Source: Escherichia phage Ecp_YSF
Length of the DNA stretch: 53,268 bases
Sequence record: OR327751.1
Reading direction: 5' to 3' (one strand)
Shown: one piece after another, positions 1-53,268 of the stretch
Layout: every line of letters starts with the position of its first letter
Position numbering within the stretch: position 1 is the stretch's first letter
Program-made: the position numbers and the translations under genes
Notes under the pieces: model-generated
Database searches by the model: none
Seen by the model: the letters and a program-made list of their open reading frames with translations, nothing else
What the model was told of the DNA's origin: nothing

Positions 1-141
1 AAGTTCAGGCTTTCGTTTGGGTTACTCCTCATCCCGAAGTTAGCTGGATTCAAAATCCAGACTATGTTCCTATACACATGAAATATGCAAGTCGAGGGTT
101 CTTAATGTTCAAACATGATGCGAGCATTGAGCGGGTTTATA
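1..141. repeat. Left copy of direct terminal repeat; identical to 53128-53268
   Basis: Exact 141-nt identity with the last 141 nt of the window; repeat may extend beyond the window edge. Contains 7-bp hairpin CTGGATT-caa-AATCCAG at 44-60. Confidence 0.9.
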
Positions 142-306
142 CTTTTCCCCGATGGTCCCCATAAACAAGGCTGATTCACTTGGGCGGTTCGAATCAAATT
201 TAATAAGTGTCTTGGCCGCAGTGGAAACACCATTTAAGCCAATGTTTTGTAATGTCCGTAATAGTCCACGTCAGGGCACTTACTTAAATTTTAACTGGAG
301 AGAAAC

Positions 307-528
307 ATGAAAACTGCTGAAATTGCCGAAGAGATTTATAAGGCCGTAATAGCCAACCAAATTACCAGTGAAGTCCTGCACTTGGATATTGAAGAAGTTC
401 GCAATGCCTTTGGTGGTTTTGCAATCTTGTCAATAGAAGCTGCGGAAGCACTGACAAACACGTACAATCAACGCGAATATGAAAAGCGTTCTGTACTAAA
501 TGCGTCGCTACAGGCGTCATTAAAATAA
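307..528 (+). CDS. Hypothetical small protein (73 aa)
   Basis: ATG start preceded by GGAGAGAAAC; first ORF after terminal repeat. Confidence 0.45.
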   Translation: MKTAEIAEEIYKAVIANQITSEVLHLDIEEVRNAFGGFAILSIEAAEALTNTYNQREYEKRSVLNASLQASLK

Positions 529-584
529 TACCATTATCATGGTGCGGAGCTAATTAATCTCCCACCATATGAACCGGAGAGCAA

Positions 585-1235
585 ATGATTACTGCAACAC
601 TCGTTGACCACATGGGCAGCGACCTTACAACTGTTAATGCTGCACGAGTTTCTTACGGTGCAGAATCCCACGAAATGTCGCTTCGTGATGAGAAGCTGAT
701 TGAGTTTCTTGCCAAGCACAAACACATTACGCCGTTCCGTCATGCACAAGTAACTCTTCGTTGCAAAGCTCCAATCTTCATTGCACGTCAGCTTGGCAAA
801 CACCAAACTGGCTTTAGTTGGAATGAGGTAAGCCGTCGTTACAAAGATGGTGAAGCAATTTCAATCGAATGCTTTGTTCCGGAAACCGTGTTTGCACGGC
901 CCCAGAAGTTAATGACCCAGGCTGCACAAGCTGTTGAGCCAGAGGTGGCAAAAGCAATCTCAGAAATTATTGAGTATGCAAACCGTCGGGCTGTCCGAGA
1001 ATATAAATCCTTAGTTGGATTGGGTGTTGCTCCAGAGCAAGCTCGCATGGTGTTGCCACAATCCATGATGACTGAATGGGTTTGGACCGGTTCCCTTTAT
1101 GGCTGGGCATCCATGTATAATCAACGTTCCTCCGAACATGCGCAATATGAAGTTCGCTTGTTTGCGGAAGAAGTGAATAAAATCATGTCAGAACTGTTCC
1201 CAATTTGTTGGAAGGCTCTGACCAACCAGGAATAA
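585..1235 (+). CDS. thyX: Flavin-dependent thymidylate synthase (ThyX)-like
   Basis: Translation has ThyX-like blocks (VNAARVSYG; ITPFRHAQVTL; PIFIARQLGKHQTGFSWNEVSRRY). Canonical RHR triad is replaced by KHQ. Confidence 0.7.
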   Translation: MITATLVDHMGSDLTTVNAARVSYGAESHEMSLRDEKLIEFLAKHKHITPFRHAQVTLRCKAPIFIARQLGKHQTGFSWNEVSRRYKDGEAISIECFVPETVFARPQKLMTQAAQAVEPEVAKAISEIIEYANRRAVREYKSLVGLGVAPEQARMVLPQSMMTEWVWTGSLYGWASMYNQRSSEHAQYEVRLFAEEVNKIMSELFPICWKALTNQE

Positions 1236-1239
1236 ATAA

Positions 1240-3003
1240 ATGAACGTCAAGCAATGTGTGGCTAAGATTAAGCACGATGTACCAGACTGTAAATCCACAT
1301 CTGGCAAGTCTTTACAGGTTTGGTTGAATGTCGATGAAGCTGGTAATAAGAACTTCTCTGGTTACTGCTTTGCGTGTGGCGTTCTAGTACCAAATCCTTA
1401 TGGCAATAATCCGGACAACATTCCAGAGATTAAAGTCAAAACTCCAGAAGAAATTCAGGAAGAAGTTGATGAAATCACTGCTTGTCCTCCGTTTGATTTA
1501 ACCCATCGCAGCATCGAGCCAGACTTCTGGAAAGCTGCTGGTGTTCGACTTCTGTATTCAGAGTATGATGGGAAGACTCCAAATGCTCTGGCACATGGCT
1601 ACACCAAAAATGGTAAACTTGTTCGTTGGAAGATTAAACTTCTGAACAAGAAAGTTATGTGGTCAGTTGGCGACACCCAGGGTAACGACCCTTACAACTG
1701 GATGGCTGCAAAAGCAATTGGCGGTAAGACACTGTTCATCACAGAAGGTGAAGAAGACTGCATCGCATTGCGTCAAATCCTCAAAACTATGAACCGTGGT
1801 GGTGCATACGAAGATTTGGATTTTGCTGTAATTAGTTTGAGTGACGGAAGTGACTCCGTACACAAATGTTTGTCACCAGTTGCAGAAGAAATTAAGCAAC
1901 GTTGGGAGCAGGTTGTTATTGTATTCGATGATGATGAACCTGGACGTAAAGCTGCAAAAGAAGCGTGTCGATTGTTGCCTGGTGCAATGATTGCAACACT
2001 TCCAGCTAACGATGCCAACGATTGTTTGAAGCGTGGCTTGCTCAAAGCTACTCAATCTGCTGTTGTGTTCCGTGCTGCTCGTCCTCTGCCTACAGCACTT
2101 GTCAACAAAGAACTTCTTATGGAAGAGCTTGATGATGAGGTTGAACAGGGTGTGGATTATCCTTGGCCCAAGTTAACCGACTTAATGTTTGGTCAACGTC
2201 GAGCCGAAGTTATTACAATCGGTGGTGCAGAAGGTGGTGGTAAAACTACCCTGTCCCGTCAGATTGTGCATCACAACATTACCAAGCACGATTGGGGAGT
2301 GTTTACTGCATACATGGAGGAAACTCCTACAGAAACACTGCGCCGAATGGCTGGCCTTAATGACAACTTGCCATATTGGGAACCTGCGTTTACTCGTGAA
2401 GACCCTCGATATGATGAAGCTAAGTTCCGTCAAACTGCTGCGAAGATGCTTCGTAACATGGAGATTTGGGACCGCAAGCAAGCTGGAGAAGACCCTTATG
2501 AAACCTGGGATGGGTTAAAGACGATTCTTCGTCAGATTGGACCAGACATTGATATGTTTGTCCTTGATAACTTAACCTACTTATCGGAAGGGATTTCTGC
2601 CTCAGAGAAGAACGACTTCTTAGGTAAGCTGTATGCAGATATTACTAAGCTGGCAGACCAATACCAGTTCCATGTAAATATCTTGTCGCACCTTAACCCT
2701 GTGGCAAAAGGTCAACGACCTCATGAGGATGGTGGACGTATTAAGAAGTCAGACTTTACTGGCTCACGTGCTGCTGCTAAATATTCTCATGGCATGTTCG
2801 GCTTTGAGCGTAATAGCCAGGCAGTTGACCCAAACTGTTCTATCATTCGTTCCATTAAGGCTCGTAAGAGTGGTAAAACAGAAGGCTTCAAGACGTATTA
2901 TGACACCGAATCTGGTCGAATTATTCAACGTTCTTGGGACGACTCGCTGTTCGAAACCAAAGAGATTGTTCAACTTACTAAGAAGAACGGTCCACATCAA
3001 TAA
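1240..3003 (+). CDS. Bifunctional DNA primase/helicase (T7 gp4-like)
   Basis: N-terminal Cys-rich region and TOPRIM-like acidic motifs (LFITEGEEDC, VVIVFDDDEPGRK); C-terminal DnaB-like Walker A GGAEGGGKTT and Walker B FVLDNLTY. Confidence 0.85.
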   Translation: MNVKQCVAKIKHDVPDCKSTSGKSLQVWLNVDEAGNKNFSGYCFACGVLVPNPYGNNPDNIPEIKVKTPEEIQEEVDEITACPPFDLTHRSIEPDFWKAAGVRLLYSEYDGKTPNALAHGYTKNGKLVRWKIKLLNKKVMWSVGDTQGNDPYNWMAAKAIGGKTLFITEGEEDCIALRQILKTMNRGGAYEDLDFAVISLSDGSDSVHKCLSPVAEEIKQRWEQVVIVFDDDEPGRKAAKEACRLLPGAMIATLPANDANDCLKRGLLKATQSAVVFRAARPLPTALVNKELLMEELDDEVEQGVDYPWPKLTDLMFGQRRAEVITIGGAEGGGKTTLSRQIVHHNITKHDWGVFTAYMEETPTETLRRMAGLNDNLPYWEPAFTREDPRYDEAKFRQTAAKMLRNMEIWDRKQAGEDPYETWDGLKTILRQIGPDIDMFVLDNLTYLSEGISASEKNDFLGKLYADITKLADQYQFHVNILSHLNPVAKGQRPHEDGGRIKKSDFTGSRAAAKYSHGMFGFERNSQAVDPNCSIIRSIKARKSGKTEGFKTYYDTESGRIIQRSWDDSLFETKEIVQLTKKNGPHQ

Positions 3004-3068
3004 CAGAGCTGCTACGCTGCATGGTTCGCCCACCAGCGTAGCCCTCACCAATCCATTGGAGCCATACT

Positions 3069-5003
3069 GTGTTGTATCCTTGGGAAAATATGTATGCCAG
3101 TGACATTGAAACAACTGGTCTGTTGGAGCAAATGCGTAAGCAAGCTGCACCACGTCTTCACAACATCGGGTATATCGATGTTCTGACTCGTGAAGAAACT
3201 GTAATAGAGTGGACCGACAGAAAGTCTATCCAGGCATTTCTGGATACAGGCCCAACATTAATCATGCACAACGGCGCAACCTTCGACTTTGAAGCACTGA
3301 GGTTCCTTGGTTACGACGTTTCAAAATGTACACTAATTGATACTTTGTTTATCAGTTGGTATCTGCAACCTCGTCGTGTTAAGCACGGCTTAGAAGGTTA
3401 CGGCGAAGAGTTTGGTGTGCCAAAACCAGTCATTGAAGATTGGGAAAATCAAACTCAAGAAGAGTACAACCATCGTGTGATGGAAGACTGCAAGATTCAG
3501 TTGAAGCTGTGGGAACAGCAATACATTCAACTCTTAAAGATTTATAAATCTCCTGGCGAAGTTAAACGCTTCGTTGAATATCTGATGACAAAAGCTCGTC
3601 AACAGGTTATTCAGCAACGAACTCGCTGGAAGTTAAACATTGAGAAGGCACTGGCATTTAAGGCCAAGCTGGAACCAATGATTAAAGAGAAGACGGACGC
3701 ATTGGAAGCATCAATGCCGCGTGTTCCGGAATATGTTATCAAAACCCGTCCAGCTAAATGCCACAAGATGAACGGGCAACTGTCTGCCACTGGAATTAAG
3801 TGGAAGGCTATTTGTGATGCAAACGGTTTGGACTGGAAAGACCCAGACCTGGCTATAAAAGTTCTTAAAGGCTATAAGAAGCCTAATGCTGGTTCACATG
3901 TTCAAATTAAAGACTGGTTGTTCAGCCTAGGTTGGGAACCAGAAACCTTTAAGTTTGACCGTAATAAGGAAACAGGTGAAACTCGCCAGATTCCACAAAT
4001 CACTGTGAAGGATGAAGATGGCAATCCTGAAATATGTCCGAGCTTGCATAAGCTGGCGGAAAGAAACCCCGACTCTGGTATTCAACATCTTATTGGGATG
4101 GGCGTGTATAAACACCGTCTGTCTGTTGTTAATGGCTTCCTTCGCGACGTCGATGAAGATGGGTTCCTTACTGCACGATGTGGTGGCCTTACCAATACTT
4201 TACGCCTTAAACATCGCGAACTTGTTAACCTCCCTTCTATTCGTGTATTTGGCGGTGAAGAACTGCGTTCAATGTTGGAAGCGTGGCGCGAAGATTACGA
4301 ACAGTTAGGCTCTGACTTGTGCTCACTGGAAGACCGTTGTAAGCACCACTTCCAGTGGATGTATGACCCTGAATACGTTAAGAAGCAGTTGGCACCAGAC
4401 TATGATGCTCACCTTGCAATTGGCGTAATTGGCGGATTTATTACCGAACAGGAATCTCAGGACCACAAGGACGGGATTAAGAAGTGTAAACAACGTCCAA
4501 TGTTTAAGACTACAAACTATGCTTGTCAGTATGGTGCTGGTGTACCAACTGTAGCTCGTTCTGCTGGCTGTGACCAGACTACTGCTGCACGACTGCATAA
4601 AGCATATTGGGACTTGAACTGGTCTATTAAAGAGATTGCTGCCAACACCAAAGTTGTAACAATTGATGGTCAGATGTGGCAACAGAATCCAGTAAACAAA
4701 TTCTGGTATTCGTTGCGTACAGAGAAAGACCGCTTCTCCACATTGTGTCAGGGCACTGGTGCATATGTGTTTGATGTTTGGTGTAACAACATCATTGCAA
4801 TTTGTAATGAACGTTGGGGCTGTGACCCGCTTCTGTCTGGACAATTCCATGATGAATTGATTCTCCAAGTTAAGAAAGGTTTCCGTGATTTGTGGACGGA
4901 CTTGCTTAATGAAGCAATGGACCGGACCAACAAAGAACTTAAACTCAATCGTGATTGTGCATGTGATGTACAATTTGGCGATAACTACGCAGAGATTCAC
5001 TAA
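3069..5003 (+). CDS. DNA polymerase, family A, with 3'-5' exonuclease domain
   Basis: Exo motifs DIETTGL and HNGATFDFEAL; pol motif B KTTNYACQYGAG; motif C QFHDEL. GTG start at 3069 follows GGAG; in-frame ATG at 3090 is an alternative. Confidence 0.85.
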   Translation: MLYPWENMYASDIETTGLLEQMRKQAAPRLHNIGYIDVLTREETVIEWTDRKSIQAFLDTGPTLIMHNGATFDFEALRFLGYDVSKCTLIDTLFISWYLQPRRVKHGLEGYGEEFGVPKPVIEDWENQTQEEYNHRVMEDCKIQLKLWEQQYIQLLKIYKSPGEVKRFVEYLMTKARQQVIQQRTRWKLNIEKALAFKAKLEPMIKEKTDALEASMPRVPEYVIKTRPAKCHKMNGQLSATGIKWKAICDANGLDWKDPDLAIKVLKGYKKPNAGSHVQIKDWLFSLGWEPETFKFDRNKETGETRQIPQITVKDEDGNPEICPSLHKLAERNPDSGIQHLIGMGVYKHRLSVVNGFLRDVDEDGFLTARCGGLTNTLRLKHRELVNLPSIRVFGGEELRSMLEAWREDYEQLGSDLCSLEDRCKHHFQWMYDPEYVKKQLAPDYDAHLAIGVIGGFITEQESQDHKDGIKKCKQRPMFKTTNYACQYGAGVPTVARSAGCDQTTAARLHKAYWDLNWSIKEIAANTKVVTIDGQMWQQNPVNKFWYSLRTEKDRFSTLCQGTGAYVFDVWCNNIIAICNERWGCDPLLSGQFHDELILQVKKGFRDLWTDLLNEAMDRTNKELKLNRDCACDVQFGDNYAEIH

Positions 5004-5248
5004 TGGTTGTTGTATCTATATTCGACAAAGTGGACCATTTCCATTTTGTCAAGAAAGGTGAAGACGCACGGGAAGCTGTGCTGTCTGTAATTACCGAGAA
5101 TGCTGAAACATTATTTGGAAGTGGTTCTGCTACCAATTCAGTGTATCAGGCATTCATTAAAACTTTATCTGGTCCTGTCGTCAATGAGCAAGAGTTAATC
5201 TCTTGTATGAACGACCTGGACTTCTCCCTAGTTATCACTCAACTGTAA
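5003..5248 (+). CDS. Hypothetical protein (81 aa)
   Basis: ATG overlaps polymerase stop (TAATG); no recognisable motif. Confidence 0.4.
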   Translation: MVVVSIFDKVDHFHFVKKGEDAREAVLSVITENAETLFGSGSATNSVYQAFIKTLSGPVVNEQELISCMNDLDFSLVITQL

Positions 5249-5264
5249 TTTAAAGGTACTCAAA

Positions 5265-6131
5265 ATGGCATTTGCTGCTCCTACACTGGCCTCGAACAAG
5301 ACTCCTTCTGCTGCACCATTACTGGAAGCGGGTGGTTATCCTGCTCGTGTTTGCCGTATTATCGACCTGGGCTTACAGCCTGGTTCTGCTAAATATCCTA
5401 CTCCGTCCTTGAAACTTCTGGTTACTTTCGAACTGCTCGACGAGTACATGAAAGAAGTTGACAGTGAAGGTAAAATGGTCATGGTCCAAGACCCAGACGA
5501 AGATGACGGCATCATGATGGCGAAGAATCTTGAAGACAAGCCGCGTTGGTTTGACTTTGAGTTTACCTATAATGCTGACGGCTTCATGGGTGAGAACTCC
5601 CACATCTACAAATTCGCTAAGGCGATTGATGCACTGGAAGTTAAACCTAATCTGGAACAAGGCATCCAGGGCCATCCTGCCAAGAACCTGCCGGACTGGT
5701 TGGGCGAACCCCTGATTGTTGGCATTGTTCAGTATACCAAGCAGTCAGGTAAGAATGCTGGCCAGGTTGCAAACAAAGTTGCTACCTTCTCTCCGATGAA
5801 ATCTAAGGAGAAGAAAGAAGCTAAAGCTCTGGTTAACCCGACTGTCTTCTTTGACATGTCTGAGCCGGACTTAGAAGTATTCAACAAACTGCCAGGTGGC
5901 GAATCTCCGTATGCAATCAAGAACCGTATTACTTCCGGTGTTGATTTCTACAAGACTAAGCTGTCTGCACTGTTAGGCGGTAAACCTGCCGATGAAGGCG
6001 CTGTACCGAATCAGGCTTCTGATGAAGAAGTTGATGCAGCTATGAAAGCTGAACTGGAAGCACAGGCTGCTGCAAAAGCACAGCGTGAAGCAGAAGGTGG
6101 CGCTGCTGGCGGTACGGGTATGCCGTTCTAA
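5265..6131 (+). CDS. Hypothetical protein in replication module; possible ssDNA-binding or recombination protein
   Basis: 288 aa, acidic and Ala-rich C-terminal region ending GMPF; sits between polymerase and exonuclease. Function is inferred from position only. Confidence 0.3.
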   Translation: MAFAAPTLASNKTPSAAPLLEAGGYPARVCRIIDLGLQPGSAKYPTPSLKLLVTFELLDEYMKEVDSEGKMVMVQDPDEDDGIMMAKNLEDKPRWFDFEFTYNADGFMGENSHIYKFAKAIDALEVKPNLEQGIQGHPAKNLPDWLGEPLIVGIVQYTKQSGKNAGQVANKVATFSPMKSKEKKEAKALVNPTVFFDMSEPDLEVFNKLPGGESPYAIKNRITSGVDFYKTKLSALLGGKPADEGAVPNQASDEEVDAAMKAELEAQAAAKAQREAEGGAAGGTGMPF

Positions 6132-6141
6132 TTATAAATAT

Positions 6142-6166
6142 GGCTCCTTCGGGAGCCTTTAATTTT
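6142..6166 (+). terminator. Rho-independent terminator-like hairpin
   Basis: GGCTCC-ttcg-GGAGCC stem-loop followed by TTTAATTTT. Confidence 0.55.
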
Positions 6167-6179
6167 GGAGCTTACCAAA

Positions 6180-7202
6180 GTGAGTAAGAAACGAGTTTTG
6201 TTGCTGGTTGACGGCGACATGGTTGCATTCAGTCACTGTGCTGCTGAGGAATACGGCAAAGATTCAGAAGATATTAACTTTGCTAAGATTCAAATGTCAA
6301 TGGATTCCAAGATGGAATTCCTTGCGAAACGTGTAGGAGCTACAGAAGTAGTTACCTGCATTTCACCATCCAAAACATTCCGTAACGTTCTTGCCGAAAA
6401 TTACAAAGGCAACCGTGATGATGTTTGGCGACCAGAAAACTTGAAGAATGCGAAAGCACATCTTATGGTTGCCTGGAATGGCGTATGGATGAAAGGTTTG
6501 GAAGCAGATGACCTCCTTGCCGTATTCGCACGTCATGAATACGAAATGACAATGGGTAAACGTAATGAGATTAAGAGCCTCAAGCGCATTGGTCCTTGCA
6601 CATATGATGAAGTCTGGATTGCGTCGCTGGACAAAGACTTGCGACAAATCGGGCAGAATGGTGGTGCTGGTCCAGTAATTAAACATTACCAATGGGAACG
6701 AGAAACCCAAAACATTGGCGAGAAGGTTGTAACTCCGCAGGATTACGGCGAACTCAAATTAATCATCAAGGACAATGGCAAATCGAAGAAGAAAGAAGTT
6801 AAAGGCAATGGCCCTAAATTCTTCTTGCACCAATTGCTTATTGGCGACTCAACGGATAACGTTATGGGTTGCGGAGTTCTTGAAGAAAGAATCTACAAAA
6901 CTGGTGCCAAAGCCGGAGAAACTTATTTCCGTCGTGACGGCATTGGTGCAGTCGCTTCATTCGAGATGCTGGATGGTACAACCTCCTATGCAGAAGGTTT
7001 GAAGAAAGTTATTGGTGCATACATTATGCGCTTCGGAGATGGTTGGGAACAAGAGCTACTCAAAGTGGGCCGTCTTGTTTACATGCACCATCAAATTGAA
7101 AAGGGTAATTGTGTTCGCTTATGGCATTACAAGAACATTAACGAATACTTTGACCTTAAAGAGAATCGTATCCTCACTCAAGAAGAGTACCTCCATAAAT
7201 AA
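6180..7202 (+). CDS. 5'-3' exonuclease / flap endonuclease (T7 gp6-like)
   Basis: N-terminal LLLVDGD motif and H3TH-like LIGDSTDNVMG. GTG at 6180 follows a GGAG; the track's TTG at 6165 lies inside the upstream terminator U-tract. Confidence 0.8.
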   Translation: MSKKRVLLLVDGDMVAFSHCAAEEYGKDSEDINFAKIQMSMDSKMEFLAKRVGATEVVTCISPSKTFRNVLAENYKGNRDDVWRPENLKNAKAHLMVAWNGVWMKGLEADDLLAVFARHEYEMTMGKRNEIKSLKRIGPCTYDEVWIASLDKDLRQIGQNGGAGPVIKHYQWERETQNIGEKVVTPQDYGELKLIIKDNGKSKKKEVKGNGPKFFLHQLLIGDSTDNVMGCGVLEERIYKTGAKAGETYFRRDGIGAVASFEMLDGTTSYAEGLKKVIGAYIMRFGDGWEQELLKVGRLVYMHHQIEKGNCVRLWHYKNINEYFDLKENRILTQEEYLHK

Positions 7203-7213
7203 TTGGAGTTGGA

Positions 7214-7738
7214 ATGGCTTACGGTTATTGTGGAACGGAAGCCAAGTTTGTATCTTGGCTCCAATCTGCTATTCGAAGTGTTTGGTCTAAACACCCAAGC
7301 AAACTTGCGCTGATACAATCTCGACGCATTGCATTGAAGGTCGGTGACTCAAAGAAACCAATCTTCCACATTCAATGCTACCATTGCAAGAAGTTGTATA
7401 AGCTCAAAGATATTGAAGTAAACCACAAAGTTCAAGTTGGTGGCCTCCTTAAGTTGGAAGACCTGCACCGCTTTGTGGACAACCTTCTACTGGTTCAGCC
7501 AGAAGATTTGGAATTGCTGTGTAAAGATTGTCACGGCATTATCACATACATGGAACGATATGGTGTATCACGACGTGATGCAGTCATTGAGAAGAAGTGT
7601 ATTGCGTTTGCCAAATTGTCTGACGAAGAGCAAGTTGCCAAGTGCAATCTTGCTAAAATAGAGCCAGTTCCTAAAACCAAAATCGGACGCAAGAATGCTG
7701 TTCGAGAATACCTGAGAAAGAATCTTAATGTCTATTAA
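7214..7738 (+). CDS. HNH endonuclease (free-standing, homing-endonuclease-like)
   Basis: CYHCKK ... EVNHK ... CKDCH pattern (CxxC, H-N-H, CxxC). Confidence 0.55.
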   Translation: MAYGYCGTEAKFVSWLQSAIRSVWSKHPSKLALIQSRRIALKVGDSKKPIFHIQCYHCKKLYKLKDIEVNHKVQVGGLLKLEDLHRFVDNLLLVQPEDLELLCKDCHGIITYMERYGVSRRDAVIEKKCIAFAKLSDEEQVAKCNLAKIEPVPKTKIGRKNAVREYLRKNLNVY

Positions 7739-8483
7739 GCTCCTCGATGATGGTACAAAATACACAAAGGCTCACGCACATGATTGGGAAGACCCAGATT
7801 GCCGTATCAAAGGGCGCTGTGAACTCTTCATCAAGATTGACGGAATTCGAGCTATCCGTAATAAATCAGGTAGTGTCTGGAGTCGTAATTCCAAACCCCT
7901 ACCTCATTTGGACCACTTACAGTTCAGAGATGCTGAGATATTCCGTAATAGTTGGAATGAGACTTCTAGCATCCTCGGACGTATTGACCCACCAAGCGTC
8001 CCTCTAACCCAGGACAATGTGTATGAGTTGAGCGATGGTGCGGTTGACCCACGCTTGTACATCGGCTGGTGCAAAGACCCAAGCAATGAAAACCTTAAGG
8101 CATTGATGGATAAATATCTGGCGCTTGGTCATGAAGGTATCATTGTCCGTGATGCAAAAGGTAAGTGGTGGAAGATTGTACCATATAAATATGCCGATGT
8201 GAAGATTACTGGTATGAAAGAAGGTACTGGTGCTCTTAAAGGTATGTGTGGTTCTATCTCCTCGAACTACGGCAGTGCTGGTTCAATGGTGAAGGATTGT
8301 CTGGCAGACCACGGTATTCCAGAATCTAACACATTGATTCGTAAGTGGTTGTGGGAACATCGCCACGAGCTAATTGGTTCGATTATGCAAGTTCGATATC
8401 GTGAGAAGACAGAAGCTGGCAAGTTCCGGTTCCCGTCACTCGTTCGTTTACGTGCAGACAAAAGTGAGGAAAGTTTTGATTAA
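7728..8483 (+). CDS. ATP-dependent DNA ligase (minimal phage type)
   Basis: Motif I KIDGIR (KxDGxR); EGIIVRD and WWKIVPYK resemble motifs IV/V; 251 aa. Confidence 0.75.
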   Translation: MSIKLLDDGTKYTKAHAHDWEDPDCRIKGRCELFIKIDGIRAIRNKSGSVWSRNSKPLPHLDHLQFRDAEIFRNSWNETSSILGRIDPPSVPLTQDNVYELSDGAVDPRLYIGWCKDPSNENLKALMDKYLALGHEGIIVRDAKGKWWKIVPYKYADVKITGMKEGTGALKGMCGSISSNYGSAGSMVKDCLADHGIPESNTLIRKWLWEHRHELIGSIMQVRYREKTEAGKFRFPSLVRLRADKSEESFD

Positions 8484-9102
8484 GCGATTAGCTGTTATTC
8501 TCAATGGACCTCCTGGCTGCGGTAAAGATACCATTGCAAATAAGATTGTTGCTGCCGAGGAACCTTACTTTCTTGGCAGGCGCAAATTCATTAAACACCA
8601 GTTTAAGGATGCACTGTATGAGCATACTGCCAAACACTTTCAAGTTGATGTGGACAAGTTTATTCACTACGCTTCGGACCGTGACCTCAAAGACTCTATC
8701 TCCCTTGCAGGTCTTGGTGGCAGAACACCTCGTCAGGCTCTTATTCACGTTAGCGAAGATGTGTATAAGCCTCGCTACGGACAAGACTACTTCGGTAAGG
8801 TTGAAGCTGCTCGTGTTGAAGAACTCGCGGGGCGTATGGGTGGCATTATTAATGTCATTTATCCCGATGGCGGTTTTGGTGATGAAGTCGTTGCCATTGA
8901 GTCTGCTTATGATTTTGTCCTCATTGTGCGTTTGCATCGTGATGGTTTTGATTTCACGGGCGATTCTCGCAGATACATCAACCTCCCAGACACACCTACC
9001 CGCGTAACAGTGGATGAGCATCTAGTTGATGGTAAAGTGGGTGATTCTGTATTCAAAGTGTTCAACTGGATTGAACGCGTAACTTATCAAGTAGAGAAAT
9101 AA
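8464..9102 (+). CDS. P-loop NTPase, putative deoxynucleoside monophosphate kinase
   Basis: Walker A LNGPPGCGKDT near N-terminus; nucleotide-metabolism neighbourhood. GTG start at 8464 chosen to avoid a long overlap with the ligase. Confidence 0.45.
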   Translation: MRKVLIKRLAVILNGPPGCGKDTIANKIVAAEEPYFLGRRKFIKHQFKDALYEHTAKHFQVDVDKFIHYASDRDLKDSISLAGLGGRTPRQALIHVSEDVYKPRYGQDYFGKVEAARVEELAGRMGGIINVIYPDGGFGDEVVAIESAYDFVLIVRLHRDGFDFTGDSRRYINLPDTPTRVTVDEHLVDGKVGDSVFKVFNWIERVTYQVEK

Positions 9103-9104
9103 TC

Positions 9105-9626
9105 ATGTCTTGTATGACCCAAGTTGTTGCAGTTAAACGAGTGCATCCTAATGCGAAATTACCTGTGTACGCTACTTCTGGCGCTGCTGCTGCTGATGTT
9201 TGCACTATCTCCGATAGCACTGTTGTTATCAATCCCGGCTGCTCTGCTGTTTTCGATACTGGCCTCCAATTCGAGATTCCAGTTGGATACGAACTCAAAG
9301 TACATAGCCGTTCTGGTCATGGCTTTAAGTCTGGCATTCGCCTGGCAAACTGCACAGGAATTCTGGACTCCGATTATCGTGGCAATCTTATGGTTAAGTT
9401 GCACAACGACTCGGACACAGCCTTTGTGGTTCAGCCAGGTGAACGTATTTGTCAAGTGCAAGTTAGTAAAGCTACTCAACACCATTTCGTCGAAGTTGAC
9501 CGCTTGAATGCAACTGGTCGTGGTGAAGGTGGGTTTGGCTCAACTGGTCGTGTGGAACTCGGTCAACACGAAAGACCACATATTCCAGAAGGCTTGACAG
9601 TCCACAATCACAGTATTGCCAAGTAA
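9105..9626 (+). CDS. dut: dUTP diphosphatase (trimeric dUTPase)
   Basis: Motifs SRSGHGFKSG, GILDSDYRGNL, PGERICQV and C-terminal RGEGGFGSTG. Confidence 0.9.
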   Translation: MSCMTQVVAVKRVHPNAKLPVYATSGAAAADVCTISDSTVVINPGCSAVFDTGLQFEIPVGYELKVHSRSGHGFKSGIRLANCTGILDSDYRGNLMVKLHNDSDTAFVVQPGERICQVQVSKATQHHFVEVDRLNATGRGEGGFGSTGRVELGQHERPHIPEGLTVHNHSIAK

Positions 9627-9665
9627 TATTCGACATTCTCAGTAACCAATTGGAACCTATCTGAA

Positions 9666-9995
9666 ATGAAACTGTCCTCACCTGTTGTAGTAAATAACCG
9701 CAAAGTTAAATTTGCATATCTAAAGTCTAATGTCACCTCCACTGGTGGCGGGACTTATCTCACCCGTGCACTTGCAGTTCGCAACGAAACAGGTGCGGAT
9801 GTTATCGTTTTCATGCTTCCTCATGGTGAAAACACAATCAAGAACGTCGAACGTATCAAGCGTGGGCGCGAAGATTTAATGTCGGCTGTTAAGCCGCTGA
9901 TACTACCATTTAAGATTGTGGTGGTTGTTGGTTCTACCCAAGCATATCTGGAAGATTTCTATAAAGATATGGCCTGGAGCGATATTAAATATTAA
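9666..9995 (+). CDS. Hypothetical protein (109 aa)
   Basis: ATG-initiated ORF with no recognisable motif. Confidence 0.45.
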   Translation: MKLSSPVVVNNRKVKFAYLKSNVTSTGGGTYLTRALAVRNETGADVIVFMLPHGENTIKNVERIKRGREDLMSAVKPLILPFKIVVVVGSTQAYLEDFYKDMAWSDIKY

Positions 9996-10011
9996 GCGAC
10001 ACGCGTAACTA

Positions 10012-10040
10012 GGGAGGCTATCTGGCCTCCTATCTTATTC
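10012..10040 (+). terminator. Terminator-like hairpin between replication and packaging modules
   Basis: GGAGGC-tatctg-GCCTCC then TATCTTATTC; enclosed by a longer-range pairing AAGCGAC (about 9995) / GTCGCTT (about 10044). Confidence 0.45.
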
Positions 10041-10050
10041 GGAGTCGCTT

Positions 10051-10236
10051 ATGCGCACAATACAATGTCCTAACTGCCATTATGAAATTGCAGAAGATGA
10101 TTTCATAACGCAGCAATGTCCTATCTGTGATTCATACATGCCACTAAACCGCCTGTACTTAAAGGCCGATTCTGGTTTAGGCAGCATCATTCGCATCAAT
10201 CCCGTGCAAACTCAGCCATTAGTGGATTGTGATTAA
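10051..10236 (+). CDS. Small zinc-ribbon protein (61 aa)
   Basis: CPNCHYE ... CPICDS (two CxxC pairs); immediately upstream of terminase. Confidence 0.5.
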   Translation: MRTIQCPNCHYEIAEDDFITQQCPICDSYMPLNRLYLKADSGLGSIIRINPVQTQPLVDCD

Positions 10237-12274
10237 AAACAAAGAGAACGAATCAATGTCAAAGACTGATGACCTCGGACCGGAGTTTAATGATACAGTA
10301 GCCTCGTATCTTGCCAAGCACTACGGTGACGTATTAAAAGTCTCAAGAGAAAGATTCTGTATTCTATCTTTGCCATTGCTCCGTCGATATATTTCAGAAA
10401 ATACTGCAATAGTTGACAGCTATGAAGAACAAATTCAAGCAGAGTTAGAAGGCCAGGGTCTTGAAAACGATGCTGTATTGCGTTCCGTTTTCAGAGCACA
10501 ACTTGAGCGTCTTCGCTCTGGCGACAAGAAAGACTCGACTGCCTATGCAGATGAGTTGAAGAAAGGTATTCAAGCAGGTGTTACTGACCGTGTTGCAGGT
10601 TCCACATTAGAGGAGCCAAACTCGGAGCATGATAACACCGAGGAACTTGTAGACAAGATTCTGCATGACCCACATAACGTGGACCCAACTGTAATCCCTG
10701 CCAAGGTTGCAGAACGTGTTCGCAAAATCTTGATGAAAAGTTTCGAAGCCTTTGGTAAATGGCAGTTCCATATTCAGATGGGATTTCCATTTCAAGCACA
10801 AGACTTTCATGATGTAATATTCAGTGTTGGTCAGAAGGTTGTTGATGGTGAGATTGACCGCTTAATAGTGACCATTCCTCCACGACACTCTAAGACTCAG
10901 CTTATGAGTATTGCATTGCCCTTGTATTCATTTTGCCACAATGAATCGAGCCATAACATTATCACCTCGTATGCAGAAGACGTTGTTCTTGAATCGAGTG
11001 GTTACATCCGTGCTGTAATGATGGACCCACTGTTCCAACGAATATTCCCGAAGGTGAGAATCGACCCTAACAAACGTTCACTTGAACGCTGGGGTACAAC
11101 CAAAGCTGGAGTTATGCACGCAGTACCTACTGGTGGTAAGCTAACTGGTAAAGGTGCTGGACTTCTTGTTGCAAAATATTCCGGCTGTTTCGTGGTGGAT
11201 GACGTTATCAAGCCGAAAGATGCCTACTCTGACACAGTTCGAGCAGAAATCAACGACCGATTTGATAACACCTTTATGTCACGTCTTGCCAACGATGGTT
11301 GCATAACTGATTCGTACGGAAACCAAATTAAGTGTGCCCGTACACCAATGGTTATCATCATGCAGCGAGTTCATGACCAGGATTTAGTTGGTTACATACT
11401 CCGTGGTGGCTCTTCTGATAAATACCATTATCTCAATATCCCAGCGATTATTGAGAAAGGAGTTGGAAGTGCTGAGTGGTATGATAAGTTAATCAAGAAG
11501 CAGAACTACACTCATGCTATTCCCATTCTGTATAATTTGAACAGGAAGGAAGAGAAGTCTGCATTATGGCCTTCACGTAAGAGCTTAGAATCCCTGGAGG
11601 CAATGAAAGAGTCTAACCCATACACATACAATTCACAGTATGCTGGCGACCCATCTGCACAAGGCCACGGCCTTATCAAAGAAGATTGGTGGCAAGAGTA
11701 TGAGCCAGACGTTTTCGACAGAAGTCGCATAGTCAGAAGTTTTATTACAGCGGATACGGCATCAACTGCCAAATCCTATTCTGATTATTCGGTCCTTAAG
11801 CATTGGGGCGTGACTAAAGAGCGTGATGTTTATTGTTTAGATATTATGCTCGGTAAGTTTGAAACTCCAGAACTCAAGACTGCTATCATCGACTTCTGGA
11901 ACAAATGCAACAAGTTGGACTTGAAGTGTGTAGGCTGTATTCCTCGTGCATTGTACATGGAAGACAAGTCTGCCGGACAATTCTTGAACCAACAATTTAT
12001 CAGAGATGGGAGTGTCCGAGTTTTACCATTGCCTCGTGATGGGATTAATGGTAATGACAAGGTAACTCGATTCCTTAACGCAATCCCATATTTCTCACAA
12101 AAGAGAATATTCTTCCCTGCTGGTCATGAACACATCGACCACGTTAGACGTGAAATACTTGGATTCACTTCTTTGGGTAGTGGTACTGGACACGACGATT
12201 GTGTCGATAACGTTTCAGATATGGTTGCAATCGAATTCTCAGGCCCAAGTGCCAACTACTCCGCATGGATGTAA
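10229..12274 (+). CDS. Terminase large subunit
   Basis: ATPase motifs IPPRHSKTQ (Walker A-like) and GCFVVDD (Walker B); C-terminal nuclease-like region with ITADTAST and GHDDCVD. Start ambiguous (GTG 10229 or ATG 10256). Long N-terminal extension of about 190 aa. Confidence 0.75.
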   Translation: MIKNKENESMSKTDDLGPEFNDTVASYLAKHYGDVLKVSRERFCILSLPLLRRYISENTAIVDSYEEQIQAELEGQGLENDAVLRSVFRAQLERLRSGDKKDSTAYADELKKGIQAGVTDRVAGSTLEEPNSEHDNTEELVDKILHDPHNVDPTVIPAKVAERVRKILMKSFEAFGKWQFHIQMGFPFQAQDFHDVIFSVGQKVVDGEIDRLIVTIPPRHSKTQLMSIALPLYSFCHNESSHNIITSYAEDVVLESSGYIRAVMMDPLFQRIFPKVRIDPNKRSLERWGTTKAGVMHAVPTGGKLTGKGAGLLVAKYSGCFVVDDVIKPKDAYSDTVRAEINDRFDNTFMSRLANDGCITDSYGNQIKCARTPMVIIMQRVHDQDLVGYILRGGSSDKYHYLNIPAIIEKGVGSAEWYDKLIKKQNYTHAIPILYNLNRKEEKSALWPSRKSLESLEAMKESNPYTYNSQYAGDPSAQGHGLIKEDWWQEYEPDVFDRSRIVRSFITADTASTAKSYSDYSVLKHWGVTKERDVYCLDIMLGKFETPELKTAIIDFWNKCNKLDLKCVGCIPRALYMEDKSAGQFLNQQFIRDGSVRVLPLPRDGINGNDKVTRFLNAIPYFSQKRIFFPAGHEHIDHVRREILGFTSLGSGTGHDDCVDNVSDMVAIEFSGPSANYSAWM

Positions 12275-12489
12275 ATATGGCGGTTATCACTCGTTTAGAT
12301 GCCCGCTCACGCAAGAACAACTCCTTCCAGATTCAAGATTTGGAAGGAAACATTTTATGTGTGATTGAGGCAGTTTCTACCACAGAGAGCGACTGTGTTA
12401 AGTTAAAGCACGAGTCAAATCTGCGACTCCACACCTCCGACAACATTCAAATTGTTAAGGGTAATGGAACTATTCTAAGGAAGAAATAA
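12265..12489 (+). CDS. Hypothetical protein (74 aa)
   Basis: ATG overlaps terminase stop; no motif. Confidence 0.35.
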   Translation: MDVNMAVITRLDARSRKNNSFQIQDLEGNILCVIEAVSTTESDCVKLKHESNLRLHTSDNIQIVKGNGTILRKK

Positions 12490-13805
12490 TGACTTCCAAG
12501 AAGAAAAACAATCTTTCTGTTAAAGTTGCAGATGGGTTAGAAAACCTCGTAACAGGGTTGGGCGGTCAGGCAGATAAGTCCACTTTTAACCAGTGGACTT
12601 TCTCAAACAAGAACGCGAACTATCGCGAACTTATGAACCGCTTCCGTGAGGACTGGGTTGCACAGAAAGTGTGTACCGTCATTCCTCAGGACATGACGCG
12701 TAAGTGGCGACATATTGATACCGAAGAAGGACGCAAAGCGGATAAGAAACTTCGTATCCGTAAGCTGTTCCGTGAAGCATATCAATGGGCCAGATTGTAT
12801 GGTACTTCATTTGTTCTGCTCGACCTGAAAGGTACGGGCAAACTTGATACACCATTGCGACTGGATAACTTGAAGACTGGATGTATTAAATCCATGAGAG
12901 TTATTGACCGCTCGCGCTTATTTGCCGCAGGGACTATGGTTCTGGACCCTATGAGTCCTCACTATGGTTTGCCAGAGTATTACACTTTGGCTGGATATCC
13001 CGGCTATATCCACTACACTCGTTTTCTTCGGTTCGAGGGTACTGAACTGCCGCTGTTCGAATTCCAACGTAACATGTGGTATTCCGATTCGGTACTTATT
13101 CCACTGCTGAAAACGATTGACCAATTCTACACAACTGCCGCTGCTGCTGCCAGCCTTGCCCAAGAAGCCACCATTGATGTGGTAACTGTTGAAGGCTTAC
13201 AATCTCTGCTTACATCACCGGAAGGTGAAGCTGCTGTGATGAAGCGCTTCAAACTTATGAAGCTGGCAAAGAGTATTTATAACGTCTTAATTCTCGACAA
13301 CACTGAGAAGTATGACACCAAGTCAATTGCACTATCTGGTGTGAAAGATTTGATTTGGGAATACTTAAAGATAGTTGCTGCCGCAGTTGGTATTCCGGCT
13401 ACACGTTTCCTTTCTGCATCTCCAGACGGTATGAACGCTACGGGCGAATCTGACCTCGTAAACTATATCGACTTGTTGACAGGCTTGCAGACTTCTGTGT
13501 TCGACCCTCGTTTAGATGTGGTAGACAAGATTGTCCAGGCGCACTTTGGCATCGAAGAATATGACTACGAATGGTTAGATATCTTCCCTGAATCCAATGT
13601 TGAGAAAGCGAAGCGAGCTAAAGATTTGGCATTCGCTGTTGACCTGCTGGTTAACAATGGCACTATAACTACCGAAGTTGCAAACGAAGTCATGTTCCAT
13701 TCGGGCGTGTTCGGAACTTGTGACCTTGGCAAGCCAAATCCTAATCCTCCTAACATCCAAAAGGGTAACGCAAGTGAAGCAAAACCAAAACCTGGTTCAG
13801 CTTAA
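12489..13805 (+). CDS. Portal protein
   Basis: 438-aa ORF directly after terminase and before head genes; composition typical of portal proteins. Assigned by position and size, not by a specific motif. Confidence 0.6.
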   Translation: MTSKKKNNLSVKVADGLENLVTGLGGQADKSTFNQWTFSNKNANYRELMNRFREDWVAQKVCTVIPQDMTRKWRHIDTEEGRKADKKLRIRKLFREAYQWARLYGTSFVLLDLKGTGKLDTPLRLDNLKTGCIKSMRVIDRSRLFAAGTMVLDPMSPHYGLPEYYTLAGYPGYIHYTRFLRFEGTELPLFEFQRNMWYSDSVLIPLLKTIDQFYTTAAAAASLAQEATIDVVTVEGLQSLLTSPEGEAAVMKRFKLMKLAKSIYNVLILDNTEKYDTKSIALSGVKDLIWEYLKIVAAAVGIPATRFLSASPDGMNATGESDLVNYIDLLTGLQTSVFDPRLDVVDKIVQAHFGIEEYDYEWLDIFPESNVEKAKRAKDLAFAVDLLVNNGTITTEVANEVMFHSGVFGTCDLGKPNPNPPNIQKGNASEAKPKPGSA

Positions 13806-14838
13806 CGACGAAGATACCGTGAATGAAGTAGTTTTGTTGAACGACAAGGCTACTTTGACGACCCGTCGTTTACGTGACTCTGGCGAGATGATTGCAGAAT
13901 GCACCATCGCTCGTACTGGCATTATGCTGTACAAGGCGAAAGAACTTGGTGAAATCGCAAAACATCTAGACCCAGAATCTATTTGCCGTGTTCGTACCAA
14001 GCCGGAAGTATTATTTGACGAAGCAACCATCGAAGGCTGTCGTTCAATTCCGGTAACTATCGGCCATCCGAAAAATGATGTTAACATCAAGAACAACAAA
14101 GAACTCCAGAAAGGGTTCATCGAAGGGCGTCCAGTTGCAGACGGTTCTTTCTTGGCTGCATCAATCGTTTTGAATGACGAGCAAGCTATTCGATTAGTTG
14201 ATTCTGGTGTTGACCAAATCTCCTTGGGCCATAATGCCGAACTGGCTGTATCAGAAGATGATGAAGCCGACTTCGATAAAGTTCGCATTATCCCTAACCA
14301 TGCTGCAATTGTTGTTCGTGGTCGTGCTCAGACTACTCGCATTGGTGACTCTGGTGAAGAGATTGCCATTGTTGATAAGGCAACCTTTGACGTTGTTGAA
14401 GCAGAGCGTGATGCAGCGCTTGACAAGATTAGCGTCCTTGAACAGAAACTTGCTGATGCAGAAACTGCACGACTATCCGATGAAGCTATCCAGGCTGAGG
14501 TAGACAAACGTGTAGTTGCTCGTACAGCATTGCTTGTTGATGTGGCCCGTCTTGGCGACGAGTTCTCCAACCTCGATTTCTCCGGCAAGACCGATGCGGA
14601 AATTAAGTTGGCTGTAGTTAATAAATTGCATGACAAGGATTTCAGCGATAAGAGCGAAGACTATATCTCCGCCCGTTTCGATGCAGCTCTTGAAGATTGC
14701 GATTCCATTACTTTGGGAGATGCCCTGAATCAGTCTATGCAATTCTCTGCTAAGAAAGATTCAGAAGCTCGTAAACCTAAAGTTTCTATTTCCGAAGAAG
14801 CTAACAAACGTCGTTTAGAACGCTTCAACTCTTTATAA
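13774..14838 (+). CDS. Head scaffolding / head morphogenesis protein
   Basis: C-terminal half is charged and coiled-coil-like (LEQKLADAETARLSDEAIQAEVDKR). Start ambiguous: track ORF begins 13678 inside portal; GTG 13774, GTG 13819 or ATG 13888 are possible. Confidence 0.45.
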   Translation: MKQNQNLVQLNDEDTVNEVVLLNDKATLTTRRLRDSGEMIAECTIARTGIMLYKAKELGEIAKHLDPESICRVRTKPEVLFDEATIEGCRSIPVTIGHPKNDVNIKNNKELQKGFIEGRPVADGSFLAASIVLNDEQAIRLVDSGVDQISLGHNAELAVSEDDEADFDKVRIIPNHAAIVVRGRAQTTRIGDSGEEIAIVDKATFDVVEAERDAALDKISVLEQKLADAETARLSDEAIQAEVDKRVVARTALLVDVARLGDEFSNLDFSGKTDAEIKLAVVNKLHDKDFSDKSEDYISARFDAALEDCDSITLGDALNQSMQFSAKKDSEARKPKVSISEEANKRRLERFNSL

Positions 14839-14847
14839 GGTAAGACA

Positions 14848-15321
14848 ATGCCAAAGCAAGATTGGTCTATTAATACTGGTGAAGCATATGCAGGTGAACA
14901 ATATGGCCTGGCTACCACCAACTCCCAGCGCCTGACCTACGTTGCCGAAGAAGAAATGGCAAACTTTGGTCTGGCTGTTGTTCAAGGTACAGCTTCTAAT
15001 CAGGTTAAACCTGGTATTGGTTCTGATGGCACTGTTCTGGGCATTACCATGCGCCAGATTAATATCGAATCCGCTACTCGTCCTGGTGACGGTACTGTTG
15101 CAATCAAAGTTGGCTGGCCTCTGGGTGTTATGCTGTCTGGCCCAATCATGGTCAAACTGAAAACTGCAATCACCGACAAGAACATTGGCGTATCCACTAA
15201 AGGCGAATTTGGCGGTGTTGGTGCTGGGTATACTAAAGCAACCAACCTGACTGCCCTGCGTTATCCGGCTTCCGCTGGCGATGTTGTCCCGGTCATGATT
15301 AACGTAGTCCCAAAGCCGTAA
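14848..15321 (+). CDS. Small head protein (putative decoration protein), zero-frame product
   Basis: 157 aa, Gly/Val-rich, immediately upstream of major capsid gene; ends 4 nt after a CCCAAAG slippery heptamer. Confidence 0.5.
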   Translation: MPKQDWSINTGEAYAGEQYGLATTNSQRLTYVAEEEMANFGLAVVQGTASNQVKPGIGSDGTVLGITMRQINIESATRPGDGTVAIKVGWPLGVMLSGPIMVKLKTAITDKNIGVSTKGEFGGVGAGYTKATNLTALRYPASAGDVVPVMINVVPKP

Positions 15322-15614
15322 CGCCACCTCCAGCCCCTACAGTATCTGCTGTAGCTGGAGTTGTAACGGCTGATGCGTCTTCTACTGATGCCACTGTAAC
15401 TGTAGACAAGCTGTTCAAGTTTGGGAACTCTACAGCAACAGATTATAACTTCGCTGTTACACCTCCTGTGACTGGTGTTTCTGTGGCGGCAAACGGCACT
15501 GTGACTGTCTTGAATGAGACGACCACAGAGACTTCTGCTACAATTAAGGCAACAAACAAAACAACCTCTAGCGTAACTGCGACCAAAGAAATTACCATTA
15601 CGCCGAAGGCTTAA
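15309..15614 (+). other. Predicted -1 programmed frameshift site and Ig-like C-terminal extension of the upstream head protein
   Basis: Heptamer C_CCA_AAG at 15309-15315; -1 frame open from 15303 to TAA at 15612-15614 with no usable start codon; encodes about 100 aa rich in T/S/V/A. Hairpin CCAGC..TACAG/CTGTA..GCTGG at 15330-15358. Confidence 0.5.
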
Positions 15615-15669
15615 GTTGCAATGGCGCAATTAATGGTTGCGCCTCATCAAACAAAACGGATTAATTTAC

Positions 15670-16677
15670 ATGCCTAAGATGATTAAACTGGCGGACGGTT
15701 CTGAATTTGAACTGAACGACGCTATCACCCGTATTCAGGATTCTGGCACTGTTGTCCTGAATGACGACGATGCAGTATTCTTTCAACGCCAGCTTGAGTT
15801 CATTGAAGCTCAAACTTACGACACTCTGTATCCAGAACTGGAAGCTCGTGCTGCTTTCGGTGTGGACACCACTGGTGGCGCTGGCGTAAACACTCTGACC
15901 TACCGTTCCTACAACCATGTTGGCAAAGCCCAGGTAATTAACGCCCGTGCAACCGACCTGCCGAAGTCCAGCATTTCTGGTAAAGAATACAGCATCCCTG
16001 TTAAATCAGTTGGTACTGCATTCGACTACGATATTGACGAAGTAGCGTCTGCTGCTGTTACTGGCCTCCCGCTGGAAACTCGTAAAGCGAATGCTGCTAT
16101 TCGTGGTTACGAGCAGTATGTTAACTCTGCTGCATGGTACGGCGATAAAGCTAACGGCTTTGTTGGCTTCTTCGAAAACCCAGACATTACCAAAGCAACT
16201 GTTGCTCAGGGTGCTGGTGGTTCTACCAAGTGGGCCGAGAAGACCCCGACCGAAGTTATTGCCGACCTGACTGCTGCTGTGTCTGCAATGTATGCTTCTA
16301 CTCTGAAAATTATGCGCCCGGATGAAATCTGGATGCCTGTTGAGCATGAGCAGTACATCTTCAACACTGCACGTTCTGAACAGTCTGATAAGACGATTGG
16401 TCAGTTCTTCATTGACAACAACCAGTTCATCAACTCCCGCGATAAAATCAAGGGTCTGAACGCAATCAAAGGTCACGGCGATTCTGGCTCCGATTGCTTC
16501 GTTGTTGTTTGCCGCAATGCAATGGGCAACCGTACTTTCCGTCTGCGTGAGCCTCTGCCACTGACCTGGCAACCGGTACAGCTTCATGGTCTGGTTTATG
16601 AAGTTCCTGGCCGTGGTCGTTTCGCTGGCTTCCAAGCGATGTACCCGGCAGCAATCTCCATCAACTCCGGCATCTGA
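15670..16677 (+). CDS. Major capsid protein
   Basis: About 335 aa, directly after scaffold and decoration genes. ATG at 15670 preferred over the track's 15637 alternative start. Confidence 0.7.
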   Translation: MPKMIKLADGSEFELNDAITRIQDSGTVVLNDDDAVFFQRQLEFIEAQTYDTLYPELEARAAFGVDTTGGAGVNTLTYRSYNHVGKAQVINARATDLPKSSISGKEYSIPVKSVGTAFDYDIDEVASAAVTGLPLETRKANAAIRGYEQYVNSAAWYGDKANGFVGFFENPDITKATVAQGAGGSTKWAEKTPTEVIADLTAAVSAMYASTLKIMRPDEIWMPVEHEQYIFNTARSEQSDKTIGQFFIDNNQFINSRDKIKGLNAIKGHGDSGSDCFVVVCRNAMGNRTFRLREPLPLTWQPVQLHGLVYEVPGRGRFAGFQAMYPAAISINSGI

Positions 16678-16683
16678 TAAATA

Positions 16684-16703
16684 GGGCGGGACTGTTCTCG
16701 CCC
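16684..16703 (+). terminator. Hairpin after capsid gene (possible terminator or stability element)
   Basis: GGGCG ... CGCCC with wobble-extended stem; no U-tract. Confidence 0.3.
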
Positions 16704-16723
16704 ATAACTTAAGAGAAATAGTA

Positions 16724-17164
16724 ATGCAGATTAAGAACAACGAATCACGCAACCTTCAATTCTTCTTCTATAAGAAGGGAAAGTCTGGCAAATCTGAACT
16801 GGACTTTGTTCACATTCCTGGTGGCGCAACTGTAGAAATCGATGACGAAATCTACAAATCTCTTACGGCATCTCTGACGGAAGTTGAAGAACTGCGCGAA
16901 GAAGTGGTTCCGCTTGATGACGAGAATATCGGTGCTTCTGTTAAGACTGGTAAAGAAGCTCTTGTCATTAAAGAGTATTACAGCACTGGCAAAACTCGCA
17001 AAGTCAACCTGGTTAAAGAAGCAATCAAAGCTGGTTCTCTTACCATTGTTGAACGTGTGAAAGTTGGTATGCCTGACATTGATGCTATTCTGACTAAGAA
17101 TGGTATTGATATTAAGGGTATGCCGGAAGACGTTAAACTGGCACTCTACGATAAGTTGGCGTAA
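16724..17164 (+). CDS. Hypothetical virion or morphogenesis protein (146 aa)
   Basis: Tightly packed between capsid and tail genes. Confidence 0.4.
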   Translation: MQIKNNESRNLQFFFYKKGKSGKSELDFVHIPGGATVEIDDEIYKSLTASLTEVEELREEVVPLDDENIGASVKTGKEALVIKEYYSTGKTRKVNLVKEAIKAGSLTIVERVKVGMPDIDAILTKNGIDIKGMPEDVKLALYDKLA

Positions 17165-17554
17165 ATGATAACACTAACCGATTTGGTGAAACGTTATCCG
17201 GCTATGGCTGACATGACCCAAGCACGTTTTGACATTTTAATTGAAGATGCAAAACTTGTGATGGGAACAATCGAATCGCGTTGGTGTGGGTTTTATGACC
17301 CAGCTATGGCATCACTTGTCGCGCACTGGTCTTCAACAATTGATGACTTAATGCCCGGTGATGCCGCAATGCCAGCTATGCCTGTAAGTCGTACTGATGT
17401 AGACGATGTTCAGGTAGAGTTCAGCGACCGAATCATTTCGACTATCCCATATATCGAAGCTGATTTCATGTCAACCGTGTACGGTCAACGTTATTTACAA
17501 TGGCGGCGCATGGCATTTGCTGGGCCGAGGGTAAGCCCTGGGTCACAGTTTTGA
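17165..17554 (+). CDS. Hypothetical head-tail joining protein (129 aa)
   Basis: Position in head-completion block; ATG overlaps previous stop. Confidence 0.4.
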   Translation: MITLTDLVKRYPAMADMTQARFDILIEDAKLVMGTIESRWCGFYDPAMASLVAHWSSTIDDLMPGDAAMPAMPVSRTDVDDVQVEFSDRIISTIPYIEADFMSTVYGQRYLQWRRMAFAGPRVSPGSQF

Positions 17555-17916
17555 TTAATCAACGCCTAGCTTTCAACAGGTACACAACCACGGGTCGTCC
17601 TACTCTTGCAGTATATGTAGAGGGTCACTACGACAATCTTAATAATTGGGTGGAAGATTCTTGGGAACCTCCAAAGAAATTCCGCTGTACTCCTATCGCA
17701 TATGGGGACAGGGATTCGGGCGTAGCTGGACAACAGCTTAAAGCAACGGATGTTGGCGAGCGTCAACCAGCATTCATGAAGATTCATAGTCGTACTGAGA
17801 TGCCGATGAAATCAATCATCACTGTTTATGGCATTCAGTATAAAGTTATAGCAATAAACGATTATGAAGATGCCGGATTCTTCTCTGTAATTGCTGCCCG
17901 CGTACTGGAGAAGTGA
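17500..17916 (+). CDS. Hypothetical head-tail joining protein
   Basis: Start ambiguous (ATG 17500 overlapping upstream gene, or TTG 17551). Confidence 0.35.
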   Translation: MAAHGICWAEGKPWVTVLINQRLAFNRYTTTGRPTLAVYVEGHYDNLNNWVEDSWEPPKKFRCTPIAYGDRDSGVAGQQLKATDVGERQPAFMKIHSRTEMPMKSIITVYGIQYKVIAINDYEDAGFFSVIAARVLEK

Positions 17917-18431
17917 TGGATATTCGACTCGAAGAACTACAATCCATGAAGGAGATTGTAGATGTGTGTGTAGGTATTCCGAAGTTTACCTACAACATGC
18001 AAATTAATGCTCCCAGACCTCATGGCGAGTATGCCGCAATCAAATGTCTATCAAGCACCAATCCGGGCTTTGACGAAAACAGAATAGTAACCATTAACGG
18101 TGAAGAGATGTTTCGTACCCGTGGCGTGCGCATCCTGACGTTTGCAATAATGTTTTCTCGTGAGGGTGATGAATTTATCAAGTTTGATAATTCGTTTTAC
18201 CGTCCCGATGTTCAAGCCAAATTGAAGCAGGAGAAGTTTGCTGCTCTTGGTAAAGAACCTTTAAATCTTGCCACCATACAAATGGAAACCAATTGGGAAG
18301 TTCGCCAAGCGGTTAAAATGCAATTCAATATTATACGTGAAGATTTGAGTCCTATTGGGGTCATGTCTGGCGCATATGTTGGTGGCAACTTCTATGATGG
18401 TAATTCACTCATCACAACCAAAAAGGTTTAA
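17916..18431 (+). CDS. Hypothetical tail completion / terminator protein (171 aa)
   Basis: ATG overlapping upstream stop (TGATG); position just before sheath gene. Confidence 0.4.
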   Translation: MDIRLEELQSMKEIVDVCVGIPKFTYNMQINAPRPHGEYAAIKCLSSTNPGFDENRIVTINGEEMFRTRGVRILTFAIMFSREGDEFIKFDNSFYRPDVQAKLKQEKFAALGKEPLNLATIQMETNWEVRQAVKMQFNIIREDLSPIGVMSGAYVGGNFYDGNSLITTKKV

Positions 18432-18433
18432 TA

Positions 18434-19882
18434 ATGTCAATCCCAATTTCTGACTTAGTTCAGGTTGATATCGCAATCTCCCCGAACGCCATTGCGACTG
18501 ATGGTTTTGGGCCATTGCTCTTCATGAGCAAAGAGTTTGTACCATCTGTTGATATATATCCAGTTCGTTCTTACACCAGTTTGAAAGAAGTTCTGGCAGA
18601 TTTCCCTGGTGGCGAGATTGCCAAAGCTGCTACCACTTGGTACTCGCAGAAACCGACTCCGAAGACTTTCCTGGTCGGCGCTATCAAGAATGATACAATG
18701 ACTCCAGCAACTCCTGCCACTGTTACTGCTGCATCTGCTGGTGTACTGTCAACGATTAAGCTGGAAACTGCTGCAACCCTACAGTTGAGTGTTAGTGGTG
18801 TTCAGTATGTCACTGACCCGATTAACTTCTCTTCTGCCGGAGATTTTGAAGAAGTTGCAACCCTGGTGACTACTGCACTGTCTTCTGTTGGTGCTGGCGT
18901 AACTGTTACTCAAGATGCTGGCAAGTTTAAGCTGACTACCTCTGCAACTGGCGCTAACGCAACTATCAGCAACGTTGGTGGTAAAGTTGGGGAAGTGTTG
19001 AAGCTGCAATCTTCCGACAATGCAGTCACTGTTGATGGCAAGAACGAGTTGTCTATTTCCTCCGACCTGGCTGCCATTGCGGATGCTCCATTTAACTTCT
19101 TCTATGTGGGCCTTGACCGCAAGTATCGTGGCAAGTTTACTCCGGTAGACAACCAAATGTCTGTGGCGAAGTGGTGCGAAGCATCCAGCAAAGTATTTGG
19201 CTGGGGCGACAGCGACAAGAATATTCTTATCAACGGCACTAACAACAGTTTCCGCCGCGCTAAGAACCAGAACCTGCGTAACACTCTGTGTGTTTACGAT
19301 GCTTCTACAAATGGTGACGAATATCCGGAAATTTCTATTCTGGGTCGTGCATCAACTGTCAACTTTAATGTTGCAAACTCTGTCCTCACTCTGGCATATA
19401 AGAAAGGTCCAGGTGTTGCCACTGCTGACTTATCTTCTGGCCAGTTGAGCGCACTACTTTCTTGTGGCGGTAACGCATTCATCTCCGTTGCTGGCAACGT
19501 AATGTTCTACAACGGCCGTATGGCTGACGGTACGTGGTTCGACTCCGTACAAGGTGTTGAATGGCTTACCCAGAAAGTTCGACTGAATGTGTTCAACTTG
19601 TTCTACACCTCCAATACCAAGATTCCTTGGACAGACACTGGTGTAGCAATGGTTAACCAGCAAGTAACCCTGGCGCTCGAACTCGCTAAGACTAACGGCC
19701 TCATTGCCCCTGGCTACGATAACGAAGGCGTCTTCTACCCAGAAGGCTACAAAGTTATCTCCACTCCGTTAGAACTCTTGCAGTCGCAGAAGGGTGAACG
19801 TATTTGGGAAGGTACTTCCTTTATTGCTATCGGTTCCGGTGCAATCCAGGGTGCTGTAATCTCTGGCAACTTCATTCAGTAA
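18434..19882 (+). CDS. Tail sheath protein
   Basis: 482 aa, first gene of the sheath-tube-chaperone-tape measure block. Confidence 0.5.
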   Translation: MSIPISDLVQVDIAISPNAIATDGFGPLLFMSKEFVPSVDIYPVRSYTSLKEVLADFPGGEIAKAATTWYSQKPTPKTFLVGAIKNDTMTPATPATVTAASAGVLSTIKLETAATLQLSVSGVQYVTDPINFSSAGDFEEVATLVTTALSSVGAGVTVTQDAGKFKLTTSATGANATISNVGGKVGEVLKLQSSDNAVTVDGKNELSISSDLAAIADAPFNFFYVGLDRKYRGKFTPVDNQMSVAKWCEASSKVFGWGDSDKNILINGTNNSFRRAKNQNLRNTLCVYDASTNGDEYPEISILGRASTVNFNVANSVLTLAYKKGPGVATADLSSGQLSALLSCGGNAFISVAGNVMFYNGRMADGTWFDSVQGVEWLTQKVRLNVFNLFYTSNTKIPWTDTGVAMVNQQVTLALELAKTNGLIAPGYDNEGVFYPEGYKVISTPLELLQSQKGERIWEGTSFIAIGSGAIQGAVISGNFIQ

Positions 19883-19891
19883 GGGTGAACA

Positions 19892-20347
19892 GTGAAGCAA
19901 TATTCGTTTTATAATACAGACCTCCTGATTGACGGTGCTCGTGTAGACGGTTTTCAGGCAGGGCAATCTGTAATTACGGCACGCTACAACGTGCCACAAC
20001 ATGTTCCTGTAATGGATGCTTACGGCAAACTTGCTGTAGCAACCACTGCTGACCAGTCTGGGGTTATTACTTTCCCTCTGCTGCAAACGGCAGACTGGAA
20101 CGAAATTCTGTATCAACGTGCGCAGCTTACTCGTGCAACTGGCCTGTCTGGTAATAAATCCCTGTGGGAACCTTTGCAGATTCAGTTGGTAGATAAGATG
20201 GGCGACGTTCTGGTTAACGGTGTTAACGGTGCAATCCTGCAACAGCCTGCTATTGTTCGTGGTGTAACCTTTACATCCAACATGTGGGCTATCTTTGTAG
20301 AGCGCCTCACCATCGTAACTGGCCAGTATCCAGAAATCGGCGTATAA
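19892..20347 (+). CDS. Tail tube protein
   Basis: 151 aa immediately after sheath; GTG start with upstream AGGGTG. Confidence 0.45.
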   Translation: MKQYSFYNTDLLIDGARVDGFQAGQSVITARYNVPQHVPVMDAYGKLAVATTADQSGVITFPLLQTADWNEILYQRAQLTRATGLSGNKSLWEPLQIQLVDKMGDVLVNGVNGAILQQPAIVRGVTFTSNMWAIFVERLTIVTGQYPEIGV

Positions 20348-20362
20348 CATTAAGGTAAGAGC

Positions 20363-20821
20363 ATGGCTTGTGAACTTCGTCAACGCGAGTTACAAGCCGA
20401 CTCTGGTGATGTAGTCTTGGTTGGTACTCGTCAATTGAGTGCCAGCCAAGCTCTTGACCTACAAGTCGAGCTTGTTCAGAAACTTGGAACTTCAATCTTC
20501 CCATTCGTTGAGAATAAATATAACTTTGCAGACATTATTTATTTAATGCAGCAAGGTGGGACGAGTAACGAAGTAACAGAATTAATTAAACGTGTAGTGT
20601 GTATGGCAACCATTGATGGTGTCGAAGTTACTCCACGCACTATGCAAATGAAATACAACGGCAACTTGATGCTTATGCACCATGTGTTTGCATTTGTTTT
20701 GGAATCGAACTTCCTTGATTTTTTCAAGCAAGGGCTCGAACTCAACGAACGCAGACGATTGGAGGCGGTGGAAGCATCCAAGATGGCCGAGCAGAAGAAT
20801 TCGAGTCCGGAAACGATTTAA
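20363..20821 (+). CDS. Tail assembly chaperone (G-like), zero-frame product
   Basis: 152 aa directly upstream of tape-measure gene; contains a T_TTT_TTC slippery heptamer. Confidence 0.55.
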   Translation: MACELRQRELQADSGDVVLVGTRQLSASQALDLQVELVQKLGTSIFPFVENKYNFADIIYLMQQGGTSNEVTELIKRVVCMATIDGVEVTPRTMQMKYNGNLMLMHHVFAFVLESNFLDFFKQGLELNERRRLEAVEASKMAEQKNSSPETI

Positions 20822-20997
20822 CTGCAAAGTTCCCGGAAATAAAATACTTCTTGCACCGTCCTGTAATAGAGGACAGTTCACTCTGTTCTCTTAAAGAGTT
20901 ACAAGATGGGACCTACTCTATTATGGATTTGTTGACCTTCCACGCAATACTCGATTTGCGTAACGAATTAAAACCTAAAGAAGAAGACAATGGCTAA
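20719..20997 (+). other. Predicted -1 frameshift extension of tail assembly chaperone (GT-like product)
   Basis: Heptamer T_TTT_TTC at 20719-20725; -1 frame is open for 93 codons from 20719 to TAA at 20995-20997, ending at the tape-measure start. Confidence 0.5.
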
Positions 20998-23900
20998 TAA
21001 CATAAAAGATTTGATGAGAATGTCCGAAGCCGAATTGATTGGCTTAGGCGCTCAATATGGTCTGTCGTTCAATCCAGGTATGCGCAAACGAGATATGGCA
21101 CAGCAACTTGAATCAAGTGCTGCATCTGGTTGGATGGAAACAAATTCGCAGCTTATGGAAGAAACCCATACAGAAGATGATGGCATCTCTTATGGCACTT
21201 CCGACATGATTTCAGACTCAGCCCACATTGCACAGATGATTTCTGGCGCTGGGCTGACTGAAACATTCCATGCTGCAATGAACGGTCCAAGTCACCATGT
21301 AGAAGCTATTCATGCCTACATGGAGAAATTAGGTGTATCCGCCGATGATGTGTGGATGCACATGCCCAAAGCAAACCCGAACAAACCGGAAGGTCATTGG
21401 GGAATGCTTAATGCGTACATGCGTGATACGCTGACAGGCCATCAAGATATAATGCCAGAGCTTCCTGGACATTATTCGGGCGACATTATGGGCGAGTATT
21501 CCACAAACCGTGGAGATATTGCCAAGTCGTTCGGCTATCTTGCCCACATGTATGTTGACCGTGAACAATACGACAACCCAGACCGCTATGCACGAGATGT
21601 TTATCGTGTAGCCAAACGTTTAGAATCAGAATTGCCGCAAAACTTCCGAGAAGTTGCTGCGGTATCTGCAATGAATGTAGGAAATAAGTCGGGGCCAAAA
21701 CTTTCATACATGGATTCATTGCCTAAACTTGGCTCTGAATCAATTGTTAGTGGTATCCAACACCCTCGACAGCCACTTAACGCATCTGGTTTACCACTTG
21801 GTTCATTTGGCAGCGGTATTAATGCCGAATACTCATTATCTGCATCCTTGTCTGGCTCGCCAGGCTGGTCTGATGTAAGTAGGACTCTGTACCAAGATGT
21901 TTCTAGCGTAGTTAAGTCTGCGGCAAAGGTCTATTCTGGTGATTCTGAAAGAGGAATGAACGCGTACCGCACTCAATCTTCTGACAGAGATTTGATTCTT
22001 GATTCTGCTTCCCGCTATGCAGACATTATAGATGTTCGTTCTGGGTATGAGAATCTTAAGAAAGATATTGGTGACGACCCTCGCTACTCTGGTGCATCCA
22101 TCCGTGGCGTACTTGAGAATGCTCACCAATATAATGAGGCAGAGGTAAGCAAGACATTTGACCCTGCTGAACGCTTAAGAAACACTGAACCTGCCGAACT
22201 AAGCCCTTCAACAGAGTTTATTACGCAACTCGATTCACCAACGAGTTGGAACTCTGCTCGCGCTCGTCGTGAGAGTATTGCTATATCTAACTTGGACTCT
22301 GCTCCACAACCAGCTCCGAAAGAAGGCCCAATCCATTATCACAACATGGAACAGGGAACTCAGGAATGGTTGGACTTCCGCAAACAATACGACATTACTG
22401 GCTCCACTGTTGGTTCGTTTCTTGGTAACAATGAATACACCCGACCTTGGGCTGCAATGATTGATAAAATTGGCCTACAACGCGGAAAGGGGCCAAGTGA
22501 ATTTACTAAAAGAATGTTCGAAGCAGGTCATCGGACGGAAGAAATTGCTCGTAACCGTGTCGCCAAAGAGTTTGGATTCGATATCGAGCAAGCTGGCGCA
22601 ATAACAAATGACAATTATCCGTCGTTCATGTATTCTCCAGATGGCCTTATCGGTGATGACGCGATTTGGGAACACAAGAATCCTGAAAGGGCTAAAAAGT
22701 TTTCTAATCTCTCTGCTGGCGAGCATAAGGACTATTTCGACCAAATTCAATTTGGCTTGCTTGTATCTGGCCGTAGTCGTGCACTGTTCTCTCAGACAAT
22801 CGGGGACAAGACGGTATCTGAGTGGATTGAGAAAGACGAGGGATGGTACGAGCGCAACAAAGATAAGATTGATTCTACTATTGGGCGTCTCAATGCTGGT
22901 CGAAAGTTTGTTGAAGATAATCCAGACTTACCTAATGATGAGTTAATCAAGGGTGCTCGTGCTGCAATGACTGGCGATGGCATCTGGAAAGATGTTAAGC
23001 AAAGGTCGACTCGTGGATATTCTGCCGCAGCTGGAACACCTGATGACCCATTCATAGGCAACCGCACTGATGCTGGAATTGGCGAGGCCACGACTTCTGC
23101 CGTAGGCTCTGACAGCACGACTGGCAATGACTCGATGGCAGTATCTGTCAAGAAAGGTATTCTTGCTGCACAGGAAGAAAACAAACTGCGCGGACAAGAT
23201 GCCGACTTTGGTGGAAATGATGGTCGTGGTGGCGGTGGTGGCTTCTGGGATACATTTGATGCCAGCAGTTATGGTATCAGCGGAGGTGGTTCTGGTGGCG
23301 GTGGTCGTGGTGGTTGGAGAGTTGGCGGTAGCTTCTCAGATGACTTCGGTCGTGCTGGTGGGGCATTGGCTGCTGGCGTAGCTGGTGGCAGTATTGGTTC
23401 ATTATCCAATGGCGCAATGAATGCCCTCATGATGACTCCTTGGGGTCGTGTAGCTGGCATGGCTATTGGTGCTGCCCAGATTGGAAACGAAGCTCTGGAA
23501 GGTCTGAACGACTTCTATGGCAATTCTTTAGATGCTGGTGTTAATAATCCTAACGAGTATTCTTCCATGACTCAGGGCATGGAAATGTTGGGACTTAACT
23601 CACAACAAGCCAATCGACTCAATCAAACCACACATAGTGCCTATAACACCCTCCTAAATGGCGACCCCAGCGGCGCTGTGAACATCGTTCAGGGAACCCG
23701 TGGTCTTATCACAATTGGCGACATTCGTGCGGCACAGGGCGACCCTGTGGCCCTAGCGCGGATAATGCGTGAGCGTGGTCAGGAACGGGGTTGGAGTCAG
23801 GCCCGTATTGCTGGTGCAATGCAAATGGCTGGTCTGGATGGTATGGCTCGTGCCTATGACCGTACAGAATACAGCATGGGCGAGGCTGAGGCGAACGTTA

Positions 23901-24661
23901 AGCGCGGAGCCGACTCAAACTATGCCGAAGGCGTTGCACAGCTAGGAATCGCGCAGACGGAGCGTGCTGGCGTACTGCCTGGATACGCTGTTCCGCAAGC
24001 TGCAATTTCATACGGCAGCACCTTTATTGAGGCAGGTGGTGACGCAGCCAGAGTGATGCGTATGACCTCCAACGGTACAGCCGATGCAGCACGTAATGTT
24101 TATGACTTTATCGCGGGAGAAGAGTCAGGGAACCGCGATTTTAACGCAGATGGTTCGGTAGTTACATCGCCAACTGGTGCTAAAGGTCGTATGCAAGTTC
24201 TTGATTCAACTTCTCGTGACCCTGGCTTTGGTGTTCGTCCTGCCAAAGATAACTCACTTGAAGAACGTGCTCGTGTTGGTCGTGATTATTACGATGCAAT
24301 GCTTAAGCGATATAATGGTGACGCTGAGAAGGCTATGGCGGCGTATACAGATGGTGCCGGGACTGTTGATGATGCTATCAACAAACATGGAACCGACTGG
24401 CTGAACGCTGTTCCACTACAGGCACAGAACCGTGTCAAGAAGTACCGCGAATGGGCTTCTCAGGGAGATTCTATTGCAGAAGGTGCAACTGGATTCACCA
24501 GAAACGGACTGTCCTATGGTCAGACACAGCCCACCATAGTTAACGTTGAAGTCAAAGCTACCGTAAACAACAAACAAGCGTCTGCAACCGTGTCAACTCC
24601 GAACGGTCAAACTGTTACCCAAACAATCAACATGGGTAATGGTGCAATGGAACGCAGATAA
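20990..24661 (+). CDS. Tape-measure-like protein with embedded YqaJ-like PD-(D/E)xK nuclease domain and C-terminal lytic transglycosylase domain
   Basis: 1223 aa after chaperone. Central block QGTQEWLDFRKQYDITGSTVGSFLG ... EAGHRTEE ... SPDGLIGDDAIWEHKNPE (about nt 22340-22800); Gly-rich hydrophobic stretch about nt 23200-23450; SLT-like ESGNRDF ... GAKGRMQVLDSTSRD (about nt 24100-24420). Confidence 0.6.
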   Translation: MANNIKDLMRMSEAELIGLGAQYGLSFNPGMRKRDMAQQLESSAASGWMETNSQLMEETHTEDDGISYGTSDMISDSAHIAQMISGAGLTETFHAAMNGPSHHVEAIHAYMEKLGVSADDVWMHMPKANPNKPEGHWGMLNAYMRDTLTGHQDIMPELPGHYSGDIMGEYSTNRGDIAKSFGYLAHMYVDREQYDNPDRYARDVYRVAKRLESELPQNFREVAAVSAMNVGNKSGPKLSYMDSLPKLGSESIVSGIQHPRQPLNASGLPLGSFGSGINAEYSLSASLSGSPGWSDVSRTLYQDVSSVVKSAAKVYSGDSERGMNAYRTQSSDRDLILDSASRYADIIDVRSGYENLKKDIGDDPRYSGASIRGVLENAHQYNEAEVSKTFDPAERLRNTEPAELSPSTEFITQLDSPTSWNSARARRESIAISNLDSAPQPAPKEGPIHYHNMEQGTQEWLDFRKQYDITGSTVGSFLGNNEYTRPWAAMIDKIGLQRGKGPSEFTKRMFEAGHRTEEIARNRVAKEFGFDIEQAGAITNDNYPSFMYSPDGLIGDDAIWEHKNPERAKKFSNLSAGEHKDYFDQIQFGLLVSGRSRALFSQTIGDKTVSEWIEKDEGWYERNKDKIDSTIGRLNAGRKFVEDNPDLPNDELIKGARAAMTGDGIWKDVKQRSTRGYSAAAGTPDDPFIGNRTDAGIGEATTSAVGSDSTTGNDSMAVSVKKGILAAQEENKLRGQDADFGGNDGRGGGGGFWDTFDASSYGISGGGSGGGGRGGWRVGGSFSDDFGRAGGALAAGVAGGSIGSLSNGAMNALMMTPWGRVAGMAIGAAQIGNEALEGLNDFYGNSLDAGVNNPNEYSSMTQGMEMLGLNSQQANRLNQTTHSAYNTLLNGDPSGAVNIVQGTRGLITIGDIRAAQGDPVALARIMRERGQERGWSQARIAGAMQMAGLDGMARAYDRTEYSMGEAEANVKRGADSNYAEGVAQLGIAQTERAGVLPGYAVPQAAISYGSTFIEAGGDAARVMRMTSNGTADAARNVYDFIAGEESGNRDFNADGSVVTSPTGAKGRMQVLDSTSRDPGFGVRPAKDNSLEERARVGRDYYDAMLKRYNGDAEKAMAAYTDGAGTVDDAINKHGTDWLNAVPLQAQNRVKKYREWASQGDSIAEGATGFTRNGLSYGQTQPTIVNVEVKATVNNKQASATVSTPNGQTVTQTINMGNGAMERR

Positions 24662-24666
24662 GAAAG

Positions 24667-24695
24667 TGCCGGGATTAATCTCGGCATTCTTCTTT
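24667..24695 (+). terminator. Terminator-like hairpin after tape-measure gene
   Basis: TGCCGGGA-ttaa-TCTCGGCA followed by TTCTTCTTT. Confidence 0.5.
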
Positions 24696-24736
24696 AACAT
24701 TATTTGAATATGTATTAATTTCAATAGGTGTATAAC

Positions 24737-25834
24737 ATGCCGTGGATGCGTGGTATAGAGATAGTTGTCTCAAGAAAGGATGACCCAGAAACCAAGTCTG
24801 TGTTTAAAGCACACAAGATTGATTTCACCATCCGGTCAACTGTTGGTTGGCCAGCAGATACTGCCGATATTACTCTATACAACCTGGGCGTCGATGAAGT
24901 TAAATTCCTTCAAGACAAGTCCTATGGTGATATGTATATTGAAATTCGTGCAGGATATTACGAAGACGAGCGTGTCGTTAATGCTGGTCATAATAAGTAT
25001 CAAAGCCCAGGTCAGATGGATTCGGAAGTAAGGGTTGAGATTGGCCAAGTCCTTCCAACAATCTTCTCTGGCATCGTAACAAACGCAGTGGGATTCAGAC
25101 GCCCTCCAGAACACATAACACAATTGTTTTGTATCTCCAAAGCCTATGGTGCATCTACTGAGTTTACTCAGATGAGGGACATTCCAAATGGGGCAACCTT
25201 GGAAGATGCCATTCGTTCTATGTGTGCTGACTATGGCTTCTCAACCATTTCATCTTTTGGTGTTGAAGAATCTGTATTCAAAACCAAGTTGAAGTTAGGT
25301 CGAGTATTCCATGACACATTCTTGGAAGAATTTCGGGCCTTGCTTGGGGAATATAATTTACTATTCTCAGTAACAACTGGTGAGATTCAAATCTTTCCAG
25401 ACACCTACGGCAATAAAGATGCTGTAGACAGAATGTCAAAAGACCGTGAACCAATCAAGCTGGATGCCAATCAGGTTATTGGGAACCCTATTGCTGGAAT
25501 TGCAACATACTCCTTGAATACATTTCTTAACGCCAGCTATCAGCCAGGAATGATTCTGGATGTATCTCCTTTGTTGGGAGAACAATTGCTGGCTAATGGC
25601 GTTACTTCGGTAAATGGAAAAGGTGTTGTATTAAACACAGACCAAAGCGTGTTCCGTTGGGCGATGGAAGATAAATACTTCATCACAGAAGTTGTCCATC
25701 ATGGCTCAACCCATGAAACTGTTTTCCAAACATCCATCACTGCAATGCTTGGTGGCAATACTGCAATGGGCGGTAAAGAAGCGGCTTGGCAGCAAGCCTA
25801 CTTAAACAGTGGAATGGCTATGGAGTCTTTCTAA
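24737..25834 (+). CDS. Tail / baseplate hub-associated protein
   Basis: About 365 aa, first gene after tape measure; ATG 24737 with AGGTG upstream. Confidence 0.4.
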   Translation: MPWMRGIEIVVSRKDDPETKSVFKAHKIDFTIRSTVGWPADTADITLYNLGVDEVKFLQDKSYGDMYIEIRAGYYEDERVVNAGHNKYQSPGQMDSEVRVEIGQVLPTIFSGIVTNAVGFRRPPEHITQLFCISKAYGASTEFTQMRDIPNGATLEDAIRSMCADYGFSTISSFGVEESVFKTKLKLGRVFHDTFLEEFRALLGEYNLLFSVTTGEIQIFPDTYGNKDAVDRMSKDREPIKLDANQVIGNPIAGIATYSLNTFLNASYQPGMILDVSPLLGEQLLANGVTSVNGKGVVLNTDQSVFRWAMEDKYFITEVVHHGSTHETVFQTSITAMLGGNTAMGGKEAAWQQAYLNSGMAMESF

Positions 25835-26736
25835 TGGCATTAATTGATACAAGTCTTATTGGGGATGGATTATCATCCCTATCGAAAGCATTTAGTTATG
25901 GGCATAACCCGTCTGTGATTATGTGGTCTAATGGCCCATCGGTCCAGAAAGAAGACGAAGGATTGTTTGGTAAAGCCTTTGGTGGCATTGCTAAGACAAT
26001 GGAACCTCTTGTTACATCTTCGGCCCCAGAGAGTTTCAACTCTTTTAAGTTCGATGCAATTGTTAGTGAAGAGCACGATGCTCAGTCGGTCGTTACCAAG
26101 TTCCCTGTAAGTTCTGGCTTCATGGTTAGTGACCACATTATCAAACAAAACCGAATCTTAAAACTAACTGCTGTTGCAACAAACATGCAGAACGCTGCAA
26201 TGTGGACTGCTTCTGTTCAGGGTTTATCTGTTGCCACTGGTGCAATCTTTAACAACCCAATCATTCCCATCATCGGTGCTGCTGCTGGTGCTGTTGCCTC
26301 TGCATTTGAAACGAGCAATCGAATCCAGTCTACCTACGATTTGTTCAACAACTTTCGCTCAACCGGAACCAAGCTGTACATCTCCACTATCATCGGCCCT
26401 TATTTGAATTGTGTAGTAACTGGCATTCGAACTAAGACTGACAAAATGACTTCTGCAATTCTGGCTGTTGAAATTACACTGGAAGAGCTGCAAGTTATTG
26501 GTGAAGATGTTCTGGCAATCGAGGCTCGTAAAGCAATGCAGTCTATGACAGATTATTCAGAATTTGGGAAGATTGCTCAAAGTGCTGGTATAGGTGCTCT
26601 TGGCGGTGCTGGCGTAACTCTCCCAGGTCTGGGTGCAGTTGGCGCTACGGCAGTGAGTCAGCTTGGTACGTTAAAAGATAAACTTGCCAAACTGGAATCT
26701 CCTCTGTCCTCGGTTAAAGGGAAGCTGTTCAAATGA
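25834..26736 (+). CDS. Baseplate protein
   Basis: About 300 aa; ATG overlaps upstream stop (TAATG). Confidence 0.4.
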   Translation: MALIDTSLIGDGLSSLSKAFSYGHNPSVIMWSNGPSVQKEDEGLFGKAFGGIAKTMEPLVTSSAPESFNSFKFDAIVSEEHDAQSVVTKFPVSSGFMVSDHIIKQNRILKLTAVATNMQNAAMWTASVQGLSVATGAIFNNPIIPIIGAAAGAVASAFETSNRIQSTYDLFNNFRSTGTKLYISTIIGPYLNCVVTGIRTKTDKMTSAILAVEITLEELQVIGEDVLAIEARKAMQSMTDYSEFGKIAQSAGIGALGGAGVTLPGLGAVGATAVSQLGTLKDKLAKLESPLSSVKGKLFK

Positions 26737-27095
26737 CAGAACAACAAGCTATGCAAGAGATATTATCACTACTCCCACCAGGATATGTGAAGACTGTCCC
26801 ATACGATACCTCAAAGGATGTATCTTTCGAGTTTCGTGGTGTCACAGTTAAAATGTCTGCATTGTATTTAAACGAGTATTTAAACTGCTACATGTTTGAC
26901 CTTGCTTGGGGTTCATCTGAAAAGATTTATGGAATCCCTATTCGCGGAGGTGTTGATATTCTTAAGCAATACAGCACACCACTGCCAAACATGTACGTTA
27001 CGAATACTGTAAGTCCAGGAGAAGAGGTCTACACTTGGCGACAAATGTTCCTCTTCATTGTAGATGCGAGTGTACTTGAACGTGGCGAGTCATAA
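26733..27095 (+). CDS. Hypothetical baseplate protein (120 aa)
   Basis: ATGA overlap with upstream gene. Confidence 0.4.
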   Translation: MTEQQAMQEILSLLPPGYVKTVPYDTSKDVSFEFRGVTVKMSALYLNEYLNCYMFDLAWGSSEKIYGIPIRGGVDILKQYSTPLPNMYVTNTVSPGEEVYTWRQMFLFIVDASVLERGES

Positions 27096-27855
27096 CAACG
27101 ATGTAAAGTCTGCAACTGTTAATACAGGATACCCAGGCCATATTTATAACTTCGATGCTGTAACTCAAACCTGTGAGGTGCAGCTTGCAATCGAAAACCT
27201 ATTTACAGGCTACACCAATGCCTACACCTTAGAGAAGAAGAAGCGGCTCAGAAATGTTCCTGTGCAGTTCATCCAAGGTGGCGGCTGGAGTCTAACACAT
27301 CCGGTTCCAGATGGTACTCCTTGCTATGTTCATTTTGCTCAGCGCGGGATTGAACATTGGTTGGCAGAGAATAGAGACTCTGCTGGCATGATTGGTGGAA
27401 GACCTGCCCCAGCATTCAGTCAGTTGTTCTCCCACAACTCTGCTGTGTGCATTATTGGGATACAACCAATTCCAGGTGCAATACCAGGATTTAATGCAGG
27501 AGTTACTGAACTCCGAAATGCAAGTCGTGACCAACGTCTGACTCTTCATGGTGACGGAAAGGTAGAACTTATTACTGGTGCTGCAAAGATTACAATCACG
27601 AAAGATTCGGAGATAGTAATTGAAGCGACAGAAAAAGCGTCTGTTATCTCGCCGCAAATCCTTTTGGATGGCGACACCACAGTTACAAAATCGCTCACCG
27701 TTCTCGGAGGAATGTCAGTGTCAGGTGGCAGTGGTGGAACAATGTCAATTACGGGCGATATGGTTCAACAGGGTACGTTCACCATTAACGGAGTCACGGT
27801 TAACGAACACACCCACACTAACCCAGAAGGCGGCGATGTAGGGCCGATGAAATAA
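27064..27855 (+). CDS. Baseplate spike / gpV-like protein
   Basis: Gly-rich C-terminus SGGSGGTMSITGDMVQQGTFTINGVTVNEHTHTNPEGG. Confidence 0.5.
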   Translation: MRVYLNVASHNNDVKSATVNTGYPGHIYNFDAVTQTCEVQLAIENLFTGYTNAYTLEKKKRLRNVPVQFIQGGGWSLTHPVPDGTPCYVHFAQRGIEHWLAENRDSAGMIGGRPAPAFSQLFSHNSAVCIIGIQPIPGAIPGFNAGVTELRNASRDQRLTLHGDGKVELITGAAKITITKDSEIVIEATEKASVISPQILLDGDTTVTKSLTVLGGMSVSGGSGGTMSITGDMVQQGTFTINGVTVNEHTHTNPEGGDVGPMK

Positions 27856-28226
27856 TGGCTGGAAACTTACTGTTAGATTCTAACCACGATATTATTATTG
27901 GTCGTGGTGCAACCAGGGTCGGTGGTGTAGAAGAGGTTGCTCAAATAGTTAAGTGCAGATTACTAACAGTGTTCGGAGAATGGAAACATGACACGACCAC
28001 TGGCCTCCCTTGGTTCGAGGGAATCTTCACTAAGACTGTCAGAACTGCTGATATTGAAGCAGCCATCGCCAACGTCATTCGAAGCACCCCAGGTGTTCAA
28101 CAACTTATCTCTATAAATATTGATGCTGACTTCCGTGAGCGTGAAGTAAGAGTTTCATTCATTGCTATCTCAGATTATGGAAGTCTTGAGGATTACTTAA
28201 CATGGCAACAATCCAGTACGGCGTGA
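27855..28226 (+). CDS. Baseplate wedge protein (gp25/GPW-like)
   Basis: 123 aa, position immediately before J-like gene. Confidence 0.45.
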   Translation: MAGNLLLDSNHDIIIGRGATRVGGVEEVAQIVKCRLLTVFGEWKHDTTTGLPWFEGIFTKTVRTADIEAAIANVIRSTPGVQQLISINIDADFREREVRVSFIAISDYGSLEDYLTWQQSSTA

Positions 28227-29356
28227 CTGAAAACGGGTTCGTACAGAAGCCTGTTCAAGAAATCGTGTCACACATTAATAGCAGATTCCGTAGCGTGTTC
28301 GGTGCCAACTTCGACATTAGTCCAGAAGGCCCAGATGGACAGGTTATTGGAATTATTTCAGAAGAAATTTCTAAGTGTTGGCAACAGGCTGAAATGGTAT
28401 TCAATGCCTATCGTCCTGGTGCAATGCAGAAGGTTGGTCTGGACAACATCTGCGAGCTAACCTTCACAAAGCGATTAGTCAATTGGCCATCTCGTGTTGG
28501 TGTTCGTTGTGCTGGTCAGGCTGGCACTCTTGTCCCTGCTGGCTCTATTGTCAGTGACGGGACGATGAACTTCAAAACACAGTATGATTGTATTATTCCA
28601 GGAACTGTTACGGCAGTAGCAACTGAGTCTGGCGAATATTACATTGCTGCTAACACTGTTAATAAAATTGTTACCACAGTCGCAGGTTGGGAATCAGTTA
28701 ACAACCCAGAGATTGGGCAAACAGGTGTGGATTATGAGTCTGACCCAGCACTTCGTATCCGCCGTGACAGAACTACTGCGCACAGCGGTTCAGCATTTGT
28801 TGAAGCTATTTACGCTGCACTCGCTGACCTTAATCTTTCTTACATTCGTATTCGTGATAATGATACCGGCGCTCCTATTGGGACTCAGCCTCCGGGTACA
28901 GTATTTGTTGTCGTAGAGGGTGGAACAGAGGACGAAATTGCTCGTCGAATTTACTCCTCCAAAACAGGCGGTGTTCCTACCCATGGTACTACATCCGTAT
29001 CTATCTACGATAGTAAAGGCTATCCGCACGAAATTAAGTTCAGTCGTCCAGAAGATGCAACCATTTATGTAACTGGTACATTCAAGCGTCGCCCTGGTTC
29101 TAATATTAGTTCCAACGATGCGGCACGCCAGTTGCAAACGGCTATGATGGAGTATATCAACTCCCTGAACCCAGGTGATTCTGTTATCTGGTCAGAATGT
29201 TTCAAGCCTATCATGGACGCTACTAACGGTGTTCAGGTTGATTCATTATTCATTGGTACTTCTGCAAGTCCAACTGGAATTGCTACAATCGAGCTGGACA
29301 TTGACAAGAAGGCTGTAGCCACATCTGCGTCTGTAGTTTTCACTGAAACACCATAA
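28202..29356 (+). CDS. Baseplate J-like protein
   Basis: 384 aa following W-like gene in conserved order. Confidence 0.5.
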   Translation: MATIQYGVTENGFVQKPVQEIVSHINSRFRSVFGANFDISPEGPDGQVIGIISEEISKCWQQAEMVFNAYRPGAMQKVGLDNICELTFTKRLVNWPSRVGVRCAGQAGTLVPAGSIVSDGTMNFKTQYDCIIPGTVTAVATESGEYYIAANTVNKIVTTVAGWESVNNPEIGQTGVDYESDPALRIRRDRTTAHSGSAFVEAIYAALADLNLSYIRIRDNDTGAPIGTQPPGTVFVVVEGGTEDEIARRIYSSKTGGVPTHGTTSVSIYDSKGYPHEIKFSRPEDATIYVTGTFKRRPGSNISSNDAARQLQTAMMEYINSLNPGDSVIWSECFKPIMDATNGVQVDSLFIGTSASPTGIATIELDIDKKAVATSASVVFTETP

Positions 29357-29364
29357 GGTTAATA

Positions 29365-30009
29365 ATGGCTGGTAAATCTGGTTTAGATATGCTGCTAATG
29401 CAGTATAGCGATTCTCCAAACTTACGGGCGTACATTCAGATTTTCTTGGACGAGTTAAAGCTCGTCCAGAATGCTCAAGAAGAGTCTGTTAAATACCGAT
29501 ACCTTGCCGATTCATTTGGCGTTATGGTTGATGATATTGCATACCTCGTTGGTGCCAGCCGTACTATCTATGGTGCAGCACCACTTGGGTACTTCGGTTT
29601 CTATTCTGACCCAAGTGCATTCCCTGCCGGAGATGATAATAATCCTGGCGTTGGTGGCATTTTGAAATCAGATGGCGACCGGGACTCTGGTGACTTTGTT
29701 CGTACCGATACTCAACTTAAAGATGCAATACGTGCACGTATCCGCAAGGTTGTAGGAAGCTGCACAATCGAAGAACTGATTGTTTATGTGGACCTTGTTC
29801 TTGGTCGTAGCCTGAATCTTGAAATCATTGAAGGATTCCAGACTCTACATTACCAAGTGCATAACACGCTGTCAGTTGCAGAGAAAGTGTTGTTGGCTTA
29901 CATGCTTCCAGACTTTAAGCCTGTTGGCATCTCCATAACTCTTTCGGACAATGGTGGTGCTATTGAACTCCCATATGTTTCTAAAGTTTATCCACCGGAG
30001 AACCGATGA
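29365..30009 (+). CDS. Baseplate / tail-fibre attachment protein
   Basis: 214 aa between J-like gene and fibre genes. Confidence 0.4.
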   Translation: MAGKSGLDMLLMQYSDSPNLRAYIQIFLDELKLVQNAQEESVKYRYLADSFGVMVDDIAYLVGASRTIYGAAPLGYFGFYSDPSAFPAGDDNNPGVGGILKSDGDRDSGDFVRTDTQLKDAIRARIRKVVGSCTIEELIVYVDLVLGRSLNLEIIEGFQTLHYQVHNTLSVAEKVLLAYMLPDFKPVGISITLSDNGGAIELPYVSKVYPPENR

Positions 30010-31205
30010 CAAATCGTTTGAATTACGCAGAATATTGGGCGCAGGATGGCGAAGCACTTGACCCCGACTTGGATACGACTGCACCATCCTATATCCCAGA
30101 CCGATACGAAAATGTCGGCTGGGAAGCCGAAAAGCCTCCCGAACAATGGCAGAACTTCTTAACTCAAATCACTGACGTTAAGATTCGAGATATGTTGGTT
30201 GGTGGGATATTGCAATGGTGTGATACCGTAACATATTCGCTTGGCGCTTTTGCAATAGTTGATGGTAAGATTTATCAGAAGCGGGAAGAAGTTCCTGGCA
30301 ATATAAATCCTCCAACTTCTGGAAGTGGTTGGCAAGAGGTTCTTGAGACAAACCTTATTAAGTTTAATGAAAAGGTTCAATATCTCAAGAATGTGTTCAA
30401 TGCTCATATGGCAGAACAGAACCCTCACAAAGATACTGTAGACACAATTGTTGATGGGACATACCTTCAAGAATATGTGTACGACAGATTTGCCAGCGAC
30501 GAACGAGTTACAACAATCCCATACCACATCTCCAGAACCGGCGCATCTGTCCACAGGGTAACTCCAGAACAGCTTGGAACACTCCCAACATCTGGTGGGA
30601 CTTTCACAGGACCGATAACTTTCACCGAAGAAGCGTATGCTGGTGGTGGTGTTTCACAATATGTACACCGAAATGATTCGACTGGCATATTCGAATTGGT
30701 TAATGGAACCACTGCAATTGGTGTGGACAGCAGTGGTCATGCGTGGTTCATCAACTCCGCTGGTGCTTTTGAAATCATTACAGAAGCAAACTACAACAAG
30801 TTCAACATTAAGTATGGAAACCAGTTTGCACTCCCTGTGCCAATGCTTCGTGCTGACTTTCATGAAGACATTAATGATGCGGAGTCTGTTGGTTTATGGA
30901 CTGTTGAGACAACCGCTGCCCCAGAATTTTGGTATGGCGGATTTAACATCTCCAACAATGGGTTGAAGTTCTTTGGACCAACCTTTAATATCCCAACCAC
31001 AGTTGTTGTTGTAGTTACTACCGATGAAGTTGATGTAGTTATGCGAACTTCTAATGAAGATTCTTTCAGCTTTCCAGACGGACTTGACCTGAAAGACTAC
31101 ATTGATAACAAACTCTTTGCAGATAAGAATGTAATGGCCCTAAGATTCTTTGAGGTATATCCAAGACTTTCTGCTAACCAAATCTCTATGCTTGCGAGAC
31201 GATAA
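30006..31205 (+). CDS. Tail fibre protein
   Basis: Shares motif NPHK...TPEQLG...GGTFTGPITF with next gene. Confidence 0.55.
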   Translation: MTNRLNYAEYWAQDGEALDPDLDTTAPSYIPDRYENVGWEAEKPPEQWQNFLTQITDVKIRDMLVGGILQWCDTVTYSLGAFAIVDGKIYQKREEVPGNINPPTSGSGWQEVLETNLIKFNEKVQYLKNVFNAHMAEQNPHKDTVDTIVDGTYLQEYVYDRFASDERVTTIPYHISRTGASVHRVTPEQLGTLPTSGGTFTGPITFTEEAYAGGGVSQYVHRNDSTGIFELVNGTTAIGVDSSGHAWFINSAGAFEIITEANYNKFNIKYGNQFALPVPMLRADFHEDINDAESVGLWTVETTAAPEFWYGGFNISNNGLKFFGPTFNIPTTVVVVVTTDEVDVVMRTSNEDSFSFPDGLDLKDYIDNKLFADKNVMALRFFEVYPRLSANQISMLARR

Positions 31206-32596
31206 TGTTAAGACCAAAACTTAATAGAGTCTGGACTTCAAACAATGCCAACCTGCGGCGTGACCCTGGGGATGCCAAGTATCTTCAAGGGTGGATTGCA
31301 GAAATCCCAACCTTCCAGGTTCTTAACTATTTGCAGTATAAGGTTGACACTACTCTCCTAGCACTGGCTGAGCGTGGTGTCTTCGAATGGGGAACCGATG
31401 TTCAGTATGGACTTGGTTCCCTCGTGTGGGATGATGCAACTCGAACTGTTTATGTTGCAACTGTTGGTTCTCCTAGCCGTACTTTACGTCCTAGTGAGAA
31501 CTTGGGGCAGTGGGCTGCAAGTGCTATTCAAGTATCTCGTTACGACTACGATGATATTGTTAGCAAGATTTCTGCACACATCGCAGATACCACTTCCAAC
31601 CCACATCGACTGACAGCCAACATGATTGGTGCATACAACAAAGCACAAATCGATTCGCTGATTTCTCAGTATAATGCCCTTGTTGCAAGTCATGCCAATG
31701 ACCGAAACAATCCGCACAAAGTAACTGCTGCCCAGGCAGGTGCTGTTCCTGTCACTGGTGGTACTTACACCGGACCTGTTACATTCCAGCAAGGTATGCT
31801 GTTTGATGTAAGCGGAACTTCTAAGTTGTCGTTTGGTCCTGCTGGCCTTTATATGCAGTCAGGTGACGAACGTATTGGGCTGGATGCCAGTGGTGTTCCG
31901 GTTGTTGGCAAGGCATCAACAAACACCAACTCCCGAATTATTACTGATGCAACATTTGCAGAAGTTAAGGCGCGAGAAGAGCCAAAGTATGCAGTACCTG
32001 CACCAAATTTCTGTCAGCACTTGATTGGTGATTTTAATATCAACTCTGGCAAGGGTGCAATCAATGCCTCCGACAGTCTATATTTTAACAACAATTATGG
32101 TGGCGCTCTGTACAGAACTGCCGGGCAGGATGTTCGAGAAACTCTTTACGAAGGTGCGGGATATGGATTTACAGACTGCACAATCTGTGTAGATGTTCTT
32201 TCCAACTCACCTCGTGCGCCGAGCAGTGACGACTCTGTTGGCGTATTCTTCTCCTTAAATGGATTGAATAGTGAGAACATAGACTTCTATTTGCAGAACA
32301 AGGGGCAGCTTAACCTTAACCGAAATGCCTCTGGTGCTAGTGACTGGATTTACTATAATCTCCCTAACCGAGTGAATCGCTGGTATCGTATTGCTGCAAC
32401 CCTAAGTACTACCACTGGACTTGAAATATACGTTGATGGTGTTCGTGTGGCTTCTGATGCCTCGCAGAATGGTGCGGCTGCATGTGTTGGCAGGTATCCT
32501 CAGATTCATTTCCAGCCAACATCAAGAAACTATGCTGTTCGCAACTTCCGAGTTTGGGATTTCAAAATGACACCAAACCAAATCTCTACTTTATAA
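31205..32596 (+). CDS. Tail fibre protein
   Basis: Two NPH(R/K) repeats and GGTYTGPVTF; paralogous segment with 30006-31205. Confidence 0.55.
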   Translation: MLRPKLNRVWTSNNANLRRDPGDAKYLQGWIAEIPTFQVLNYLQYKVDTTLLALAERGVFEWGTDVQYGLGSLVWDDATRTVYVATVGSPSRTLRPSENLGQWAASAIQVSRYDYDDIVSKISAHIADTTSNPHRLTANMIGAYNKAQIDSLISQYNALVASHANDRNNPHKVTAAQAGAVPVTGGTYTGPVTFQQGMLFDVSGTSKLSFGPAGLYMQSGDERIGLDASGVPVVGKASTNTNSRIITDATFAEVKAREEPKYAVPAPNFCQHLIGDFNINSGKGAINASDSLYFNNNYGGALYRTAGQDVRETLYEGAGYGFTDCTICVDVLSNSPRAPSSDDSVGVFFSLNGLNSENIDFYLQNKGQLNLNRNASGASDWIYYNLPNRVNRWYRIAATLSTTTGLEIYVDGVRVASDASQNGAAACVGRYPQIHFQPTSRNYAVRNFRVWDFKMTPNQISTL

Positions 32597-32605
32597 GGTA
32601 ATGTA

Positions 32606-33958
32606 ATGGCTAAAGGTTGGTCATTTGGCGGCTTAATTGCCGCCTTAAAGTCTGCTGCATTCTTAAATGCAGGTACTGCTCGTGGTGAAGTAATCACTGT
32701 TGGACAAAAGAATGCCCAGATTCCAACCACAGCATTTGTAACAAACTTCAATTTCAATACATACACATTCACCAATGGTGAAGTTCTATATGTTGAGATG
32801 AACTCTGCTGTAAACGTTCCACCAGAGTTACAGAAGTGGGACCTTGGGAAGTTCAGTGGGGCATGTGTAATTATAACTGTGCTTGGAATTTCTGATAACA
32901 GCAATGCCTCCATCCTCGTAACGCATGGTGAGGCAGCACGACCTCCAATCATGTACTATTCTCGCGGACCGTCTGGTGGCAGGTCGTACACAGCGCAACC
33001 CCTAATGTCTTGCAAGGATGCCGGAAGCGCGAACATTAACCTGTTTACAGGTGCGTCAGATGTTGGTGTTTATTATCAAGAGTCTGATGCTGTTGCTGGC
33101 TCTGCTGGTGGCTATCCAGCAGCACATGCTGGCACACTGGAAGTTTTGCCAACTGCATATGGTGTACAGCAACGCTATACATCCATATATGGTAACGTTT
33201 GGGTTCGTAGTCGTACGCTTGATTCCTCGCAGAATTGGGCTGATTGGAGAGAGCTTGCACGAGTAAATCAGCGCGACCGCATCACAGAAGTTGGTGCAAT
33301 GGAGTTGTATAACGATATTCCATACATCGACTTCCACTATGCAAACTCTGGTTTAGACTACACTGCACGTATTATCGCAGAAGGATACAATCAGTTAGCT
33401 TTACGTGGAACTGGCACAGACTTCAAGCTGTTCCTGAATGGGCAGTATCGCGGCGTAACTTGGGGCCGTGGTTGGGGTCAAGAGACAGATGGGCACGTCC
33501 CTTATGGAGTGTACAACTGTGAAGTTGGTCCAGATGCCTGGGTCCCAATCTTGACACTCCAAACTGTAACATCTGGTCAAGGGTATGGAACTCATATTTC
33601 GTTTGGTGCGTACAGCAGAAATAATGATTTCTCAAATCCTGTAATCTCACGACGTGGTGATAATGGTGCTGTACATAACTGGACATTCCAGAATGACGGC
33701 AACATTGACTACACTGGCAATGGTGGTCCATTCCGTTTTGCACGGGAGAATTGGGTAAACGCTTCTTTCATGAGCGATATTCGCCTGGCCTCCTACCAAG
33801 AGACTACAACATGGCGTGGCTACGGGTATCGAGATGAATCTGGTTGGGTAATCACTGCTGTAATCAACCAAACTGCTGACGAATTCATCGACTACGTTGG
33901 TCGTCGTAAACTCCAGAAATATATGAATGGAACATGGTATGACAGCTATTCTGTGTAA
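32606..33958 (+). CDS. Tail fibre protein (distal / receptor-binding candidate)
   Basis: 450 aa, Gly/Asn/Tyr-rich C-terminal half. Confidence 0.5.
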   Translation: MAKGWSFGGLIAALKSAAFLNAGTARGEVITVGQKNAQIPTTAFVTNFNFNTYTFTNGEVLYVEMNSAVNVPPELQKWDLGKFSGACVIITVLGISDNSNASILVTHGEAARPPIMYYSRGPSGGRSYTAQPLMSCKDAGSANINLFTGASDVGVYYQESDAVAGSAGGYPAAHAGTLEVLPTAYGVQQRYTSIYGNVWVRSRTLDSSQNWADWRELARVNQRDRITEVGAMELYNDIPYIDFHYANSGLDYTARIIAEGYNQLALRGTGTDFKLFLNGQYRGVTWGRGWGQETDGHVPYGVYNCEVGPDAWVPILTLQTVTSGQGYGTHISFGAYSRNNDFSNPVISRRGDNGAVHNWTFQNDGNIDYTGNGGPFRFARENWVNASFMSDIRLASYQETTTWRGYGYRDESGWVITAVINQTADEFIDYVGRRKLQKYMNGTWYDSYSV

Positions 33959-34469
33959 GTATGAAGGGTTTGTTGAGAATACGAACCTGACTGAAAGCCA
34001 ACAAGTGCTCAGGGACGAGCACAAGATTCTATTCGGATGCGATAAGAATGGAACATGTTGGTATAAAATTCGTGAGTCTTTAAAGGACGGTACAGCCAAA
34101 GTTGTATACGAAAATGATGGGACTATTCGACACATTGACTTTGGTCCTGGCGATACTGTGGCTACACCGCTGGGTGGAAACATAGTTGAGCTGGAGTCAC
34201 TGCCAGAGGGTGTCGAAGAAAACAGACACTTTTGGAAGTTTGATGGTGAGAAGTTTGTCGAGCATAAAGAAAACCGTGTGAAATATAACGAGTTTATGCG
34301 TAAGAAGAAACTTGCACCATTGACGGAAGAAATTGGCATTCTCACCGACATGGTTGAGCTTGGTATGGCCAAGAAGTCTGACAACGAACTGCTTGTTAAA
34401 CTTAAGAAGAAGCGTATCAAACTGTCTCAACTCGACCTAACCGAAACAATCGACTGGAATGAATTCTAA
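33927..34469 (+). CDS. Tail fibre assembly chaperone candidate
   Basis: 180 aa directly after fibre genes, charged C-terminal half; overlaps fibre gene end. Confidence 0.35.
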   Translation: MEHGMTAILCKYEGFVENTNLTESQQVLRDEHKILFGCDKNGTCWYKIRESLKDGTAKVVYENDGTIRHIDFGPGDTVATPLGGNIVELESLPEGVEENRHFWKFDGEKFVEHKENRVKYNEFMRKKKLAPLTEEIGILTDMVELGMAKKSDNELLVKLKKKRIKLSQLDLTETIDWNEF

Positions 34470-34810
34470 TGGATAGACAAACTTTCCAGATGATTTGGGA
34501 AGCAATGCACCAATACGGCGTTTGGCATGGGCTGTTGGCTGGACTGACAGCCTTAATCCGTGGTGCATATGAGAGTGAGGGTTTAAGCAAAGCGTTGCTG
34601 GATGCGACGCTATGCAGCTTAATCGGCCTGTTTGCATTTCAGGTCGCAGGTACATTTGAAACTTTCACAACTAACGTCACTATGCAGTTGGTGTTAGCTA
34701 TTGTGATTGGCGTCATTGGTGCCAACCTCATTATCACAACTGTCAGGGAAAGTTTCTCTGGCGCAATCAAACAACTTAATCCTTTGACGTGGTTCAAGAA
34801 GGCACGATGA
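34469..34810 (+). CDS. Holin candidate
   Basis: 113 aa with about three hydrophobic segments and charged C-terminus; immediately upstream of hydrolase. Confidence 0.5.
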   Translation: MDRQTFQMIWEAMHQYGVWHGLLAGLTALIRGAYESEGLSKALLDATLCSLIGLFAFQVAGTFETFTTNVTMQLVLAIVIGVIGANLIITTVRESFSGAIKQLNPLTWFKKAR

Positions 34811-34827
34811 AATGGTAAGGAACTCGA

Positions 34828-35382
34828 ATGTTATCATTCAAAGTCCTTGCACTTCTGACAGCTTTAGTTCACATCAACGCCCCAGCTTCGGTTGGGGCAG
34901 TGAATTCTGCTATTACAGATTTTGCAAGTCACTCTTATTTAAATGGAAGTCTGAAACTATCTTCTTCACAACGCAAAGAGCTAGAATGCTATACTAAAGT
35001 TATCTGGTATGAAGCTCGCGGAGAAGACAAACATGGAAAGATTCTGGTAGCTAATGTCGTCCGTAATAGAACTAAGTTCGGGAAGCCATTCGCTAACACC
35101 GTTTGTGATGTTGTCTATCAACGCAATCAATTTGCATGGACACGAGAAGCAAAGAAGAAGAATGCTCAATGGAAGCATGTAGCAAAGATTAATTATGCCA
35201 CAGAACAACAACAAGTTCTGGACACCATTAATGTTGCAATCTCTTTTGTACTATTCAATCAACCCTCTGTCACCAAAGCAACCCACTTTTGTACAGCATC
35301 GGAGAAGTGCAACTTCAAGAATGTTAAAGGTTTGGGACGTTATGGTGGCCATAAATTCTATGAGTATCTAGGAAATCTGTAA
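34828..35382 (+). CDS. Endolysin candidate: SleB/CwlJ-like cell-wall hydrolase with N-terminal signal peptide
   Basis: N-terminus [24 protein letters not shown] is signal-like; motif [24 protein letters not shown]. Confidence 0.6.
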
Positions 35383-36482
35383 TGGCTTACACTACCTTTT
35401 CACAAACCAAGAATAACCAACTATTAGAACCAATGTTCTTTGGTCAGAACGTTAACGTTGCTCGATATGACCAACAGAAGTACAGCATCTTCGAGAAGTT
35501 AATCGAGAAGCAGTTATCTTTCTTTTGGCGACCTGAGGAGGTTGATGTTAGCCAGGACCGAATTGACTATGCTGGTCTTCCTGAGTGTGAGAAACACATT
35601 TTCACCAGCAATTTACGATACCAAATCCTGCTTGATTCCATTCAGGGGCGTGGACCAACTACAGTTTTGCTACCAATTGTGAGCATTCCTGAGCTTGAAA
35701 CTTGGATTGAAACTTGGTCATTCTCAGAGACAATTCATTCTCGTTCTTACACGCATATTATTCGTAATATCGTGACAGACCCAAGCGTAATTTTCGATGA
35801 AATTGTGGAGAATGAGCATATTAAAATGCGTGCAATTGGCATCTCCCAATATTATGACGAGCTTCAACACCTAACTTCCATGTGGCATCTGCATGAAGAC
35901 AAAGTTTCTCTTCGTGAGCTTAAGAAGAAGCTGTATTTATGCCTCATGTCTATCAATGCATTGGAAGCAATCCGCTTTTATGTCAGCTTTGCTTGCTCAT
36001 TTGCCTTCGCTGAACGCAAGTTAATGGAAGGAAATGCCAAGATTATTCGCTTAATTGCTCGTGATGAAGCACTCCATTTGACTGGAACTCAACACATGCT
36101 GAACCTTCTTGCAAGCGGTGTTGATGACCCAGAAATGGCCGAAATTGCTAAAGAATGCCGCCAAGAATGCCAAGAAATGTTCGAAAATGTGGCCCAACAA
36201 GAGAAAGATTGGGCTGATTATTTGTTCAAAGATGGCTCAATGATTGGCTTAAATAAGCAAATTCTGTGCGGATATGTGGAATATATCACGAATATTCGTA
36301 TGCAAGCAGTTGGATTGGATGCTCCATTCAAAGGTGCTACTAACCCGATTCCTTGGATTAACGCATGGTTGAATTCGGATGCTGTACAAGTCGCTCCACA
36401 AGAAACGGAGATTAGTTCGTACCTTGTCGGGCAGATTGATTCCGAAGTGGACACCAATGCTCTTGGCGGATTTGAGCTTTAA
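35382..36482 (+). CDS. nrdB: Ribonucleotide reductase class Ia small (beta) subunit
   Basis: Translation is colinear with E. coli NrdB as recalled from memory, not computed ([11 protein letters not shown]...; EEVDVS; [16 protein letters not shown]; [11 protein letters not shown]). Confidence 0.9.
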
Positions 36483-36769
36483 CGATTATATGCGAGAAGA
36501 GATTCGATGCGTTAGCGTCGTTTCTCTTTGAGCTAGAATAAGACAAGTAAATTAAATATTTATTTATTCCCAATATTGCTACAATATTAAGAGTAATATT
36601 AGGAATGCGTAAAGTTAAAACCAAATGGTACATGGTCGGTCAACTGTACCTAGACATAGACTTGTTCACAATCGGTCAGCTGTATCTAGCCGGAATTTGT
36701 TCGAACAGAAGTCCGACTATGTTATAAAAATTTTTATATAATTTTTTTTAATTTAAATATTGTTACGGA

Positions 36770-36847
36770 ATTAATGAGACTCAAATTGTTTCAATATTAA
36801 TGAGACTAGAATTGTAACGATATTGACGAGACTAGAATTGTGGCAAT
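36770..36847 (+). repeat. Three tandem imperfect 26-bp repeats
   Basis: ATTAATGAGACTCAAATTGTTTCAAT / ATTAATGAGACTAGAATTGTAACGAT / ATTGACGAGACTAGAATTGTGGCAAT; core resembles T7 promoter TAATACGACTCACTATAG. Confidence 0.8.
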
Positions 36848-36852
36848 ATTAT
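36823..36852 (+). promoter_or_regulatory. Sigma70-like promoter candidate upstream of RNAP gene
   Basis: TTGACG, 18 nt, TATTAT (TATAAT also present at 36850-36855); AT-rich tract upstream at 36700-36770. Confidence 0.4.
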
Positions 36853-37030
36853 AATTTTTATTTTGGGCCAGCGGGGGAGGGGAAGCCCAACGTCCTATCG
36901 GACTTAAATACGGTCCCTACTCCAACTTTTTCCTACAGCCTATCGGCTTTCAAACAACACCAAGTTAGGCGCTTCGCTTATGGGTCAAGGTCAAAGTCTC
37001 CGTGCTGTTGTAACAATGGCACAGGTTTGT

Positions 37031-37052
37031 GATATTAGTTGGTTGTGAATTG
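37031..37052 (+). promoter_or_regulatory. Conserved phage motif copy a (candidate phage-RNAP promoter)
   Basis: GATATTAGTTGGTTGTGAATTG; matches consensus CTGAAACATTAGTTGGATGTGAA; about 65 nt upstream of RNAP start. Confidence 0.4.
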
Positions 37053-37115
37053 TGTAATGGCTACGCTATTATAATCCGTTTCAGTTAAATCATACACAAT
37101 CTTGGAGACTTACAA

Positions 37116-39056
37116 ATGATTACTATCACCACTCAAACTATCAAATCTGTTGTTCCTGCTATCACTGCTCTGGTATACCGTGCCAAAGAGAAGCAGAACT
37201 ATATGCAGCCTCAGACTTGTGCTATTGCTGCCCTAGCCATATTCAAGATGATGACGTCTTTCACTCGTGATGACGTTGTTCCTGCCATTGCGATGGTTGA
37301 GCTGGCTTCTGCTTCTATTGCTGATGCCAACCGCTACAACAACGATTTGAAAGCAATGCACTATGTTGACCCAGCTATCAACCTCATTGGTTTGGCTAAG
37401 CACTTTGGCTTCATCACCATGAACGAAGACAAGTCATTCCAGCAAACTGACACATGGGTTGAACTGGTTACAACCAAAGACACAGCAGTGCCATTCACTG
37501 AGCGTGTTACATCTGAATCTCGTCGCAAGCCTTTCGTTAAAGGTGGCAAAGTTAAGCCATCCAAAACTCTGAAAGCTGCAATCGAATTCCTGCAAGATAC
37601 TGAGTACCATGTGGAGACTGAGATGGTTCGCATCATCCAGTCCATGCTTGAGCAACGTACTTATGGTGGCTTGCAGATGCCAGAAGCAATCCAAACTGAA
37701 CTCCATGTTTGGAACAATGCTGTAGCAATGATGAATCAGGATAAGCTGTATTCTGACTACTTTGCTGATAACCGTGGTCGTCTGTATCATGTAGCATGTG
37801 CTGGTCCTAACCCACAATCCTCTGACTTTGCTCGTTGCTTGTATTCTCACAATGTTGAGAACATCGTTAAGAAGTTTAACGAAGATGGTTCTACTACCAT
37901 TGCATACAACATGTTCATGGCAGAGCTGGAAGATATTTCCGGTGGTGAATGGTGCAGTGCTAAGCGTTTAACTTATGTTGCTCAGAATCCAGCTGGTTCA
38001 CTTGCTCGCATGATGAACATGCCTAAAGCTGAGCGTCCTTCTAAGCCATTCACTTATGTTCGTCTGGCTCTGGATTGGTTCAAGTTTGAGACTACAGGTG
38101 AATGCGATTCTCGTGTAGGCTTTGGCTTAGATGCTAAATGTTCTGGTACTCAATATCTGGCATTCATTGCTGGTAACATGGAAATGGCTCGTGCAACAGG
38201 TCTGGTTGATTCTGAGACTAAAGCATCTGACCCATACCAGTTGAGTCTTCGTGAACTGTTGAAGCTGCTGGACAAGTCTTCAATGAAACCATCTCCTGAA
38301 ATTATGGATGAATTCTTGAATCCGAAAGCTGGTCGTAAGTTTATCAAAACTCCATACATGGCTATCCAATATGGTGGTGGTAAAGCTGCACTAACTGGTT
38401 CTTCTGACTTTATCTCCTACATGACAGAAGCTCTCCAGATTCCTATGGAGAAAGCTGAGGCATTTGCTGAACTGTGTGTAGAAGCAATCCATAACGCATT
38501 GGGTGCTAAGATTAACATGTTCATTGAGAAAGCTGCTGATGCTGCATACAACCGTTGTGTTGAACTTGGTAAAGAGTACATCACATACCGTCACACTGAT
38601 GGTCAGGTTGTAATGAAGCCTTGCTTCCCATCTCGTGAAATCTGTGAGGCATTCAGCATTCGTGTTGACTCCCAAACTCGTGTTATCTTTGGTCAGATTC
38701 AGGAGAATAAGCCTTGGACCATTCGTGAATCCAATCCAACTAAAGAAGAATTCAAGCGTACTTTCGTTGTTAACTACATTCAAGGTATTGACGCACTGGT
38801 TGCTCGTACTGTTGCAGTTAAAGCTAAAGAAGCTGGTCTTCGTGGCTTTACTTCAATTCACGATTGTTTCCGTTGCTGCTTAGCTGATGCTCCACGTATG
38901 ATGGAAGTTATTCGTGCAGCATATGTTGAAATCTTCGTAACCAACAATCAATTCGAGAATCTGTCTAAGCAACTCGGTGGCATTCAGATGTATCATGAGA
39001 ACATCGTAACCGAAGAGCTTCTGATGAGCGAACACGCTTACTACTTCTGTCAATAA
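37116..39056 (+). CDS. Single-subunit DNA-dependent RNA polymerase (T7-like catalytic core, compact 646 aa)
   Basis: Motif A-like LDAKCSGTQYLAF; motif B-like RKFIKTPYMAIQYGGGKA; motif C-like FTSIHDCFRC; RBS GGAGAC before ATG. Confidence 0.75.
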   Translation: MITITTQTIKSVVPAITALVYRAKEKQNYMQPQTCAIAALAIFKMMTSFTRDDVVPAIAMVELASASIADANRYNNDLKAMHYVDPAINLIGLAKHFGFITMNEDKSFQQTDTWVELVTTKDTAVPFTERVTSESRRKPFVKGGKVKPSKTLKAAIEFLQDTEYHVETEMVRIIQSMLEQRTYGGLQMPEAIQTELHVWNNAVAMMNQDKLYSDYFADNRGRLYHVACAGPNPQSSDFARCLYSHNVENIVKKFNEDGSTTIAYNMFMAELEDISGGEWCSAKRLTYVAQNPAGSLARMMNMPKAERPSKPFTYVRLALDWFKFETTGECDSRVGFGLDAKCSGTQYLAFIAGNMEMARATGLVDSETKASDPYQLSLRELLKLLDKSSMKPSPEIMDEFLNPKAGRKFIKTPYMAIQYGGGKAALTGSSDFISYMTEALQIPMEKAEAFAELCVEAIHNALGAKINMFIEKAADAAYNRCVELGKEYITYRHTDGQVVMKPCFPSREICEAFSIRVDSQTRVIFGQIQENKPWTIRESNPTKEEFKRTFVVNYIQGIDALVARTVAVKAKEAGLRGFTSIHDCFRCCLADAPRMMEVIRAAYVEIFVTNNQFENLSKQLGGIQMYHENIVTEELLMSEHAYYFCQ

Positions 39057-39073
39057 CATTAATTGGGTCAAGG

Positions 39074-39298
39074 ATGACCACAAACTTGGAGACTACAATG
39101 AATACCATGCAAATCAATCAAATCGAAAACTGTTTCAATCCTCATCACACCTGTGACATGAGTGATTTATCTCGTCCTACGGTGGAGGAGACTAAAGACT
39201 TCTTAGAATTGTTATCAGAATATAAGCAAGAGTCGCATGTATTATTGCACGCATTCTTGCATAATTCTGGATTCTTTGATACAGAAATACCGTTCTGA
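39074..39298 (+). CDS. Hypothetical small acidic protein (74 aa)
   Basis: ATG-initiated ORF after RNAP; in-frame ATG at 39098 with GGAG upstream is an alternative. Confidence 0.4.
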   Translation: MTTNLETTMNTMQINQIENCFNPHHTCDMSDLSRPTVEETKDFLELLSEYKQESHVLLHAFLHNSGFFDTEIPF

Positions 39299-39303
39299 TA
39301 CTT

Positions 39304-39328
39304 GGGAGCTTCGGCTCCCTATTTTTGT
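39304..39328 (+). terminator. Rho-independent terminator
   Basis: GGGAGC-ttcg-GCTCCC followed by TATTTTTGTTCT. Confidence 0.75.
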
Positions 39329-39367
39329 TCTAATTAATCTTAGAGCTGGCTTCAATATTGTAGCCAG

Positions 39368-39392
39368 TTGTAACATTAGTTGGATGTGAAGT
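39368..39392 (+). promoter_or_regulatory. Conserved phage motif copy b
   Basis: TGTAACATTAGTTGGATGTGAAGTA. Confidence 0.4.
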
Positions 39393-39599
39393 AACAGAAT
39401 ACGGAGAAGTATTCCGCATGTCATGTTGAAATCATTCTAGAAACATTTCAGCATGTCAACTAAACATACAGCGTTGTAATGATGTGGCAATCATTGAACT
39501 CCCTGTCTTTGGCCGGACAAAGTTCCAGCAACCATGTGTGAAGTAGGAATATCATTCGAAACTGTTCTTCAAATAAACATGACTTATCCCTAAAGAAGC

Positions 39600-40320
39600 T
39601 GGGACAGCTCATGTAGTACCAGCATGTTCAATTGTGACAATATTGCTCCATCTCCTATTATAAAGGCCCACCCACAAGCCGGGAGATAACTTTGGTAATA
39701 TTGGAACTTTTGGACATGCTTCTTTCTTTCAATCAGAATTCGAAAGAAGAGAAGAGTCGGAGCAAAGCCGCGAAACTAATCCCGTAGCCCGCCCCGATTT
39801 TGAGCAACAAATATTGTGACAATTTTGTCGCAGTATGGCATGTAAATATTGCTACAAATTGGCATGTTGGAATGTGGCAGAATTGTTAGAGGACTAATCC
39901 CCTCGAAGATACAATCGTCTACCAATCTGGCATGTTATTTTTGTAACAGTATTTGTGCCAATTTCGCATGTATTAGCTGTATCAGTATTAACCCAATATT
40001 CTTGCAACCCGCATGAATACTGGCTTCCAGCCAAGCGAAGGCTTTATCATCGCATGTAAATATTGTGACAATATTGGGATAAAACCCTTTATTTAATTAG
40101 TTTTATTATGCTGTACATGGTCGGTTTTCCGTACCTGCTTGCTCCAATCTTAATGTGCCAAATACGTTAAGTATGGGAGTAAACCTGTAATTAATGGTGC
40201 ATGTTTAATTGTGACAAAATTCGTCTATTTGGCAGATGAATTAGTTGCAATTAAGCATGTTCATTTATCATTAGTTGCATGTGAATAAGACCAAATCTCT
40301 GTAAATTCTGCCGAAATTGT
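39600..40320. repeat. Cluster of operator-like palindromes (AATATTGTGACAATATT family), each preceded by GCATGT
   Basis: Copies near 39616, 39810, 39836, 39925, 40050 (perfect 17-bp palindrome at about 40063-40079), 40197; related AATATTGCTACAATATT at about 36567. Confidence 0.7.
40265..40290 (+). promoter_or_regulatory. Conserved phage motif copy c
   Basis: TTATCATTAGTTGCATGTGAATAAGA. Confidence 0.4.
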
Positions 40321-40484
40321 GTGACAGATTTTAGAGAGATTATGTCTCCAAGCTAATCATTGCAGTTTTTCGACACTTTGTGTGTCACATATAGCCTGTG
40401 AAAAACGTGTGGTATATTGCTGGATTGCGACGCGCCCACCAGACTAGGAAGTCACTGACGGCGGCACACACAGGAATACTATAT

Positions 40485-40555
40485 AACTCCCTACAACTTT
40501 AAGGTGGATTGAGGTAAGACAAGACCTCCACAATCGTTCTGTAGGGAGTTCTTTT
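40485..40555 (+). promoter_or_regulatory. Long-range stem enclosing an inner hairpin, then U-tract, 8 nt before the RBS of the first small gene
   Basis: AACTCCCTACA (40485-40495) pairs with TGTAGGGAGTT (40540-40550); inner GTGGA/GAGG...CCTC/CAC; followed by CTTTT and AGGAG-ATG. Confidence 0.45.
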
Positions 40556-40571
40556 AACTCAGGAGAATAAA

Positions 40572-40790
40572 ATGACTCGTTTTAAAGATTTGGTAGATGG
40601 TGCAATCTTCTTTACGCGTGGTGGGGAACATCTGCAAAAGGTTTTGGAAGATGACATTAATGTAAATGCTGTATTCGTTGGTGATTCTAACATTGGTGTT
40701 TTATTAAATGACAATGAAAGGACTTTTACCGAGGAGGAGTTTAAAGAAATCTCAGCCTCTGATTTAGTTCAAGAGCCAATTGAAGTTTAA
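40572..40790 (+). CDS. Small acidic protein (72 aa), first gene after control region
   Basis: Strong RBS AGGAG; about 16 Asp/Glu versus about 7 basic residues. Confidence 0.55.
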   Translation: MTRFKDLVDGAIFFTRGGEHLQKVLEDDINVNAVFVGDSNIGVLLNDNERTFTEEEFKEISASDLVQEPIEV

Positions 40791-40833
40791 TGCGTGGGAG
40801 GGGGAGTAAACCCTCCAAATTTGGAGAGCAGAA

Positions 40834-41064
40834 ATGAATTATGCACTGTATTGTTATTTAAACAAGCAAGGCTTTGTTAAGCACGCCCTAGTTAACATTA
40901 AAACTAAGGAAGTATTATTGGCCGACCAATCAATTGTTGATTTCAGATTGGTATGGAAGAAAGCAATGCATCCTGGACATGTTTGGGAAACAATTCAGTT
41001 GGATAAGCACCACAAAATTGTGGCAACTGCTACTCGTCCAGACCATATTCTACCAAGAGGTTAA
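40834..41064 (+). CDS. Hypothetical protein (76 aa)
   Basis: RBS GGAGAG before ATG. Confidence 0.5.
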   Translation: MNYALYCYLNKQGFVKHALVNIKTKEVLLADQSIVDFRLVWKKAMHPGHVWETIQLDKHHKIVATATRPDHILPRG

Positions 41065-41066
41065 TC

Positions 41067-41255
41067 ATGGACTTCATCGTCTACTTTAAGTTAAATGGTG
41101 TGGAGCAAAGATTGTACTTCAATTCTTTACTTCGTCTGCAACAGTGGGCGGAGAAGTTTGTTGGGTATGACTTTGAATACATCAACGCATGTACACCTGA
41201 CGAACATGAGGAAATCGTGTTCAGTTCATTGAGCCAAATTCTGGAGGCAAAATGA
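41067..41255 (+). CDS. Hypothetical protein (62 aa)
   Basis: RBS GAGG before ATG. Confidence 0.45.
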   Translation: MDFIVYFKLNGVEQRLYFNSLLRLQQWAEKFVGYDFEYINACTPDEHEEIVFSSLSQILEAK

Positions 41256-41500
41256 CGCAGTTTAAATTGAAGGCCGACTTAATAGAGTTGGCCTCTTATG
41301 AAGAAAAGATTGAGTTCATACAAGAGCGTCTTGTTGTCAACTTTAATAATTGGATACACCTTCCAGTAAGTGATGTAGTTAAAGAAGTTAAAAATGATTT
41401 CGGCATCGAAATCACAAAAAGACAATTCAATAAAGATGTTATGACTGACCGAATCATGGACAGTTTGATTAACAACTTTATGTCCTACAAAGGTATGTGA
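41252..41500 (+). CDS. Hypothetical protein (82 aa)
   Basis: RBS GGAGG; ATGA overlap with upstream gene. Confidence 0.5.
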   Translation: MTQFKLKADLIELASYEEKIEFIQERLVVNFNNWIHLPVSDVVKEVKNDFGIEITKRQFNKDVMTDRIMDSLINNFMSYKGM

Positions 41501-41502
41501 TA

Positions 41503-41676
41503 ATGAACGACCAGCAATTCAACACATTCATGCAGCAAATTAATCATCAAGAATTGATGGACACTCTCAAAGGCAAGAAGCCAGTCGAACGTCAATATCG
41601 TAAAATTGATAATTATATGCCAACCATTATTGCATGTGTTGGATTTCTAATTGTTCTCTACTTCCTGGTGAAATAG
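41503..41676 (+). CDS. Small membrane peptide (57 aa, C-terminal TM helix)
   Basis: Not in ORF track (below 60 aa); ends IIACVGFLIVLYFLVK. A further 27-aa hydrophobic ORF follows at 41677-41760. Confidence 0.35.
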   Translation: MNDQQFNTFMQQINHQELMDTLKGKKPVERQYRKIDNYMPTIIACVGFLIVLYFLVK

Positions 41677-41773
41677 ATGGATATTGTAAAGAAACTAGTA
41701 TTCTGTATTATGATGTTCCCACTTGTGCTACTTGTTGTTGGCGCATTCATGTACTTTTAATGCCGGAGTTATT

Positions 41774-42037
41774 ATGGCTACCAGAACAGGCATGATGATT
41801 GTCCCAAGCCGTAATAACTCTTTAAGCGGCTTTACACCATATAAAATCTATGAAGTGATTTCTGGCACTGGTGAAGCAAACCTGTCAGAAGTTGCTTTGA
41901 AGTTGGGCCGTATGGTCCATTCCGAAATCTCCTGTAACGTAGTTGATGATGAAGGTAAAATCCGTTTTGTAACAATGGATTTCTTTCGTGAATTTAACCT
42001 CAAATCTGAGATAGGTGTTTTATATCATGAAATTTAA
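41774..42037 (+). CDS. Hypothetical protein (87 aa)
   Basis: ATG with GGAG upstream; track ORF starts earlier at 41723. Confidence 0.45.
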   Translation: MATRTGMMIVPSRNNSLSGFTPYKIYEVISGTGEANLSEVALKLGRMVHSEISCNVVDDEGKIRFVTMDFFREFNLKSEIGVLYHEI

Positions 42038-42254
42038 ATGTGTTGCTTCAACCAAAGATTATGTTCCAGTTGGCTTCATCGTTGAGGGTGAAGCTATCTC
42101 GCCTTTGGAATTTAAAGTGACTAAATCTGCTGAGAATGTGTCTCCAGCATTTCGTAAAGGTGCTGTAGTGCCTATGAATGGTGCATTCTGGACATGGCAG
42201 CGTGACCATGAAGCAGAATTTGCAGATATTTGTGAACAAGGGTTATTGCAATGA
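42027..42254 (+). CDS. Hypothetical small protein, paralog family member A
   Basis: Starts MKFKCVASTKDY, ends with WTWQRD motif. Confidence 0.45.
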   Translation: MKFKCVASTKDYVPVGFIVEGEAISPLEFKVTKSAENVSPAFRKGAVVPMNGAFWTWQRDHEAEFADICEQGLLQ

Positions 42255-42481
42255 CAAAGTTTAAGTGCGTGAAATCGACCTCTTCATCTGAATACTCTCC
42301 GAAAGTTGGAGATGTGATTGAGGGGAGGATTATGCACGTAGAGCGGAGAGGCAAAATCGAGCCTCGCATACTCCTTTCAAAAGTCAGTGACCGTAAAGAT
42401 GCCAATGGCAATCCATACTTTGGTGAAGGAGAAAATATTCCTTTAGAGGGTGGAATCTGGTCCTGGGAAGAAGTTAAATAA
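42251..42481 (+). CDS. Hypothetical small protein, paralog family member B
   Basis: Starts MTKFKCVKSTSS, ends GGIWSWEEVK; similar to the preceding gene. Confidence 0.45.
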   Translation: MTKFKCVKSTSSSEYSPKVGDVIEGRIMHVERRGKIEPRILLSKVSDRKDANGNPYFGEGENIPLEGGIWSWEEVK

Positions 42482-42544
42482 TTTCCTCAACCATTCTTAT
42501 AATGAGAGTGGTTGCTGAATATTATTAATTAACTTGGAGCATTT

Positions 42545-42835
42545 ATGAAACAACGTACTCGTTTACAGCGTGACCCCGCCACAGGCCGCTTGTTACCAGC
42601 ATATTTGAAAGTTGGTGACTTAGTTTACACTCGTGACTTTGCTTTTGATATTTGCCCAAGCAAAGCATATGAAGTTCTCGCCACCAGCTTGTCTGGTCCT
42701 AAAGTAATATTTGGTGCTCTTGAGCCAATCCAGTTAACTGGAACTCAGTTTGTCATTAAAGATGAATCTGGTTGCAATCGTATCTTCAATCTCGAAGGTG
42801 GATTATCCAAATGGGAGAAGGTGAAGCGTGGGTAA
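42545..42835 (+). CDS. Hypothetical protein (96 aa), possibly related to the paralog family
   Basis: C-terminus GGLSKWEKVKRG resembles GGIWSWEEVK. Confidence 0.45.
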   Translation: MKQRTRLQRDPATGRLLPAYLKVGDLVYTRDFAFDICPSKAYEVLATSLSGPKVIFGALEPIQLTGTQFVIKDESGCNRIFNLEGGLSKWEKVKRG

Positions 42836-43061
42836 GAATTATATCGAAATGTTTAAACGACTGACCGTCAATGGGCAGGAGTTCTTGCTGAATGATGCAA
42901 GGCAAGATATCGAATTGTCTGACAAGTATTCTTATTTTGACCAAAAGACAATTGTGAAGTGGACATTCTCTTACATGTCCGCCAATACTCCCGGAGAAAC
43001 GCTTGTGATTAGCGGCTCTGGTGATTCCGTATTATCCGCTTTGGAGAAACTAAAGCAATGA
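42828..43061 (+). CDS. Hypothetical protein (77 aa)
   Basis: GTG start with GGAGAAGG upstream. Confidence 0.4.
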   Translation: MGKNYIEMFKRLTVNGQEFLLNDARQDIELSDKYSYFDQKTIVKWTFSYMSANTPGETLVISGSGDSVLSALEKLKQ

Positions 43062-43345
43062 ACAAGAATTCAGTCTTACGTTATGTTGGTAAAACAAATT
43101 ACAACTTTACCAACGGTAAGAAATACAAAATCGTCGCAGGTCGTGGTGACGGGGTTCCTCGCAACAACGGTACACTCGGTGCGTATATTCAATCTCCTTT
43201 GGGTTTTGTCGTTAATGACGATAACCGCAATTTATGTTATCGCACATTCTCCGATAATTGGGAACTTGTGAAAGATTCTGGTGAAGTTAGTTGGTATAAA
43301 CCTGAATCAAACATTGACCCAATTCCTGTATCGAAGGTGATGTGA
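43058..43345 (+). CDS. Hypothetical protein (95 aa)
   Basis: ATGA overlap with upstream gene. Confidence 0.45.
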   Translation: MNKNSVLRYVGKTNYNFTNGKKYKIVAGRGDGVPRNNGTLGAYIQSPLGFVVNDDNRNLCYRTFSDNWELVKDSGEVSWYKPESNIDPIPVSKVM

Positions 43346-43500
43346 GGATTGAATATTAAATACCTAATACTGACACTTACTATTAGCGTTGTTATACTTA
43401 CGATTGTTATAGGCTTTGCCAACCTGCTGCTATTACAAGCAGGAATATAAACTGGCGCGTTAAATTAACAAGGAGCATTCATTGAGTGTTCCTGATTAAT

Positions 43501-43521
43501 CTGACATTAGTTGCGTGTGAA
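43501..43521 (+). promoter_or_regulatory. Conserved phage motif copy d
   Basis: CTGACATTAGTTGCGTGTGAA, 22 nt upstream of ATG 43543. Confidence 0.4.
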
Positions 43522-43542
43522 TAACAACTTTTGGAGGTATTT

Positions 43543-44064
43543 ATGTTTTACACTGGTGTGGGAAGTCGTGAAACTCCCGAGCATATTTGCGAACTGCTGA
43601 CTAAAGTAGCTTCCAAACTGGCCAGGCTTGGCTGGGTAGTTCGTACGGGAGGTGCTCAAGGTGCTGACGAAGCATTCCTGGCTGGCTGCAACGGAAGGAC
43701 AGAGAACTTTATACCTTGGAATGGTTTTGGAAGTTATGGTGGCGTAGTACCGGACCTGAATCGAAATTGGGAATACCTGCAAAGTGTTGAAAACGTAAAC
43801 CCGCTAATTCACAAGAAAGAAACCAGAAACCTCGACAAATACAGAGGATTTTGGAAACTGCAGGCACGAAATGTTAGTCAGGTACTTGGGCTTAACTTAG
43901 ACACTCCATCCAAGTTCTGTATCTTGTACGCTCTGACAACATCAACTGGTGTGAGCGGAGGCACCAACACTGCATATCAGGTTGCAGTGCAGTCTGGAAT
44001 ACCTTGTTTTAACCTGTTTGACCCTGCTGTAGTAGCAAGGTTTGAGAAATTTGTATCTGAGTGA
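43543..44064 (+). CDS. Rossmann-like SLOG/DprA-like protein (possible nucleotide-binding or processing)
   Basis: N-terminus MFYTGVGSRETP ... VVRTGGAQGADEAFLAGC. Confidence 0.35.
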   Translation: MFYTGVGSRETPEHICELLTKVASKLARLGWVVRTGGAQGADEAFLAGCNGRTENFIPWNGFGSYGGVVPDLNRNWEYLQSVENVNPLIHKKETRNLDKYRGFWKLQARNVSQVLGLNLDTPSKFCILYALTTSTGVSGGTNTAYQVAVQSGIPCFNLFDPAVVARFEKFVSE

Positions 44065-44100
44065 TTATCAGGGTGCATTTACGAGTGTACCCGAATAATC

Positions 44101-44119
44101 CAATTAGTTGGATATGAGG
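44101..44119 (+). promoter_or_regulatory. Conserved phage motif copy e (variant)
   Basis: CAATTAGTTGGATATGAGG. Confidence 0.35.
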
Positions 44120-44189
44120 GACAAAGCTATTCCGTGGTTAGCAATGTCACTGAAACTTAAACTGTAATTAACTTAAGAGAATCTTAATC

Positions 44190-44564
44190 ATGGCACAATA
44201 TTCAGATGTAAACACTGGCATTATCGGTCCTAACGGCTTCAAGAAAGACCCAAAACATCCTGACATTCGTGGGCGTATTAACGTTGACGGAATCTGGTAT
44301 TGGGTATCTGGCTGGAATAAGCAAGCAAATGGTAATGAATTTACCTCACTTGCATTAACCATCATGACCCAAGAACAGGTTGATGAAATGATGCGTAAGC
44401 GTGAAGAGAAAGCTAAAGCCAAAGCTCAACCTCAAGCTGCCGCTCAACAGCAACAGCAACGCCAGCAACCTTCTGCGCAACAGCAAGCTCCTACTCAACA
44501 ACAGCAGCAGAGCAACTATAACCCGAACGAGCCGAAAGATTTCGACGACGACATTCCGTTCTAA
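44190..44564 (+). CDS. Small protein with Q-rich linker and SSB-type C-terminal tip DFDDDIPF
   Basis: Last 8 residues DFDDDIPF match the conserved SSB acidic tip; preceded by a Q/A-rich low-complexity linker; N-terminal domain only about 60 aa. Confidence 0.55.
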   Translation: MAQYSDVNTGIIGPNGFKKDPKHPDIRGRINVDGIWYWVSGWNKQANGNEFTSLALTIMTQEQVDEMMRKREEKAKAKAQPQAAAQQQQQRQQPSAQQQAPTQQQQQSNYNPNEPKDFDDDIPF

Positions 44565-44685
44565 TGGAGATGCCCTATGAAAATTCTATGTTTTATGGGG
44601 CTACATAATTGGGAAATTTCACACGAAAACGATTATGTAACCATTTGGGTTTGCAAACACTGTGCAGTAATGCGTGAGGAATATC

Positions 44686-45411
44686 ATGGGAGCTAGAATC
44701 TTCGAAATTCCAGTAAATCTGGTTAAGAATGGTGATACACTTTGGTATGGAAATAAAGAGTATCCAATCGTAAATGTAGTACGTCTACGAGACTGCACAA
44801 CACTTAACTACTTATTGGGAAAAGACCAGAGCGGATACTTTAACTTCGAAAACAGTCGAATTGTTAAACTCATCGACAAACAAAATGAATTCAATATTCC
44901 TTACACTGCGGTGTCACCAACAATTGAGTTCCCTAATCAAATAAAACCAGCATTCCTTCCTGTGGAGGAGTTCAAGAAGCAGGAAATATCCGATGAAGAA
45001 GATGTTCTCGGAAAAGATGTGGAAGTTGGTGACGTTATTTGGTACAACGCCAATTGGGCAACTGTTACAAATGTGTACAAACATCCAAACTCGCCATACA
45101 ACAAAGTCAATATTGACTACGATGGTGTAAAAGGTTTGCAAGTACGACTAACGTTAACCGGAACTTACTCAAGAAAGGTAAGAGCAGTAATGGAAACATT
45201 AAATATTCAAAATGCAATCGAAGCACAACGAATTCTTCTGCAAAAGCTGGAGCAAATGCTGGAAGCAATCCTACTTGAGCCAGGAGAAGATGGCAAGATT
45301 GCGGTAGTAAACACATCGTTTCGTGTTGATAAGGCAACAGTTGTTAAAGTAACGCGAGATGAAATGAAAGCTGCCGCAAACAAATCCGCAGAGCTTATCA
45401 AGAAGCTGTAA
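44686..45411 (+). CDS. Hypothetical protein (241 aa)
   Basis: ATG with GAGGA upstream; coiled-coil-like C-terminal third. Confidence 0.5.
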   Translation: MGARIFEIPVNLVKNGDTLWYGNKEYPIVNVVRLRDCTTLNYLLGKDQSGYFNFENSRIVKLIDKQNEFNIPYTAVSPTIEFPNQIKPAFLPVEEFKKQEISDEEDVLGKDVEVGDVIWYNANWATVTNVYKHPNSPYNKVNIDYDGVKGLQVRLTLTGTYSRKVRAVMETLNIQNAIEAQRILLQKLEQMLEAILLEPGEDGKIAVVNTSFRVDKATVVKVTRDEMKAAANKSAELIKKL

Positions 45412-45417
45412 TTAACA

Positions 45418-45455
45418 GAGGCCATTCCACTTCGAGTGGCCTCGATTAATTATTG
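45418..45455 (+). terminator. Terminator-like hairpin
   Basis: GAGGCCA-(12 nt loop)-TGGCCTC followed by GATTAATTATT. Confidence 0.4.
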
Positions 45456-45597
45456 GAGGATTTATGTGGGATATTTATCTTGAAGGTGTTGACGAGCCAA
45501 TTTCAACACTTAATACACAATTTATTGCAGTTGGGTGTGCAATTCTTTATAAAGGTAAGTTACACACTGTATCTAAAATCGTTCAGAGGTTTTAATT

Positions 45598-45957
45598 GTG
45601 AAACTTAAGTACATTATTATTTATACTTTAGCATTAATTGTTTTGGCATTCTTTAGCTTTGAGTCTAAAGCGTCAACAAAGAACTTCAAATGTGGAGCGT
45701 ATACTCTTGTAGTTGATAACATCGGAGACAGCCAACCTCTGATTGCGTCAATAATTCCTGAAGCTGGTGTTTGGATAGAGGTTCCAAGTGATGAACCCAA
45801 TCCTGCAACAGTTTTATTTTACAACATTAAAGATAGCAGGTTTGCTGCACTGTTTATAAATCATGAAGATAAACTTGTGCTACAGATTTTCCGTGATGGG
45901 GATTTCCTCAAAGCAAACTATCCTGTCTTGTCCACCAGCTGTACGGAGAAGAAATGA
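45598..45957 (+). CDS. Secreted / periplasmic protein with N-terminal signal peptide
   Basis: MKLKYIIIYTLALIVLAFFSFESKA signal-like N-terminus; GTG start with GAGG upstream. Confidence 0.45.
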   Translation: MKLKYIIIYTLALIVLAFFSFESKASTKNFKCGAYTLVVDNIGDSQPLIASIIPEAGVWIEVPSDEPNPATVLFYNIKDSRFAALFINHEDKLVLQIFRDGDFLKANYPVLSTSCTEKK

Positions 45958-46187
45958 CTTCAACAGAATTTATTATTGATGGGGTTCAATACCTGCTGGA
46001 ATCCAATTGCGAGTATCGCCATTGGGCAGTAATTCACGACCGAGTTGTAAAATACTTGGAACGTGTAGGGAAGGAAACTGCTAAATCTATGCTGTTTGAG
46101 GCAACAGTTCTTGGAACAACCTCAATCAATAAAGAATTAGTGTCTTTCAAATTAACCATTCACCCTAGTGGGAATAGCTTTCAATGA
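45954..46187 (+). CDS. Hypothetical protein (77 aa)
   Basis: ATGA overlap. Confidence 0.45.
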   Translation: MTSTEFIIDGVQYLLESNCEYRHWAVIHDRVVKYLERVGKETAKSMLFEATVLGTTSINKELVSFKLTIHPSGNSFQ

Positions 46188-46459
46188 TTTCAATAGACCA
46201 AGTTCCAGTTGAACTAAGTAAGGCAAAAGGTAAGCTAGATGATGCCAAATCTGACTTATCTACCTTTGATTTAAATGCTCCGGCCGATAAAGTTAAGGTT
46301 TTCATCGACTGTATTGATGGATGGGTGCTTATTGAGCATGGAGTCCTTCGAGCATTACTTGTTGATGAAGTTGCCAAGGCTCAGGAAGCATTTGACGAGA
46401 TTGATAACCTCAACACACTGTTAAACAACACTTTAAGCGATGCGCTAAAGGATAAGTAA
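46184..46459 (+). CDS. Hypothetical protein (91 aa)
   Basis: ATGA overlap. Confidence 0.45.
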   Translation: MISIDQVPVELSKAKGKLDDAKSDLSTFDLNAPADKVKVFIDCIDGWVLIEHGVLRALLVDEVAKAQEAFDEIDNLNTLLNNTLSDALKDK

Positions 46460-46854
46460 TGAATGTTAAGCTCGGTCAACGTTCTTTGGACCGACTTAAG
46501 GGAGTAAATCCTTCATTAGTTGCAGTTTTCAAACGTGCATGTGAAACGATGCCTTTTGATGTGACTGTTTTGGAAGGTTTACGCTCTTATGAACGTCAAC
46601 AAGAACTATTAAAACAGGGTGCAACCAAAGTTTCAGTTAGCCGACACATGTCAGGCAACGCTTTGGACATTGCGCCGTACCCAATTGACTGGAATGACCT
46701 TGAACGATTCCAAATTGTGGCTGAACACATGTTCAAAGCCGCAGAAGAGCTTGGAGTTGTTATTCGCTGGGGCGGAACATGGGAACGAACCTTCACTAAG
46801 CCAGTGAAATGGGCCAAGTTCCTTGATGCACCGCACTTCGAACTTCCGGCATAA
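46459..46854 (+). CDS. Peptidase M15-like (VanY / L-alanyl-D-glutamate peptidase-like) zinc peptidase
   Basis: Motifs SRHMSGNALDIAP (H-x6-D) and DAPHFEL. Confidence 0.6.
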   Translation: MNVKLGQRSLDRLKGVNPSLVAVFKRACETMPFDVTVLEGLRSYERQQELLKQGATKVSVSRHMSGNALDIAPYPIDWNDLERFQIVAEHMFKAAEELGVVIRWGGTWERTFTKPVKWAKFLDAPHFELPA

Positions 46855-46862
46855 CTTCATCA

Positions 46863-47153
46863 ATGGAGCATCCGATGGAATATCAGGAAATACCGAAAGA
46901 GTTAGAGCGTATGCAATCTCGCACATATCGTGCAGGGGCAGAACTCCACCAGCATTTGTCAAACTATGTGAACGATTCTCGAAATCTCAGGTCCGAAATT
47001 GCGGTTGATGGTTGTTGCTATCTGGTAACATACGACGAGAAGACCGCCATACTAGACATGCTAGTAAAGGGTGGAAAAGAGCGAATTGAACAGCTCAAAA
47101 TCCTTAATGCGGAACTTCAAGGCATGTGGGAGAAACTCAATGCAAAACGATAA
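46863..47153 (+). CDS. Hypothetical protein (96 aa)
   Basis: ATG-initiated; coiled-coil-like C-terminus. Confidence 0.45.
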   Translation: MEHPMEYQEIPKELERMQSRTYRAGAELHQHLSNYVNDSRNLRSEIAVDGCCYLVTYDEKTAILDMLVKGGKERIEQLKILNAELQGMWEKLNAKR

Positions 47154-47688
47154 CATTGCTCAAGCAGTAGAACAGCTTAAGTCCTGGCGTAGAGATGAAA
47201 CCTTATTGGTTCGTTTCTACACAGGCGAAACTAATTCTGAATTTGTAGATGCGTGGATTGATGGCCTGTCTTGGCGTCATTATGATTTCGACATGCGGGA
47301 GTATTTGCATGAAGAATATGGCATCGAGTATCCAGAATCCGGTACATACGACGTAATTGAATCGAATGAGGAAGATGTTACCGAAGTTTGCTTTGTTGAC
47401 GGGCTGTTCAGCATTCGTAAATATGACAAGTTCAACGAACTGCTTGTTGATACTGACTTGGACGTAATTCTTGCGGCATTCCGTAGCGGTGATATCGACA
47501 TTTTCACTGTAGACGATTTGAATGACAAGGTTATTTGCCGATGTGATTCAATTGCGGATTATTTCCAGCAATATGATGGCATAGAAGTTCCAGACCATCT
47601 TCGTCCATATATCGATTGGGATGCAGTTGCGAGAGATTACGGAAGTGATTACACTTTCTCCGAAGGGATACTATTCTCAAATGCGTGA
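47140..47688 (+). CDS. Acidic protein, ArdA-like anti-restriction candidate
   Basis: Highly acidic; segments VDAWIDGL and YIDWDAVARDYGSDYTF resemble ArdA blocks as recalled from memory; start taken at ATG 47140. Confidence 0.4.
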   Translation: MQNDNIAQAVEQLKSWRRDETLLVRFYTGETNSEFVDAWIDGLSWRHYDFDMREYLHEEYGIEYPESGTYDVIESNEEDVTEVCFVDGLFSIRKYDKFNELLVDTDLDVILAAFRSGDIDIFTVDDLNDKVICRCDSIADYFQQYDGIEVPDHLRPYIDWDAVARDYGSDYTFSEGILFSNA

Positions 47689-47920
47689 TTTAAATATCGC
47701 TGAACTTGAGGCTGGATTGATTGTCCACCACCAGCCTCGAAACACTTTCTATCGTATTCTTGGGCCTACAAAGATTAAAACTCATTGCGGAAGTTGGGTA
47801 GATGGGTTTGCTTACCAAGAAGTTAAGAAGTACGGGGACCATACTTTCTTAAGTATTGATTCTTCTACTATCTACACACGACCGAAAGAGTTATTTGACT
47901 CAGATTGGAAAACGCTATAG
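47681..47920 (+). CDS. Hypothetical protein (79 aa)
   Basis: ATG 47681 overlapping upstream stop. Confidence 0.4.
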   Translation: MRDLNIAELEAGLIVHHQPRNTFYRILGPTKIKTHCGSWVDGFAYQEVKKYGDHTFLSIDSSTIYTRPKELFDSDWKTL

Positions 47921-47984
47921 TTCCAGGCGGGTTTCTTCGAAGTGCCAAGCGGGTTTTGTACTCGCATTGGCCTTCGGCTTTAGT

Positions 47985-48008
47985 CTGAAACATTAGTGGG
48001 ATTTGATT
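47985..48008 (+). promoter_or_regulatory. Conserved phage motif copy f
   Basis: CTGAAACATTAGTGGGATTTGATT. Confidence 0.35.
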
Positions 48009-48124
48009 CTGACCACTTAGGGAAGAAAGGCATTATACACTTATCGCCAAATGGGTGTCAAGCACTTTCTTCATTTATTTAATTTATTCTTATTATTCTT
48101 TTTGTTTGGAATATTGGAATAATC

Positions 48125-48147
48125 CTGAAACATTAGTTGGAATTGGA
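48125..48147 (+). promoter_or_regulatory. Conserved phage motif copy g
   Basis: CTGAAACATTAGTTGGAATTGGA immediately before ATG 48148. Confidence 0.4.
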
Positions 48148-48324
48148 ATGATTAAAGTTCTGGAAAAAGATAACGTAACCTTCGCACGTCAGTGTGGAGG
48201 ATGTTTCTCTGTAGTATCTTACGTGTTCTCTGACTTAAAGATGTACACAGGAAAGAATGACCGAGGATACTTCGCATACAGATTCATTACTTGTCCTGTT
48301 TGCAAGAAGAGTATTCGGCATTAG
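48148..48324 (+). CDS. Small Cys-containing protein (58 aa)
   Basis: Motif copy g abuts the ATG; C-terminal CPVCKK; the track's longer ORF (48055) would contain the motif. Confidence 0.35.
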   Translation: MIKVLEKDNVTFARQCGGCFSVVSYVFSDLKMYTGKNDRGYFAYRFITCPVCKKSIRH

Positions 48325-48337
48325 TTGGAATTGAAAC
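48317..48337 (+). promoter_or_regulatory. Conserved phage motif copy h
   Basis: CGGCATTAGTTGGAATTGAAA; overlaps stop codon of the upstream ORF. Confidence 0.35.
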
Positions 48338-48352
48338 AACATCAGATAAGAG

Positions 48353-48417
48353 CTTTGTAACTAGGTAGTCCGTCTGGTACCAAGACGTGTGAGAACGTTC
48401 GATTCGTTCTACAAAGC
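48353..48417 (+). ncRNA. tRNA-like structured element (acceptor-like stem and canonical T-arm; reduced D region)
   Basis: CTTTGTA pairs with TACAAAG (extendable to 11 bp); hairpin CGTCT-GGTACCA-AGACG; T-arm GAACG-TTCGATT-CGTTC; followed by CTCTTTTCG. Confidence 0.4.
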
Positions 48418-48969
48418 TCTTTTCGATGGAATGTTTCCATCATATACATTTATCTTTTAACATAGGCCAAAGGGCCGGAATACTTATTCGCAGAAAAGCT
48501 ATTCACTTGTTATAGGCGATGTATTGGGATGAATTAGAACTAAATAAGCAAGCTGTTAGGGCTGAATAATTAGAGGGTTGTGCCTCATGCTTATGTTAGT
48601 CATTCGAAAATAGGTTTGTGCCACAAGCTGCTGGTGCTCTGAGGAAGTCGGACAAACAGGGCTTAGAGTGGCATAATCCGCACAAAACCGCGCCACCAGC
48701 TATGCCAAAGCAGGTGGATTGGGTGAATGTATTGGGAAGGGTTGCAAAGCCTCTGCGAGCACGGTATCGCGTATAATAAGTGACGTCTGCGCTGCGTGTA
48801 TCGCACCCTAACGGGAGTAACCCTTCGCCAATGCAGTTATCCAGAATTGACACAAACGGTAGGCAGTGGCCCGATTTTCGGCCTTCCTGTGCTACCCTGT
48901 GGCCTGTTTCATGGGCCAAAAGATGAGAAGAGAAGTCACAAACCCCGAATCGAAAATTGGAGAGTTCCT

Positions 48970-49260
48970 ATGATTCGCAAACATTCTATCCGGGTAATTA
49001 AGGCCCGTAATATTCACACAGGAGAGATGGAAGCATTCGCTTTCTTGGGTGGAAAGTTTTATTTATTTGGTTGGGAAGGAAGTGATTTAAAGTTTGAATT
49101 CTTTATGAATATGTACTCGATTAAAGAGTTGTTAAACAATGCGACCTACGGACCATCCTACATGGAATATTGTTTCGGCAAGCCAGTCGAGCATCTTCTG
49201 TCCAAATCTTTCATTTACAGCTGGACAACAAACCAACCAGTTTACGGAGTTCCATTTTGA
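48970..49260 (+). CDS. Hypothetical protein (96 aa)
   Basis: ATG with GGAGAG upstream. Confidence 0.45.
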   Translation: MIRKHSIRVIKARNIHTGEMEAFAFLGGKFYLFGWEGSDLKFEFFMNMYSIKELLNNATYGPSYMEYCFGKPVEHLLSKSFIYSWTTNQPVYGVPF

Positions 49261-49547
49261 ACTTACAAGACAAATCTAAAGAAGAGTTGATTGAGATTAT
49301 CCAGAAAGAGCACGAACTCGCTGGCATCACAATCAACTATGAACTCCGGGCAATGCAAGCTGTTGCTTTGGGTCATGGTCTAATGGCTACACTCATTCAT
49401 GCCAAGAATGTGTTAGGCATTGACAACGAAAAATACCAAATTCTGGAGAAAGCTGCGCAAGAGCGGATTTCGCAGTGCTTGGTGACATTAGTTGATTTGG
49501 GAATCGACGCAGAAACTGCGAACAAACGTATCCTACAAGGCCACTAA
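49257..49547 (+). CDS. Hypothetical protein
   Basis: TTG start with GGAG upstream, overlapping previous stop; internal ATG is an alternative. Confidence 0.35.
   Translation: MNLQDKSKEELIEIIQKEHELAGITINYELRAMQAVALGHGLMATLIHAKNVLGIDNEKYQILEKAAQERISQCLVTLVDLGIDAETANKRILQGH
49484..49501 (+). promoter_or_regulatory. Conserved phage motif copy j (inside 3' end of upstream gene)
   Basis: GACATTAGTTGATTTGGG, about 48 nt upstream of ATG 49549. Confidence 0.3.
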
Positions 49548-49548
49548 A

Positions 49549-50223
49549 ATGTCTTATCATGATGATGACAAAGAGATTGCACTATCAACGTGTAAGCAAT
49601 GGCTCAATGATAATGATGCCGTCTATCTTGCCAAGGAAGATGTTATCATTATGTGGGTCCATTTTAATCCAGAATCGAAGCGCGGTGAGTGGCAACGCTA
49701 CAAGATGAAAGAGGCTTGTCGCATAATTAAAGCCACACGCGCTGGCTTCTCTGCTATGAAATACATCAAGCCAGAGATGCTGATGCTTGCTGCACAGGAA
49801 GAAGAACGTGCATATAAGCAAGCTGTTAAATCTCGTTCAACTGTTCCTCCAGAGTTCTTTAATTTGGAGCGCGCTGGACACTTCAACAATTTAGAAATGT
49901 TGACACTGTGCCTGTTGCAAGAATTAGTTGGAAGAGGACAAAACATTGAAGCTGTTTGTCTTGGAGAACTTATGAAAGAGTTGTTCTCGGCAAAGGGCTT
50001 TGCTGTGCCAAATCGAACTTTACGCTGGAAATTGTTGCGAGCAGTCGCTCAAGAAGCTGGTGTAGTTGTTCGTGACAGAACAAACCGACTCACTGTAACT
50101 GGAGTTGGGCGTTTTGTAGCAATCCAGATTGAGGGTTATGACGAATCAATCATCACTGAACTCACTGTCGATGAGACAAAGGATTTAGTAAATAAAACAC
50201 TAGAACGATTCAATAGATACTGA
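49549..50223 (+). CDS. Hypothetical protein (224 aa)
   Basis: ATG-initiated; no recognised motif. Confidence 0.5.
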   Translation: MSYHDDDKEIALSTCKQWLNDNDAVYLAKEDVIIMWVHFNPESKRGEWQRYKMKEACRIIKATRAGFSAMKYIKPEMLMLAAQEEERAYKQAVKSRSTVPPEFFNLERAGHFNNLEMLTLCLLQELVGRGQNIEAVCLGELMKELFSAKGFAVPNRTLRWKLLRAVAQEAGVVVRDRTNRLTVTGVGRFVAIQIEGYDESIITELTVDETKDLVNKTLERFNRY

Positions 50224-50247
50224 GTCGTTTGACGAATCAGAGCAGTT

Positions 50248-50272
50248 CTGAAACATTAGTTGGATGTGGAAA
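50248..50272 (+). promoter_or_regulatory. Conserved phage motif copy i
   Basis: CTGAAACATTAGTTGGATGTGGAAA. Confidence 0.4.
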
Positions 50273-50346
50273 GAGAAAGGCTCTTTAATTTTATCTAAGT
50301 CACGTCATCGTGGCGTGCAAAACTATTCAATATAAGGTATATACAA

Positions 50347-50685
50347 ATGGCTAAGATTGTAACCGTAACTCAGTACGAAGCTAACGATGGTTCCCTGTTC
50401 CTGACCGAAGCAGAGTGTAATGCACACGACTTCAAACTGGAAAACGGTGCTAAAATTGAGAAAGCTGCCGAAGCGTACCTGAACACCGTTGGCGCTATCG
50501 ACCGTTCTCGCTCCATGCAGAAGAACACCATCGAGCAGTTCCTGGCATTCTACCTGCCGTGGGTTGAAGCTGGTGAGCCGGAAGTTGAGCGTACTAAGTT
50601 CGATACTCCGAAAGAAGCCAAAGTTGCTGACGCAAGTGTTGCCGAAGCTGCCGAAGCTGCTGTTGAAGAAGCTCCGGTATTCTAA
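50347..50685 (+). CDS. Hypothetical protein with acidic Ala/Glu-rich C-terminus (112 aa)
   Basis: ATG with AAGGT upstream. Confidence 0.5.
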   Translation: MAKIVTVTQYEANDGSLFLTEAECNAHDFKLENGAKIEKAAEAYLNTVGAIDRSRSMQKNTIEQFLAFYLPWVEAGEPEVERTKFDTPKEAKVADASVAEAAEAAVEEAPVF

Positions 50686-50726
50686 GTTGCCGATGGCAAA
50701 CTTGAGAGACTAAGCTAAATCGATCT

Positions 50727-50757
50727 GGCATGCACTGGGAGATCTGCCAGTGCTGCC
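50727..50757 (+). other. Stable hairpin downstream of last small gene
   Basis: GGCA-t-GCACTGG (8-nt loop) CCAGTGC-t-GCC; no U-tract. Confidence 0.35.
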
Positions 50758-51583
50758 TTGAATCCCATTCCAGAGTGAGTGGGCTTCAATGAGCATTCTT
50801 GTGATTAGAGTTGGGAGGTAGGCCGATGCCCAAGCTCGTGGCCCAGACAAGAGTGTTCATTGAAGTAGTTTTCTGAGTCTTACGACGGGCCTAAACTGCC
50901 TGGAGTTATTGCGACTGTTTTATTCATTTAAAATAAATGCAAATGATTCTGAAATGCGAGTTGCGGCTTAATTAAATTTAAGTCCTCTCCGTGGTCTTCC
51001 AATCCCACGTAACCAAATTTGGCGCATTGTGGCTTCGAGATGTGATTAATAAATCGGAGCAATAATTAATTTGTATTCTGCGATGCAAAGCAGGCTTAAG
51101 TCCTCCAGTGCGCGTGGGGATGTGACAGAGTACAAACTTAATTATGCAGTTGGATATTTCTAGAGGACGGACGAGCACACTGGAATGTCTTCAATTGGTT
51201 TAGTGTGAGAAGCTATGCCAATTTGAAACGTAACTCCTTGGGGAAGTGCTCCTCTGGATTTCCCTCCACACAGGAATCTCAAGCCTGTGGCAGCGACTTC
51301 GAAGCTGCACTGCGTAACCTAATTCACCCTAAAGTGAGTTGCCCTGAGCATGGAAATAAACTGCTCTAACCGATGGTATCTACAAAGGTAGATTAAATCA
51401 GGTTGCCTGTTGGTACTTGGGTTCAACACCTGCTTGCACTCGCAAAGTAGTGCCTCGTACCTGAGATGAAGTGAGTCGGGACCATCAATCCCACGTTATG
51501 TCAAAACACAGTAGGCGACTCACAGATTCTACAAGCCTCGCAGTTCGGGAAAACCTGCGTTATCAAAACCCCCCCCTCAATTT

Positions 51584-51676
51584 GGACGAGTAGCTCAGAA
51601 GGTCTGCTCCAGAGCTTAGTCAGGTAGAGCAATCTGTTCGACAGATGTGTCGTTGGTTCGAATCCAACCTCGTCCA
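51584..51676 (+). tRNA. tRNA-like gene, possibly type II (Leu-CAG-like), with atypical D region; CCA encoded at 51677-51679
   Basis: Acceptor GGACGAG / CTCGTCC; T-arm GTTGG-TTCGAAT-CCAAC; candidate anticodon arm 51614-51630 with loop GTCAGGT; variable-arm hairpin ATCTG-TTCGA-CAGAT; D region does not fold canonically by hand. Confidence 0.45.
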
Positions 51677-51706
51677 CCAACTCTCAATAATAAACATGGA
51701 GTCCTT

Positions 51707-51847
51707 ATGGACATTGATGCACTAGACAATTTGGACTTCGGTGCTGCCGAAGAAGCAATTGAAGAACTCAAGAAAAAGCAGGACGAAGAAGCAATCGTTC
51801 CTGGTGCTGGCGATAACGACTGCTCAAGTGGTGCGTGCGCCATCTAA
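51707..51847 (+). CDS. Small acidic protein (46 aa)
   Basis: RBS GGAG before ATG 51707. Confidence 0.35.
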   Translation: MDIDALDNLDFGAAEEAIEELKKKQDEEAIVPGAGDNDCSSGACAI

Positions 51848-51855
51848 GGTGATTT

Positions 51856-52092
51856 ATGCAACAGCTTAAATCAATAATTCTTGGCGTCCTGACTGCATTT
51901 GGTATTATCATTGCAGTGTTCCTCAAAGGCAAAAGCTCAGGCAAAGCCGAGGAGCGTCAGGAAGCCACAGAGAAGCAACTAGATTCATTAAAAGAATCTA
52001 TCGAGATTAAATCGCATGTTCAGAAAGAAGTGTCTAGCAGTTCTGATAGCAATGTCGATAGTGAGTTGCTCTCAAAGTGGGTTCGTAAGTGA
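51856..52092 (+). CDS. Small membrane protein, i-spanin-like topology
   Basis: N-terminal TM segment IILGVLTAFGIIIAVFL followed by charged helical region. Confidence 0.4.
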   Translation: MQQLKSIILGVLTAFGIIIAVFLKGKSSGKAEERQEATEKQLDSLKESIEIKSHVQKEVSSSSDSNVDSELLSKWVRK

Positions 52093-52225
52093 TTATTGCT
52101 TAATTGCACAACCAATCTATTTGGATGTTGCAGAAGTGAAAATCTTATCACGCGAAACCAAAACACAGATTTTAGTCCACAATGAAACGTGGGCACAAAA
52201 GTGTTCGAAACTTACCCGACAGTGA
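52016..52225 (+). CDS. Putative lipoprotein, o-spanin-like, overlapping the upstream gene in another frame
   Basis: MFRKKCLAVLIAMSIVSC has lipobox-like IVSC; ORF overlaps 3' end of 51856-52092. Confidence 0.3.
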   Translation: MFRKKCLAVLIAMSIVSCSQSGFVSDYCLIAQPIYLDVAEVKILSRETKTQILVHNETWAQKCSKLTRQ

Positions 52226-52546
52226 GTGAACATGGCCTAGCTAGTTGGTGGTGTAAAGACTGACCAAGGTGACGACAGCCAAAGTCGAGGGAGTGCGCGA
52301 CTTTAAATAACGAGACTCTAGCCACTTGTGGTATGGCAGGTGTAACTCCTGCAATTGCTCTGGGCATAACAATTAAAATTGCTGCCTCGTATTGAACGCG
52401 AGAAAGTTCAGGTGGTCACTTCCTAGAACAGTGTCCGAGAACACACTCGCCAAAGTGCTTGAGAACGTTAGCTCTGTCTTGCCAGCATTAATGGCACGTT
52501 GGCCGCGTAAAGGCCGCAACCTCAATCATATATAAGGTAGTCTTCT

Positions 52547-52747
52547 ATGGACAAAATTAGCATTCGTGCAATCATTCGTAACGCAATCATTAATAATGAG
52601 GTGCGTACATATCAGTATCAAGAAATTCAGGTAGCTCTAGGTTGTAGCCGACATAAGGCAAAGCAACTTTATTACGCATTTCTGTATAACGCAGGGGATG
52701 CATTTCTTCGCAAGAAGTTGACAGAACCTGATAGCGACCCTTGTTAA
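52547..52747 (+). CDS. Hypothetical protein (66 aa)
   Basis: ATG with AAGGTAG upstream. Confidence 0.45.
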   Translation: MDKISIRAIIRNAIINNEVRTYQYQEIQVALGCSRHKAKQLYYAFLYNAGDAFLRKKLTEPDSDPC

Positions 52748-52789
52748 TCATCACAGCGTCTGGCCAACGTATCGGCCGCCAAATTCAAT

Positions 52790-52857
52790 GGGATTTTCGT
52801 ATGTACGGGCTTGACCGTGGTGAAACGACCTGACTGGTTCGATTCCAGTGAATCCCA
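52790..52857 (+). ncRNA. tRNA-like acceptor/T-arm element
   Basis: GGGATTT pairs with GAATCCC; T-arm ACTGG-TTCGATT-CCAGT; intervening region does not form a cloverleaf by hand. Confidence 0.3.
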
Positions 52858-53127
52858 CGAACAATGGATTCGTAGAGTTAATTAAACCTGCACGATGGGA
52901 TAGGGATGAAGCATCCGAGGCCGACTGTGTAATTGTGAACTTATCGTTCACCGAATCCACCAAATACCCGGGAGAAAGTGCTGTGGACGATATTGTATCG
53001 TAGGTGGTCGCATTCCACCCTCCCAACTCTTACCAAACAGTTATGCCTCTGTTCAAAAGGCTCAAGAGAGCGTCTGGCATACCGTAGCGATACGGCTTAG
53101 TTGCGCTGATTGTGTTGTGCAGAAAGA

Positions 53128-53268
53128 AAGTTCAGGCTTTCGTTTGGGTTACTCCTCATCCCGAAGTTAGCTGGATTCAAAATCCAGACTATGTTCCTAT
53201 ACACATGAAATATGCAAGTCGAGGGTTCTTAATGTTCAAACATGATGCGAGCATTGAGCGGGTTTATA
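53128..53268. repeat. Right copy of direct terminal repeat; identical to 1-141
   Basis: Exact 141-nt identity with window start. Confidence 0.9.

What the first reader, a model, noticed from the sequence alone, without database searches (positions are those of the whole stretch)
39300..40571. 1.27-kb non-coding region after the RNAP operon packed with operator-like palindromes and GCATGT boxes
At least six copies of a unit GCATGT followed by a 17-bp palindrome of the AATATTGTGACAATATT family occur between 39600 and 40320, with a related AATATTGCTACAATATT near 36567. Two copies of the candidate phage-promoter motif also lie here. Such a density of dyad-symmetric sites in the longest ORF-free stretch of the genome suggests an early control region, a replication origin with iterons, or both.
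Basis: seen in the sequence. Interest (0 to 1): 0.55.

Follow-up and report, generated by a model that had tools for sequence, protein, structure and literature searches.

The report
Conserved structured non-coding region, Chaseviridae phage
The 1.27-kb gene-free stretch after the phage RNA polymerase gene is real, is better conserved than the genes beside it, straddles the edge of the genome's long terminal repeat, and its GCATGT/palindrome repeats behave mainly as arms of a conserved, extensively folded rightward transcript rather than as classical operators or origin iterons.

Summary
GCATGT occurs 11 times on the + strand in 39300-40571 (0.33 expected, P~1e-13). The AATATTGTNACAATATT box gives 10 hits against 0.67 expected. 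Both promoter-like motifs are present, and this is the longest ORF-free stretch.

The window is a Carltongylesvirus-like Chaseviridae genome. By homology to Y2, PM1, Mangalitsa and 4HA13, its direct terminal repeat (DTR) is about 36901-39758. The region therefore spans the DTR's right boundary.

The block 39340-40395 is conserved across several genera (five named), more than the flanking small ORFs. Every relative keeps 9-15 + strand GCATGT copies and 0-1 on the - strand.

Several domains show conserved + strand base pairing with compensatory changes. In the three tested with controls, 92-100% of cells pair against 16-54% with slid partners, and 0/500 shuffles reach the observed pairing or covariation score. 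Three domains are closed by GCAUGU:GCAUGU duplexes. The 1-kb RNA folds with z = -10.3; a coding control gives -1.5.

Palindromic symmetry is not conserved, spacing is irregular, sigma-70-like sites are not enriched, and no Rep or HTH domain was found in the 10 proteins scanned.

Best reading: a transcribed, structured leader or ncRNA with promoters. DNA-level roles (packaging, T7-type origin) are not excluded. There is no Rfam family and I found no literature description.

The parts
36572..36588 (.). Isolated box AATATTGCTACAATATT in the left non-coding region (upstream of the DTR)
   Evidence: 1 mismatch; conserved as AAATATTG(C/T)NACAATATT in relatives
36756..36850 (+). Left array: four boxes at an exact 26-bp period (36756, 36782, 36808, 36834). 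The first three are each followed by (A/C)GAGACT. The array lies about 50 bp outside the DTR left boundary.
   Evidence: similar arrays in L027, Faunus, L040 and PM1
36823..36852 (+). Sigma-70-like site TTGACG-18-TATTAT overlapping the last left box, upstream of the RNAP gene
   Evidence: 10/12 match; conserved TATAAT/T-run in relatives
36901..39758 (.). Inferred direct terminal repeat (DTR) holding the RNAP gene and a 74-aa ORF. Left boundary CCTATCG|GACTTAAATACGG, right boundary GAAGAGTC|GGAGCAAAG, each good to about +/-5 nt.
   Evidence: homology to the record ends of Y2 and PM1, and to the PhageTerm repeats of Mangalitsa and 4HA13
37034..37049 (+). Promoter-like motif ATTAGTTGGTTGTGAA upstream of the RNAP gene
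39304..39329 (+). Intrinsic terminator-like hairpin GGGAGCTTCGGCTCCC plus T-run, after the 74-aa ORF
   Evidence: annotated as a terminator in SA91KD
39375..39390 (+). Promoter-like motif ATTAGTTGGATGTGAA (GJ1-type 'phage promoter'). This is the presumed start of the structured transcript, at about 39391 if aligned by eye on the T7/SP6 promoter layout.
   Evidence: invariant block CATTAGTTGGATGTGAAGTAACAGAA across 14 genomes
39412..39560 (+). Domain I: a multi-helix structure. GCAUGU(39416) pairs with GCAUGU(39451), and it includes the two-tier hairpin 39496-39526.
   Evidence: A7: 35 pairs, 16 compensatory, 92% paired against 33-37% slid, 0/500 shuffles; A3: 9 pairs, 5 compensatory, 100% paired
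39619..39722 (+). Inverted pair of units (GCATGT 39622 on the + strand, ACATGC 39714) bracketing domain II. Domain II is CUCCU..GGC-loop-GCC..GGGAG at 39652-39685. The stretch contains the sigma-70-like site GTGACA-16-TATTAT (39634-39661).
   Evidence: I2; invariant TCCTATTATAAAGGCCC..CACAAGCCGGG; GGC/GCC becomes GCC/GGC in the Proteus phage
39810..39826 (.). First box outside the DTR right boundary (AATATTGTGACAATTTT), about 52 bp from the boundary
39838..39843 (+). GCATGT of unit C. Its predicted partner is the invariant AUGUGCCA at 40153-40160, but no covariation is available for this pairing.
39861..39937 (+). Domain III: GCAUGU(39862):GCAUGU(39930) closing helix, UGUGRC box paired to RYCA, inner helix AUUGU/ACAAU and an apical hairpin
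   Evidence: A5: 22 pairs, 9 compensatory, 95% paired against 26-43% slid, 0/500 shuffles for pairing and covariation score
39966..40075 (+). Units F, G (GCATGA 40011) and H (GCATGT 40052 plus the perfect palindrome 40059-40075). TTGTGACAATATTGGGA is conserved; its left half is not.
40085..40135 (+). AT/T-rich tract followed by the hairpin GUACAUGGUCGG-UUUU-CCGUAC. A paralogous copy lies at 36629-36650 in the left non-coding region.
40199..40260 (+). Domain IV: GCAUGU(40199):GCAUGU(40255) closing a hairpin of about 19 bp. One arm is the box AAUUGUGACAAAAUU.
   Evidence: 10 covarying pairs; A6: 15 pairs, 6 compensatory; G.U to Watson-Crick switches
40270..40285 (+). Second promoter-like motif ATTAGTTGCATGTGAA
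40288..40347 (+). Domain V: a long hairpin (about 20-25 bp) followed by the near-invariant CUCCAA. It resembles an RNase III site or a 5' stabiliser.
   Evidence: I5; each of 8 genomes has a hairpin of different sequence, z -3.6 to -6.5; 10 covarying pairs
40487..40548 (+). 5'-UTR stem CUCCCUACA...UGUAGGGAG just upstream of the Shine-Dalgarno sequence and start of the first early gene (40572)
   Evidence: read

Best explanation
The region is a conserved cis-acting, non-coding module of Chaseviridae. It sits between the RNAP gene and the early genes and spans the right boundary of the long terminal repeat. It is most likely transcribed rightwards, from the phage-type promoter motif at 39375, from a sigma-70-like promoter at 39634-39661, and by read-through. 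The product would be a leader or ncRNA of about 0.9-1.2 kb that folds into at least five domains. The GCATGT hexamers and TTGTGRCA boxes are largely the strands of these helices. GCAUGU is self-complementary on the + strand only (a CAUG core plus two G.U ends), and pairs of hexamers close domains I, III and IV. A second promoter motif (40270) followed by a long hairpin (40288-40347) precedes the first early gene. I infer that the folded RNA controls processing, stability or timing of early expression, or is itself an abundant functional RNA. Shown here: motif enrichment, conservation, strand polarity, covarying helices and the position relative to the DTR. Inferred: that the folded strand is RNA, the transcript start points, and the function.
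For: Enrichment and polarity: 11 + strand GCATGT against 0.33 expected, and 9-15 + strand against 0-1 - strand copies in every relative, including the Proteus phage that has almost no BLAST similarity. Conservation: the block 39340-40395 scores 0.54-0.83 identity to the window per 50 nt. The flanking 74-aa ORF scores about 0.3 and the first early gene 0.44-0.61. No conserved ORF exists; the longest ranges from 23 to 95 aa and varies between genomes. Structure: A7 has 35 pairs with 16 compensatory, 92% paired against 33-37% slid. A5 has 22 pairs with 9 compensatory, 95% against 26-43%. A3 has 9 pairs with 5 compensatory, 100% against 16-54%. In all three, 0/500 shuffles reach the observed pairing or covariation score. 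Hairpin V is present with different sequence in 8 genomes. Domain IV covaries, with G.U to Watson-Crick switches. GCAUGU:GCAUGU pairs at 39416:39451, 39862:39930 and 40199:40255. Folding: z = -10.3 for the + strand, -6.2 for the - strand and -1.5 for an RNAP coding control. The + strand folds 31-87 kcal/mol better in 13 of 13 genomes. Context: the terminator lies upstream, the promoter-like motifs have 7 copies that are all intergenic and on the + strand, and all genes are on the + strand.
Against: There are no transcript data. GCATGT and TTGTGACA are far more invariant than pairing alone requires, which points to sequence-specific recognition by a protein or by RNAP, on DNA or on RNA. Invariant pairs cannot be tested by covariation. 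In the other subfamily (Aeromonas phage ZPAH14) the equivalent region carries a polar repeat, GTATGAGAC, that is not self-complementary. The left array (36756-36850) lies upstream of its candidate promoter with a strict 26-bp period, which looks like DNA-level binding. Palindrome-rich DNA folds well on either strand (- strand z = -6.2). Symmetric protein sites can mimic covariation, and my + strand G.U count is partly circular. Several long-range helices in the global model have no covariation.
Confidence: 0.5

Rival explanations
1. DNA-level binding-site array. A conserved sequence-specific protein (phage small terminase or another phage protein, or a host factor) binds the bipartite GCATGT-N4/5-TTGTGRCA sites and the boxes. 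It builds a nucleoprotein complex that marks the DTR boundaries for concatemer cutting and repeat duplication, or that represses or activates the early promoters.
For: The motifs are near-invariant across genera. Boxes lie about 45-60 bp outside both DTR boundaries in the window, PM1, 4HA13 and Y2. This geometry recalls lambda cosB-cosN and T7 SRR-TR-SRL (from memory). The left array has an exact 26-bp period and overlaps a sigma-70-like site. The DTR boundary also falls inside the equivalent region in the other subfamily. AATATT occurs at 16.6 and 6.3 per kb against 0.52 per kb background.
Against: Dyad symmetry is not conserved. The right array has irregular spacing and strict single-strand polarity. 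No DNA-binding domain was found in the 10 proteins scanned; the remaining early ORFs were not scanned. The DTR boundaries carry their own, different motif (TATCGGAC-like). This reading does not explain the compensatory changes with G.U pairs.
Confidence: 0.2
2. T7-type replication origin. Transcripts made by the phage RNAP from the two promoter motifs are used as primers near the AT-rich tract (40085-40115). The T7-like primase-helicase then loads on the displaced strand, and no initiator protein is needed.
For: The position matches the T7 primary origin, which is non-coding DNA with two phage promoters directly downstream of the RNAP gene (established T7 knowledge, from memory). The phage has a T7-like primase/helicase, DNA polymerase and SSB. 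Two promoter-like motifs and an AT-rich tract are conserved as such in all genera. A structured pre-primer RNA is known from ColE1 RNA II.
Against: The AT-rich tract is about 700 nt from the first motif and upstream of the second. GC skew shows no switch. Nothing in the sequence requires an origin, and a T7-type origin does not need 1 kb of conserved structure.
Confidence: 0.15
3. Polar signals read by the phage RNA polymerase itself. The boxes would be SP6-like promoters (AT-rich, GTGACA, ATATT, then G), or the GCATGT hexamers would be class-II-like pause or termination signals, analogous to the T7 concatemer-junction pause site.
For: All copies lie on the non-template strand for rightward transcription. 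The box resembles the SP6 promoter core GGTGACACTATAG (from memory). The repeat differs between subfamilies, GCATGT against GTATGAGAC, in step with RNAP divergence to about 34% identity. The repeats lie next to the DTR boundary, as the T7 junction pause site does.
Against: The units occur only in two clusters, not in front of middle or late genes. The conserved part is only 6-9 nt. There is no U-run after GCATGT. The spacing to a starting G is one nt off the SP6 layout.
Confidence: 0.1
4. Iteron-type origin bound by a phage Rep initiator.
For: There are repeated sites of about 17-25 bp plus an AT-rich tract. TGTGACAAATTG resembles the F-plasmid RepE iteron (from memory only).
Against: Spacing is irregular at 24-147 bp. 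The copies are heterogeneous. No Rep_3 or other initiator domain was detected. A T7-like replisome does not need one.
Confidence: 0.04

Closest known systems
Phage T7 left-end control region (terminal repeat, SRL short repeats, phiOL, host promoters A1-A3, RNase III site R0.3, first early gene)
   Same: A non-coding region of about 1 kb between the terminal repeat and the first early gene. It has short repeats beside the repeat boundary (and a second set on the other side of the repeat), phage-RNAP promoter(s), a host-type promoter, and a stem-loop just before the first gene.
   Different: Here the repeat is 2.86 kb and contains the RNAP gene, and the boundary lies inside the non-coding region. 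The repeats are GCATGT/TTGTGRCA units that form covarying helices. Only one good sigma-70-like site is present. T7 has no comparable conserved 1-kb structure.
T7 primary origin of replication (phi1.1A/phi1.1B plus AT-rich region downstream of gene 1)
   Same: It lies directly downstream of the RNAP gene, has two phage promoter motifs and an AT-rich tract, and the phage has a T7-like replisome.
   Different: The distances between promoter and AT tract do not match, the region is ten times larger, and no replication data exist.
T5 injection-stop-signal region (repeat- and palindrome-rich non-coding DNA at the inner end of the long terminal repeat)
   Same: It is long non-coding DNA, rich in repeats and palindromes, at the inner edge of a long terminal repeat at the end presumed to enter first.
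   Different: There is no evidence of two-step DNA transfer in Chaseviridae, and there are no DnaA boxes. The resemblance is recalled from memory and was not tested.
Large structured phage-associated non-coding RNAs (ROOL, GOLLD) and phi29 pRNA
   Same: The sequence is hundreds of nt long, conserved in sequence and structure, phage-encoded, non-coding, and rich in self-complementary elements that could pair in cis or between molecules. The pRNA gene also lies at a genome end.
   Different: There is no Rfam match even at E<=5. No evidence exists that a discrete RNA is made. This sequence sits as a leader in front of genes.
Iteron origins and operator arrays (F RepE iterons, lambda/434 operators)
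   Same: It has repeated AT-rich sites, some of them dyad-symmetric, next to promoters.
   Different: Symmetry is not conserved, spacing is irregular, all copies are on one strand, and no cognate binding protein was found.

Membership tests
Iteron-type replication origin | Three or more near-identical direct repeats (about 17-22 bp) at regular, helically phased spacing | tested here: not met
   Start-to-start spacings are 24, 68, 36, 45 (to GCATGA), 41, 147 and 56 bp, and the copies are 63-94% alike
Iteron-type replication origin | A cognate Rep initiator gene in the element | tested here: inconclusive
   Pfam and PHROGs scans on 10 early or terminase-adjacent proteins, and a PDB sequence search on two proteins of about 245 aa, found no Rep or winged-helix domain. 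Not all small ORFs were scanned, and no fold search was done.
Iteron-type replication origin | An adjacent AT-rich unwinding element | tested here: inconclusive
   An AT/T-rich tract at 40085-40115 is conserved as AT-rich in all genera. Its unwinding function is untestable here.
Repressor operator array | Dyad-symmetric sites whose two half-sites are both conserved | tested here: not met
   In units B, H and I only TTGTGRCA and its 3' side is conserved. The left halves diverge in Y2, L032, L037 and L039.
Repressor operator array | Sites overlapping promoter -35/-10 elements | tested here: inconclusive
   This holds for only two sites (39634-39661 and 36823-36852). Sigma-70-like sites are not enriched, 12 against 13.6 expected.
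Conserved structured RNA (leader or ncRNA) | A secondary structure maintained by compensatory substitutions across relatives, above controls | tested here: met
   A3, A5 and A7: 92-100% paired against 16-54% for slid partners, with 5, 9 and 16 pairs changed on both sides. In all three, 0/500 shuffles reach the observed pairing or covariation score.
Conserved structured RNA (leader or ncRNA) | Folding energy well beyond composition-matched shuffles, and strand-specific | tested here: met
   z = -10.3 (+ strand) against -6.2 (- strand) and -1.5 (coding control). The + strand is more stable in 13 of 13 genomes.
Conserved structured RNA (leader or ncRNA) | The region is actually transcribed as that strand | not testable with these tools
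   This is only inferred from the promoter-like motifs, the co-directional genes and the upstream terminator. I found no transcriptome for this family that covers it.
Known Rfam family | A match to a curated covariance model | tested here: not met
   No hit at gathering thresholds on the whole window. Only two chance-level hits appear at E<=5 on 36400-40700.
T7-type transcription-primed origin | Phage-RNAP promoter(s) immediately followed by an AT-rich region with a primase site, downstream of the RNAP gene | tested here: inconclusive
   The synteny and components are present, but the first promoter motif is about 700 nt from the AT tract. Replication initiation is not testable here.
Terminase recognition (cos/pac-like) site | Repeated binding sites at a fixed short distance from the cut site, and an identifiable small terminase | tested here: inconclusive
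   Boxes lie about 45-60 bp outside both DTR boundaries in four phages. The proteins encoded upstream of TerL have no recognisable TerS domain.

The most novel reading that the evidence does not exclude
The region encodes a previously undescribed large (about 0.7-1 kb) structured phage RNA built from modules closed by the self-complementary hexamer GCAUGU. It would be made early by the phage's own RNA polymerase from the promoter next to the polymerase gene. It would act in its own right, for example as a scaffold or decoy for a host or phage factor, as a self-associating RNA (any GCAUGU can pair with any other, in cis or between molecules), or as the pre-primer for T7-style replication at the terminal-repeat edge. 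In that case it would be more than an mRNA leader.
Probability: 0.2. Interest if true: 0.8.

Novelty: new variant of a known kind. Interest (0 to 1): 0.6.

Why it matters
Chaseviridae are used as biocontrol and therapy phages, yet their transcription programme is unknown. The ICTV profile states that their RNAP promoters have not been identified. This region is the most constrained non-coding DNA of the genome. It sits where the RNAP gene, the early genes and the terminal-repeat boundary meet, and it is family-wide: the same architecture, with a different polar repeat, occurs in the other subfamily. Understanding it would probably explain how early expression starts and how the 2.9-kb repeats are delimited, and it may add a new large structured RNA family. 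It also gives concrete, testable elements: paired GCAUGU hexamers, five covarying domains and two promoter motifs.

Tried and rejected
- Array of host promoters. The sigma-70 scan shows no enrichment. By hand, only unit A has a -10 element at the right distance from its TTGTGACA.
- sigma-54, CRP, LexA, Tus/Ter, DnaA and IHF sites. These were compared from memory and their spacings or cores do not fit.
- tRNA or a known RNA family: none found.
- Hidden protein-coding genes. ORFs are short, differ between genomes and are annotated inconsistently.
- Origin by GC skew: no switch.
- A DNA-binding protein among 10 early or TerS-candidate proteins: nothing found.
- GCATGT as a degenerate copy of the promoter motif. 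The invariant part of that motif (ATTAGTTG) is absent from the units.
- T7-type primase sites (TTGTC on the - strand of the boxes): not conserved in variant boxes.
- IMG/VR scan for the bipartite unit. Single chance hits occur everywhere; two or more units appear in known Chaseviridae contigs (ST32, 4HA13) and in one unexamined 4.1-kb contig (L055).
- Literature. No description of the array turned up in the searches I ran or the papers I could read. The GJ1, Y2 and PM1 papers are not held.
- The tool's MAFFT alignment of hairpin V failed. Per-genome folding was used instead.
Full report
**What the window is.** The 1.27-kb query matches 78 phage records, and 45 of them cover at least 80% of it. 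[quoted passage not shown] Weaker matches come from Erwinia, Pectobacterium, Pantoea, Dickeya, Proteus and Aeromonas phages. Judged from the ORF list and from the annotation of the relative Mangalitsa, all genes lie on the + strand. The finding lies between a 646-aa single-subunit RNAP gene (37116-39056) with a 74-aa ORF (39074-39298) and the first small early gene (40572). The ICTV profile says these phages have long terminal repeats of about 3 kb and that their RNAP promoters 'have not yet been identified'.

- GCATGT occurs 11 times on the + strand and once on the - strand in 39300-40571. The expectation is 0.33 per strand, giving P about 1e-13.
- Eight GCATGT-N5/6-TGTNNCA units lie between 39622 and 40216.
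- The 17-bp box gives 10 hits at up to 3 mismatches against 0.67 expected. Four hits are in the region and five are in a second cluster at 36572-36850.
- The GJ1-type promoter motif ATTAGTTGSAYGTGAA has seven copies against 0.10 expected. All are on the + strand and intergenic, and two lie in the region.
- The region is the longest ORF-free stretch of the window.

The records of Y2 and PM1 carry both terminal repeats. Mangalitsa and 4HA13 have PhageTerm-annotated repeats. All four place the left end at ..CCTATCG|GACTTAAATACGGTCCC and the right repeat boundary at ..GAGTC|GGAGCAAAG, within about 5 nt of each other.
- In window coordinates the repeat is about 36901-39758. It contains the RNAP gene.
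- The finding therefore consists of the last roughly 460 nt of the repeat plus the first roughly 810 nt of unique DNA.
- PYps23T is an outlier. Its ligation-PCR ends fall exactly inside two copies of the promoter-like motif.
- Boxes lie about 45-60 bp outside both boundaries.
- The left cluster is a strict 26-bp array of four boxes; the first three are each followed by (A/C)GAGACT, and the last overlaps a sigma-70-like site.

**Conservation.** I aligned 14 genomes from several genera (five named: Carltongylesvirus, Sabourvirus, Suwonvirus, Loessnervirus and Myducvirus) and metagenomic relatives. Their RNAPs are 66-77% identical to the window's.
- The block 39340-40395 is more conserved than the small ORFs on either side. 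It scores 0.54-0.83 identity to the window per 50 nt, against about 0.3 for the 74-aa ORF and 0.44-0.61 for the first early gene.
- Every genome keeps 9-15 + strand GCATGT copies and 0-1 - strand copies downstream of the RNAP gene. This includes the Proteus phage, whose region is almost unalignable.
- ORFs in the block are short and inconsistent between genomes.
- What is conserved in the 'palindromes' is TTGTGRCA and its 3' flank, not the dyad.

- Sigma-70-like sites are not enriched (12 against 13.6 expected). The one good site is GTGACA-16-TATTAT at 39634-39661, inside an invariant block.
- GC skew never changes sign.
- The unit spacing is irregular.
- Ten early or terminase-adjacent proteins show no DNA-binding or Rep domain.
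- The replication genes are T7-like and need no initiator.

**Evidence for conserved single-strand structure.**
- Domain I (39412-39560) has 35 pairs, 16 with changes on both sides. It is 92% paired against 33-37% with slid partners.
- The hairpin at 39496-39526 has 9 pairs, 5 of them compensatory, and none is broken in 9 sequences.
- Domain III (39861-39937) has 22 pairs, 9 of them compensatory. It is 95% paired against 26-43% slid.
- In all three alignments, 0 of 500 shuffles reach the observed pairing or covariation score.
- Domain IV (40199-40260) is a hairpin of about 19 bp. One arm is the box AAUUGUGACAAAAUU. The other arm switches between G.U and Watson-Crick partners.
- Hairpin V (40288-40347) follows the second promoter motif. 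It exists in every genome tested with a different sequence, z -3.6 to -6.5.
- GCAUGU hexamers pair with each other at 39416:39451, 39862:39930 and 40199:40255. The hexamer at 39622 pairs with the lone - strand copy at 39714.
- GCAUGU is self-complementary only on the + strand, through a CAUG core plus two G.U ends. This offers an explanation for the strand polarity.
- The 996-nt + strand RNA folds with z = -10.3. The - strand gives -6.2 and an RNAP coding control gives -1.5. The + strand is more stable in all 13 genomes.
- No Rfam family matches.

**Limits.**
- No transcript data exist.
- The invariance of GCATGT and TTGTGACA exceeds what pairing needs, so a protein or the RNAP probably also reads them.
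- The left array looks like a DNA-level element.
- Several long-range helices in the global model lack covariation.
- My G.U count is partly circular.
- In Aeromonas phage ZPAH14 (the other subfamily, RNAP about 34% identical) the same architecture exists: a 1.04-kb gene-free region after the RNAP gene, a 3,373-bp repeat whose boundary falls inside it, and strong folding. Its polar repeat is GTATGAGAC (7 copies of its first six bases GTATGA on the + strand, 0 on the - strand), which is not self-complementary. The architecture is therefore family-wide, and polarity cannot rest on self-pairing alone.

**Verdict.** The feature is real and strongly selected, and I found no prior description of it. 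The best-supported reading is a transcribed, highly structured leader or ncRNA with embedded promoters at the junction of the terminal repeat and the early genes. DNA-level roles remain open: marking the repeat boundary or packaging, a T7-type origin, or signals read by the RNAP. The iteron and operator readings are disfavoured.

Noticed in passing
window 37034-37049 and 39375-39390; L002 1-20; L003 5980-6000: The experimentally mapped 2,339-bp terminal repeat of Yersinia phage PYps23T begins and ends exactly inside two copies of the promoter-like motif (..CATTAGTTGGA | CGTGAA..). Y2, PM1, Mangalitsa and 4HA13 instead place the boundaries about 140 nt further left and 370 nt further right. Either the ligation-PCR switched templates between the two motif copies, or ends or nicks really form at these motifs.
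   Followed up: partly
window 36901-39758: The RNA polymerase gene lies wholly inside the inferred terminal repeat, so each virion genome would carry it twice. The left-end copy would lack the upstream non-coding region (36483-36900) that holds the box array and the sigma-70-like site.
   Followed up: partly
window 37116-39056; L163 79-2616: The RNAP ORF here is only 646 aa (T7 RNAP is 883 aa, from memory). Records annotate it with different starts: 704 aa in Mangalitsa, and 'C-terminus' in SA91KD. The Nefertitivirinae homologue is 845 aa and aligns only from about residue 55-130 onward.
   Followed up: no
window 36629-36650 and 40114-40135: A 22-nt element, GTACATGGTCGGT(CAA/TTT)C(T/C)GTACC, occurs once in each non-coding region flanking the repeat. 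It is a small hairpin with a covarying outer stem in PM1 and Y2. Each copy lies about 40-45 nt after a box and an AT-rich spacer.
   Followed up: partly
L011 2770-3183 (Proteus phage PA_03): A tandem duplication of about 207 bp covers the segment with the invariant TCCTATTATAAAGCCCCACCCACAAGGCGGGAG block and one GCATGT unit.
   Followed up: no
window 40395-40486: A GC-richer insert of about 90 nt (GTGAAAAACGTGTGG...CACACAGGAATAC) is present in the window, SA91KD and PYps23T. It is absent from Mangalitsa, 4HA13, PM1 and Y2, and it is the only poorly conserved part of the region.
   Followed up: no
L163 3130-3470 (Aeromonas phage ZPAH14): The other subfamily has a polar repeat GTATGAGAC, often preceded by CTATGT or CATAGG. 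Its core TGAGAC resembles both TGTGAC of the boxes and the GAGACT that follows the first three boxes of the window's left array.
   Followed up: partly
whole window: TGAGAC is under-represented genome-wide: 13 matches against 28.7 +/- 5.9 expected on both strands.
   Followed up: no
window 43506, 44103, 48320, 50255: The other four promoter-like motif copies all lie in the early/middle region. None precedes the replication, structural or lysis genes, so late transcription must use read-through or an unrecognised signal.
   Followed up: no
window 50714-51646: This is the second-longest stretch without a + strand ORF of at least 60 aa (933 nt). It was not examined.
   Followed up: no
record PP952070.1: A record named 'Staphylococcus phage Pel53' (host S. 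hyicus) matches this E. coli-type Carltongylesvirus region at 88% identity over 87% of the query. The label or host is probably wrong, or the record is contaminated.
   Followed up: no
window 36860-36930: The left repeat boundary sits in a highly conserved element, GTCCTATCGGACTTAAATACGGTCCC, which contains the inverted repeat GGAC..GTCC. It is preceded by a GC-rich hairpin (GGGCC..GGGGAAGCCC). The right boundary carries only a degenerate TATCGGAC-like copy.
   Followed up: partly

What the first reader, a model, noticed from the sequence alone, without database searches (positions are those of the whole stretch)
47140..47688. ArdA-like acidic protein and an acidic first early gene: candidate anti-restriction DNA mimics
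The protein at 47140-47688 is strongly acidic and has segments (VDAWIDGL; YIDWDAVARDYGSDYTF) that resemble conserved ArdA blocks as I remember them. The 72-aa product of the first gene after the control region (40572-40790) is also markedly acidic, which parallels the first early gene of T7 (Ocr). Both are plausible inhibitors of host restriction-modification systems.
Basis: partly seen in the sequence, partly recalled or inferred. Interest (0 to 1): 0.5.

Follow-up and report, generated by a model that had tools for sequence, protein, structure and literature searches.

The report
Phage ArdA homologue plus Ndd.1-like protein
One of the two acidic phage proteins is a real but very divergent ArdA-type DNA mimic, already annotated as "antirestriction protein" in related phages and never tested; the other is not Ocr-like but belongs to the uncharacterised T4 Ndd.1 family.

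Summary
The window is a circularly assembled genome of a Carltongylesvirus-type phage (Chaseviridae; ST32, flopper and phiEcoM-GJ1 relatives).

**ORF 47140-47688**
- It encodes 182 aa with net charge -28 and pI 4.05.
- It misses Pfam ArdA's curated cut-off on its own (21.5 bits against 27).
- Family profiles, bridging homologues and a confident AlphaFold model all place it in ArdA over its full length. The only significant PDB fold match is Tn916 ArdA, 2W82.
- The anti-restriction motif and the essential residues are kept, and the charge is spread over all three domains.
- Every chasevirus genus sampled has it. GenBank and PHROGs already call it "antirestriction protein", with no experimental evidence.

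**ORF 40572-40790**
- It encodes 72 aa with net charge -10, so it is acidic.
- It is predicted to be a small SH3-like beta-barrel with an acidic C-terminal helix. Ocr is all-alpha.
- It belongs to Pfam PF26909 (Phage_T4_Y16K), the family of T4 ndd.1. The family occurs in about 900 T-even records and in T5-like and N4-like phages.
- A 96%-identical orthologue was in a published 200-gene anti-defence screen and was not reported as a hit. The EcoKI/lambda hits were only ardA, ral and ocr.
- It is not the first gene from the physical genome end.

**Verdict:** The finding is ordinary, already annotated and of low-to-moderate interest.

The parts
47140..47688 (+). Gene for a 182-aa divergent ArdA-family protein (predicted DNA mimic; putative type I R-M inhibitor)
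   Evidence: ORF and translation. PHROG 14321 'anti-restriction protein', 3e-54. Pfam ArdA. AF2 model pLDDT 89.3. Foldseek 2W82_B, E 7.3e-5, TM 0.56/0.61 over 174 columns.
47128..47133 (+). Shine-Dalgarno (GGGAGA) for the ArdA-like gene, inside the 3' end of the upstream ORF
   Evidence: Read directly from the sequence.
46863..47153 (+). 96-aa ORF of unknown function; overlaps the ArdA-like start by 14 nt (translational coupling likely)
   Evidence: The same arrangement is annotated in ST32 (gp25/gp26). No significant family match at the thresholds used; only a weak PHROG 18063 hit at E 0.0075.
47681..47920 (+). 79-aa ORF (PHROG 2652, unknown function); overlaps the ArdA-like stop by 8 nt; last gene of the operon
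   Evidence: Homologous to ST32 gp27.
44101..44117 (+). Copy of the 17-bp motif annotated in relatives as 'putative phage promoter'. It lies upstream of the SSB gene and is the nearest such site upstream of the ArdA-like gene.
   Evidence: 9 copies, all on the + strand; 0.17 expected. SA91KD annotation.
47921..48006 (+). Intergenic end of the operon. A rho-independent terminator is annotated at the homologous place in SA91KD, followed by a motif copy at 47990-48006.
   Evidence: The terminator is inferred by homology; the simple scan did not call it.
40572..40790 (+). Gene for a 72-aa acidic protein of the T4 Ndd.1 family (Pfam PF26909 Phage_T4_Y16K; PHROG 2183). Function unknown.
40268..40284 (+). 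Motif copy (2 mismatches) about 290 bp upstream of the 72-aa gene, inside the non-coding control region
   Evidence: Annotated as 'putative phage promoter 2' in phiEcoM-GJ1.
37044..39384 (+). Inferred direct terminal repeat, by homology to the experimentally determined 2,339-bp repeat of PYps23T. It holds the RNA polymerase gene and an acidic 74-aa ORF, so it defines which genes lie nearest the genome end.
   Evidence: Inference by homology only; Mangalitsa's PhageTerm prediction differs.

Best explanation
**ORF 47140-47688.** It encodes a full-length but highly divergent member of the ArdA family.
- It is predicted to fold into ArdA's three small domains and carries about 28 excess negative charges spread evenly over them.
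- By analogy with Tn916 and plasmid ArdA, it probably dimerises through domain 3. The dimer would mimic a stretch of bent B-DNA and occupy the DNA-binding groove of the HsdS/HsdM core of host type I restriction-modification enzymes. Phage DNA would then be neither cut nor methylated.
- Shown here: homology, fold, conservation of the motif residues, the charge pattern, and conservation across Chaseviridae.
- Inferred: dimerisation, the target, and the biological effect.
- The gene is the second-last of a middle-region operon that also holds the SSB and endolysin genes, about 10 kb from the inferred left genome end. If it protects phage DNA, it does so after, not during, genome entry, or it protects replicating DNA.

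**ORF 40572-40790.** It is a different thing.
- It is a 72-aa member of the T4 Ndd.1 family, predicted as an SH3-like beta-barrel followed by an acidic helix and tail.
- It is an accessory early gene shared by four virulent phage families.
- It most likely binds a host protein (host take-over or anti-defence, target unknown). It is not an Ocr-like DNA mimic.
For: **ArdA-like protein**
- PHROG 14321 'anti-restriction protein' matches at 3e-54 over the full length.
- Pfam ArdA matches all 17 close family members (best 5.5e-9) and 33 of 40 representatives from an exhaustive profile search (best 1e-33).
- The profile of those 40 finds 2W82 ArdA at E 6.9e-6.
- The AF2 model has pLDDT 89.3 and pTM 0.80. 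Its secondary structure matches the published ArdA description: a 3-stranded sheet plus helices, then a helical domain, then a 3-stranded sheet plus 3 helices (PMC2731889 read).
- Foldseek against the PDB gives one significant hit, 2W82_B: probability 1.00, 174 aligned columns of a 162-residue target.
- Residues that the Tn916 work calls essential or interface-forming are invariant or nearly so in the family. P131/L134/Y137/I138/D139/Y140 and F161 correspond to P151/L154/Y157/I158/D159/W160 and F179.
- Net charge is -28 over 182 aa, against -27 over 169 aa for plasmid ArdA. Domain charges are -9, -9 and -10.
- It is present in 63 phage records covering Carltongylesvirus, Sabourvirus, and Erwinia, Pectobacterium and Aeromonas chaseviruses, at 24-98% identity. 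In records that start at the RNA polymerase gene it lies at a similar map position.
- The genome carries EcoKI, EcoBI, EcoAI and EcoR124I sites at roughly the expected numbers, so it is a potential target of type I systems.

**72-aa protein**
- It carries the precomputed Pfam label PF26909, named Phage_T4_Y16K.
- It is 32% identical to T4 Ndd.1 over 66 residues.
- Homologues lie in early-gene clusters of T5-like, T4-like and N4-like phages. In N4-like contigs the gene sits between homologues of N4 gp1 and gp2.
- Acidity is conserved among all full-length family members (64-77 aa): net -7 to -14.
Against: **ArdA-like protein**
- It does not reach Pfam's curated cut-off by itself (21.5 against 27 bits).
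- Single-sequence phmmer finds no ArdA in the PDB.
- Identity to Tn916 ArdA is only 20%.
- Only some of the conserved acidic residues that cross the Tn916 dimer interface have acidic counterparts (alignment). The equivalent of interface residue L127 is unclear.
- A roughly 19-residue, uncharged N-terminal helix has no counterpart in canonical ArdA.
- No relative has been tested; GenBank notes say 'No experimental evidence'.
- Being near the end of an operon about 10 kb from the genome end is poor timing for protecting incoming DNA.

**72-aa protein**
- No function is known for any member of its family.
- The orthologue from phage flopper (UDP0122) was in the Silas et al. library and is not mentioned among the hits.
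Confidence: 0.7

Rival explanations
1. The ArdA-fold protein is a DNA mimic, but its main target in chaseviruses is not type I R-M. The target would be another DNA-binding defence or host protein, such as a nucleoid protein, a repair nuclease or another defence system.
For: - It behaves as a family-wide conserved gene rather than a swappable accessory gene.
- It sits in a middle operon with replication and lysis genes, far from the genome end.
- It is strongly diverged from plasmid ArdA: no tblastn match in 72,556 plasmids.
- The literature shows that DNA mimics differ sharply in target range. Ocr blocks BREX, whereas ArdA does not (PMC10149784).
Against: - Every ArdA tested so far inhibits type I systems (PMC2731889; PMC10149784).
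- The motif residues and the charge pattern are kept.
Confidence: 0.15
2. The protein at 47140-47688 is not an anti-defence protein at all. It would be a structural or replication protein, as some GenBank records say ('tail fiber protein', 'replication inhibitor protein').
For: Those labels are attached to orthologues in PYps3T, PYps4T, PYps16T, PYps23T, MLP1, FXie-2024a and Pel53.
Against: - No fold or family evidence supports either label.
- The only significant fold match is ArdA.
- The gene lies in the early/middle region, not among the tail genes.
- The labels look like annotation-transfer errors.
Confidence: 0.03
3. The 72-aa acidic protein is an Ocr-like or small-ArdA-like inhibitor of type I R-M.
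For: - It is acidic (net -10 over 72 aa), and this is conserved in the family.
- It is the first ORF after the control region and has a strong Shine-Dalgarno sequence.
- It lies in an accessory region that Silas et al. chose for anti-defence screening.
- Very small ArdA fragments can be active (PMC12548430).
Against: - It has no Pfam match at all at E<=1, so none to ArdA or to any Ocr model.
- The predicted SH3-like barrel has no similarity to Ocr, ArdA or any solved DNA mimic.
- It is a homologue of T4 ndd.1 and is present in about 900 T-even records. From general knowledge, the modified DNA of those phages is not a substrate for type I enzymes.
- A paralogous 82-84-aa gene with the same barrel occupies the same slot in phiEcoM-GJ1 and Mangalitsa. 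By hand count from the alignment it is only about net -3.
- In the MG1655/lambda pooled screen the recorded hits were only ardA, ral and ocr, although the flopper orthologue was in the library.
- It is not the first gene from the inferred genome end.
Confidence: 0.06

Closest known systems
ArdA of Tn916 (ORF18; PDB 2W82, and 7BTO/7BTR, which carry the same chain sequence) and plasmid ArdA (ColIb-P9, pKM101, WP_000129958.1)
   Same: - Same predicted three-domain fold over the full length.
- Same anti-restriction motif and VF-type C-terminal strand residues.
- Same net charge and pI, with charge on all three domains.
   Different: - About 20% identity, and below Pfam's cut-off for this sequence.
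- An extra uncharged N-terminal helix of about 19 residues, and a 4-residue insertion between domains 2 and 3 in the close family.
- Fewer acidic residues in the stretch that crosses the Tn916 dimer interface.
- Encoded by a virulent myovirus as a conserved middle-region gene, not in the leading region of a conjugative element.
'Putative antirestriction protein' of phiEcoM-GJ1, ST32 gp26, Mangalitsa_024, 4HA13, PM1 and PP101 (PHROG 14321)
   Same: Orthologues: 97.8% identity to ST32 gp26 and 80.8% to phiEcoM-GJ1, with the same neighbours and orientation.
   Different: Nothing of substance. This is the same gene in another isolate, and none has been tested experimentally.
Ocr (gene 0.3) of phage T7
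   Same: Both candidates are small and acidic, with pI about 4. ArdA and Ocr share the DNA-mimic mechanism, though not the fold (PMC3906837).
   Different: - Ocr is a helical protein made from the first gene to enter the cell.
- Neither candidate has that fold or that position.
- Neither candidate has a sequence match to an Ocr family.
T4 Ndd.1 (Pfam PF26909, Phage_T4_Y16K; PHROG 2183)
   Same: The 72-aa protein is a member: 32% identity over 66 aa to T4 Ndd.1, the same length class (64-77 aa), the same acidity, and a place among early genes.
   Different: Here it is the first ORF after the non-coding control region of a chasevirus. No function is known for any member.
Small ArdA proteins sArdN / sArdC (Utkina et al. 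2025)
   Same: Short acidic proteins with anti-restriction activity, which shows that a 60-70-aa protein can inhibit type I systems (PMC12548430).
   Different: sArdA proteins are homologous to single ArdA domains. The 72-aa protein has no ArdA match and a different predicted fold.

Membership tests
ArdA (Pfam PF07275) | Sequence match to the family profile above the curated cut-off | tested here: inconclusive
   The window protein scores 21.5 bits, E 3.9e-4, against a cut-off of 27. All 17 close relatives hit at E<=0.1, best 5.5e-9. P0049 and P0050, at 40% identity, carry the precomputed PF07275 label. Of 40 distant relatives, 33 hit, best 1e-33. The profile of those 40 finds 2W82 at E 6.9e-6.
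ArdA (Pfam PF07275) | Three-domain fold: N-terminal 3-stranded sheet with a short helix, central helical bundle, C-terminal 3-stranded sheet with 3 helices (PMC2731889) | tested here: met
   The AF2 model (pLDDT 89.3) has strands 22-27, 35-40 and 69-75; helices 78-84, 92-102 and 107-116; strands 131-134, 171-174 and 177-180; and helices 138-144, 152-157 and 160-170. The only significant Foldseek PDB hit is 2W82_B, TM 0.56/0.61, 174 columns. This is a prediction, not an experimental structure.
ArdA (Pfam PF07275) | 'Anti-restriction motif' (Tn916 residues 126-140) with essential Y137 and I138, plus the C-terminal VF-motif (F161) | tested here: met
   Window E149-V150-P151...L154...Y157-I158-D159-W160 aligns with Tn916 E129-V130-P131...L134...Y137-I138-D139-Y140. 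P151, D159, G176 and F179 are invariant, and L154, Y157, I158 and W160 nearly invariant, in the family. The equivalents of L127 and F91 are ambiguous in the alignment.
ArdA (Pfam PF07275) | Large excess of acidic residues spread over all three domains (DNA-like charge) | tested here: met
   Net charge -28 over 182 aa, pI 4.05. Domain charges are -9, -9 and -10. Plasmid ArdA has -27 over 169 aa and pI 4.05.
ArdA (Pfam PF07275) | Homodimer through domain 3 that mimics about 42 bp of bent DNA | not testable with these tools
   No multimer prediction was available. The equivalent of L134 is conserved. Only some of the conserved acidic residues that cross the Tn916 interface have acidic counterparts.
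ArdA (Pfam PF07275) | Relief of type I restriction (and modification) in vivo; binding to the methyltransferase core | not testable with these tools
   No experiment on any chasevirus homologue was found.
Ocr (T7 gene 0.3) | Sequence or fold similarity to Ocr (helical dimer) | tested here: not met
Ocr (T7 gene 0.3) | First gene on the entering end of the genome | tested here: not met
   The left end inferred from PYps23T maps to window 37044. The RNA polymerase gene (37116-39056) and a 74-aa ORF (39074-39298) come first. This rests on homology, not on data for this phage.
Ocr (T7 gene 0.3) | Relief of type I restriction | not testable with these tools
   Indirect literature evidence only. The flopper orthologue (UDP0122) was in the library of Silas et al.. 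Their notes for MG1655 plus lambda list only ardA, ral and ocr as hits, and orf122 is never mentioned in the text.
T4 Ndd.1 family (Pfam PF26909 Phage_T4_Y16K; PHROG 2183) | Sequence match to the family | tested here: met
   PHROG 2183 matches at 6.9e-14. Close and distant homologues carry the precomputed PF26909 label. BLASTP to T4 Ndd.1 gives 32% identity over 66 aa, E 1e-8 against a four-protein set. PF26909 is not in the local Pfam copy, so the window protein itself was not scored against it.

The most novel reading that the evidence does not exclude
Two readings are not excluded.

(a) The chasevirus ArdA clade is conserved in all genera sampled, is near the end of a middle operon, and carries an extra N-terminal helix. 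It may have been retargeted from type I R-M to another DNA-binding host or defence protein. Alternatively it may protect replicating rather than entering DNA.

(b) The Ndd.1 family is an acidic SH3-like barrel found among the earliest genes of chaseviruses and of T-even, T5-like and N4-like phages. It may be a still unrecognised, widely shared host take-over or anti-defence factor.
Probability: 0.2. Interest if true: 0.55.

Novelty: already known. Interest (0 to 1): 0.25.

Why it matters
If the ArdA homologue is active, it would help explain how chaseviruses cope with the type I restriction systems that are very common in E. coli. These phages are being isolated as biocontrol and therapy candidates against ETEC, STEC, Yersinia, Erwinia and Pectobacterium.

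It would also predict sensitivity to 'anti-anti-restriction' suicide systems that sense ArdA, such as Ronin (Silas et al.). That bears on host-range prediction.

The gene has carried the label 'antirestriction protein' since the phiEcoM-GJ1 record (EF460875; Jamalludeen et al. 2008) without a test, so one plating experiment would settle it.

The Ndd.1-family result matters mainly as a correction. Acidity and an early position are not enough to call a DNA mimic.

Tried and rejected
**Searches that found nothing useful**
- Single-sequence phmmer of the ArdA-like protein against the PDB gave no ArdA hit.
- The profile of the 17 close relatives ranked archaeal PriL above ArdA over the C-terminal 60 residues. 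I treated the PriL hits as chance because they disappeared with the broader profile and in the fold search.
- NCBIfam had nothing for either protein.
- The Rfam and tRNA scans of the window were empty.
- The sigma-70 promoter scan of 39-49.5 kb found no more sites than shuffles do, so it says nothing about timing.
- Literature searches for any experiment on a chasevirus ArdA, or for transcriptomics of a chasevirus, found none.
- The original phiEcoM-GJ1 paper is not held.
- The supplements of the Nat Commun version of the Silas screen do not contain orf122 data.

**Ideas considered and rejected**
- A T7 Gp2-like host-RNA-polymerase inhibitor role for the 72-aa protein. Homologues occur in T4- and T5-like phages, which (from general knowledge) depend on host RNA polymerase, and Gp2 was not among the PDB fold matches listed.
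- Type I site avoidance as a test of need for an inhibitor. Counts are within about 1.5-2 sd of expectation for EcoKI, EcoBI, EcoAI and EcoR124I, which is only weakly informative.

Full report
**What the window is**

A 2-kb stretch around the finding matches 45 phage records at 84-92% nucleotide identity. They include ST32, PO103-1, flopper, Mangalitsa, phiEcoM-GJ1 and Yersinia PYps phages, and those whose taxonomy I retrieved are Chaseviridae, mostly genus Carltongylesvirus. The first 141 bases of the window repeat exactly at its end. It is therefore a circularly assembled contig with a unit length of 53,127 bp. Almost all genes are on the + strand. The order is replication genes, structural genes, a T7-like RNA polymerase gene (37116-39056), a ~1.2-kb non-coding stretch, and then a long run of small early genes.

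**Observation check**

- Both ORFs are present as described and have good ribosome-binding sites.
- The protein from 47140-47688 has 182 aa, 42 acidic and 14 basic residues, net charge -28 and pI 4.05.
- The protein from 40572-40790 has 72 aa, net charge -10 and pI 4.18.
- Among 71 non-overlapping ORFs they are the two most acidic per residue, about 3 sd above the mean.

**The 182-aa protein is a divergent ArdA**

*Sequence evidence*
- On its own it scores below Pfam's cut-off for PF07275: 21.5 bits against 27, E 3.9e-4, covering only profile positions 60-146.
- It finds no ArdA in the PDB by phmmer.
- PHROG 14321, annotated 'anti-restriction protein', matches end to end at 3e-54.
- The word-indexed search found 51 relatives. 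Nearly all come from ~52-kb contigs, and two distant ones (40% identity) carry PF07275.
- All 17 sequences of a family alignment hit PF07275 at E<=0.1, best 5.5e-9.
- An exhaustive profile search of 1.84 billion representatives returned 177 proteins. They grade from full-length matches to matches over the C-terminal domain only.
- Of 40 of these, 33 hit PF07275, best 1e-33. Their profile finds Tn916 ArdA (2W82) at E 6.9e-6.

*Fold evidence*
- The AlphaFold model is confident: pLDDT 89.3, pTM 0.80.
- Its only significant PDB match is 2W82_B: E 7.3e-5, probability 1.00, TM 0.56/0.61, 174 columns, 20% identity. Every other hit has E above 1.
- The predicted elements match the published description of ArdA's three domains (PMC2731889).

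*Key residues*

| Tn916 ArdA | Window protein | Conservation in the family |
|---|---|---|
| E129 | E149 | not among the conserved columns listed |
| P131 | P151 | invariant |
| L134 | L154 | nearly invariant |
| Y137 | Y157 | nearly invariant |
| I138 | I158 | nearly invariant |
| D139 | D159 | invariant |
| Y140 | W160 | nearly invariant |
| F161 | F179 | invariant |

These are the residues of the 'anti-restriction motif' and the C-terminal VF-type strand. The Tn916 studies identify Y137, I138 and F161 as essential and L134 as interface-forming.

*Charge*
- The total equals that of a plasmid ArdA: -28 over 182 aa against -27 over 169 aa, both with pI 4.05.
- It is spread evenly over the three predicted domains: -9, -9 and -10.

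*Differences from canonical ArdA*
- An uncharged N-terminal helix of about 19 residues.
- A short insertion between domains 2 and 3.
- Fewer acidic residues where the Tn916 dimer interface is crossed.

**Distribution and status**

- tblastn finds the gene in 63 phage records. All listed records are 51-56 kb; their annotated taxonomy and genome size indicate chaseviruses of Escherichia, Yersinia, Erwinia, Pectobacterium, Dickeya and Aeromonas, at 24-98% identity.
- In records that begin at the RNA polymerase gene, it lies 7-11 kb in.
- No plasmid matches.
- It therefore behaves as a conserved gene of the family, not a recent acquisition.
- GenBank records call it '(putative) antirestriction protein', with 'No experimental evidence'.
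- A few records mislabel it 'tail fiber protein' or 'replication inhibitor protein'.
- I found no paper that tests it.

**How it most likely works, and the weak point**

By homology, it should dimerise and mimic bent B-DNA. It should then sit in the DNA-binding groove of the HsdS/HsdM core of type I enzymes (PMC2731889, PMC3906837). Canonical ArdA is specific for type I systems and does not block BREX or EcoPI (PMC10149784). The genome carries the recognition sites of classical E. coli type I systems at about the expected numbers, so it is exposed to them.

The weak point is timing.
- The gene is the second-last in an operon that starts near the SSB gene. A copy of the motif annotated as 'phage promoter' lies at 44101.
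- The operon ends at a terminator that is annotated in the homologous SA91KD position.
- The physical left end lies about 10 kb upstream of the gene. This is inferred from PYps23T, whose 2,339-bp terminal repeat was determined experimentally (PMC8762354; mapping).
- This is unlike T7 ocr or the leading-region ardA of plasmids.
- It leaves room for a different target, or for protection of replicating DNA.

**The 72-aa protein is not Ocr-like**

*Family*
- It has no Pfam hit in the local library. It belongs to PHROG 2183 and, by the precomputed label, to PF26909, named Phage_T4_Y16K.
- A T4-type family member finds about 900 T-even records. In T4 the match is ndd.1 (71 aa, net -8), next to ndd. 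The window protein is 32% identical to it over 66 residues.
- Other members lie in early-gene clusters of Klebsiella T5-like phages (Sugarlandvirus) and T4-like phages.
- In N4-like phages the gene sits between homologues of N4 gp1 and gp2.

*Fold*
- The model (pLDDT 80) is five short strands, a C-terminal helix and a disordered acidic tail.
- All the weak matches are SH3-like barrels: PWWP, chromo, Tudor, L2 and EF-P domain I.

*The slot it occupies*
- Acidity is conserved within the family.
- A paralogous 82-84-aa gene has the same N-terminal barrel (hhalign probability 93.6%, E 2e-7). It occupies the same slot in phiEcoM-GJ1, Mangalitsa, MLP1 and Bp10, and sits in tandem with the 72-aa gene in PYps23T.
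- By hand count from the alignment, that paralogue is only about net -3.

*Published screen*
- The orthologue from phage flopper (QHR68764.1, 'UDP0122') was one of 200 accessory genes screened by Silas et al. (bioRxiv 10.1101/2023.04.06.535777).
- Their records for MG1655 plus lambda list only ardA, ral and ocr as hits.
- The gene is not mentioned among any hits.
- This is a negative result from a pooled screen, so it is suggestive rather than conclusive.

**Verdict**

The ArdA interpretation is supported at the level of homology and fold, but it is already the standard annotation and remains untested. The Ocr parallel for the first early ORF is not supported. That gene is a member of the uncharacterised T4 Ndd.1 family. 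Overall this is an ordinary finding with two modest open questions: the real target and timing of the chasevirus ArdA, and the function of the Ndd.1 family.

Noticed in passing
window 37032-37048 and 39373-39389 (further copies at 40268, 43504, 44101, 47990, 48130, 48318, 50253): A 17-bp motif, ACATTAGTTGGATGTGA, occurs 9 times, always on the + strand, against 0.17 expected. Relatives annotate it as 'putative phage promoter'. Both ends of the experimentally determined 2,339-bp terminal repeat of PYps23T map to the same position inside two copies of it (ACATTAGTTGGA^TGTGA). The motif may therefore mark the terminal-repeat boundaries as well as, or instead of, promoters. ICTV states that chasevirus promoters are not yet identified. 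Mangalitsa's PhageTerm repeat (3,234 bp) does not coincide with motif copies.
   Followed up: partly
window 1-141 and 53128-53268: The two stretches are identical (141 bp). This is an assembly overlap of a circularised contig; the unit genome is 53,127 bp. The window does not show the real terminal repeat.
   Followed up: yes
window 40572-41064, compared with L009 3959-4207, L010 1688-1936, L014 3480-3987: The slot right after the non-coding control region is a swap site. Homology to Mangalitsa stops exactly at the start codon of the 72-aa gene. Relatives carry the 72-aa Ndd.1-type gene, an 82-84-aa paralogue with the same barrel domain, or both in tandem (PYps23T).
   Followed up: partly
window 39074-39298: A 74-aa ORF directly after the RNA polymerase gene is the third most acidic protein of the window (net -9, pI 4.6; PHROG 20790, unknown function).
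   Followed up: partly
window 46459-46854: An M15-family endolysin (L-alanyl-D-glutamate peptidase type; Pfam Peptidase_M15_4, 5.5e-9; PHROG 465) sits in the early/middle region two genes upstream of the ArdA-like gene, far from the structural genes.
   Followed up: no
window 47920-48970 and 39425-40571: There are two non-coding stretches of about 1 kb each. The first, just downstream of the ArdA operon, holds three motif copies within 350 bp. The GenBank records of flopper and TH29 start inside it.
   Followed up: no
GenBank records of relatives: The ArdA homologue is labelled 'tail fiber protein' in PYps3T, PYps4T, PYps16T, PYps23T, MLP1 and FXie-2024a, and 'replication inhibitor protein' in 'Staphylococcus phage Pel53'. 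The latter is a ~53.7-kb record 77% identical at protein level to this E. coli phage gene, so its stated host looks doubtful. Some Ndd.1-family genes are labelled 'naphthalene 1,2-dioxygenase'.
   Followed up: no

What the first reader, a model, noticed from the sequence alone, without database searches (positions are those of the whole stretch)
48349..48425. Additional tRNA-like acceptor/T-arm elements lacking a full cloverleaf
At 48353-48417 an acceptor-like stem (extendable to 11 bp) encloses a 5-bp/7-nt hairpin and a canonical T-arm (GAACG-TTCGATT-CGTTC), but only about 9 nt remain for the D region and the loop lacks U33. It sits immediately downstream of motif copy h and is followed by a U-tract. 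A second element at 52790-52857 has acceptor GGGATTT/GAATCCC and T-arm ACTGG-TTCGATT-CCAGT. These may be RNase P or CCA-enzyme substrates, processing punctuation, or decayed tRNA genes.
Basis: seen in the sequence. Interest (0 to 1): 0.5.

Follow-up and report, generated by a model that had tools for sequence, protein, structure and literature searches.

The report
Stalked tRNA-like RNA modules in phage
Neither site is a tRNA gene: the first is a conserved folded RNA made just after a phage promoter, a two-turn double-stranded stalk capped by a real tRNA-type T-arm, and the second is a rare, probably decaying tRNA-like cassette; neither is annotated in this phage family.

Summary
The window is a whole Chaseviridae (Carltongylesvirus-like) phage genome.

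Element 1 (48339-48428) is a real, selected RNA structure on the + strand.
- Across 13 distinct relatives, 97% of cells pair (35-49% in slid controls) and 10 pairs show compensatory changes.
- There are 14 G·U and 0 A·C cells.
- The T-loop follows the tRNA rule (G53, U54 U55 C56 R57 A58, C61).

It is not a tRNA. It has no D-stem, no conserved anticodon loop and no CCA, and ARAGORN and Rfam do not call it. The invariant parts are the phage promoter, the leader, a 19-23-position stalk and a following hairpin. The capped "cargo" is swapped among relatives: four types have a T-arm, two do not.

My best reading, which is inferred, is a T7-style RNase III processing stalk that releases a small tRNA-elbow mimic.

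Element 2 (52786-52861) is a 76-nt cassette flanked by CAATGG repeats. It sits in a tandem array of tRNA and tRNA-like units and occurs in only three genomes. It is probably a degenerate tRNA copy.

A conserved tmRNA-like tag frame (ANDSEMRVAA) lies nearby.

The parts
48317..48338 (+). Phage (T7-like single-subunit RNAP) promoter motif, copy 'h', plus the first transcribed bases
   Evidence: The motif matches at 48319-48336. The homologous 20-mer is annotated as 'putative phage promoter 5' in phiEcoM-GJ1 and as a promoter in SA91KD. The window encodes an RNA_pol (PF00940) protein at 37116-39056. Activity has not been tested.
48340..48358 (+). Stalk, 5' strand (CAUC-A-GA-U-AAGAGCUUUGU)
   Evidence: 17 pairs, 100% of cells paired in 13 distinct sequences, 7 pairs changed on both sides. 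The same stalk layout is seen in six cargo variants.
48359..48370 (+). Single-stranded junction AACUAGGUAGUC (D-loop-like, holds GG). Nearly invariant: AACUnGGUAGnC
   Evidence: Invariant columns in alignment A2. The proposed 3-bp mini D-stem is not supported (82% paired, no covariation).
48371..48387 (+). Inner hairpin CGUCU-GGUACCA-AGACG. The loop sequence is not conserved but always holds a GC-rich palindrome
   Evidence: 5 pairs, 2 with double changes, 93.5% paired. Loops are GGUACC, CGGCCG, GCGGCCGC and CGGCGCCG in variants A-C.
48392..48410 (+). T-arm AGAACG-UUCGAUU-CGUUCU, coaxial with the stalk (no base between its 3' strand and the stalk's 3' strand)
   Evidence: 6 pairs, 100% paired, one compensatory pair C-G to U-A. 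Loop variants are UUCGAUU, UUCGACU, UUCAACU, UUCGAAU, UUCGAUG and UUCAAUG. These keep U54 U55 C56 R57 A58 and G53-C61.
48411..48428 (+). Stalk, 3' strand (ACAAAGCUCUU-U-UC-GAUG).
48425..48441 (+). Conserved hairpin GAUGGAAUGUUUCCAUC. Its GAUG is shared with the base of the stalk
   Evidence: Identical or nearly so in all 23 relatives aligned and in phiA050. Exact matches in IMG/VR and metagenome contigs of the same phage group.
52786..52861 (+). Element 2: a 76-nt cassette bounded by direct repeats CAATGG (52786-52791 and 52862-52867). It holds acceptor GGGAUUU/GAAUCCC, an inner arm, and T-arm ACUGG-UUCGAUU-CCAGU, followed by ACGA rather than NCCA
   Evidence: Present only in the window, PO103-1 and flopper. 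In 13 other relatives the flanks join precisely. No ARAGORN, Rfam tRNA or R1 hit.
52866..52962 (+). Neighbouring cassette of the same array: GGAUUCG...GUGAAC-UUAUC-GUUCAC-CGAAUCC-ACCA (7-bp terminal stem, ACCA end, no T-loop)
   Evidence: z = -3.2.
51584..51679 (+). Third T-arm/acceptor unit: the aberrant 'tRNA-Arg' of this phage group (GGACGAG...CUCGUCC-ACCA) with an oversized D-region
   Evidence: Rfam tRNA scores 27.9 bits, below the gathering score of 29. It is annotated tRNA-Arg in GJ1 and ST32. ARAGORN calls nothing in the window and gives inconsistent calls in relatives.
50784..50865 (+). Second stalked cassette: a 20-bp stalk (CUUCAAUGAGCAUUCUUGU / ACAAGAGUGUUCAUUGAAG) around a 44-nt cargo that has no T-loop
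   Evidence: R1 hit, 17 bits; z = -4.25; I6.

Best explanation
Element 1 is a structured RNA module at the very 5' end of the transcript that starts at a phage-RNAP promoter.

Shown:
- It is a stalk of about two helical turns (19-23 stacked positions) formed by the leader and the sequence 3' of the element.
- The stalk closes a three-way junction whose arms are a variable hairpin and a genuine tRNA-type T-arm stacked on the stalk.
- The structure is maintained by selection on the + strand RNA.
- The promoter, leader, stalk and following hairpin are constant across the phage subfamily. The capped cargo is exchangeable, with or without a T-arm.

Inferred:
- The stalk is a host RNase III processing site of the T7 type, in which a promoter is immediately followed by an RNase III site.
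- Cleavage in the stalk trims the leader and sets the 5' end of the downstream untranslated RNA (about 540 nt) and of the mRNA beyond it.
- Cleavage also frees the cargo (about 55-70 nt) as a small RNA. In this phage that RNA presents a tRNA elbow (T-loop plus a conserved GG-containing strand) but cannot be charged or decode.

Element 2 is a different object. It is one 76-nt cassette in a tandem array of tRNA and tRNA-like units between the spanin and thyX genes. It keeps the 3' half of a tRNA (T-arm plus acceptor strand) but has no D-arm, no 7-nt anticodon loop and no CCA. It is most likely a degenerate or chimeric tRNA gene copy that is gained and lost by recombination at the CAATGG junctions. 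It may have no function of its own.
For: Identity and context:
- The window is about 95% identical to EcoM1, ST32 and phiEcoM-GJ1.
- The motif is the annotated phage promoter, and a T7-like RNAP gene is present.

Structure:
- MFE z = -4.2.
- 97.3% of cells paired against 35-49% in slid controls; 10 pairs with double changes; 0 of 500 shuffles reach the observed values.
- 14 G·U and 0 A·C cells, so the + strand RNA is what is selected.
- T-loop positions 54-58 and the 53-61 pair are kept while 57 varies G/A and 59-60 vary freely. This also holds in variant E, whose stems are entirely different.

Stalk as the constant part:
- The same CAUC...GAUG stalk holds six different cargos (A, B, C and E with a T-arm; D and F without).
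- Stalk length is always about 19-23 positions. It is a 20-bp duplex with a single G·U and no mismatch or bulge in 4HA13, and there is a second 20-bp stalk (with two G·U pairs) at 50784-50865.
- In T7, a promoter with an RNase III site just downstream of the start is a common arrangement (PMC6938266, read).

Element 2:
- Precise presence/absence with CAATGG repeats.
- Found in only 3 genomes in the phage collection, counting the window.
- Only its 3' half resembles tRNAs.
- The syntenic array in other genera holds real tRNAs (Rfam 58, 47 and 35 bits).
Against: - There are no expression or end-mapping data. Promoter use, RNase III cleavage and release of a small RNA are all inferred.
- In most variants the stalk is interrupted by a bulged A and a U·U mismatch, and only 17 Watson-Crick/G·U pairs precede the junction. 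Reactivity with RNase III cannot be predicted from sequence.
- The single-stranded junction strands and the T-loop are the most conserved bases in variants A-C. That suggests the cargo itself has a specific partner, which a pure 'processing site' reading does not explain.
- For element 2 there is no sequence variation among the three copies, so selection cannot be tested either way. It folds no better than shuffles.
Confidence: 0.45

Rival explanations
1. The cargo is the point. Element 1 makes a small tRNA-elbow mimic, perhaps a dimer through its palindromic loop. It binds or titrates a host or phage protein that reads the T-loop/D-loop corner of tRNA, for example TruB, TrmA, RNase P, or a tRNA-directed defence nuclease. 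The stalk only insulates and stabilises it, much as the terminal stem does in Y RNAs.
For: - The T-loop consensus and the GG-containing junction strand are invariant in variants A-C and more conserved than the stems.
- An independent-looking variant E again carries a canonical T-arm plus a UGGAUU linker.
- Loop palindromes change by paired substitutions (GGUACC, CGGCCG, CGGCGCCG).
- Topology is the same as reported for D. radiodurans Yrn1: terminal stem, D-like strand, stem-loop, T-arm (PMC4201824).
Against: - Relatives Pel53, Faunus and phiA050 carry cargos without any T-loop at the same site.
- There is no Rfam Y RNA hit.
- No partner protein was identified. Neighbouring ORFs have no informative Pfam match.
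- Variant E has no loop palindrome.
Confidence: 0.22
2. One reading: the elements are RNase P and/or CCA-adding-enzyme substrates that punctuate the transcript the way tRNAs do.
For: - Canonical T-arm stacked on an acceptor-like stem.
- Neighbouring array units end in NCCA followed by AAU, and the next unit starts GG.
- Proteus phage Myduc, a relative, encodes a putative CCA-adding nucleotidyltransferase in the syntenic region.
- M. smegmatis YrlA is cut by RNase P when it has a 7-bp acceptor stem (PMC4201824).
Against: - In element 1 the would-be leader is base-paired for about 10 more positions, the T-stem plus stalk stack is at least 17 bp rather than 12, and there is no CCA or free 3' tail.
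- T-arm-less cargos occupy the same socket.
- Element 2 ends ACGA (CCGA in the other two genomes) and has no covariation support.
Confidence: 0.15
3. The elements act at the DNA level, as a replication origin or primer site downstream of tandem phage promoters (as at the T7 primary origin), or as a recombination or protein-binding palindrome.
For: Two phage promoters in tandem (48131, 48319) are followed by a non-coding stretch that includes an AT-rich run. The region is a hotspot of cassette exchange.
Against: All non-Watson-Crick cells in the helices that remain paired are G·U on the + strand (14 against 0 A·C). That fits RNA, not duplex DNA. Helices covary while their sequence is free.
Confidence: 0.05
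4. Element 1 is a decayed tRNA pseudogene or an intrinsic terminator.
For: tRNA-like parts without a full cloverleaf. In the window the stem is followed by UUUUCG.
Against: Strong compensatory evolution argues against decay. The T-run is part of the stalk and is absent in 4HA13, MLP1 and flopper. The terminator scan does not call it.
Confidence: 0.03

Closest known systems
Bacteriophage T7 RNase III processing sites placed just downstream of phage promoters (R3.8/phi3.8, R6.5/phi6.5)
   Same: The phage has a T7-type RNAP. An irregular double-stranded stem of about two turns lies immediately after the promoter start, in a polycistronic same-strand genome (PMC6938266).
   Different: T7 sites are simple hairpins with an internal loop. 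Here the stalk closes a three-way junction with a T-arm, and the cargo is exchangeable. Cleavage is untested.
Bacterial Y RNAs with a tRNA-like module (D. radiodurans Yrn1; YrlA)
   Same: A long terminal stem made by the 5' and 3' ends, plus a module with a canonical T-arm and a D-like strand, no CCA, and not chargeable. Yrn1 has the same order of parts (PMC4201824).
   Different: No Rfam hit. No GNCGAAN0-1G Ro-binding motif seen by eye in the stalk. No D-stem.
tRNA-like domain of tmRNA
   Same: Acceptor-type stem plus T-arm, a D-loop without a D-stem, and a helix in place of the anticodon arm. A tmRNA-like tag frame lies 2.5 kb downstream.
   Different: No G3·U70, no ACCA end, and the stem extends far beyond 7 bp. 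tmRNA models do not match.
D-arm-less (truncated) tRNAs of animal mitochondria
   Same: Acceptor, a short connector instead of a D-arm, one 5-bp/7-nt hairpin, a 4-5 nt linker, and a T-arm. This comparison is my own knowledge, not tested here.
   Different: The inner-loop sequence is not conserved and lacks U33. There is no 3' CCA or free acceptor end. The T-loop here is fully canonical, unlike most truncated mitochondrial tRNAs.
Phage tRNA gene clusters with degenerate or pseudo-tRNAs (for element 2)
   Same: A tandem same-strand array, short AU-rich spacers, real tRNAs at the syntenic place in PM1, Myduc and Y2, and variable content between close relatives.
   Different: Element 2 has no D-arm, no 7-nt anticodon loop and no CCA. 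It is not called by ARAGORN or Rfam.

Membership tests
tRNA (Rfam RF00005 / ARAGORN) | Recognised by tRNA covariance and heuristic models | tested here: not met
   ARAGORN finds 0 genes in the window. Rfam has no hit at gathering and no RF00005 hit at E<=10 for either element.
tRNA (Rfam RF00005 / ARAGORN) | T-arm: 5-bp stem, G53-C61, loop U54 U55 C56 R57 A58 N N | tested here: met
   Both elements meet it. The pattern is conserved across variants A, B, C and E.
tRNA (Rfam RF00005 / ARAGORN) | 7-bp acceptor stem with a free discriminator and CCA (encoded or added) | tested here: not met
   Element 1: the helix continues for 17-20 pairs and is followed by UUUUCGAUG, which pairs with the leader. 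Element 2: a 7-bp stem followed by ACGA/CCGA. Post-transcriptional CCA addition cannot be tested here.
tRNA (Rfam RF00005 / ARAGORN) | D-arm, and an anticodon arm with a 7-nt loop, U33 and purine 37 | tested here: not met
   Element 1: an 11-nt strand, with the mini-stem unsupported. The loop is GGUACCA (G33) and is replaced by unrelated loops in relatives. Element 2: 6-nt loop GCUUGA and no D-stem.
tmRNA tRNA-like domain | Alanine identity pair G3·U70, ACCA 3' end, T-arm, joined to a tag-encoding domain | tested here: not met
   No G·U at position 3 and no CCA in either element. tmRNA-clan models give at most 12.5 bits, on element 2's T-arm. A search for NCCA-terminated stems that could serve the tag module found none.
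Y RNA (YrlA / Yrn1) | Match to the Rfam Y RNA models; Ro-binding motif GNCGAAN0-1G in the terminal stem; linkage to an rsr (TROVE) gene | tested here: inconclusive
   No Rfam family reaches gathering in the window. The E<=10 scan, which covered 48200-53268 only, reported no Y RNA family among its hits. The motif was not seen in the stalk by eye. The ten ORFs scanned against Pfam have no TROVE domain, but not all ORFs were scanned.
RNase III processing site (T7 type) | About 20 bp (two turns) of mostly continuous double helix in the transcript | tested here: met
   19-23 stacked positions in all six variants. There are 20-bp duplexes without mismatch or bulge (G·U pairs allowed) in 4HA13 and at 50784-50865. 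Pairing is maintained by covariation.
RNase III processing site (T7 type) | Site-specific cleavage by RNase III in vivo or in vitro | not testable with these tools
   No expression or biochemical data are available.
Rho-independent terminator | GC-rich hairpin directly followed by a conserved U-tract | tested here: not met
   Not called by the scan. The T-run is part of the stalk and is absent in several relatives.

The most novel reading that the evidence does not exclude
The late part of this phage's early region (48.3-53.3 kb, running on past the terminal overlap to about position 308) is an 'RNA island' of translation-machinery mimics, transcribed by the phage RNAP and cut out by host RNases.

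- Element 1's cargo would be a released tRNA-elbow decoy. It would self-pair through its palindromic loop and sequester a tRNA-reading host factor or a tRNA-targeting defence nuclease.
- It would work alongside a tmRNA-like tag RNA (ANDSEMRVAA) that has no recognisable tRNA-like domain of its own, and alongside an array of armless, NCCA-ended tRNA-like RNAs.
- The interchangeable cargos in one socket would then be alternative countermeasures, swapped between phages according to host.
Probability: 0.12. Interest if true: 0.8.

Novelty: new variant of a known kind. Interest (0 to 1): 0.55.

Why it matters
Chaseviridae genomes are annotated as almost pure protein-coding, with "one tRNA-Arg". This work shows that several kilobases of the region hold conserved, modular structured RNAs that no annotation or RNA-family library recognises.

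Element 1 is a clean, covariation-supported example. It is a genuine T-loop/tRNA-elbow module displayed on a two-turn stalk directly behind a phage promoter, and relatives carry other cargos in the same socket. That gives a natural swap experiment: exchange cargos between phages to ask what a tRNA-elbow mimic does during infection.

It also bears on current questions about phage tRNAs, tRNA-targeting defences and RNA decoys. If the stalk is an RNase III site, T7-style transcript punctuation extends to a myovirus family, and the apical part of such sites can be used to express small RNAs.

Tried and rejected
- ARAGORN on the window and 26 related loci. It finds none at either element and gives inconsistent calls for the 51584 unit.
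- Rfam at gathering and at E<=10. Nothing for either element.
- Covariance model R1 of element 1. It finds its homologues and the D-type stalks, and weakly the 50784 stalk. It does not find element 2, the 51584 unit, or the E-type variants with default filters.
- Collection scans for more diversity. IMG/VR and metagenome scans with the conserved flanks returned only known variants.
- Element 2 and the tag module against 5,426 E. coli genomes. No match, so neither is captured host DNA.
- Pfam on ten ORFs (five adjacent to the RNA island, five elsewhere). No tRNA-, tmRNA- or Ro-related protein.
- Terminator and sigma-70 promoter scan. Nothing at the elements.
- A loose 'acceptor plus hairpin' geometry scan without the T-loop sequence. 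It gave about 170 hits per strand and is uninformative.
- Search for a tRNA-like domain for the tag module.
- One literature search was wasted on over-broad terms.
- Hammerhead or other ribozyme reading. Rejected because no Rfam family matches.
Full report
**What the window is.** The 53,268-base window is a complete phage genome. Its first ~140 bases repeat its last ~140. It is about 95% identical over the query region to Escherichia phages EcoM1, ST32 and phiEcoM-GJ1 (Chaseviridae, Cleopatravirinae, Carltongylesvirus). These phages encode a T7-like single-subunit RNA polymerase, which here lies at 37116-39056 (PF00940). Copy h (48319-48336) is their promoter 5.

**Checking the observation.** Both elements read exactly as described.
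- Neither is called a tRNA. ARAGORN finds no tRNA in the window. Rfam finds nothing at gathering threshold. At E<=10 it gives no tRNA hit on either element, only a 12.5-bit tmRNA-clan hit on element 2's T-arm.
- The pattern is not chance. I scanned for a 5-bp stem with G53/C61 around a TTCRANN loop, directly followed by a strand that forms a 7-bp stem with upstream sequence. This occurs three times, all on the + strand within 48.3-52.9 kb (48353, 51584, 52790). The mean over dinucleotide shuffles is 0.043, and none of 300 shuffles reached 3.
- Without the T-loop sequence the geometry alone is common, about 170 hits per strand. The T-loop is what carries the signal.
- Element 1 folds far better than shuffles (z = -4.2). 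Element 2 does not (z = -0.5).

**Element 1 in relatives.** I fetched the homologous site from 22 relatives and aligned it, and later added phiA050, Y2, PM1 and Myduc. The element lies between two nearly invariant blocks. Upstream is the promoter with its leader (...TTGGAATTGAAGAAACAACATC). Downstream is the hairpin GATGGAATGTTTCCATC. Between these blocks there are at least six sequence variants.
- **A, B and C** are alignable with one another. A is the window, GJ1, PO103-1 and the Yersinia phages. B is Mangalitsa, EcoM1, ST32 and the TH phages. C is 4HA13.
- **E** (MLP1, PYps23T, flopper) has entirely different stems but the same plan: stalk, a hairpin (GUGUAG-AAAU-CUACAC), a UGGAUU linker and a canonical T-arm (ACAGG-UUCGAUG-CCUGU).
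- **D** (Pel53, Faunus) and **F** (phiA050) keep the stalk but carry cargos with no T-loop.

**Covariation in element 1.**
- On 13 distinct A/B/C sequences, 97.3% of cells form standard pairs, against 35-49% when partners are slid by 1-3 columns.
- Ten of 31 pairs change on both sides, and no shuffle of 500 reaches the observed values.
- Every departure from Watson-Crick that stays paired is G·U on the + strand: 14 G·U cells and 0 A·C cells. So the selected molecule is the + strand RNA, the strand the promoter would transcribe.
- The T-loop varies exactly as tRNA T-loops do. U54 U55 C56 and A58 are fixed, position 57 is G or A, positions 59-60 are free, and the closing pair is G53-C61. This holds in A, B, C and E.
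- The most conserved bases are the single-stranded junction strands AACUnGGUAGnCCG and CGUGnGAGAA. That is what one expects if the GG strand docks on the T-loop as the D-loop does in tRNA. The docking itself is inference.

**What element 1 is not.**
- It is not a tRNA. It has no D-stem (the 3-bp mini-stem is unsupported). Its inner loop lacks U33 and is replaced by unrelated loops in relatives.
- The 'acceptor' helix runs on for 17-20 pairs into the transcript leader, and there is no CCA.
- The 'U-tract' is the 3' strand of that helix. It is absent as a tract in 4HA13 and in variant E. The terminator scan does not call the site.
- It is not a decaying pseudogene, given the compensatory evolution.

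**What is constant, and what that suggests.**
- The constant features across all six variants are the promoter, a leader of about 12-15 nt, a stalk that always starts CAUC and ends GAUG, and the following hairpin.
- The stalk spans 19-23 stacked positions. In A, B, D and E it is 4+2+11 or 4+2+15 pairs with a bulged A and a U·U mismatch. In 4HA13 it is a 20-bp duplex with one G·U and no mismatch or bulge. In phiA050 it is about 22 bp.
- The window holds a second cassette of the same kind at 50784-50865. It has a 20-bp stalk (with two G·U pairs) around a 44-nt cargo without a T-loop. The stalk's sequence resembles the 4HA13 stalk of element 1.
- Two helical turns of double-stranded RNA immediately after a phage-RNAP promoter is the arrangement of several T7 RNase III sites. 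The paper read (PMC6938266) states that at R3.8/phi3.8 and R6.5/phi6.5 the start site lies just upstream of the cleavage site, and that this arrangement is common in T7.
- My best explanation is therefore that the stalk is an RNase III processing site. Cleavage would define the 5' end of the downstream RNA: about 540 nt without a credible ORF up to the ATG at 48970, then small genes. It would also release the cargo as a small RNA.
- This step is inferred. Nothing here shows cleavage.

**Why the cargo may matter in its own right.** The T-arm cargo is kept with tRNA-grade conservation in four of six variants, so it is unlikely to be mere decoration.
- Its topology (terminal stem, D-like strand, one stem-loop, T-arm, no CCA) is that described for the Y RNA Yrn1.
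- However, no Y RNA model matches, no Ro-binding motif is visible, and no TROVE protein was seen among the ORFs scanned.
- The inner-hairpin loops of variants A-C all contain GC-rich palindromes that differ by paired substitutions: GGUACC, CGGCCG, GCGGCCGC and CGGCGCCG. In 7-nt loops these cannot pair within one molecule, so they could mediate loop-loop dimerisation. This is an observation with a speculative reading, and variant E lacks it.

**Element 2.** This is a different kind of object.
- In the alignment of 17 genomes, the 76 bases 52786-52861 are present only in the window, PO103-1 and flopper. In 13 other relatives the flanks join exactly, and FXie carries unrelated sequence at this point. 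The unit is bounded by CAATGG direct repeats.
- A search of 50,697 phage records finds it in no other phage. Only its 3' 31 nt weakly resemble generic phage tRNA 3' halves (E = 0.2). E. coli genomes have no match.
- It lies in a mosaic array between the spanin genes and thyX. Units in this array are separated by ...CCA-AAU(U)CAAU-GG... junctions.
- The next unit (52866-52962) has a perfect 7-bp terminal stem and an ACCA end but no T-loop.
- In PM1, Myduc and Y2 the same array holds real tRNAs (Rfam 47, 58 and 35 bits). PM1 and phiA050 also hold mini units of the form GGCGGCG...T-arm...GGCUGCC-ACCA. PM1's tRNA-Cys has the same 17-nt T-arm as element 2.
- Element 2 has no D-arm, a 6-nt inner loop and no CCA. 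The three copies differ at one base, so selection cannot be judged.
- The R1 model of element 1 does not find it.
- The most economical reading is a degenerate or chimeric tRNA copy that comes and goes by recombination at the junction repeats.

**Comparison with known families.**
- Element 1 works like a T7-type RNase III site in its position and stalk.
- It looks like the tRNA-like modules of Y RNAs and of tmRNA in its cargo.
- It is a member of none of these. Defining features were tested and not met for tRNA and tmRNA. The test was inconclusive for Y RNA. The decisive feature of an RNase III site, cleavage, cannot be tested here.
- I found no description of these RNAs in the literature searched. 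The ST32 paper mentions only a 95-bp tRNA-Arg.
- I therefore rate it as a new variant of a known kind.

**A lead outside the finding.** At 50939-50971 a frame reads GCA AAU GAU UCU GAA AUG CGA GUU GCG GCU UAA, which is ANDSEMRVAA-stop. It has the length and ends of the enterobacterial ssrA tag ANDENYALAA.
- Conservation of the frame: it has four synonymous and no non-synonymous changes in 4HA13. It is identical in phiA050. It reads ANDNEMRAAA in Erwinia phage Y2 and ANDSEMRMVA in Faunus.
- It has no consistent in-frame start codon, and the overlapping frame is broken in 4HA13.
- It is followed by a covarying hairpin over the stop codon and by pseudoknot-like covariation.
- tmRNA finders do not call it. 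The only hit is a 20.5-bit match to the permuted-tmRNA model.
- I could not find a tRNA-like domain for it.
- The 50784-50865 stalk abuts its 5' edge.
- Whether the T-arm modules relate to this tag RNA is open.

**Verdict.** Element 1 is a real, previously unannotated structured RNA of moderate interest whose mechanism needs end-mapping. Element 2 is probably ordinary decay within a phage tRNA array.

Noticed in passing
window 50862-51145 (tag frame 50939-50971): A tmRNA-like messenger module. The frame ANDSEMRVAA-stop has no start codon and changes only synonymously in 4HA13. It is also present in phiA050 (identical), Y2 (ANDNEMRAAA) and Faunus (ANDSEMRMVA). It is followed by a covarying hairpin over the stop codon and by a pseudoknot-like covariation (CCAA/UUGG against UCGA/UCGA). 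ARAGORN and Rfam tmRNA models do not call it, and no tRNA-like domain was found for it. Alternatively, the coding signal could belong to a 5-codon mini-ORF, MRVAA.
   Followed up: partly
window 50784-50865: A second 'stalked cassette': a 20-bp stalk (with two G·U pairs, no mismatch) around a 44-nt cargo (GGGAGGUAGGCCG...), z = -4.25. The stalk sequence resembles the 4HA13 version of element 1's stalk, and its 3' strand abuts the tag module. The cargo reappears at a different position in Faunus.
   Followed up: partly
window 51584-51679: The family's 'tRNA-Arg' is aberrant. It has acceptor GGACGAG/CUCGUCC-ACCA and a good T-arm, but a D-region of about 30 nt that looks like a partial D-arm duplication. 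Rfam scores it 27.9 bits (below the threshold of 29). ARAGORN calls nothing here and gives Leu, Ser or undetermined in relatives. Pel53 has a 71-nt version. A second GGACGAG lies at 51169.
   Followed up: partly
window 50690-51585 and 52230-53268, continuing into 141-308: The non-coding stretches are mosaics of modules that are present or absent between close relatives. Breakpoints lie near 50862, 51145, 51316, 51408 and 51529. In the second stretch the junctions read CCAAAU(U)CAAUGG. Several units end in NCCA.
   Followed up: partly
window 48429-48969: About 540 nt downstream of element 1 has no credible ORF in the window, and most relatives annotate nothing there. GJ1's 'exonuclease SbcC' ORF there is probably spurious. 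It contains many GC-rich stems. No Rfam match.
   Followed up: no
window 48376-48382 and homologous loops in L005, L008, L013, L015: The inner-hairpin loops of element 1 always contain a GC-rich palindrome (GGUACC, CGGCCG, GCGGCCGC or CGGCGCCG) that changes by paired substitutions. They may be kissing-loop dimerisation sites. All four are also classical restriction-site sequences.
   Followed up: partly
window 48150-48326: A small ORF of 58 codons with two CxxC pairs (zinc-ribbon-like) starts right after promoter copy g (48131). Its stop codon TAG lies inside promoter copy h (CATTAGTTGG).
   Followed up: no
L042 (Proteus phage Myduc) 7868-8437: This relative encodes a putative CCA-adding nucleotidyltransferase next to the tRNA-like array, at the syntenic place just before the primase/helicase gene.
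   Followed up: no
window 1-140 and 53128-53268: The two ends of the window are the same sequence, either a terminal repeat or a circular permutation. Features near the right end therefore continue at position ~141.
   Followed up: yes
window 664, 51001, 51487, 52851: The 9-mer AATCCCACG occurs four times exactly, where about 0.4 is expected. Three copies are in the non-coding RNA region, one of them as the 3' acceptor strand of element 2.
   Followed up: no
L039 (phiA050) 6735-6785; L041 (PM1) 7298-7350; L039 7968-8035: Very small tRNA-like units of about 50-65 nt: a 6-7-bp terminal stem, a short insert and a T-arm. Most end in ACCA (CCAAA in the first phiA050 unit). The unit GGCGGCG...GGCUGCC-ACCA is shared by PM1 and phiA050 with different inserts, and one copy has the tmRNA-type T-loop UUCAACU.
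   Followed up: no

What the first reader, a model, noticed from the sequence alone, without database searches (positions are those of the whole stretch)
50686..51583. About 900-bp ORF-poor, hairpin-rich region preceding the tRNA-like gene: candidate non-coding RNA locus or packaging / replication signals
In an otherwise densely packed genome this stretch has no + strand ORF of 60 aa or more. It contains several perfect short hairpins (GCACTGG...CCAGTGC at 50732-50753; CACAGG...CCTGTG and GCAGC...GCTGC near 51270-51310) and repeated words (CTTAAGTCCTC twice; CAATCCCACGT twice). Its position next to a tRNA-like gene and near the terminal repeat fits a structured RNA or cis-acting DNA elements.
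Basis: seen in the sequence. Interest (0 to 1): 0.45.

Follow-up and report, generated by a model that had tools for sequence, protein, structure and literature searches.

The report
Phage anti-tmRNA tag-template RNA gene
The "empty" 900 bases hold a roughly 200-base phage RNA gene that is part antisense to the host's ribosome-rescue RNA (tmRNA) and part a copy of tmRNA's tag-coding half without the tRNA-like half. The same unannotated element is in hundreds of phages of enteric bacteria, which suggests these phages block or re-programme ribosome rescue.

Summary
In detail: 50686-51583 has no + strand ORF of 60 aa or more, and it is rich in real hairpins. It is a non-coding RNA locus, not a replication or packaging site.

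**Core element.** The core (50864-51060) is a structured RNA of about 200 nt. It carries a tmRNA-type reading frame, GCA..TAA (ANDSEMRVAA*, 50939-50971), preceded by the frame-setting U-5/A-4. A stop-codon helix and two pseudoknots follow.

**Support.**
- 64 diverse homologues give 90% pairing and compensatory changes in most helices.
- The tag frame shows codon-level selection: 658 synonymous codon differences against 49 and 123 in the other frames.
- No tRNA-like domain exists in the unit, nearby, or elsewhere in the genome.
- The 5' arm is an antisense copy of host E. coli ssrA around the resume codon and tag codons 1-6. That is nt 81-107 in this window and nt 68-106 in other lineages (alignment z up to 11.7).

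**Distribution.** The unit occurs, unannotated, in 804 phage records and 656 of 5426 E. coli genomes.

**Best reading.** It pairs with host tmRNA, masks the host tag template and offers its own. I found no description of such an element.

The parts
50251..50270 (+). Phage-RNA-polymerase promoter (AAACATTAGTTGGATGTGGA). It is the last one before the region, so the ncRNA region is probably read through from here.
   Evidence: Exact match to the phiEcoM-GJ1 annotated promoter consensus. No further match lies between 50265 and the window end. No sigma-70-like promoter or intrinsic terminator was found in 50200-51800.
50732..50753 (+). Perfect 7-bp hairpin just after the upstream ORF (50347-50685). 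A relative's record annotates it as a terminator, but it has no U tract.
50784..50865 (+). Long hairpin with a 19-20 bp stem that ends exactly where the unit begins. It is a candidate processing stem (RNase III type) that would release the unit's 5' end.
   Evidence: Folding z = -5.07. Inverted repeat I1. In GJ1 and SKA49 the cassette has a different sequence but is again a long inverted repeat with the same boundaries ..ATTGAAG|TAGTTTTC.
50864..51060 (+). The whole tmRNA-like unit: antisense arm, tag template and two pseudoknots.
   Evidence: Covariance model R1 built from 64 homologues scores 83.3 bits, E = 8e-20, at 50864-51083. There is one copy in the window. Weak sub-threshold Rfam tmRNA hits lie here.
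50865..50879 (+). Antisense block 1 (GTAGTTTTC..GTC), complementary to E. coli ssrA nt 96-107, which are tag codons 3-6 (GACGAAAACTAC).
   Evidence: The motif GTTTTCG is almost invariant in 64 homologues.
50882..50906 (+). Phage-internal hairpin between the two antisense blocks. It would sit at a three-way junction in the predicted complex. PO103-1 and PYps23T lack it.
50909..50924 (+). Antisense block 2 (TTGCGACTGTTTTATT). It is complementary to ssrA nt 81-93 in the cofold, and by my own hand pairing possibly as far as nt 78. The span covers U85/A86, the GUC triplet and the resume codon GCA.
   Evidence: 13 predicted intermolecular pairs, 50909-50921 with ssrA 81-93
50934..50938 (+). Frame-setting upstream motif UAAAU. 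U-5, A-4, A-3 and U-1 are invariant in 64 homologues. U-5/A-4 correspond to U85/A86 of E. coli tmRNA.
   Evidence: Invariant columns T71 A72 A73 T75 of alignment A1.
50939..50971 (+). tmRNA-type tag reading frame GCA AAT GAT TCT GAA ATG CGA GTT GCG GCT TAA = ANDSEMRVAA*. The 50 nt shown upstream in the window carry no start codon in this frame and no obvious Shine-Dalgarno sequence.
   Evidence: Phage 4HA13 encodes the same peptide with 4 synonymous changes.
50958..50989 (+). Stop-codon helix (P5-like): 50958-50960 with 50987-50989, and 50965-50971 with 50978-50984. The UAA lies in the stem.
   Evidence: The helix is 96% paired with compensatory changes in all 4 pairs across homologues. A G:C to A:U double change occurs inside Carltongylesvirus.
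50990..51022 (+). Pseudoknot PK2. Stem 1 is 50990-50994 with 51005-51009. Loop bases 50999-51002 (CCAA) pair with 51019-51022 (TTGG).
   Evidence: Stem 1 is 98.4% paired. Stem 2 is 100% paired in 64 of 64, with compensatory changes at all 4 pairs.
51025..51060 (+). Pseudoknot PK3. Stem 1 is 51025-51028 with 51039-51042. Stem 2 is 51031-51038 with 51054-51060. The conserved loop is TGATTAATAAA.
   Evidence: Stem 1 is 98.8% paired (CG 44, UA 11, GC 8 at one pair).
51059..51149 (+). Long hairpin just after the unit (arms about 51059-51081 and 51128-51149). Its interior looks like a decayed partial copy of the tag end (..GCAAAGCAGGCTTAAGTCCTC..). It is a candidate 3' processing stem.
   Evidence: (I3)
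51150..51583 (+). Further lineage-specific structured spacers of unknown role. They include a long helix at about 51160-51260, the hairpins at 51269-51308, a hairpin at 51378-51398 that has compensatory changes in PO103-1, and a second partial PK2-like copy at 51475-51520.
   Evidence: Bases 51144-51325 are absent from phage SA91KD, so that stretch is dispensable and the GJ1 'gp30' ORF is not conserved. There is no PHROG match.
51584..51680 (+). tRNA-like element with a 22-nt insertion in the D arm. It is probably a structural or processing element rather than a decoding tRNA.
   Evidence: Rfam tRNA 27.9 bits, under the cut-off of 29. ARAGORN finds nothing. Among close relatives the 'anticodon' loop varies and the 3' CCA is not conserved.

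Best explanation
**What it is.** The region is a processed non-coding RNA locus. It is probably transcribed by read-through from the phage promoter at 50251, and long hairpins on both sides of the core probably act as processing stems.

**The core (50864-51060) is a chimeric RNA derived from tmRNA.**
1. A 5' arm is antisense to host tmRNA (SsrA) across its frame-setting nucleotides, resume codon and first six tag codons.
2. Next comes the RNA's own frame-setting motif and a 10-codon tag frame (ANDSEMRVAA, then a stop).
3. A stop-codon helix and two pseudoknots follow, as in the body of tmRNA.
4. It has no tRNA-like, alanine-accepting domain.

**Proposed mechanism.**
- The free 5' arm pairs with the single-stranded template region of host tmRNA and so masks the host tag template.
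- That pairing holds the phage template beside the host tRNA-like domain and SmpB.
- The result is a host-phage two-piece tmRNA. Ribosomes rescued by host Ala-tmRNA would resume on the phage frame, add the phage tag and terminate at the phage stop codon.

**Shown:** the anatomy, the RNA structure, codon-level constraint on the tag, the absence of a tRNA-like domain, the antisense relation to E. coli ssrA, and the wide distribution.

**Inferred:** transcription and processing, pairing in vivo, and decoding of the phage tag.

**My confidence in each step:**
- Structured, tmRNA-derived RNA gene: about 0.9.
- It targets host tmRNA by pairing: about 0.7.
- Its own tag is decoded through the host tRNA-like domain: about 0.45.
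For: **Tag frame.**
- Homologues in unrelated phage families all carry a 10-codon AND/ANE...A(A/V)A* frame after AUAAAU.
- The 30 distinct tag sequences have entropy 0.61, 0.52 and 1.03 at codon positions 1, 2 and 3.
- Synonymous codon differences number 658 in the tag frame, against 49 and 123 in the other two frames. All four GCN codons occur at the last position.
- 4HA13 encodes the same peptide as the window with 4 synonymous changes.
- U-5 and A-4, the equivalents of U85/A86, are invariant in 64 of 64.

**RNA structure.**
- 90.4% of cells are paired, against 33-49% for slid controls.
- 24 of 40 pairs have double changes.
- PK2 stem 2 is 100% paired.

**Homology to tmRNA.**
- Sub-threshold Rfam hits to tmRNA models fall at the same place in six phages.
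- The betaproteobacterial two-piece tmRNA model aligns from the pre-tag region through PK2, E = 3.5e-5.
- Host ssrA hits model R1 only at its tag region.

**No tRNA-like domain.**
- ARAGORN and Rfam find none in the window.
- Neither finds one within 1.5 kb of the unit in five other phages.
- In four lineages a consensus sigma-70 promoter, read by eye, sits just upstream of the unit's ..GAUAGUUUUCG 5' end. This leaves no room for an acceptor strand.

**Antisense arm.**
- In 62 of 64 units, the longest perfect complement (8-12 nt) to E. coli ssrA falls at nt 96-108. Shuffled arms reach a run of 10 or more in 1.2% of trials.
- Arms align collinearly to the reverse complement of ssrA 68-106, scoring 33-44 against 15 +/- 2.5 for shuffles (z 7.5-11.7). 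They align to sense ssrA only at noise level.
- Arm:host duplexes average -34.7 kcal/mol and arm:own-template duplexes -17.3. The host duplex is the more stable in 64 of 64.
- For the window, 25 intermolecular pairs cover ssrA 81-107, with dG -46.4 together against -29.5 apart.

**Precedent.** Synthetic oligonucleotides complementary to tmRNA suppress tmRNA-dependent release in cell-free systems (PMC3384345).
Against: - No expression, end-mapping or interaction data were available; everything here is computational.
- In the window lineage the arm is interrupted. Its alignment z is only 2.4, although cofolding pairs 25 of 27 host bases.
- An energy test of 24-nt arms against the whole ssrA was weak: -21.2 against -18.5 +/- 2.7 kcal/mol for shuffles.
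- Covariation of the arm with host ssrA could not be tested, because every host found is an Enterobacterales member that I assume shares this ssrA segment. The one phage labelled as a Vibrio phage has the same arm.
- No precedent exists for a tag template joined to tmRNA only by base pairing at the template itself.
- A duplex of about 30 bp might instead be cut by RNase III. That would separate the phage template from the host tRNA-like domain.
- Part of the arm (UUUGCGG) also forms a hairpin in cis, and could be a relic of PK1.
Confidence: 0.5

Rival explanations
1. Pure anti-tmRNA antisense RNA. The arm pairs with host SsrA and blocks it, or triggers its cleavage (for example by RNase III), shutting down host trans-translation. 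The tag-like frame and pseudoknots are never decoded. They would serve only for stability or folding, or as a decoy for tmRNA-binding factors.
For: - The antisense relation is the same as in the best explanation.
- Synthetic anti-tmRNA oligonucleotides suffice to block tmRNA action in vitro.
- The predicted duplex of about 25-33 bp is long enough for RNase III (RNase III substrate length is from general knowledge).
- No tRNA-like domain is present.
Against: - It does not explain codon-level selection on the tag: third-position variation, 658 synonymous differences against 49 and 123 off-frame, a fixed 10-codon length, and a terminal Ala plus stop.
- It does not explain the invariant U-5/A-4 frame-setting bases.
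- It does not explain strong covariation that maintains the stop-codon helix and both pseudoknots.
- Blocking the host template without providing another stop codon would trap ribosomes on tmRNA (inference).
Confidence: 0.27
2. A genuine two-piece (permuted or split) phage tmRNA. The unit would be the coding piece, and an unrecognised phage-encoded acceptor piece would supply the alanine-accepting end. Candidates are the tRNA-like element at 51584-51680 or the T-arm-bearing modules next to the unit in other phages.
For: - The unit resembles the betaproteobacterial two-piece tmRNA model.
- T-arm-like hairpins lie near units in several phages. PGN829.1 has a T arm followed by ..GUUGUG-ACCA.
- The window has a tRNA-like element ending in CCA, and a second acceptor/T-arm-like fold that I read by eye at about 52806-52870 (RNAfold does not predict that acceptor stem).
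Against: - By inspection, none of these elements has the G3:U70 pair needed for alanine charging.
- They are not conserved between phage families; only the unit itself is.
- Among close relatives, the window's tRNA-like element varies in its 'anticodon' and loses its CCA.
- The unit's 5' end has no acceptor strand, and in four lineages it appears to start at a promoter.
- ARAGORN and the Rfam tmRNA models find no tRNA-like domain.
Confidence: 0.1
3. A decaying, non-functional fragment of a captured tmRNA gene, or a neutral spacer that serves only as an insertion hot spot.
For: - The surrounding spacers are mosaic and rich in indels: the SA91KD deletion and insertion, the Mangalitsa imm insertion and the 4HA13 HNH insertion.
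- Partial decayed copies of unit segments lie nearby.
Against: - The unit is kept intact in 804 phage records from several families and in 656 E. coli genomes.
- It shows compensatory base changes and codon-level constraint.
- Exactly one full-length copy is found per phage.
Confidence: 0.04
4. Cis-acting DNA signals (replication origin or packaging site), or small protein genes.
For: - The region is ORF-poor and hairpin-rich, and lies near the assembly's end overlap.
- Some GenBank records annotate short hypothetical proteins here.
Against: - There are no iterons, no AT-rich block and no skew change.
- The end overlap is an assembly feature, and the region is internal in GJ1.
- The annotated ORFs differ between relatives, are deleted in SA91KD, and match no PHROG family.
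- The conservation pattern is that of RNA helices.
Confidence: 0.03

Closest known systems
tmRNA (SsrA), standard one-piece form (Rfam RF00023)
   Same: - Resume codon GCA preceded by an A-rich linker with the U/A frame-setting bases.
- A 10-codon AND...AA tag with a stop codon held in a helix.
- Pseudoknots downstream.
- Its tag region is weakly recognised by tmRNA models, and host ssrA is weakly recognised by the unit's model.
   Different: - No tRNA-like domain: no acceptor stem, no G3:U70, no T arm in the unit, no CCA.
- About 200 nt instead of 363.
- Only two clear pseudoknots.
- All Rfam scores are below the gathering scores, and ARAGORN is negative.
- It has a 5' arm antisense to host tmRNA, which no tmRNA has.
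Two-piece (circularly permuted) tmRNA, betaproteobacterial type (Rfam RF01850) and RF04321
   Same: - The template lies on an RNA separate from the acceptor end and is held to it by base pairing.
- This is the best sequence and structure match, running from the pre-tag region through the tag to PK2.
- The RF01850 consensus in that alignment translates, by my reading, to a tag close to ANDE.F..AA, which resembles the phage tags.
   Different: - In natural two-piece tmRNA the coding piece starts with the acceptor 5' strand and pairs with a dedicated acceptor piece encoded by the same gene (PMC11915505).
- Here no acceptor strand or acceptor piece exists.
- The proposed partner is the host's complete tmRNA, bound at its template region.
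tRNA-like-domain-only 'tmRNA' of mycobacteriophage DS6A
   Same: It is a phage-borne partial tmRNA thought to interfere with host trans-translation (PMC4131195; PMC11915505).
   Different: It is the mirror image: DS6A keeps only the tRNA-like domain and has no tag frame. This element keeps only the template and pseudoknot half, and adds an antisense arm.
Phage and prophage trans-acting antisense or anti-sRNA RNAs (lambda OOP, P1/P7 c4, EHEC prophage AgvB/AsxR); named from my own knowledge
   Same: A small phage-encoded RNA that acts by base pairing with another RNA. c4 is likewise cut out of a longer transcript.
   Different: - Those RNAs target mRNAs or sRNAs. None targets tmRNA.
- None carries a translatable tmRNA-type template.
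Synthetic anti-ssrA / anti-tmRNA oligonucleotides used in ribosome display and cell-free translation
   Same: - They are complementary to the tag-template region of E. coli tmRNA.
- They suppress tmRNA-mediated release (PMC3384345).
- From memory, the classic anti-ssrA oligonucleotide contains ..GTAGTTTTCGTCGTTTGCGAC.., which matches the sequence of the phage arms.
   Different: They are artificial DNA reagents with no replacement template.

Membership tests
tmRNA (SsrA) | tRNA-like domain: a 7-bp acceptor stem with G3:U70, a T arm, and a 3' NCCA that alanyl-tRNA synthetase can charge | tested here: not met
   - ARAGORN finds no tmRNA in the window or within 1.5 kb of the unit in five other phages.
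- Rfam finds no tRNA-like-domain hit.
- Read by eye, the nearby tRNA-like element has A3-U70 and a non-conserved CCA.
tmRNA (SsrA) | An internal tag reading frame that starts at an alanine resume codon without a start codon or Shine-Dalgarno sequence, ends in ..AA plus a stop, and is under coding constraint | tested here: met
   The frame is 50939-50971, ANDSEMRVAA*. Thirty distinct homologous frames show third-position variation and an excess of synonymous changes.
tmRNA (SsrA) | Frame-setting nucleotides upstream of the resume codon (U85/A86 in E. coli) | tested here: met
   U-5 and A-4 are invariant in 64 of 64 homologues. E. coli ssrA has U85 and A86 at -5 and -4.
tmRNA (SsrA) | A stop codon in or next to a helix (H5), followed by pseudoknots | tested here: met
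   Pairing is 96% for P5a, 98.4% and 100% for PK2, and 98.8% for PK3 stem 1, all with compensatory changes.
tmRNA (SsrA) | Pseudoknot PK1 between the tRNA-like domain and the resume codon | tested here: inconclusive
   Most lineages have an extended hairpin (CUUUGCGG with CCACAAAG, 94% paired) but few compensatory changes. The window has a different local fold.
tmRNA (SsrA) | Score at or above the curated Rfam thresholds (RF00023, RF01849-51, RF04321) | tested here: not met
   The best scores are 20.5 bits in the window and 30.7 bits in PGN829.1, against gathering scores of 47-84.
Two-piece tmRNA | A separate acceptor piece (T arm, acceptor 3' strand, CCA) that pairs with an acceptor 5' strand at the start of the coding piece | tested here: not met
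   No acceptor strand lies at the unit's 5' end. Promoters that I read by eye in four lineages end a few bases before ..GAUAGUUUUCG. No conserved partner element exists across phage families.
Trans-acting antisense RNA | Extended, conserved complementarity to a defined target RNA, better than to unrelated or own sequences | tested here: met
   - Arms align to the reverse complement of ssrA 68-106 with z 7.5-11.7.
- Their alignment to the sense strand is at noise level.
- Arm:host duplexes average -34.7 kcal/mol against -17.3 for arm:own template, and the host duplex is the more stable in 64 of 64.
- In the window, 25 bp cover ssrA 81-107.
Trans-acting antisense RNA | Demonstrated pairing with, and effect on, the target in vivo | not testable with these tools
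   This needs RIL-seq or CLASH, gel shifts and compensatory mutations.
tRNA (for the neighbouring element 51584-51680) | A cloverleaf with a 7-nt anticodon loop, a conserved anticodon and a CCA end, scoring above threshold | tested here: not met
   - Rfam scores 27.9 bits against a cut-off of 29, and ARAGORN is negative.
- There is a 22-nt insertion in the D arm.
- The loop and the CCA vary among relatives.
Replication origin / packaging site | Iterons or an AT-rich unwinding element, a skew switch, or a terminase site at the physical genome ends | tested here: not met

The most novel reading that the evidence does not exclude
Enterobacterial phages carry a mobile RNA module of about 200 nt that converts the host's own tmRNA into a chimeric, two-piece tmRNA.

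- The module's antisense arm clamps the host resume codon and first tag codons.
- Its own template, placed at the same spot, is then decoded by ribosomes that were rescued by host Ala-tmRNA and SmpB.
- During infection, all trans-translation products would therefore receive a phage-specified tag (ANDSEMRVAA, ANDDVVLMAA, ANEEMYLAVA and others) instead of ANDENYALAA.

This would be the first case of a virus re-coding a host quality-control tag, and the first tmRNA template supplied in trans. The HNH endonuclease gene found beside the unit in 4HA13 hints that homing may help the module spread.
Probability: 0.4. Interest if true: 0.95.

Novelty: categorically new. Interest (0 to 1): 0.92.

Why it matters
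- **An unsuspected point of attack.** tmRNA-SmpB is the main ribosome-rescue system of bacteria and is known to influence the growth of several phages. A phage RNA that is both antisense to tmRNA and a substitute tag template would show that phages attack or re-programme this system directly.
- **It is common but unannotated.** The element is in 804 of 50,697 phage records. These include Ackermannviridae, Felix O1-like, T1-like, G7C-like, P1/P7 and Chaseviridae phages, many of them candidates for therapy. It is also in 656 of 5426 complete E. coli genomes, mostly on plasmids of about 70-110 kb. The one I inspected is P1-like.
- **It explains 'empty' DNA.** The large ORF-free stretches in these genomes gain an explanation, and spurious 'hypothetical proteins' are flagged.
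- **It is directly testable and possibly useful.** It gives a testable model for how a tmRNA template can work in trans. It may also provide a natural tool to switch degradation tags.

Tried and rejected
- **ARAGORN and Rfam at curated thresholds.** They found nothing. The permissive Rfam scan gave the lead.
- **Search for a tRNA-like domain.**
  - A T-arm pattern scan of the whole window, Rfam E-value scans of the rest of the genome and of five other phage loci found no alanine-type domain.
  - I considered the hairpin after the tag to be a T arm. I rejected that when its loop proved to pair downstream, forming pseudoknot PK2.
  - I considered the long-helix modules CACAACAGGUAAGAGCAYU...AGUGCUCUUUCCGUUGUG that flank the unit in other phages as extended acceptor stems. 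I rejected that because their interiors are not conserved and I saw no G3:U70 pair.
- **Homology of the 5' motif to the tmRNA D-loop region (GGAUUCGAC).** Rejected: arms align to antisense ssrA, not to sense ssrA.
- **Energy test of 24-nt arms against the whole ssrA.** It was unconvincing, so I replaced it with exact-run, alignment and cis-versus-trans tests.
- **Natural arm/host covariation.** The phage labelled as a Vibrio phage has the enterobacterial arm. The single genome-collection scan returned 6 real units, all in Enterobacterales, plus 23 chance hits. This test therefore could not be done.
- **Literature.** Eight full-text searches, including the tag peptides themselves, found no description. 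The 2014 and 2025 tmRNA censuses that I searched for phage entries name tmRNA only in mycobacteriophages and Bacillus phage G. The paper on the third two-piece tmRNA lineage could not be read.
- **Origin, packaging and small-protein readings.** Rejected.
Full report
**Context**

The window is a phiEcoM-GJ1-like phage genome (Chaseviridae, Carltongylesvirus). The region is 91-98% identical to E. coli, Shigella and Yersinia phages of that group. In GJ1 it corresponds to 13.56-14.46 kb, between gp29 and an annotated 'tRNA-Arg, may contain an intron'. The window is opened at a different point from GJ1, and its ends overlap by 141 bp. 'Near the terminal repeat' therefore has no biological meaning here.

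**Checking the observation**

- No + strand ORF of 60 aa or more lies in 50686-51583.
- The exact repeats are CAATCCCACGT (twice) and the 10-mer TTAAGTCCTC (twice), not CTTAAGTCCTC.
- The strongest hairpin was missed: 50784-50802 with 50847-50865, folding z = -5.07.
- ARAGORN finds no tRNA or tmRNA in the window. Rfam finds nothing at curated thresholds. The 'tRNA-like gene' scores 27.9 bits against a cut-off of 29.

**The lead**

The permissive Rfam scan gave two weak hits to permuted tmRNA models at 50864-51026. Reading them showed GCA AAT GAT TCT GAA ATG CGA GTT GCG GCT TAA, which translates to ANDSEMRVAA*. This is a close analogue of the E. coli SsrA tag ANDENYALAA. Its true coordinates are 50939-50971.

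A BLAST search showed that window 50911-51061 matches many unrelated phages, always in unannotated DNA:

| Phage group | Example | Tag |
|---|---|---|
| Ackermannviridae | PH4 | ANDSEVLMAA |
| Schitoviridae | PGN829.1 | ANDDVILMAA |
| T1-like siphovirus | ZCKP8 | ANEEMYLAVA |
| Ounavirinae | phiEa21-4 (in a 417-nt gap inside its tRNA gene array) | ANDAQFLAVA |
| Chaseviridae | Y2 | ANDNEMRAAA |

Each carries its own version of the tag right after AUAAAU.

**Distribution**

- A pattern scan of IMG/VR returned 120 loci. About 100 of them are real units, with the tag at a fixed distance.
- The unit matches 804 of 50,697 phage records. None of the 60 listed records annotates it as an RNA.
- It matches 656 of 5426 complete E. 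coli genomes, with 554 places on plasmids. Listed plasmids are about 70-110 kb. In the one I inspected the unit lies between dmt and tRNA-Asn, as I recall for P1.
- In lambdoid prophages it lies just downstream of Q, the late promoter and its terminator, as I read the sequence.
- Among GTDB species representatives, the six real hits are all Enterobacterales.

**It is a structured RNA**

I aligned 64 units that are at most 94% identical and tested a hand-derived structure.

- 90.4% of cells are paired, against 33-49% when the partners are slid.
- The covariation score is 0.232, against 0.03-0.08 for the slid controls.
- 24 of 40 pairs have changes on both sides.
- The helix that holds the stop codon is 96% paired.
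- The hairpin after the tag is not a T arm. Its loop (CCGA, CCAG, CCAA or UCGA) pairs with UCGG, CUGG, UUGG or UCGA downstream. This is pseudoknot PK2, 100% paired in 64 of 64, with compensatory changes at all four pairs.
- A second pseudoknot, PK3, has the conserved loop UGAUUAAUAA. Its stem 1 is 98.8% paired.

A covariance model built from this alignment finds exactly one unit per phage. In the window it is 50864-51083, 83.3 bits, E = 8e-20. The model touches host ssrA only at its tag region, at 16 bits.

**The tag frame is under coding selection**

- The 30 distinct tag sequences have mean entropy 0.61, 0.52 and 1.03 at codon positions 1, 2 and 3.
- Synonymous codon differences number 658 in the tag frame, against 49 and 123 in the other frames.
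- The last codon uses all four GCN codons. The length is always 10 codons. The stop is TAA, or rarely TAG or TGA (L033).
- Sabourvirus 4HA13 encodes the same peptide as the window with four synonymous changes.
- In the main lineages, an in-frame UAG lies 24 nt upstream. I saw no AUG, GUG or UUG in frame after it, and no Shine-Dalgarno sequence (sequences).
- U-5 and A-4 are invariant. They match U85/A86 of E. coli tmRNA, the bases known to set the frame (general knowledge; PMC2481249 appears but I did not read it).
- The only known way to decode such a frame is trans-translation.

**But there is no tRNA-like domain**

- No tool finds one in the unit, within 1.5 kb of it in five other phage families, or anywhere else in this genome.
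- In ZCKP8, phiEa21-4, L067 and L116, I read a near-consensus sigma-70 promoter ending a few bases before ..GAUAGUUUUCG. The RNA would therefore begin there, without an acceptor strand.
- T-arm-like hairpins do occur in neighbouring modules of some phages. They are not conserved, and I saw no G3:U70 pair in them.

**The 5' arm is antisense to host tmRNA**

I fetched E. coli ssrA.

- The almost invariant 5' motif (U)AGUUUUCGU(C) is the exact complement of tag codons 3-6 (GACGAAAACUAC). The longest perfect complement falls at ssrA 96-108 in 62 of 64 units. Shuffled arms reach a run of 10 or more in only 1.2% of trials.
- The complementarity continues collinearly. In the lambdoid unit L011, the arm TAGTTTTCGTC[AGA]GTTGGCGAC-----TTTGCGGGTTTTTA matches the reverse complement of ssrA 68-106.
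- Alignment scores are 33-44 against 15 +/- 2.5 for shuffles. That gives z = 7.5-11.7 for the T1-like, lambdoid, P1-like and Ackermannviridae units.
- The same arms match sense ssrA only at noise level.
- Predicted arm:host duplexes average -34.7 kcal/mol, against -17.3 for the arm with its own template. The host duplex is the more stable in 64 of 64.

In the window the arm is split by a phage hairpin. Cofolding with ssrA nt 45-125 gives 25 intermolecular pairs:

| Window | ssrA |
|---|---|
| 50865-50873 | 99-107 |
| 50877-50879 | 96-98 |
| 50909-50921 | 81-93 |

Together these cover U85/A86, the resume codon and codons 1-6. The complex has dG -46.4, against -29.5 kcal/mol for the two RNAs apart. 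Relatives PO103-1 and PYps23T use a different subset of the same host segment.

**Expression and processing (inferred)**

- The last phage-polymerase promoter is at 50251. No sigma-70-like promoter or terminator lies in the region. The unit is therefore probably cut out of a read-through transcript.
- A long hairpin abuts each end of the unit. The upstream cassette has a different sequence in GJ1 and SKA49 but the same shape and boundaries. This fits a processing stem.
- Elsewhere the unit sits in tRNA arrays, behind a terminator in the late leader, or behind its own promoter.

**Mechanism**

The best-supported reading has three steps:

1. The RNA pairs with the template region of host tmRNA and masks it.
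2. This places its own frame-setting motif and tag frame beside the host tRNA-like domain and SmpB.
3. Rescued ribosomes then add the phage tag and terminate on the phage stop codon.

This one model accounts for the antisense arm, the missing tRNA-like domain, the codon-level constraint, the invariant U-5/A-4, and the maintained stop-codon helix and pseudoknots.

Synthetic oligonucleotides complementary to tmRNA already show that masking it blocks tmRNA action (PMC3384345).

The main rival is a pure inhibitor. It explains the arm but not the selection on the tag.

All functional steps are inferred. No expression or interaction data were available, and arm/host covariation could not be tested.

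**Rest of the region**

Bases 51150-51583 hold further hairpin modules that are specific to the lineage. One hairpin (51378-51398) has compensatory changes in PO103-1. Bases 51144-51325 are missing in SA91KD, so the GJ1 'gp30' ORF is not conserved. No PHROG family matches. There is no sign of an origin or a packaging site.

**Novelty**

The two tmRNA censuses, searched for phage entries, name tmRNA only in mycobacteriophages and Bacillus phage G. The 2014 census covered 543 bacterial viruses, and the 2025 census covered RefSeq viruses. No paper in the library contains any of six of these tag peptides. Seven other full-text searches found nothing comparable. The element fails the defining test for tmRNA, because it has no tRNA-like domain, and it has an antisense arm that no described tmRNA form has. 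I therefore rate it as a new kind of element, with the caveat that its function remains to be shown.

Noticed in passing
window 51584-51680: This is a tRNA-like element with a 22-nt insertion in the D arm and a 5-nt 'anticodon' loop if the stem is fully paired. It scores below the Rfam cut-off, and ARAGORN finds no tRNA here. In relatives the loop sequence changes (TTCGA to TAAGA) and the 3' CCA is replaced by CCC or lost. GJ1 annotates it as tRNA-Arg, while ARAGORN calls the GJ1 copy tRNA-Leu. It looks like a structural or processing element, not a decoding tRNA.
   Followed up: partly
window 52806-52870: This may be a second acceptor/T-arm-like fold. By eye, GGGATTT pairs with GAATCCC around a canonical T arm, ACTGG-TTCGATT-CCAGT, and the element ends ..A-CGA rather than CCA. 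RNAfold predicts the T arm but pairs GAATCC with downstream GGATTC instead. Its 5' part (GGGATTTTCGTATG) resembles the 5' end of the unit in other phages. It gives a weak cyano_tmRNA hit (E = 1.9).
   Followed up: partly
window 52226-52546 and 52748-53127 (continuing into 1-584): A second, larger ORF-poor and mosaic stretch follows the spanin genes. It matches only Chaseviridae, in many short pieces. It corresponds to the roughly 1.07-kb gap between gp31 and gp32 in GJ1.
   Followed up: partly
L135 (Escherichia phage 4HA13) 1723-2154 and 2136-2188: An HNH endonuclease gene lies immediately after PK3 of the unit, followed by a duplicated PK3 fragment of another lineage's type. A second record (Pel53) also has an HNH gene under the match. 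This hints that homing endonucleases use or spread the conserved unit.
   Followed up: partly
L011, L013, L016, L021, L005, L128 (lambdoid, T1-like and P1-like loci): A recurrent long-helix module frames variable inserts (some with T arms) on both sides of the unit and next to tRNA genes. Its 5' strand is CACAACAGGTAAGAGCAYT and its 3' strand is AGTGCTCTTTCCGTTGTG. These may be processing stems or a family of mobile spacers; their function is unknown.
   Followed up: partly
window 51084-51127 and 51475-51520: These look like decayed partial copies of unit segments. One contains GCA AAG CAG GCT TAA (AKQA*) followed by TTAAGTCCTC. The other repeats the PK2 core CAATCCCACGT.
   Followed up: partly
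L134 (phage Mangalitsa) 1132-1386; L002 (SA91KD) insertion between the upstream hairpin and the unit: The spacers around the unit are insertion hot spots. Mangalitsa has a T4 imm-like superinfection-immunity gene here, and SA91KD has an insert of about 190-250 nt with duplicated ATTGAAGT ends.
   Followed up: no
window 1-141 = 53128-53268: This is an exact 141-bp direct repeat of the window ends. The unique genome length is 53,127 bp. It is most likely an assembly overlap of a circularly permuted or terminally redundant genome.
   Followed up: yes
window 51856-52092 and 52016-52225: Overlapping Rz-like and Rz1-like spanin ORFs lie just downstream of the tRNA-like element. The second begins MFRKKCLAVLIAMSIVSCSQ, a lipoprotein-type signal. 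Some relatives' records annotate the first of them as 'endolysin'.
   Followed up: no
PP952070.1 'Staphylococcus phage Pel53' (hit H56): A record labelled as a Staphylococcus hyicus phage is 91% identical to this E. coli phage region. The host label is probably wrong, or the sample was contaminated.
   Followed up: no
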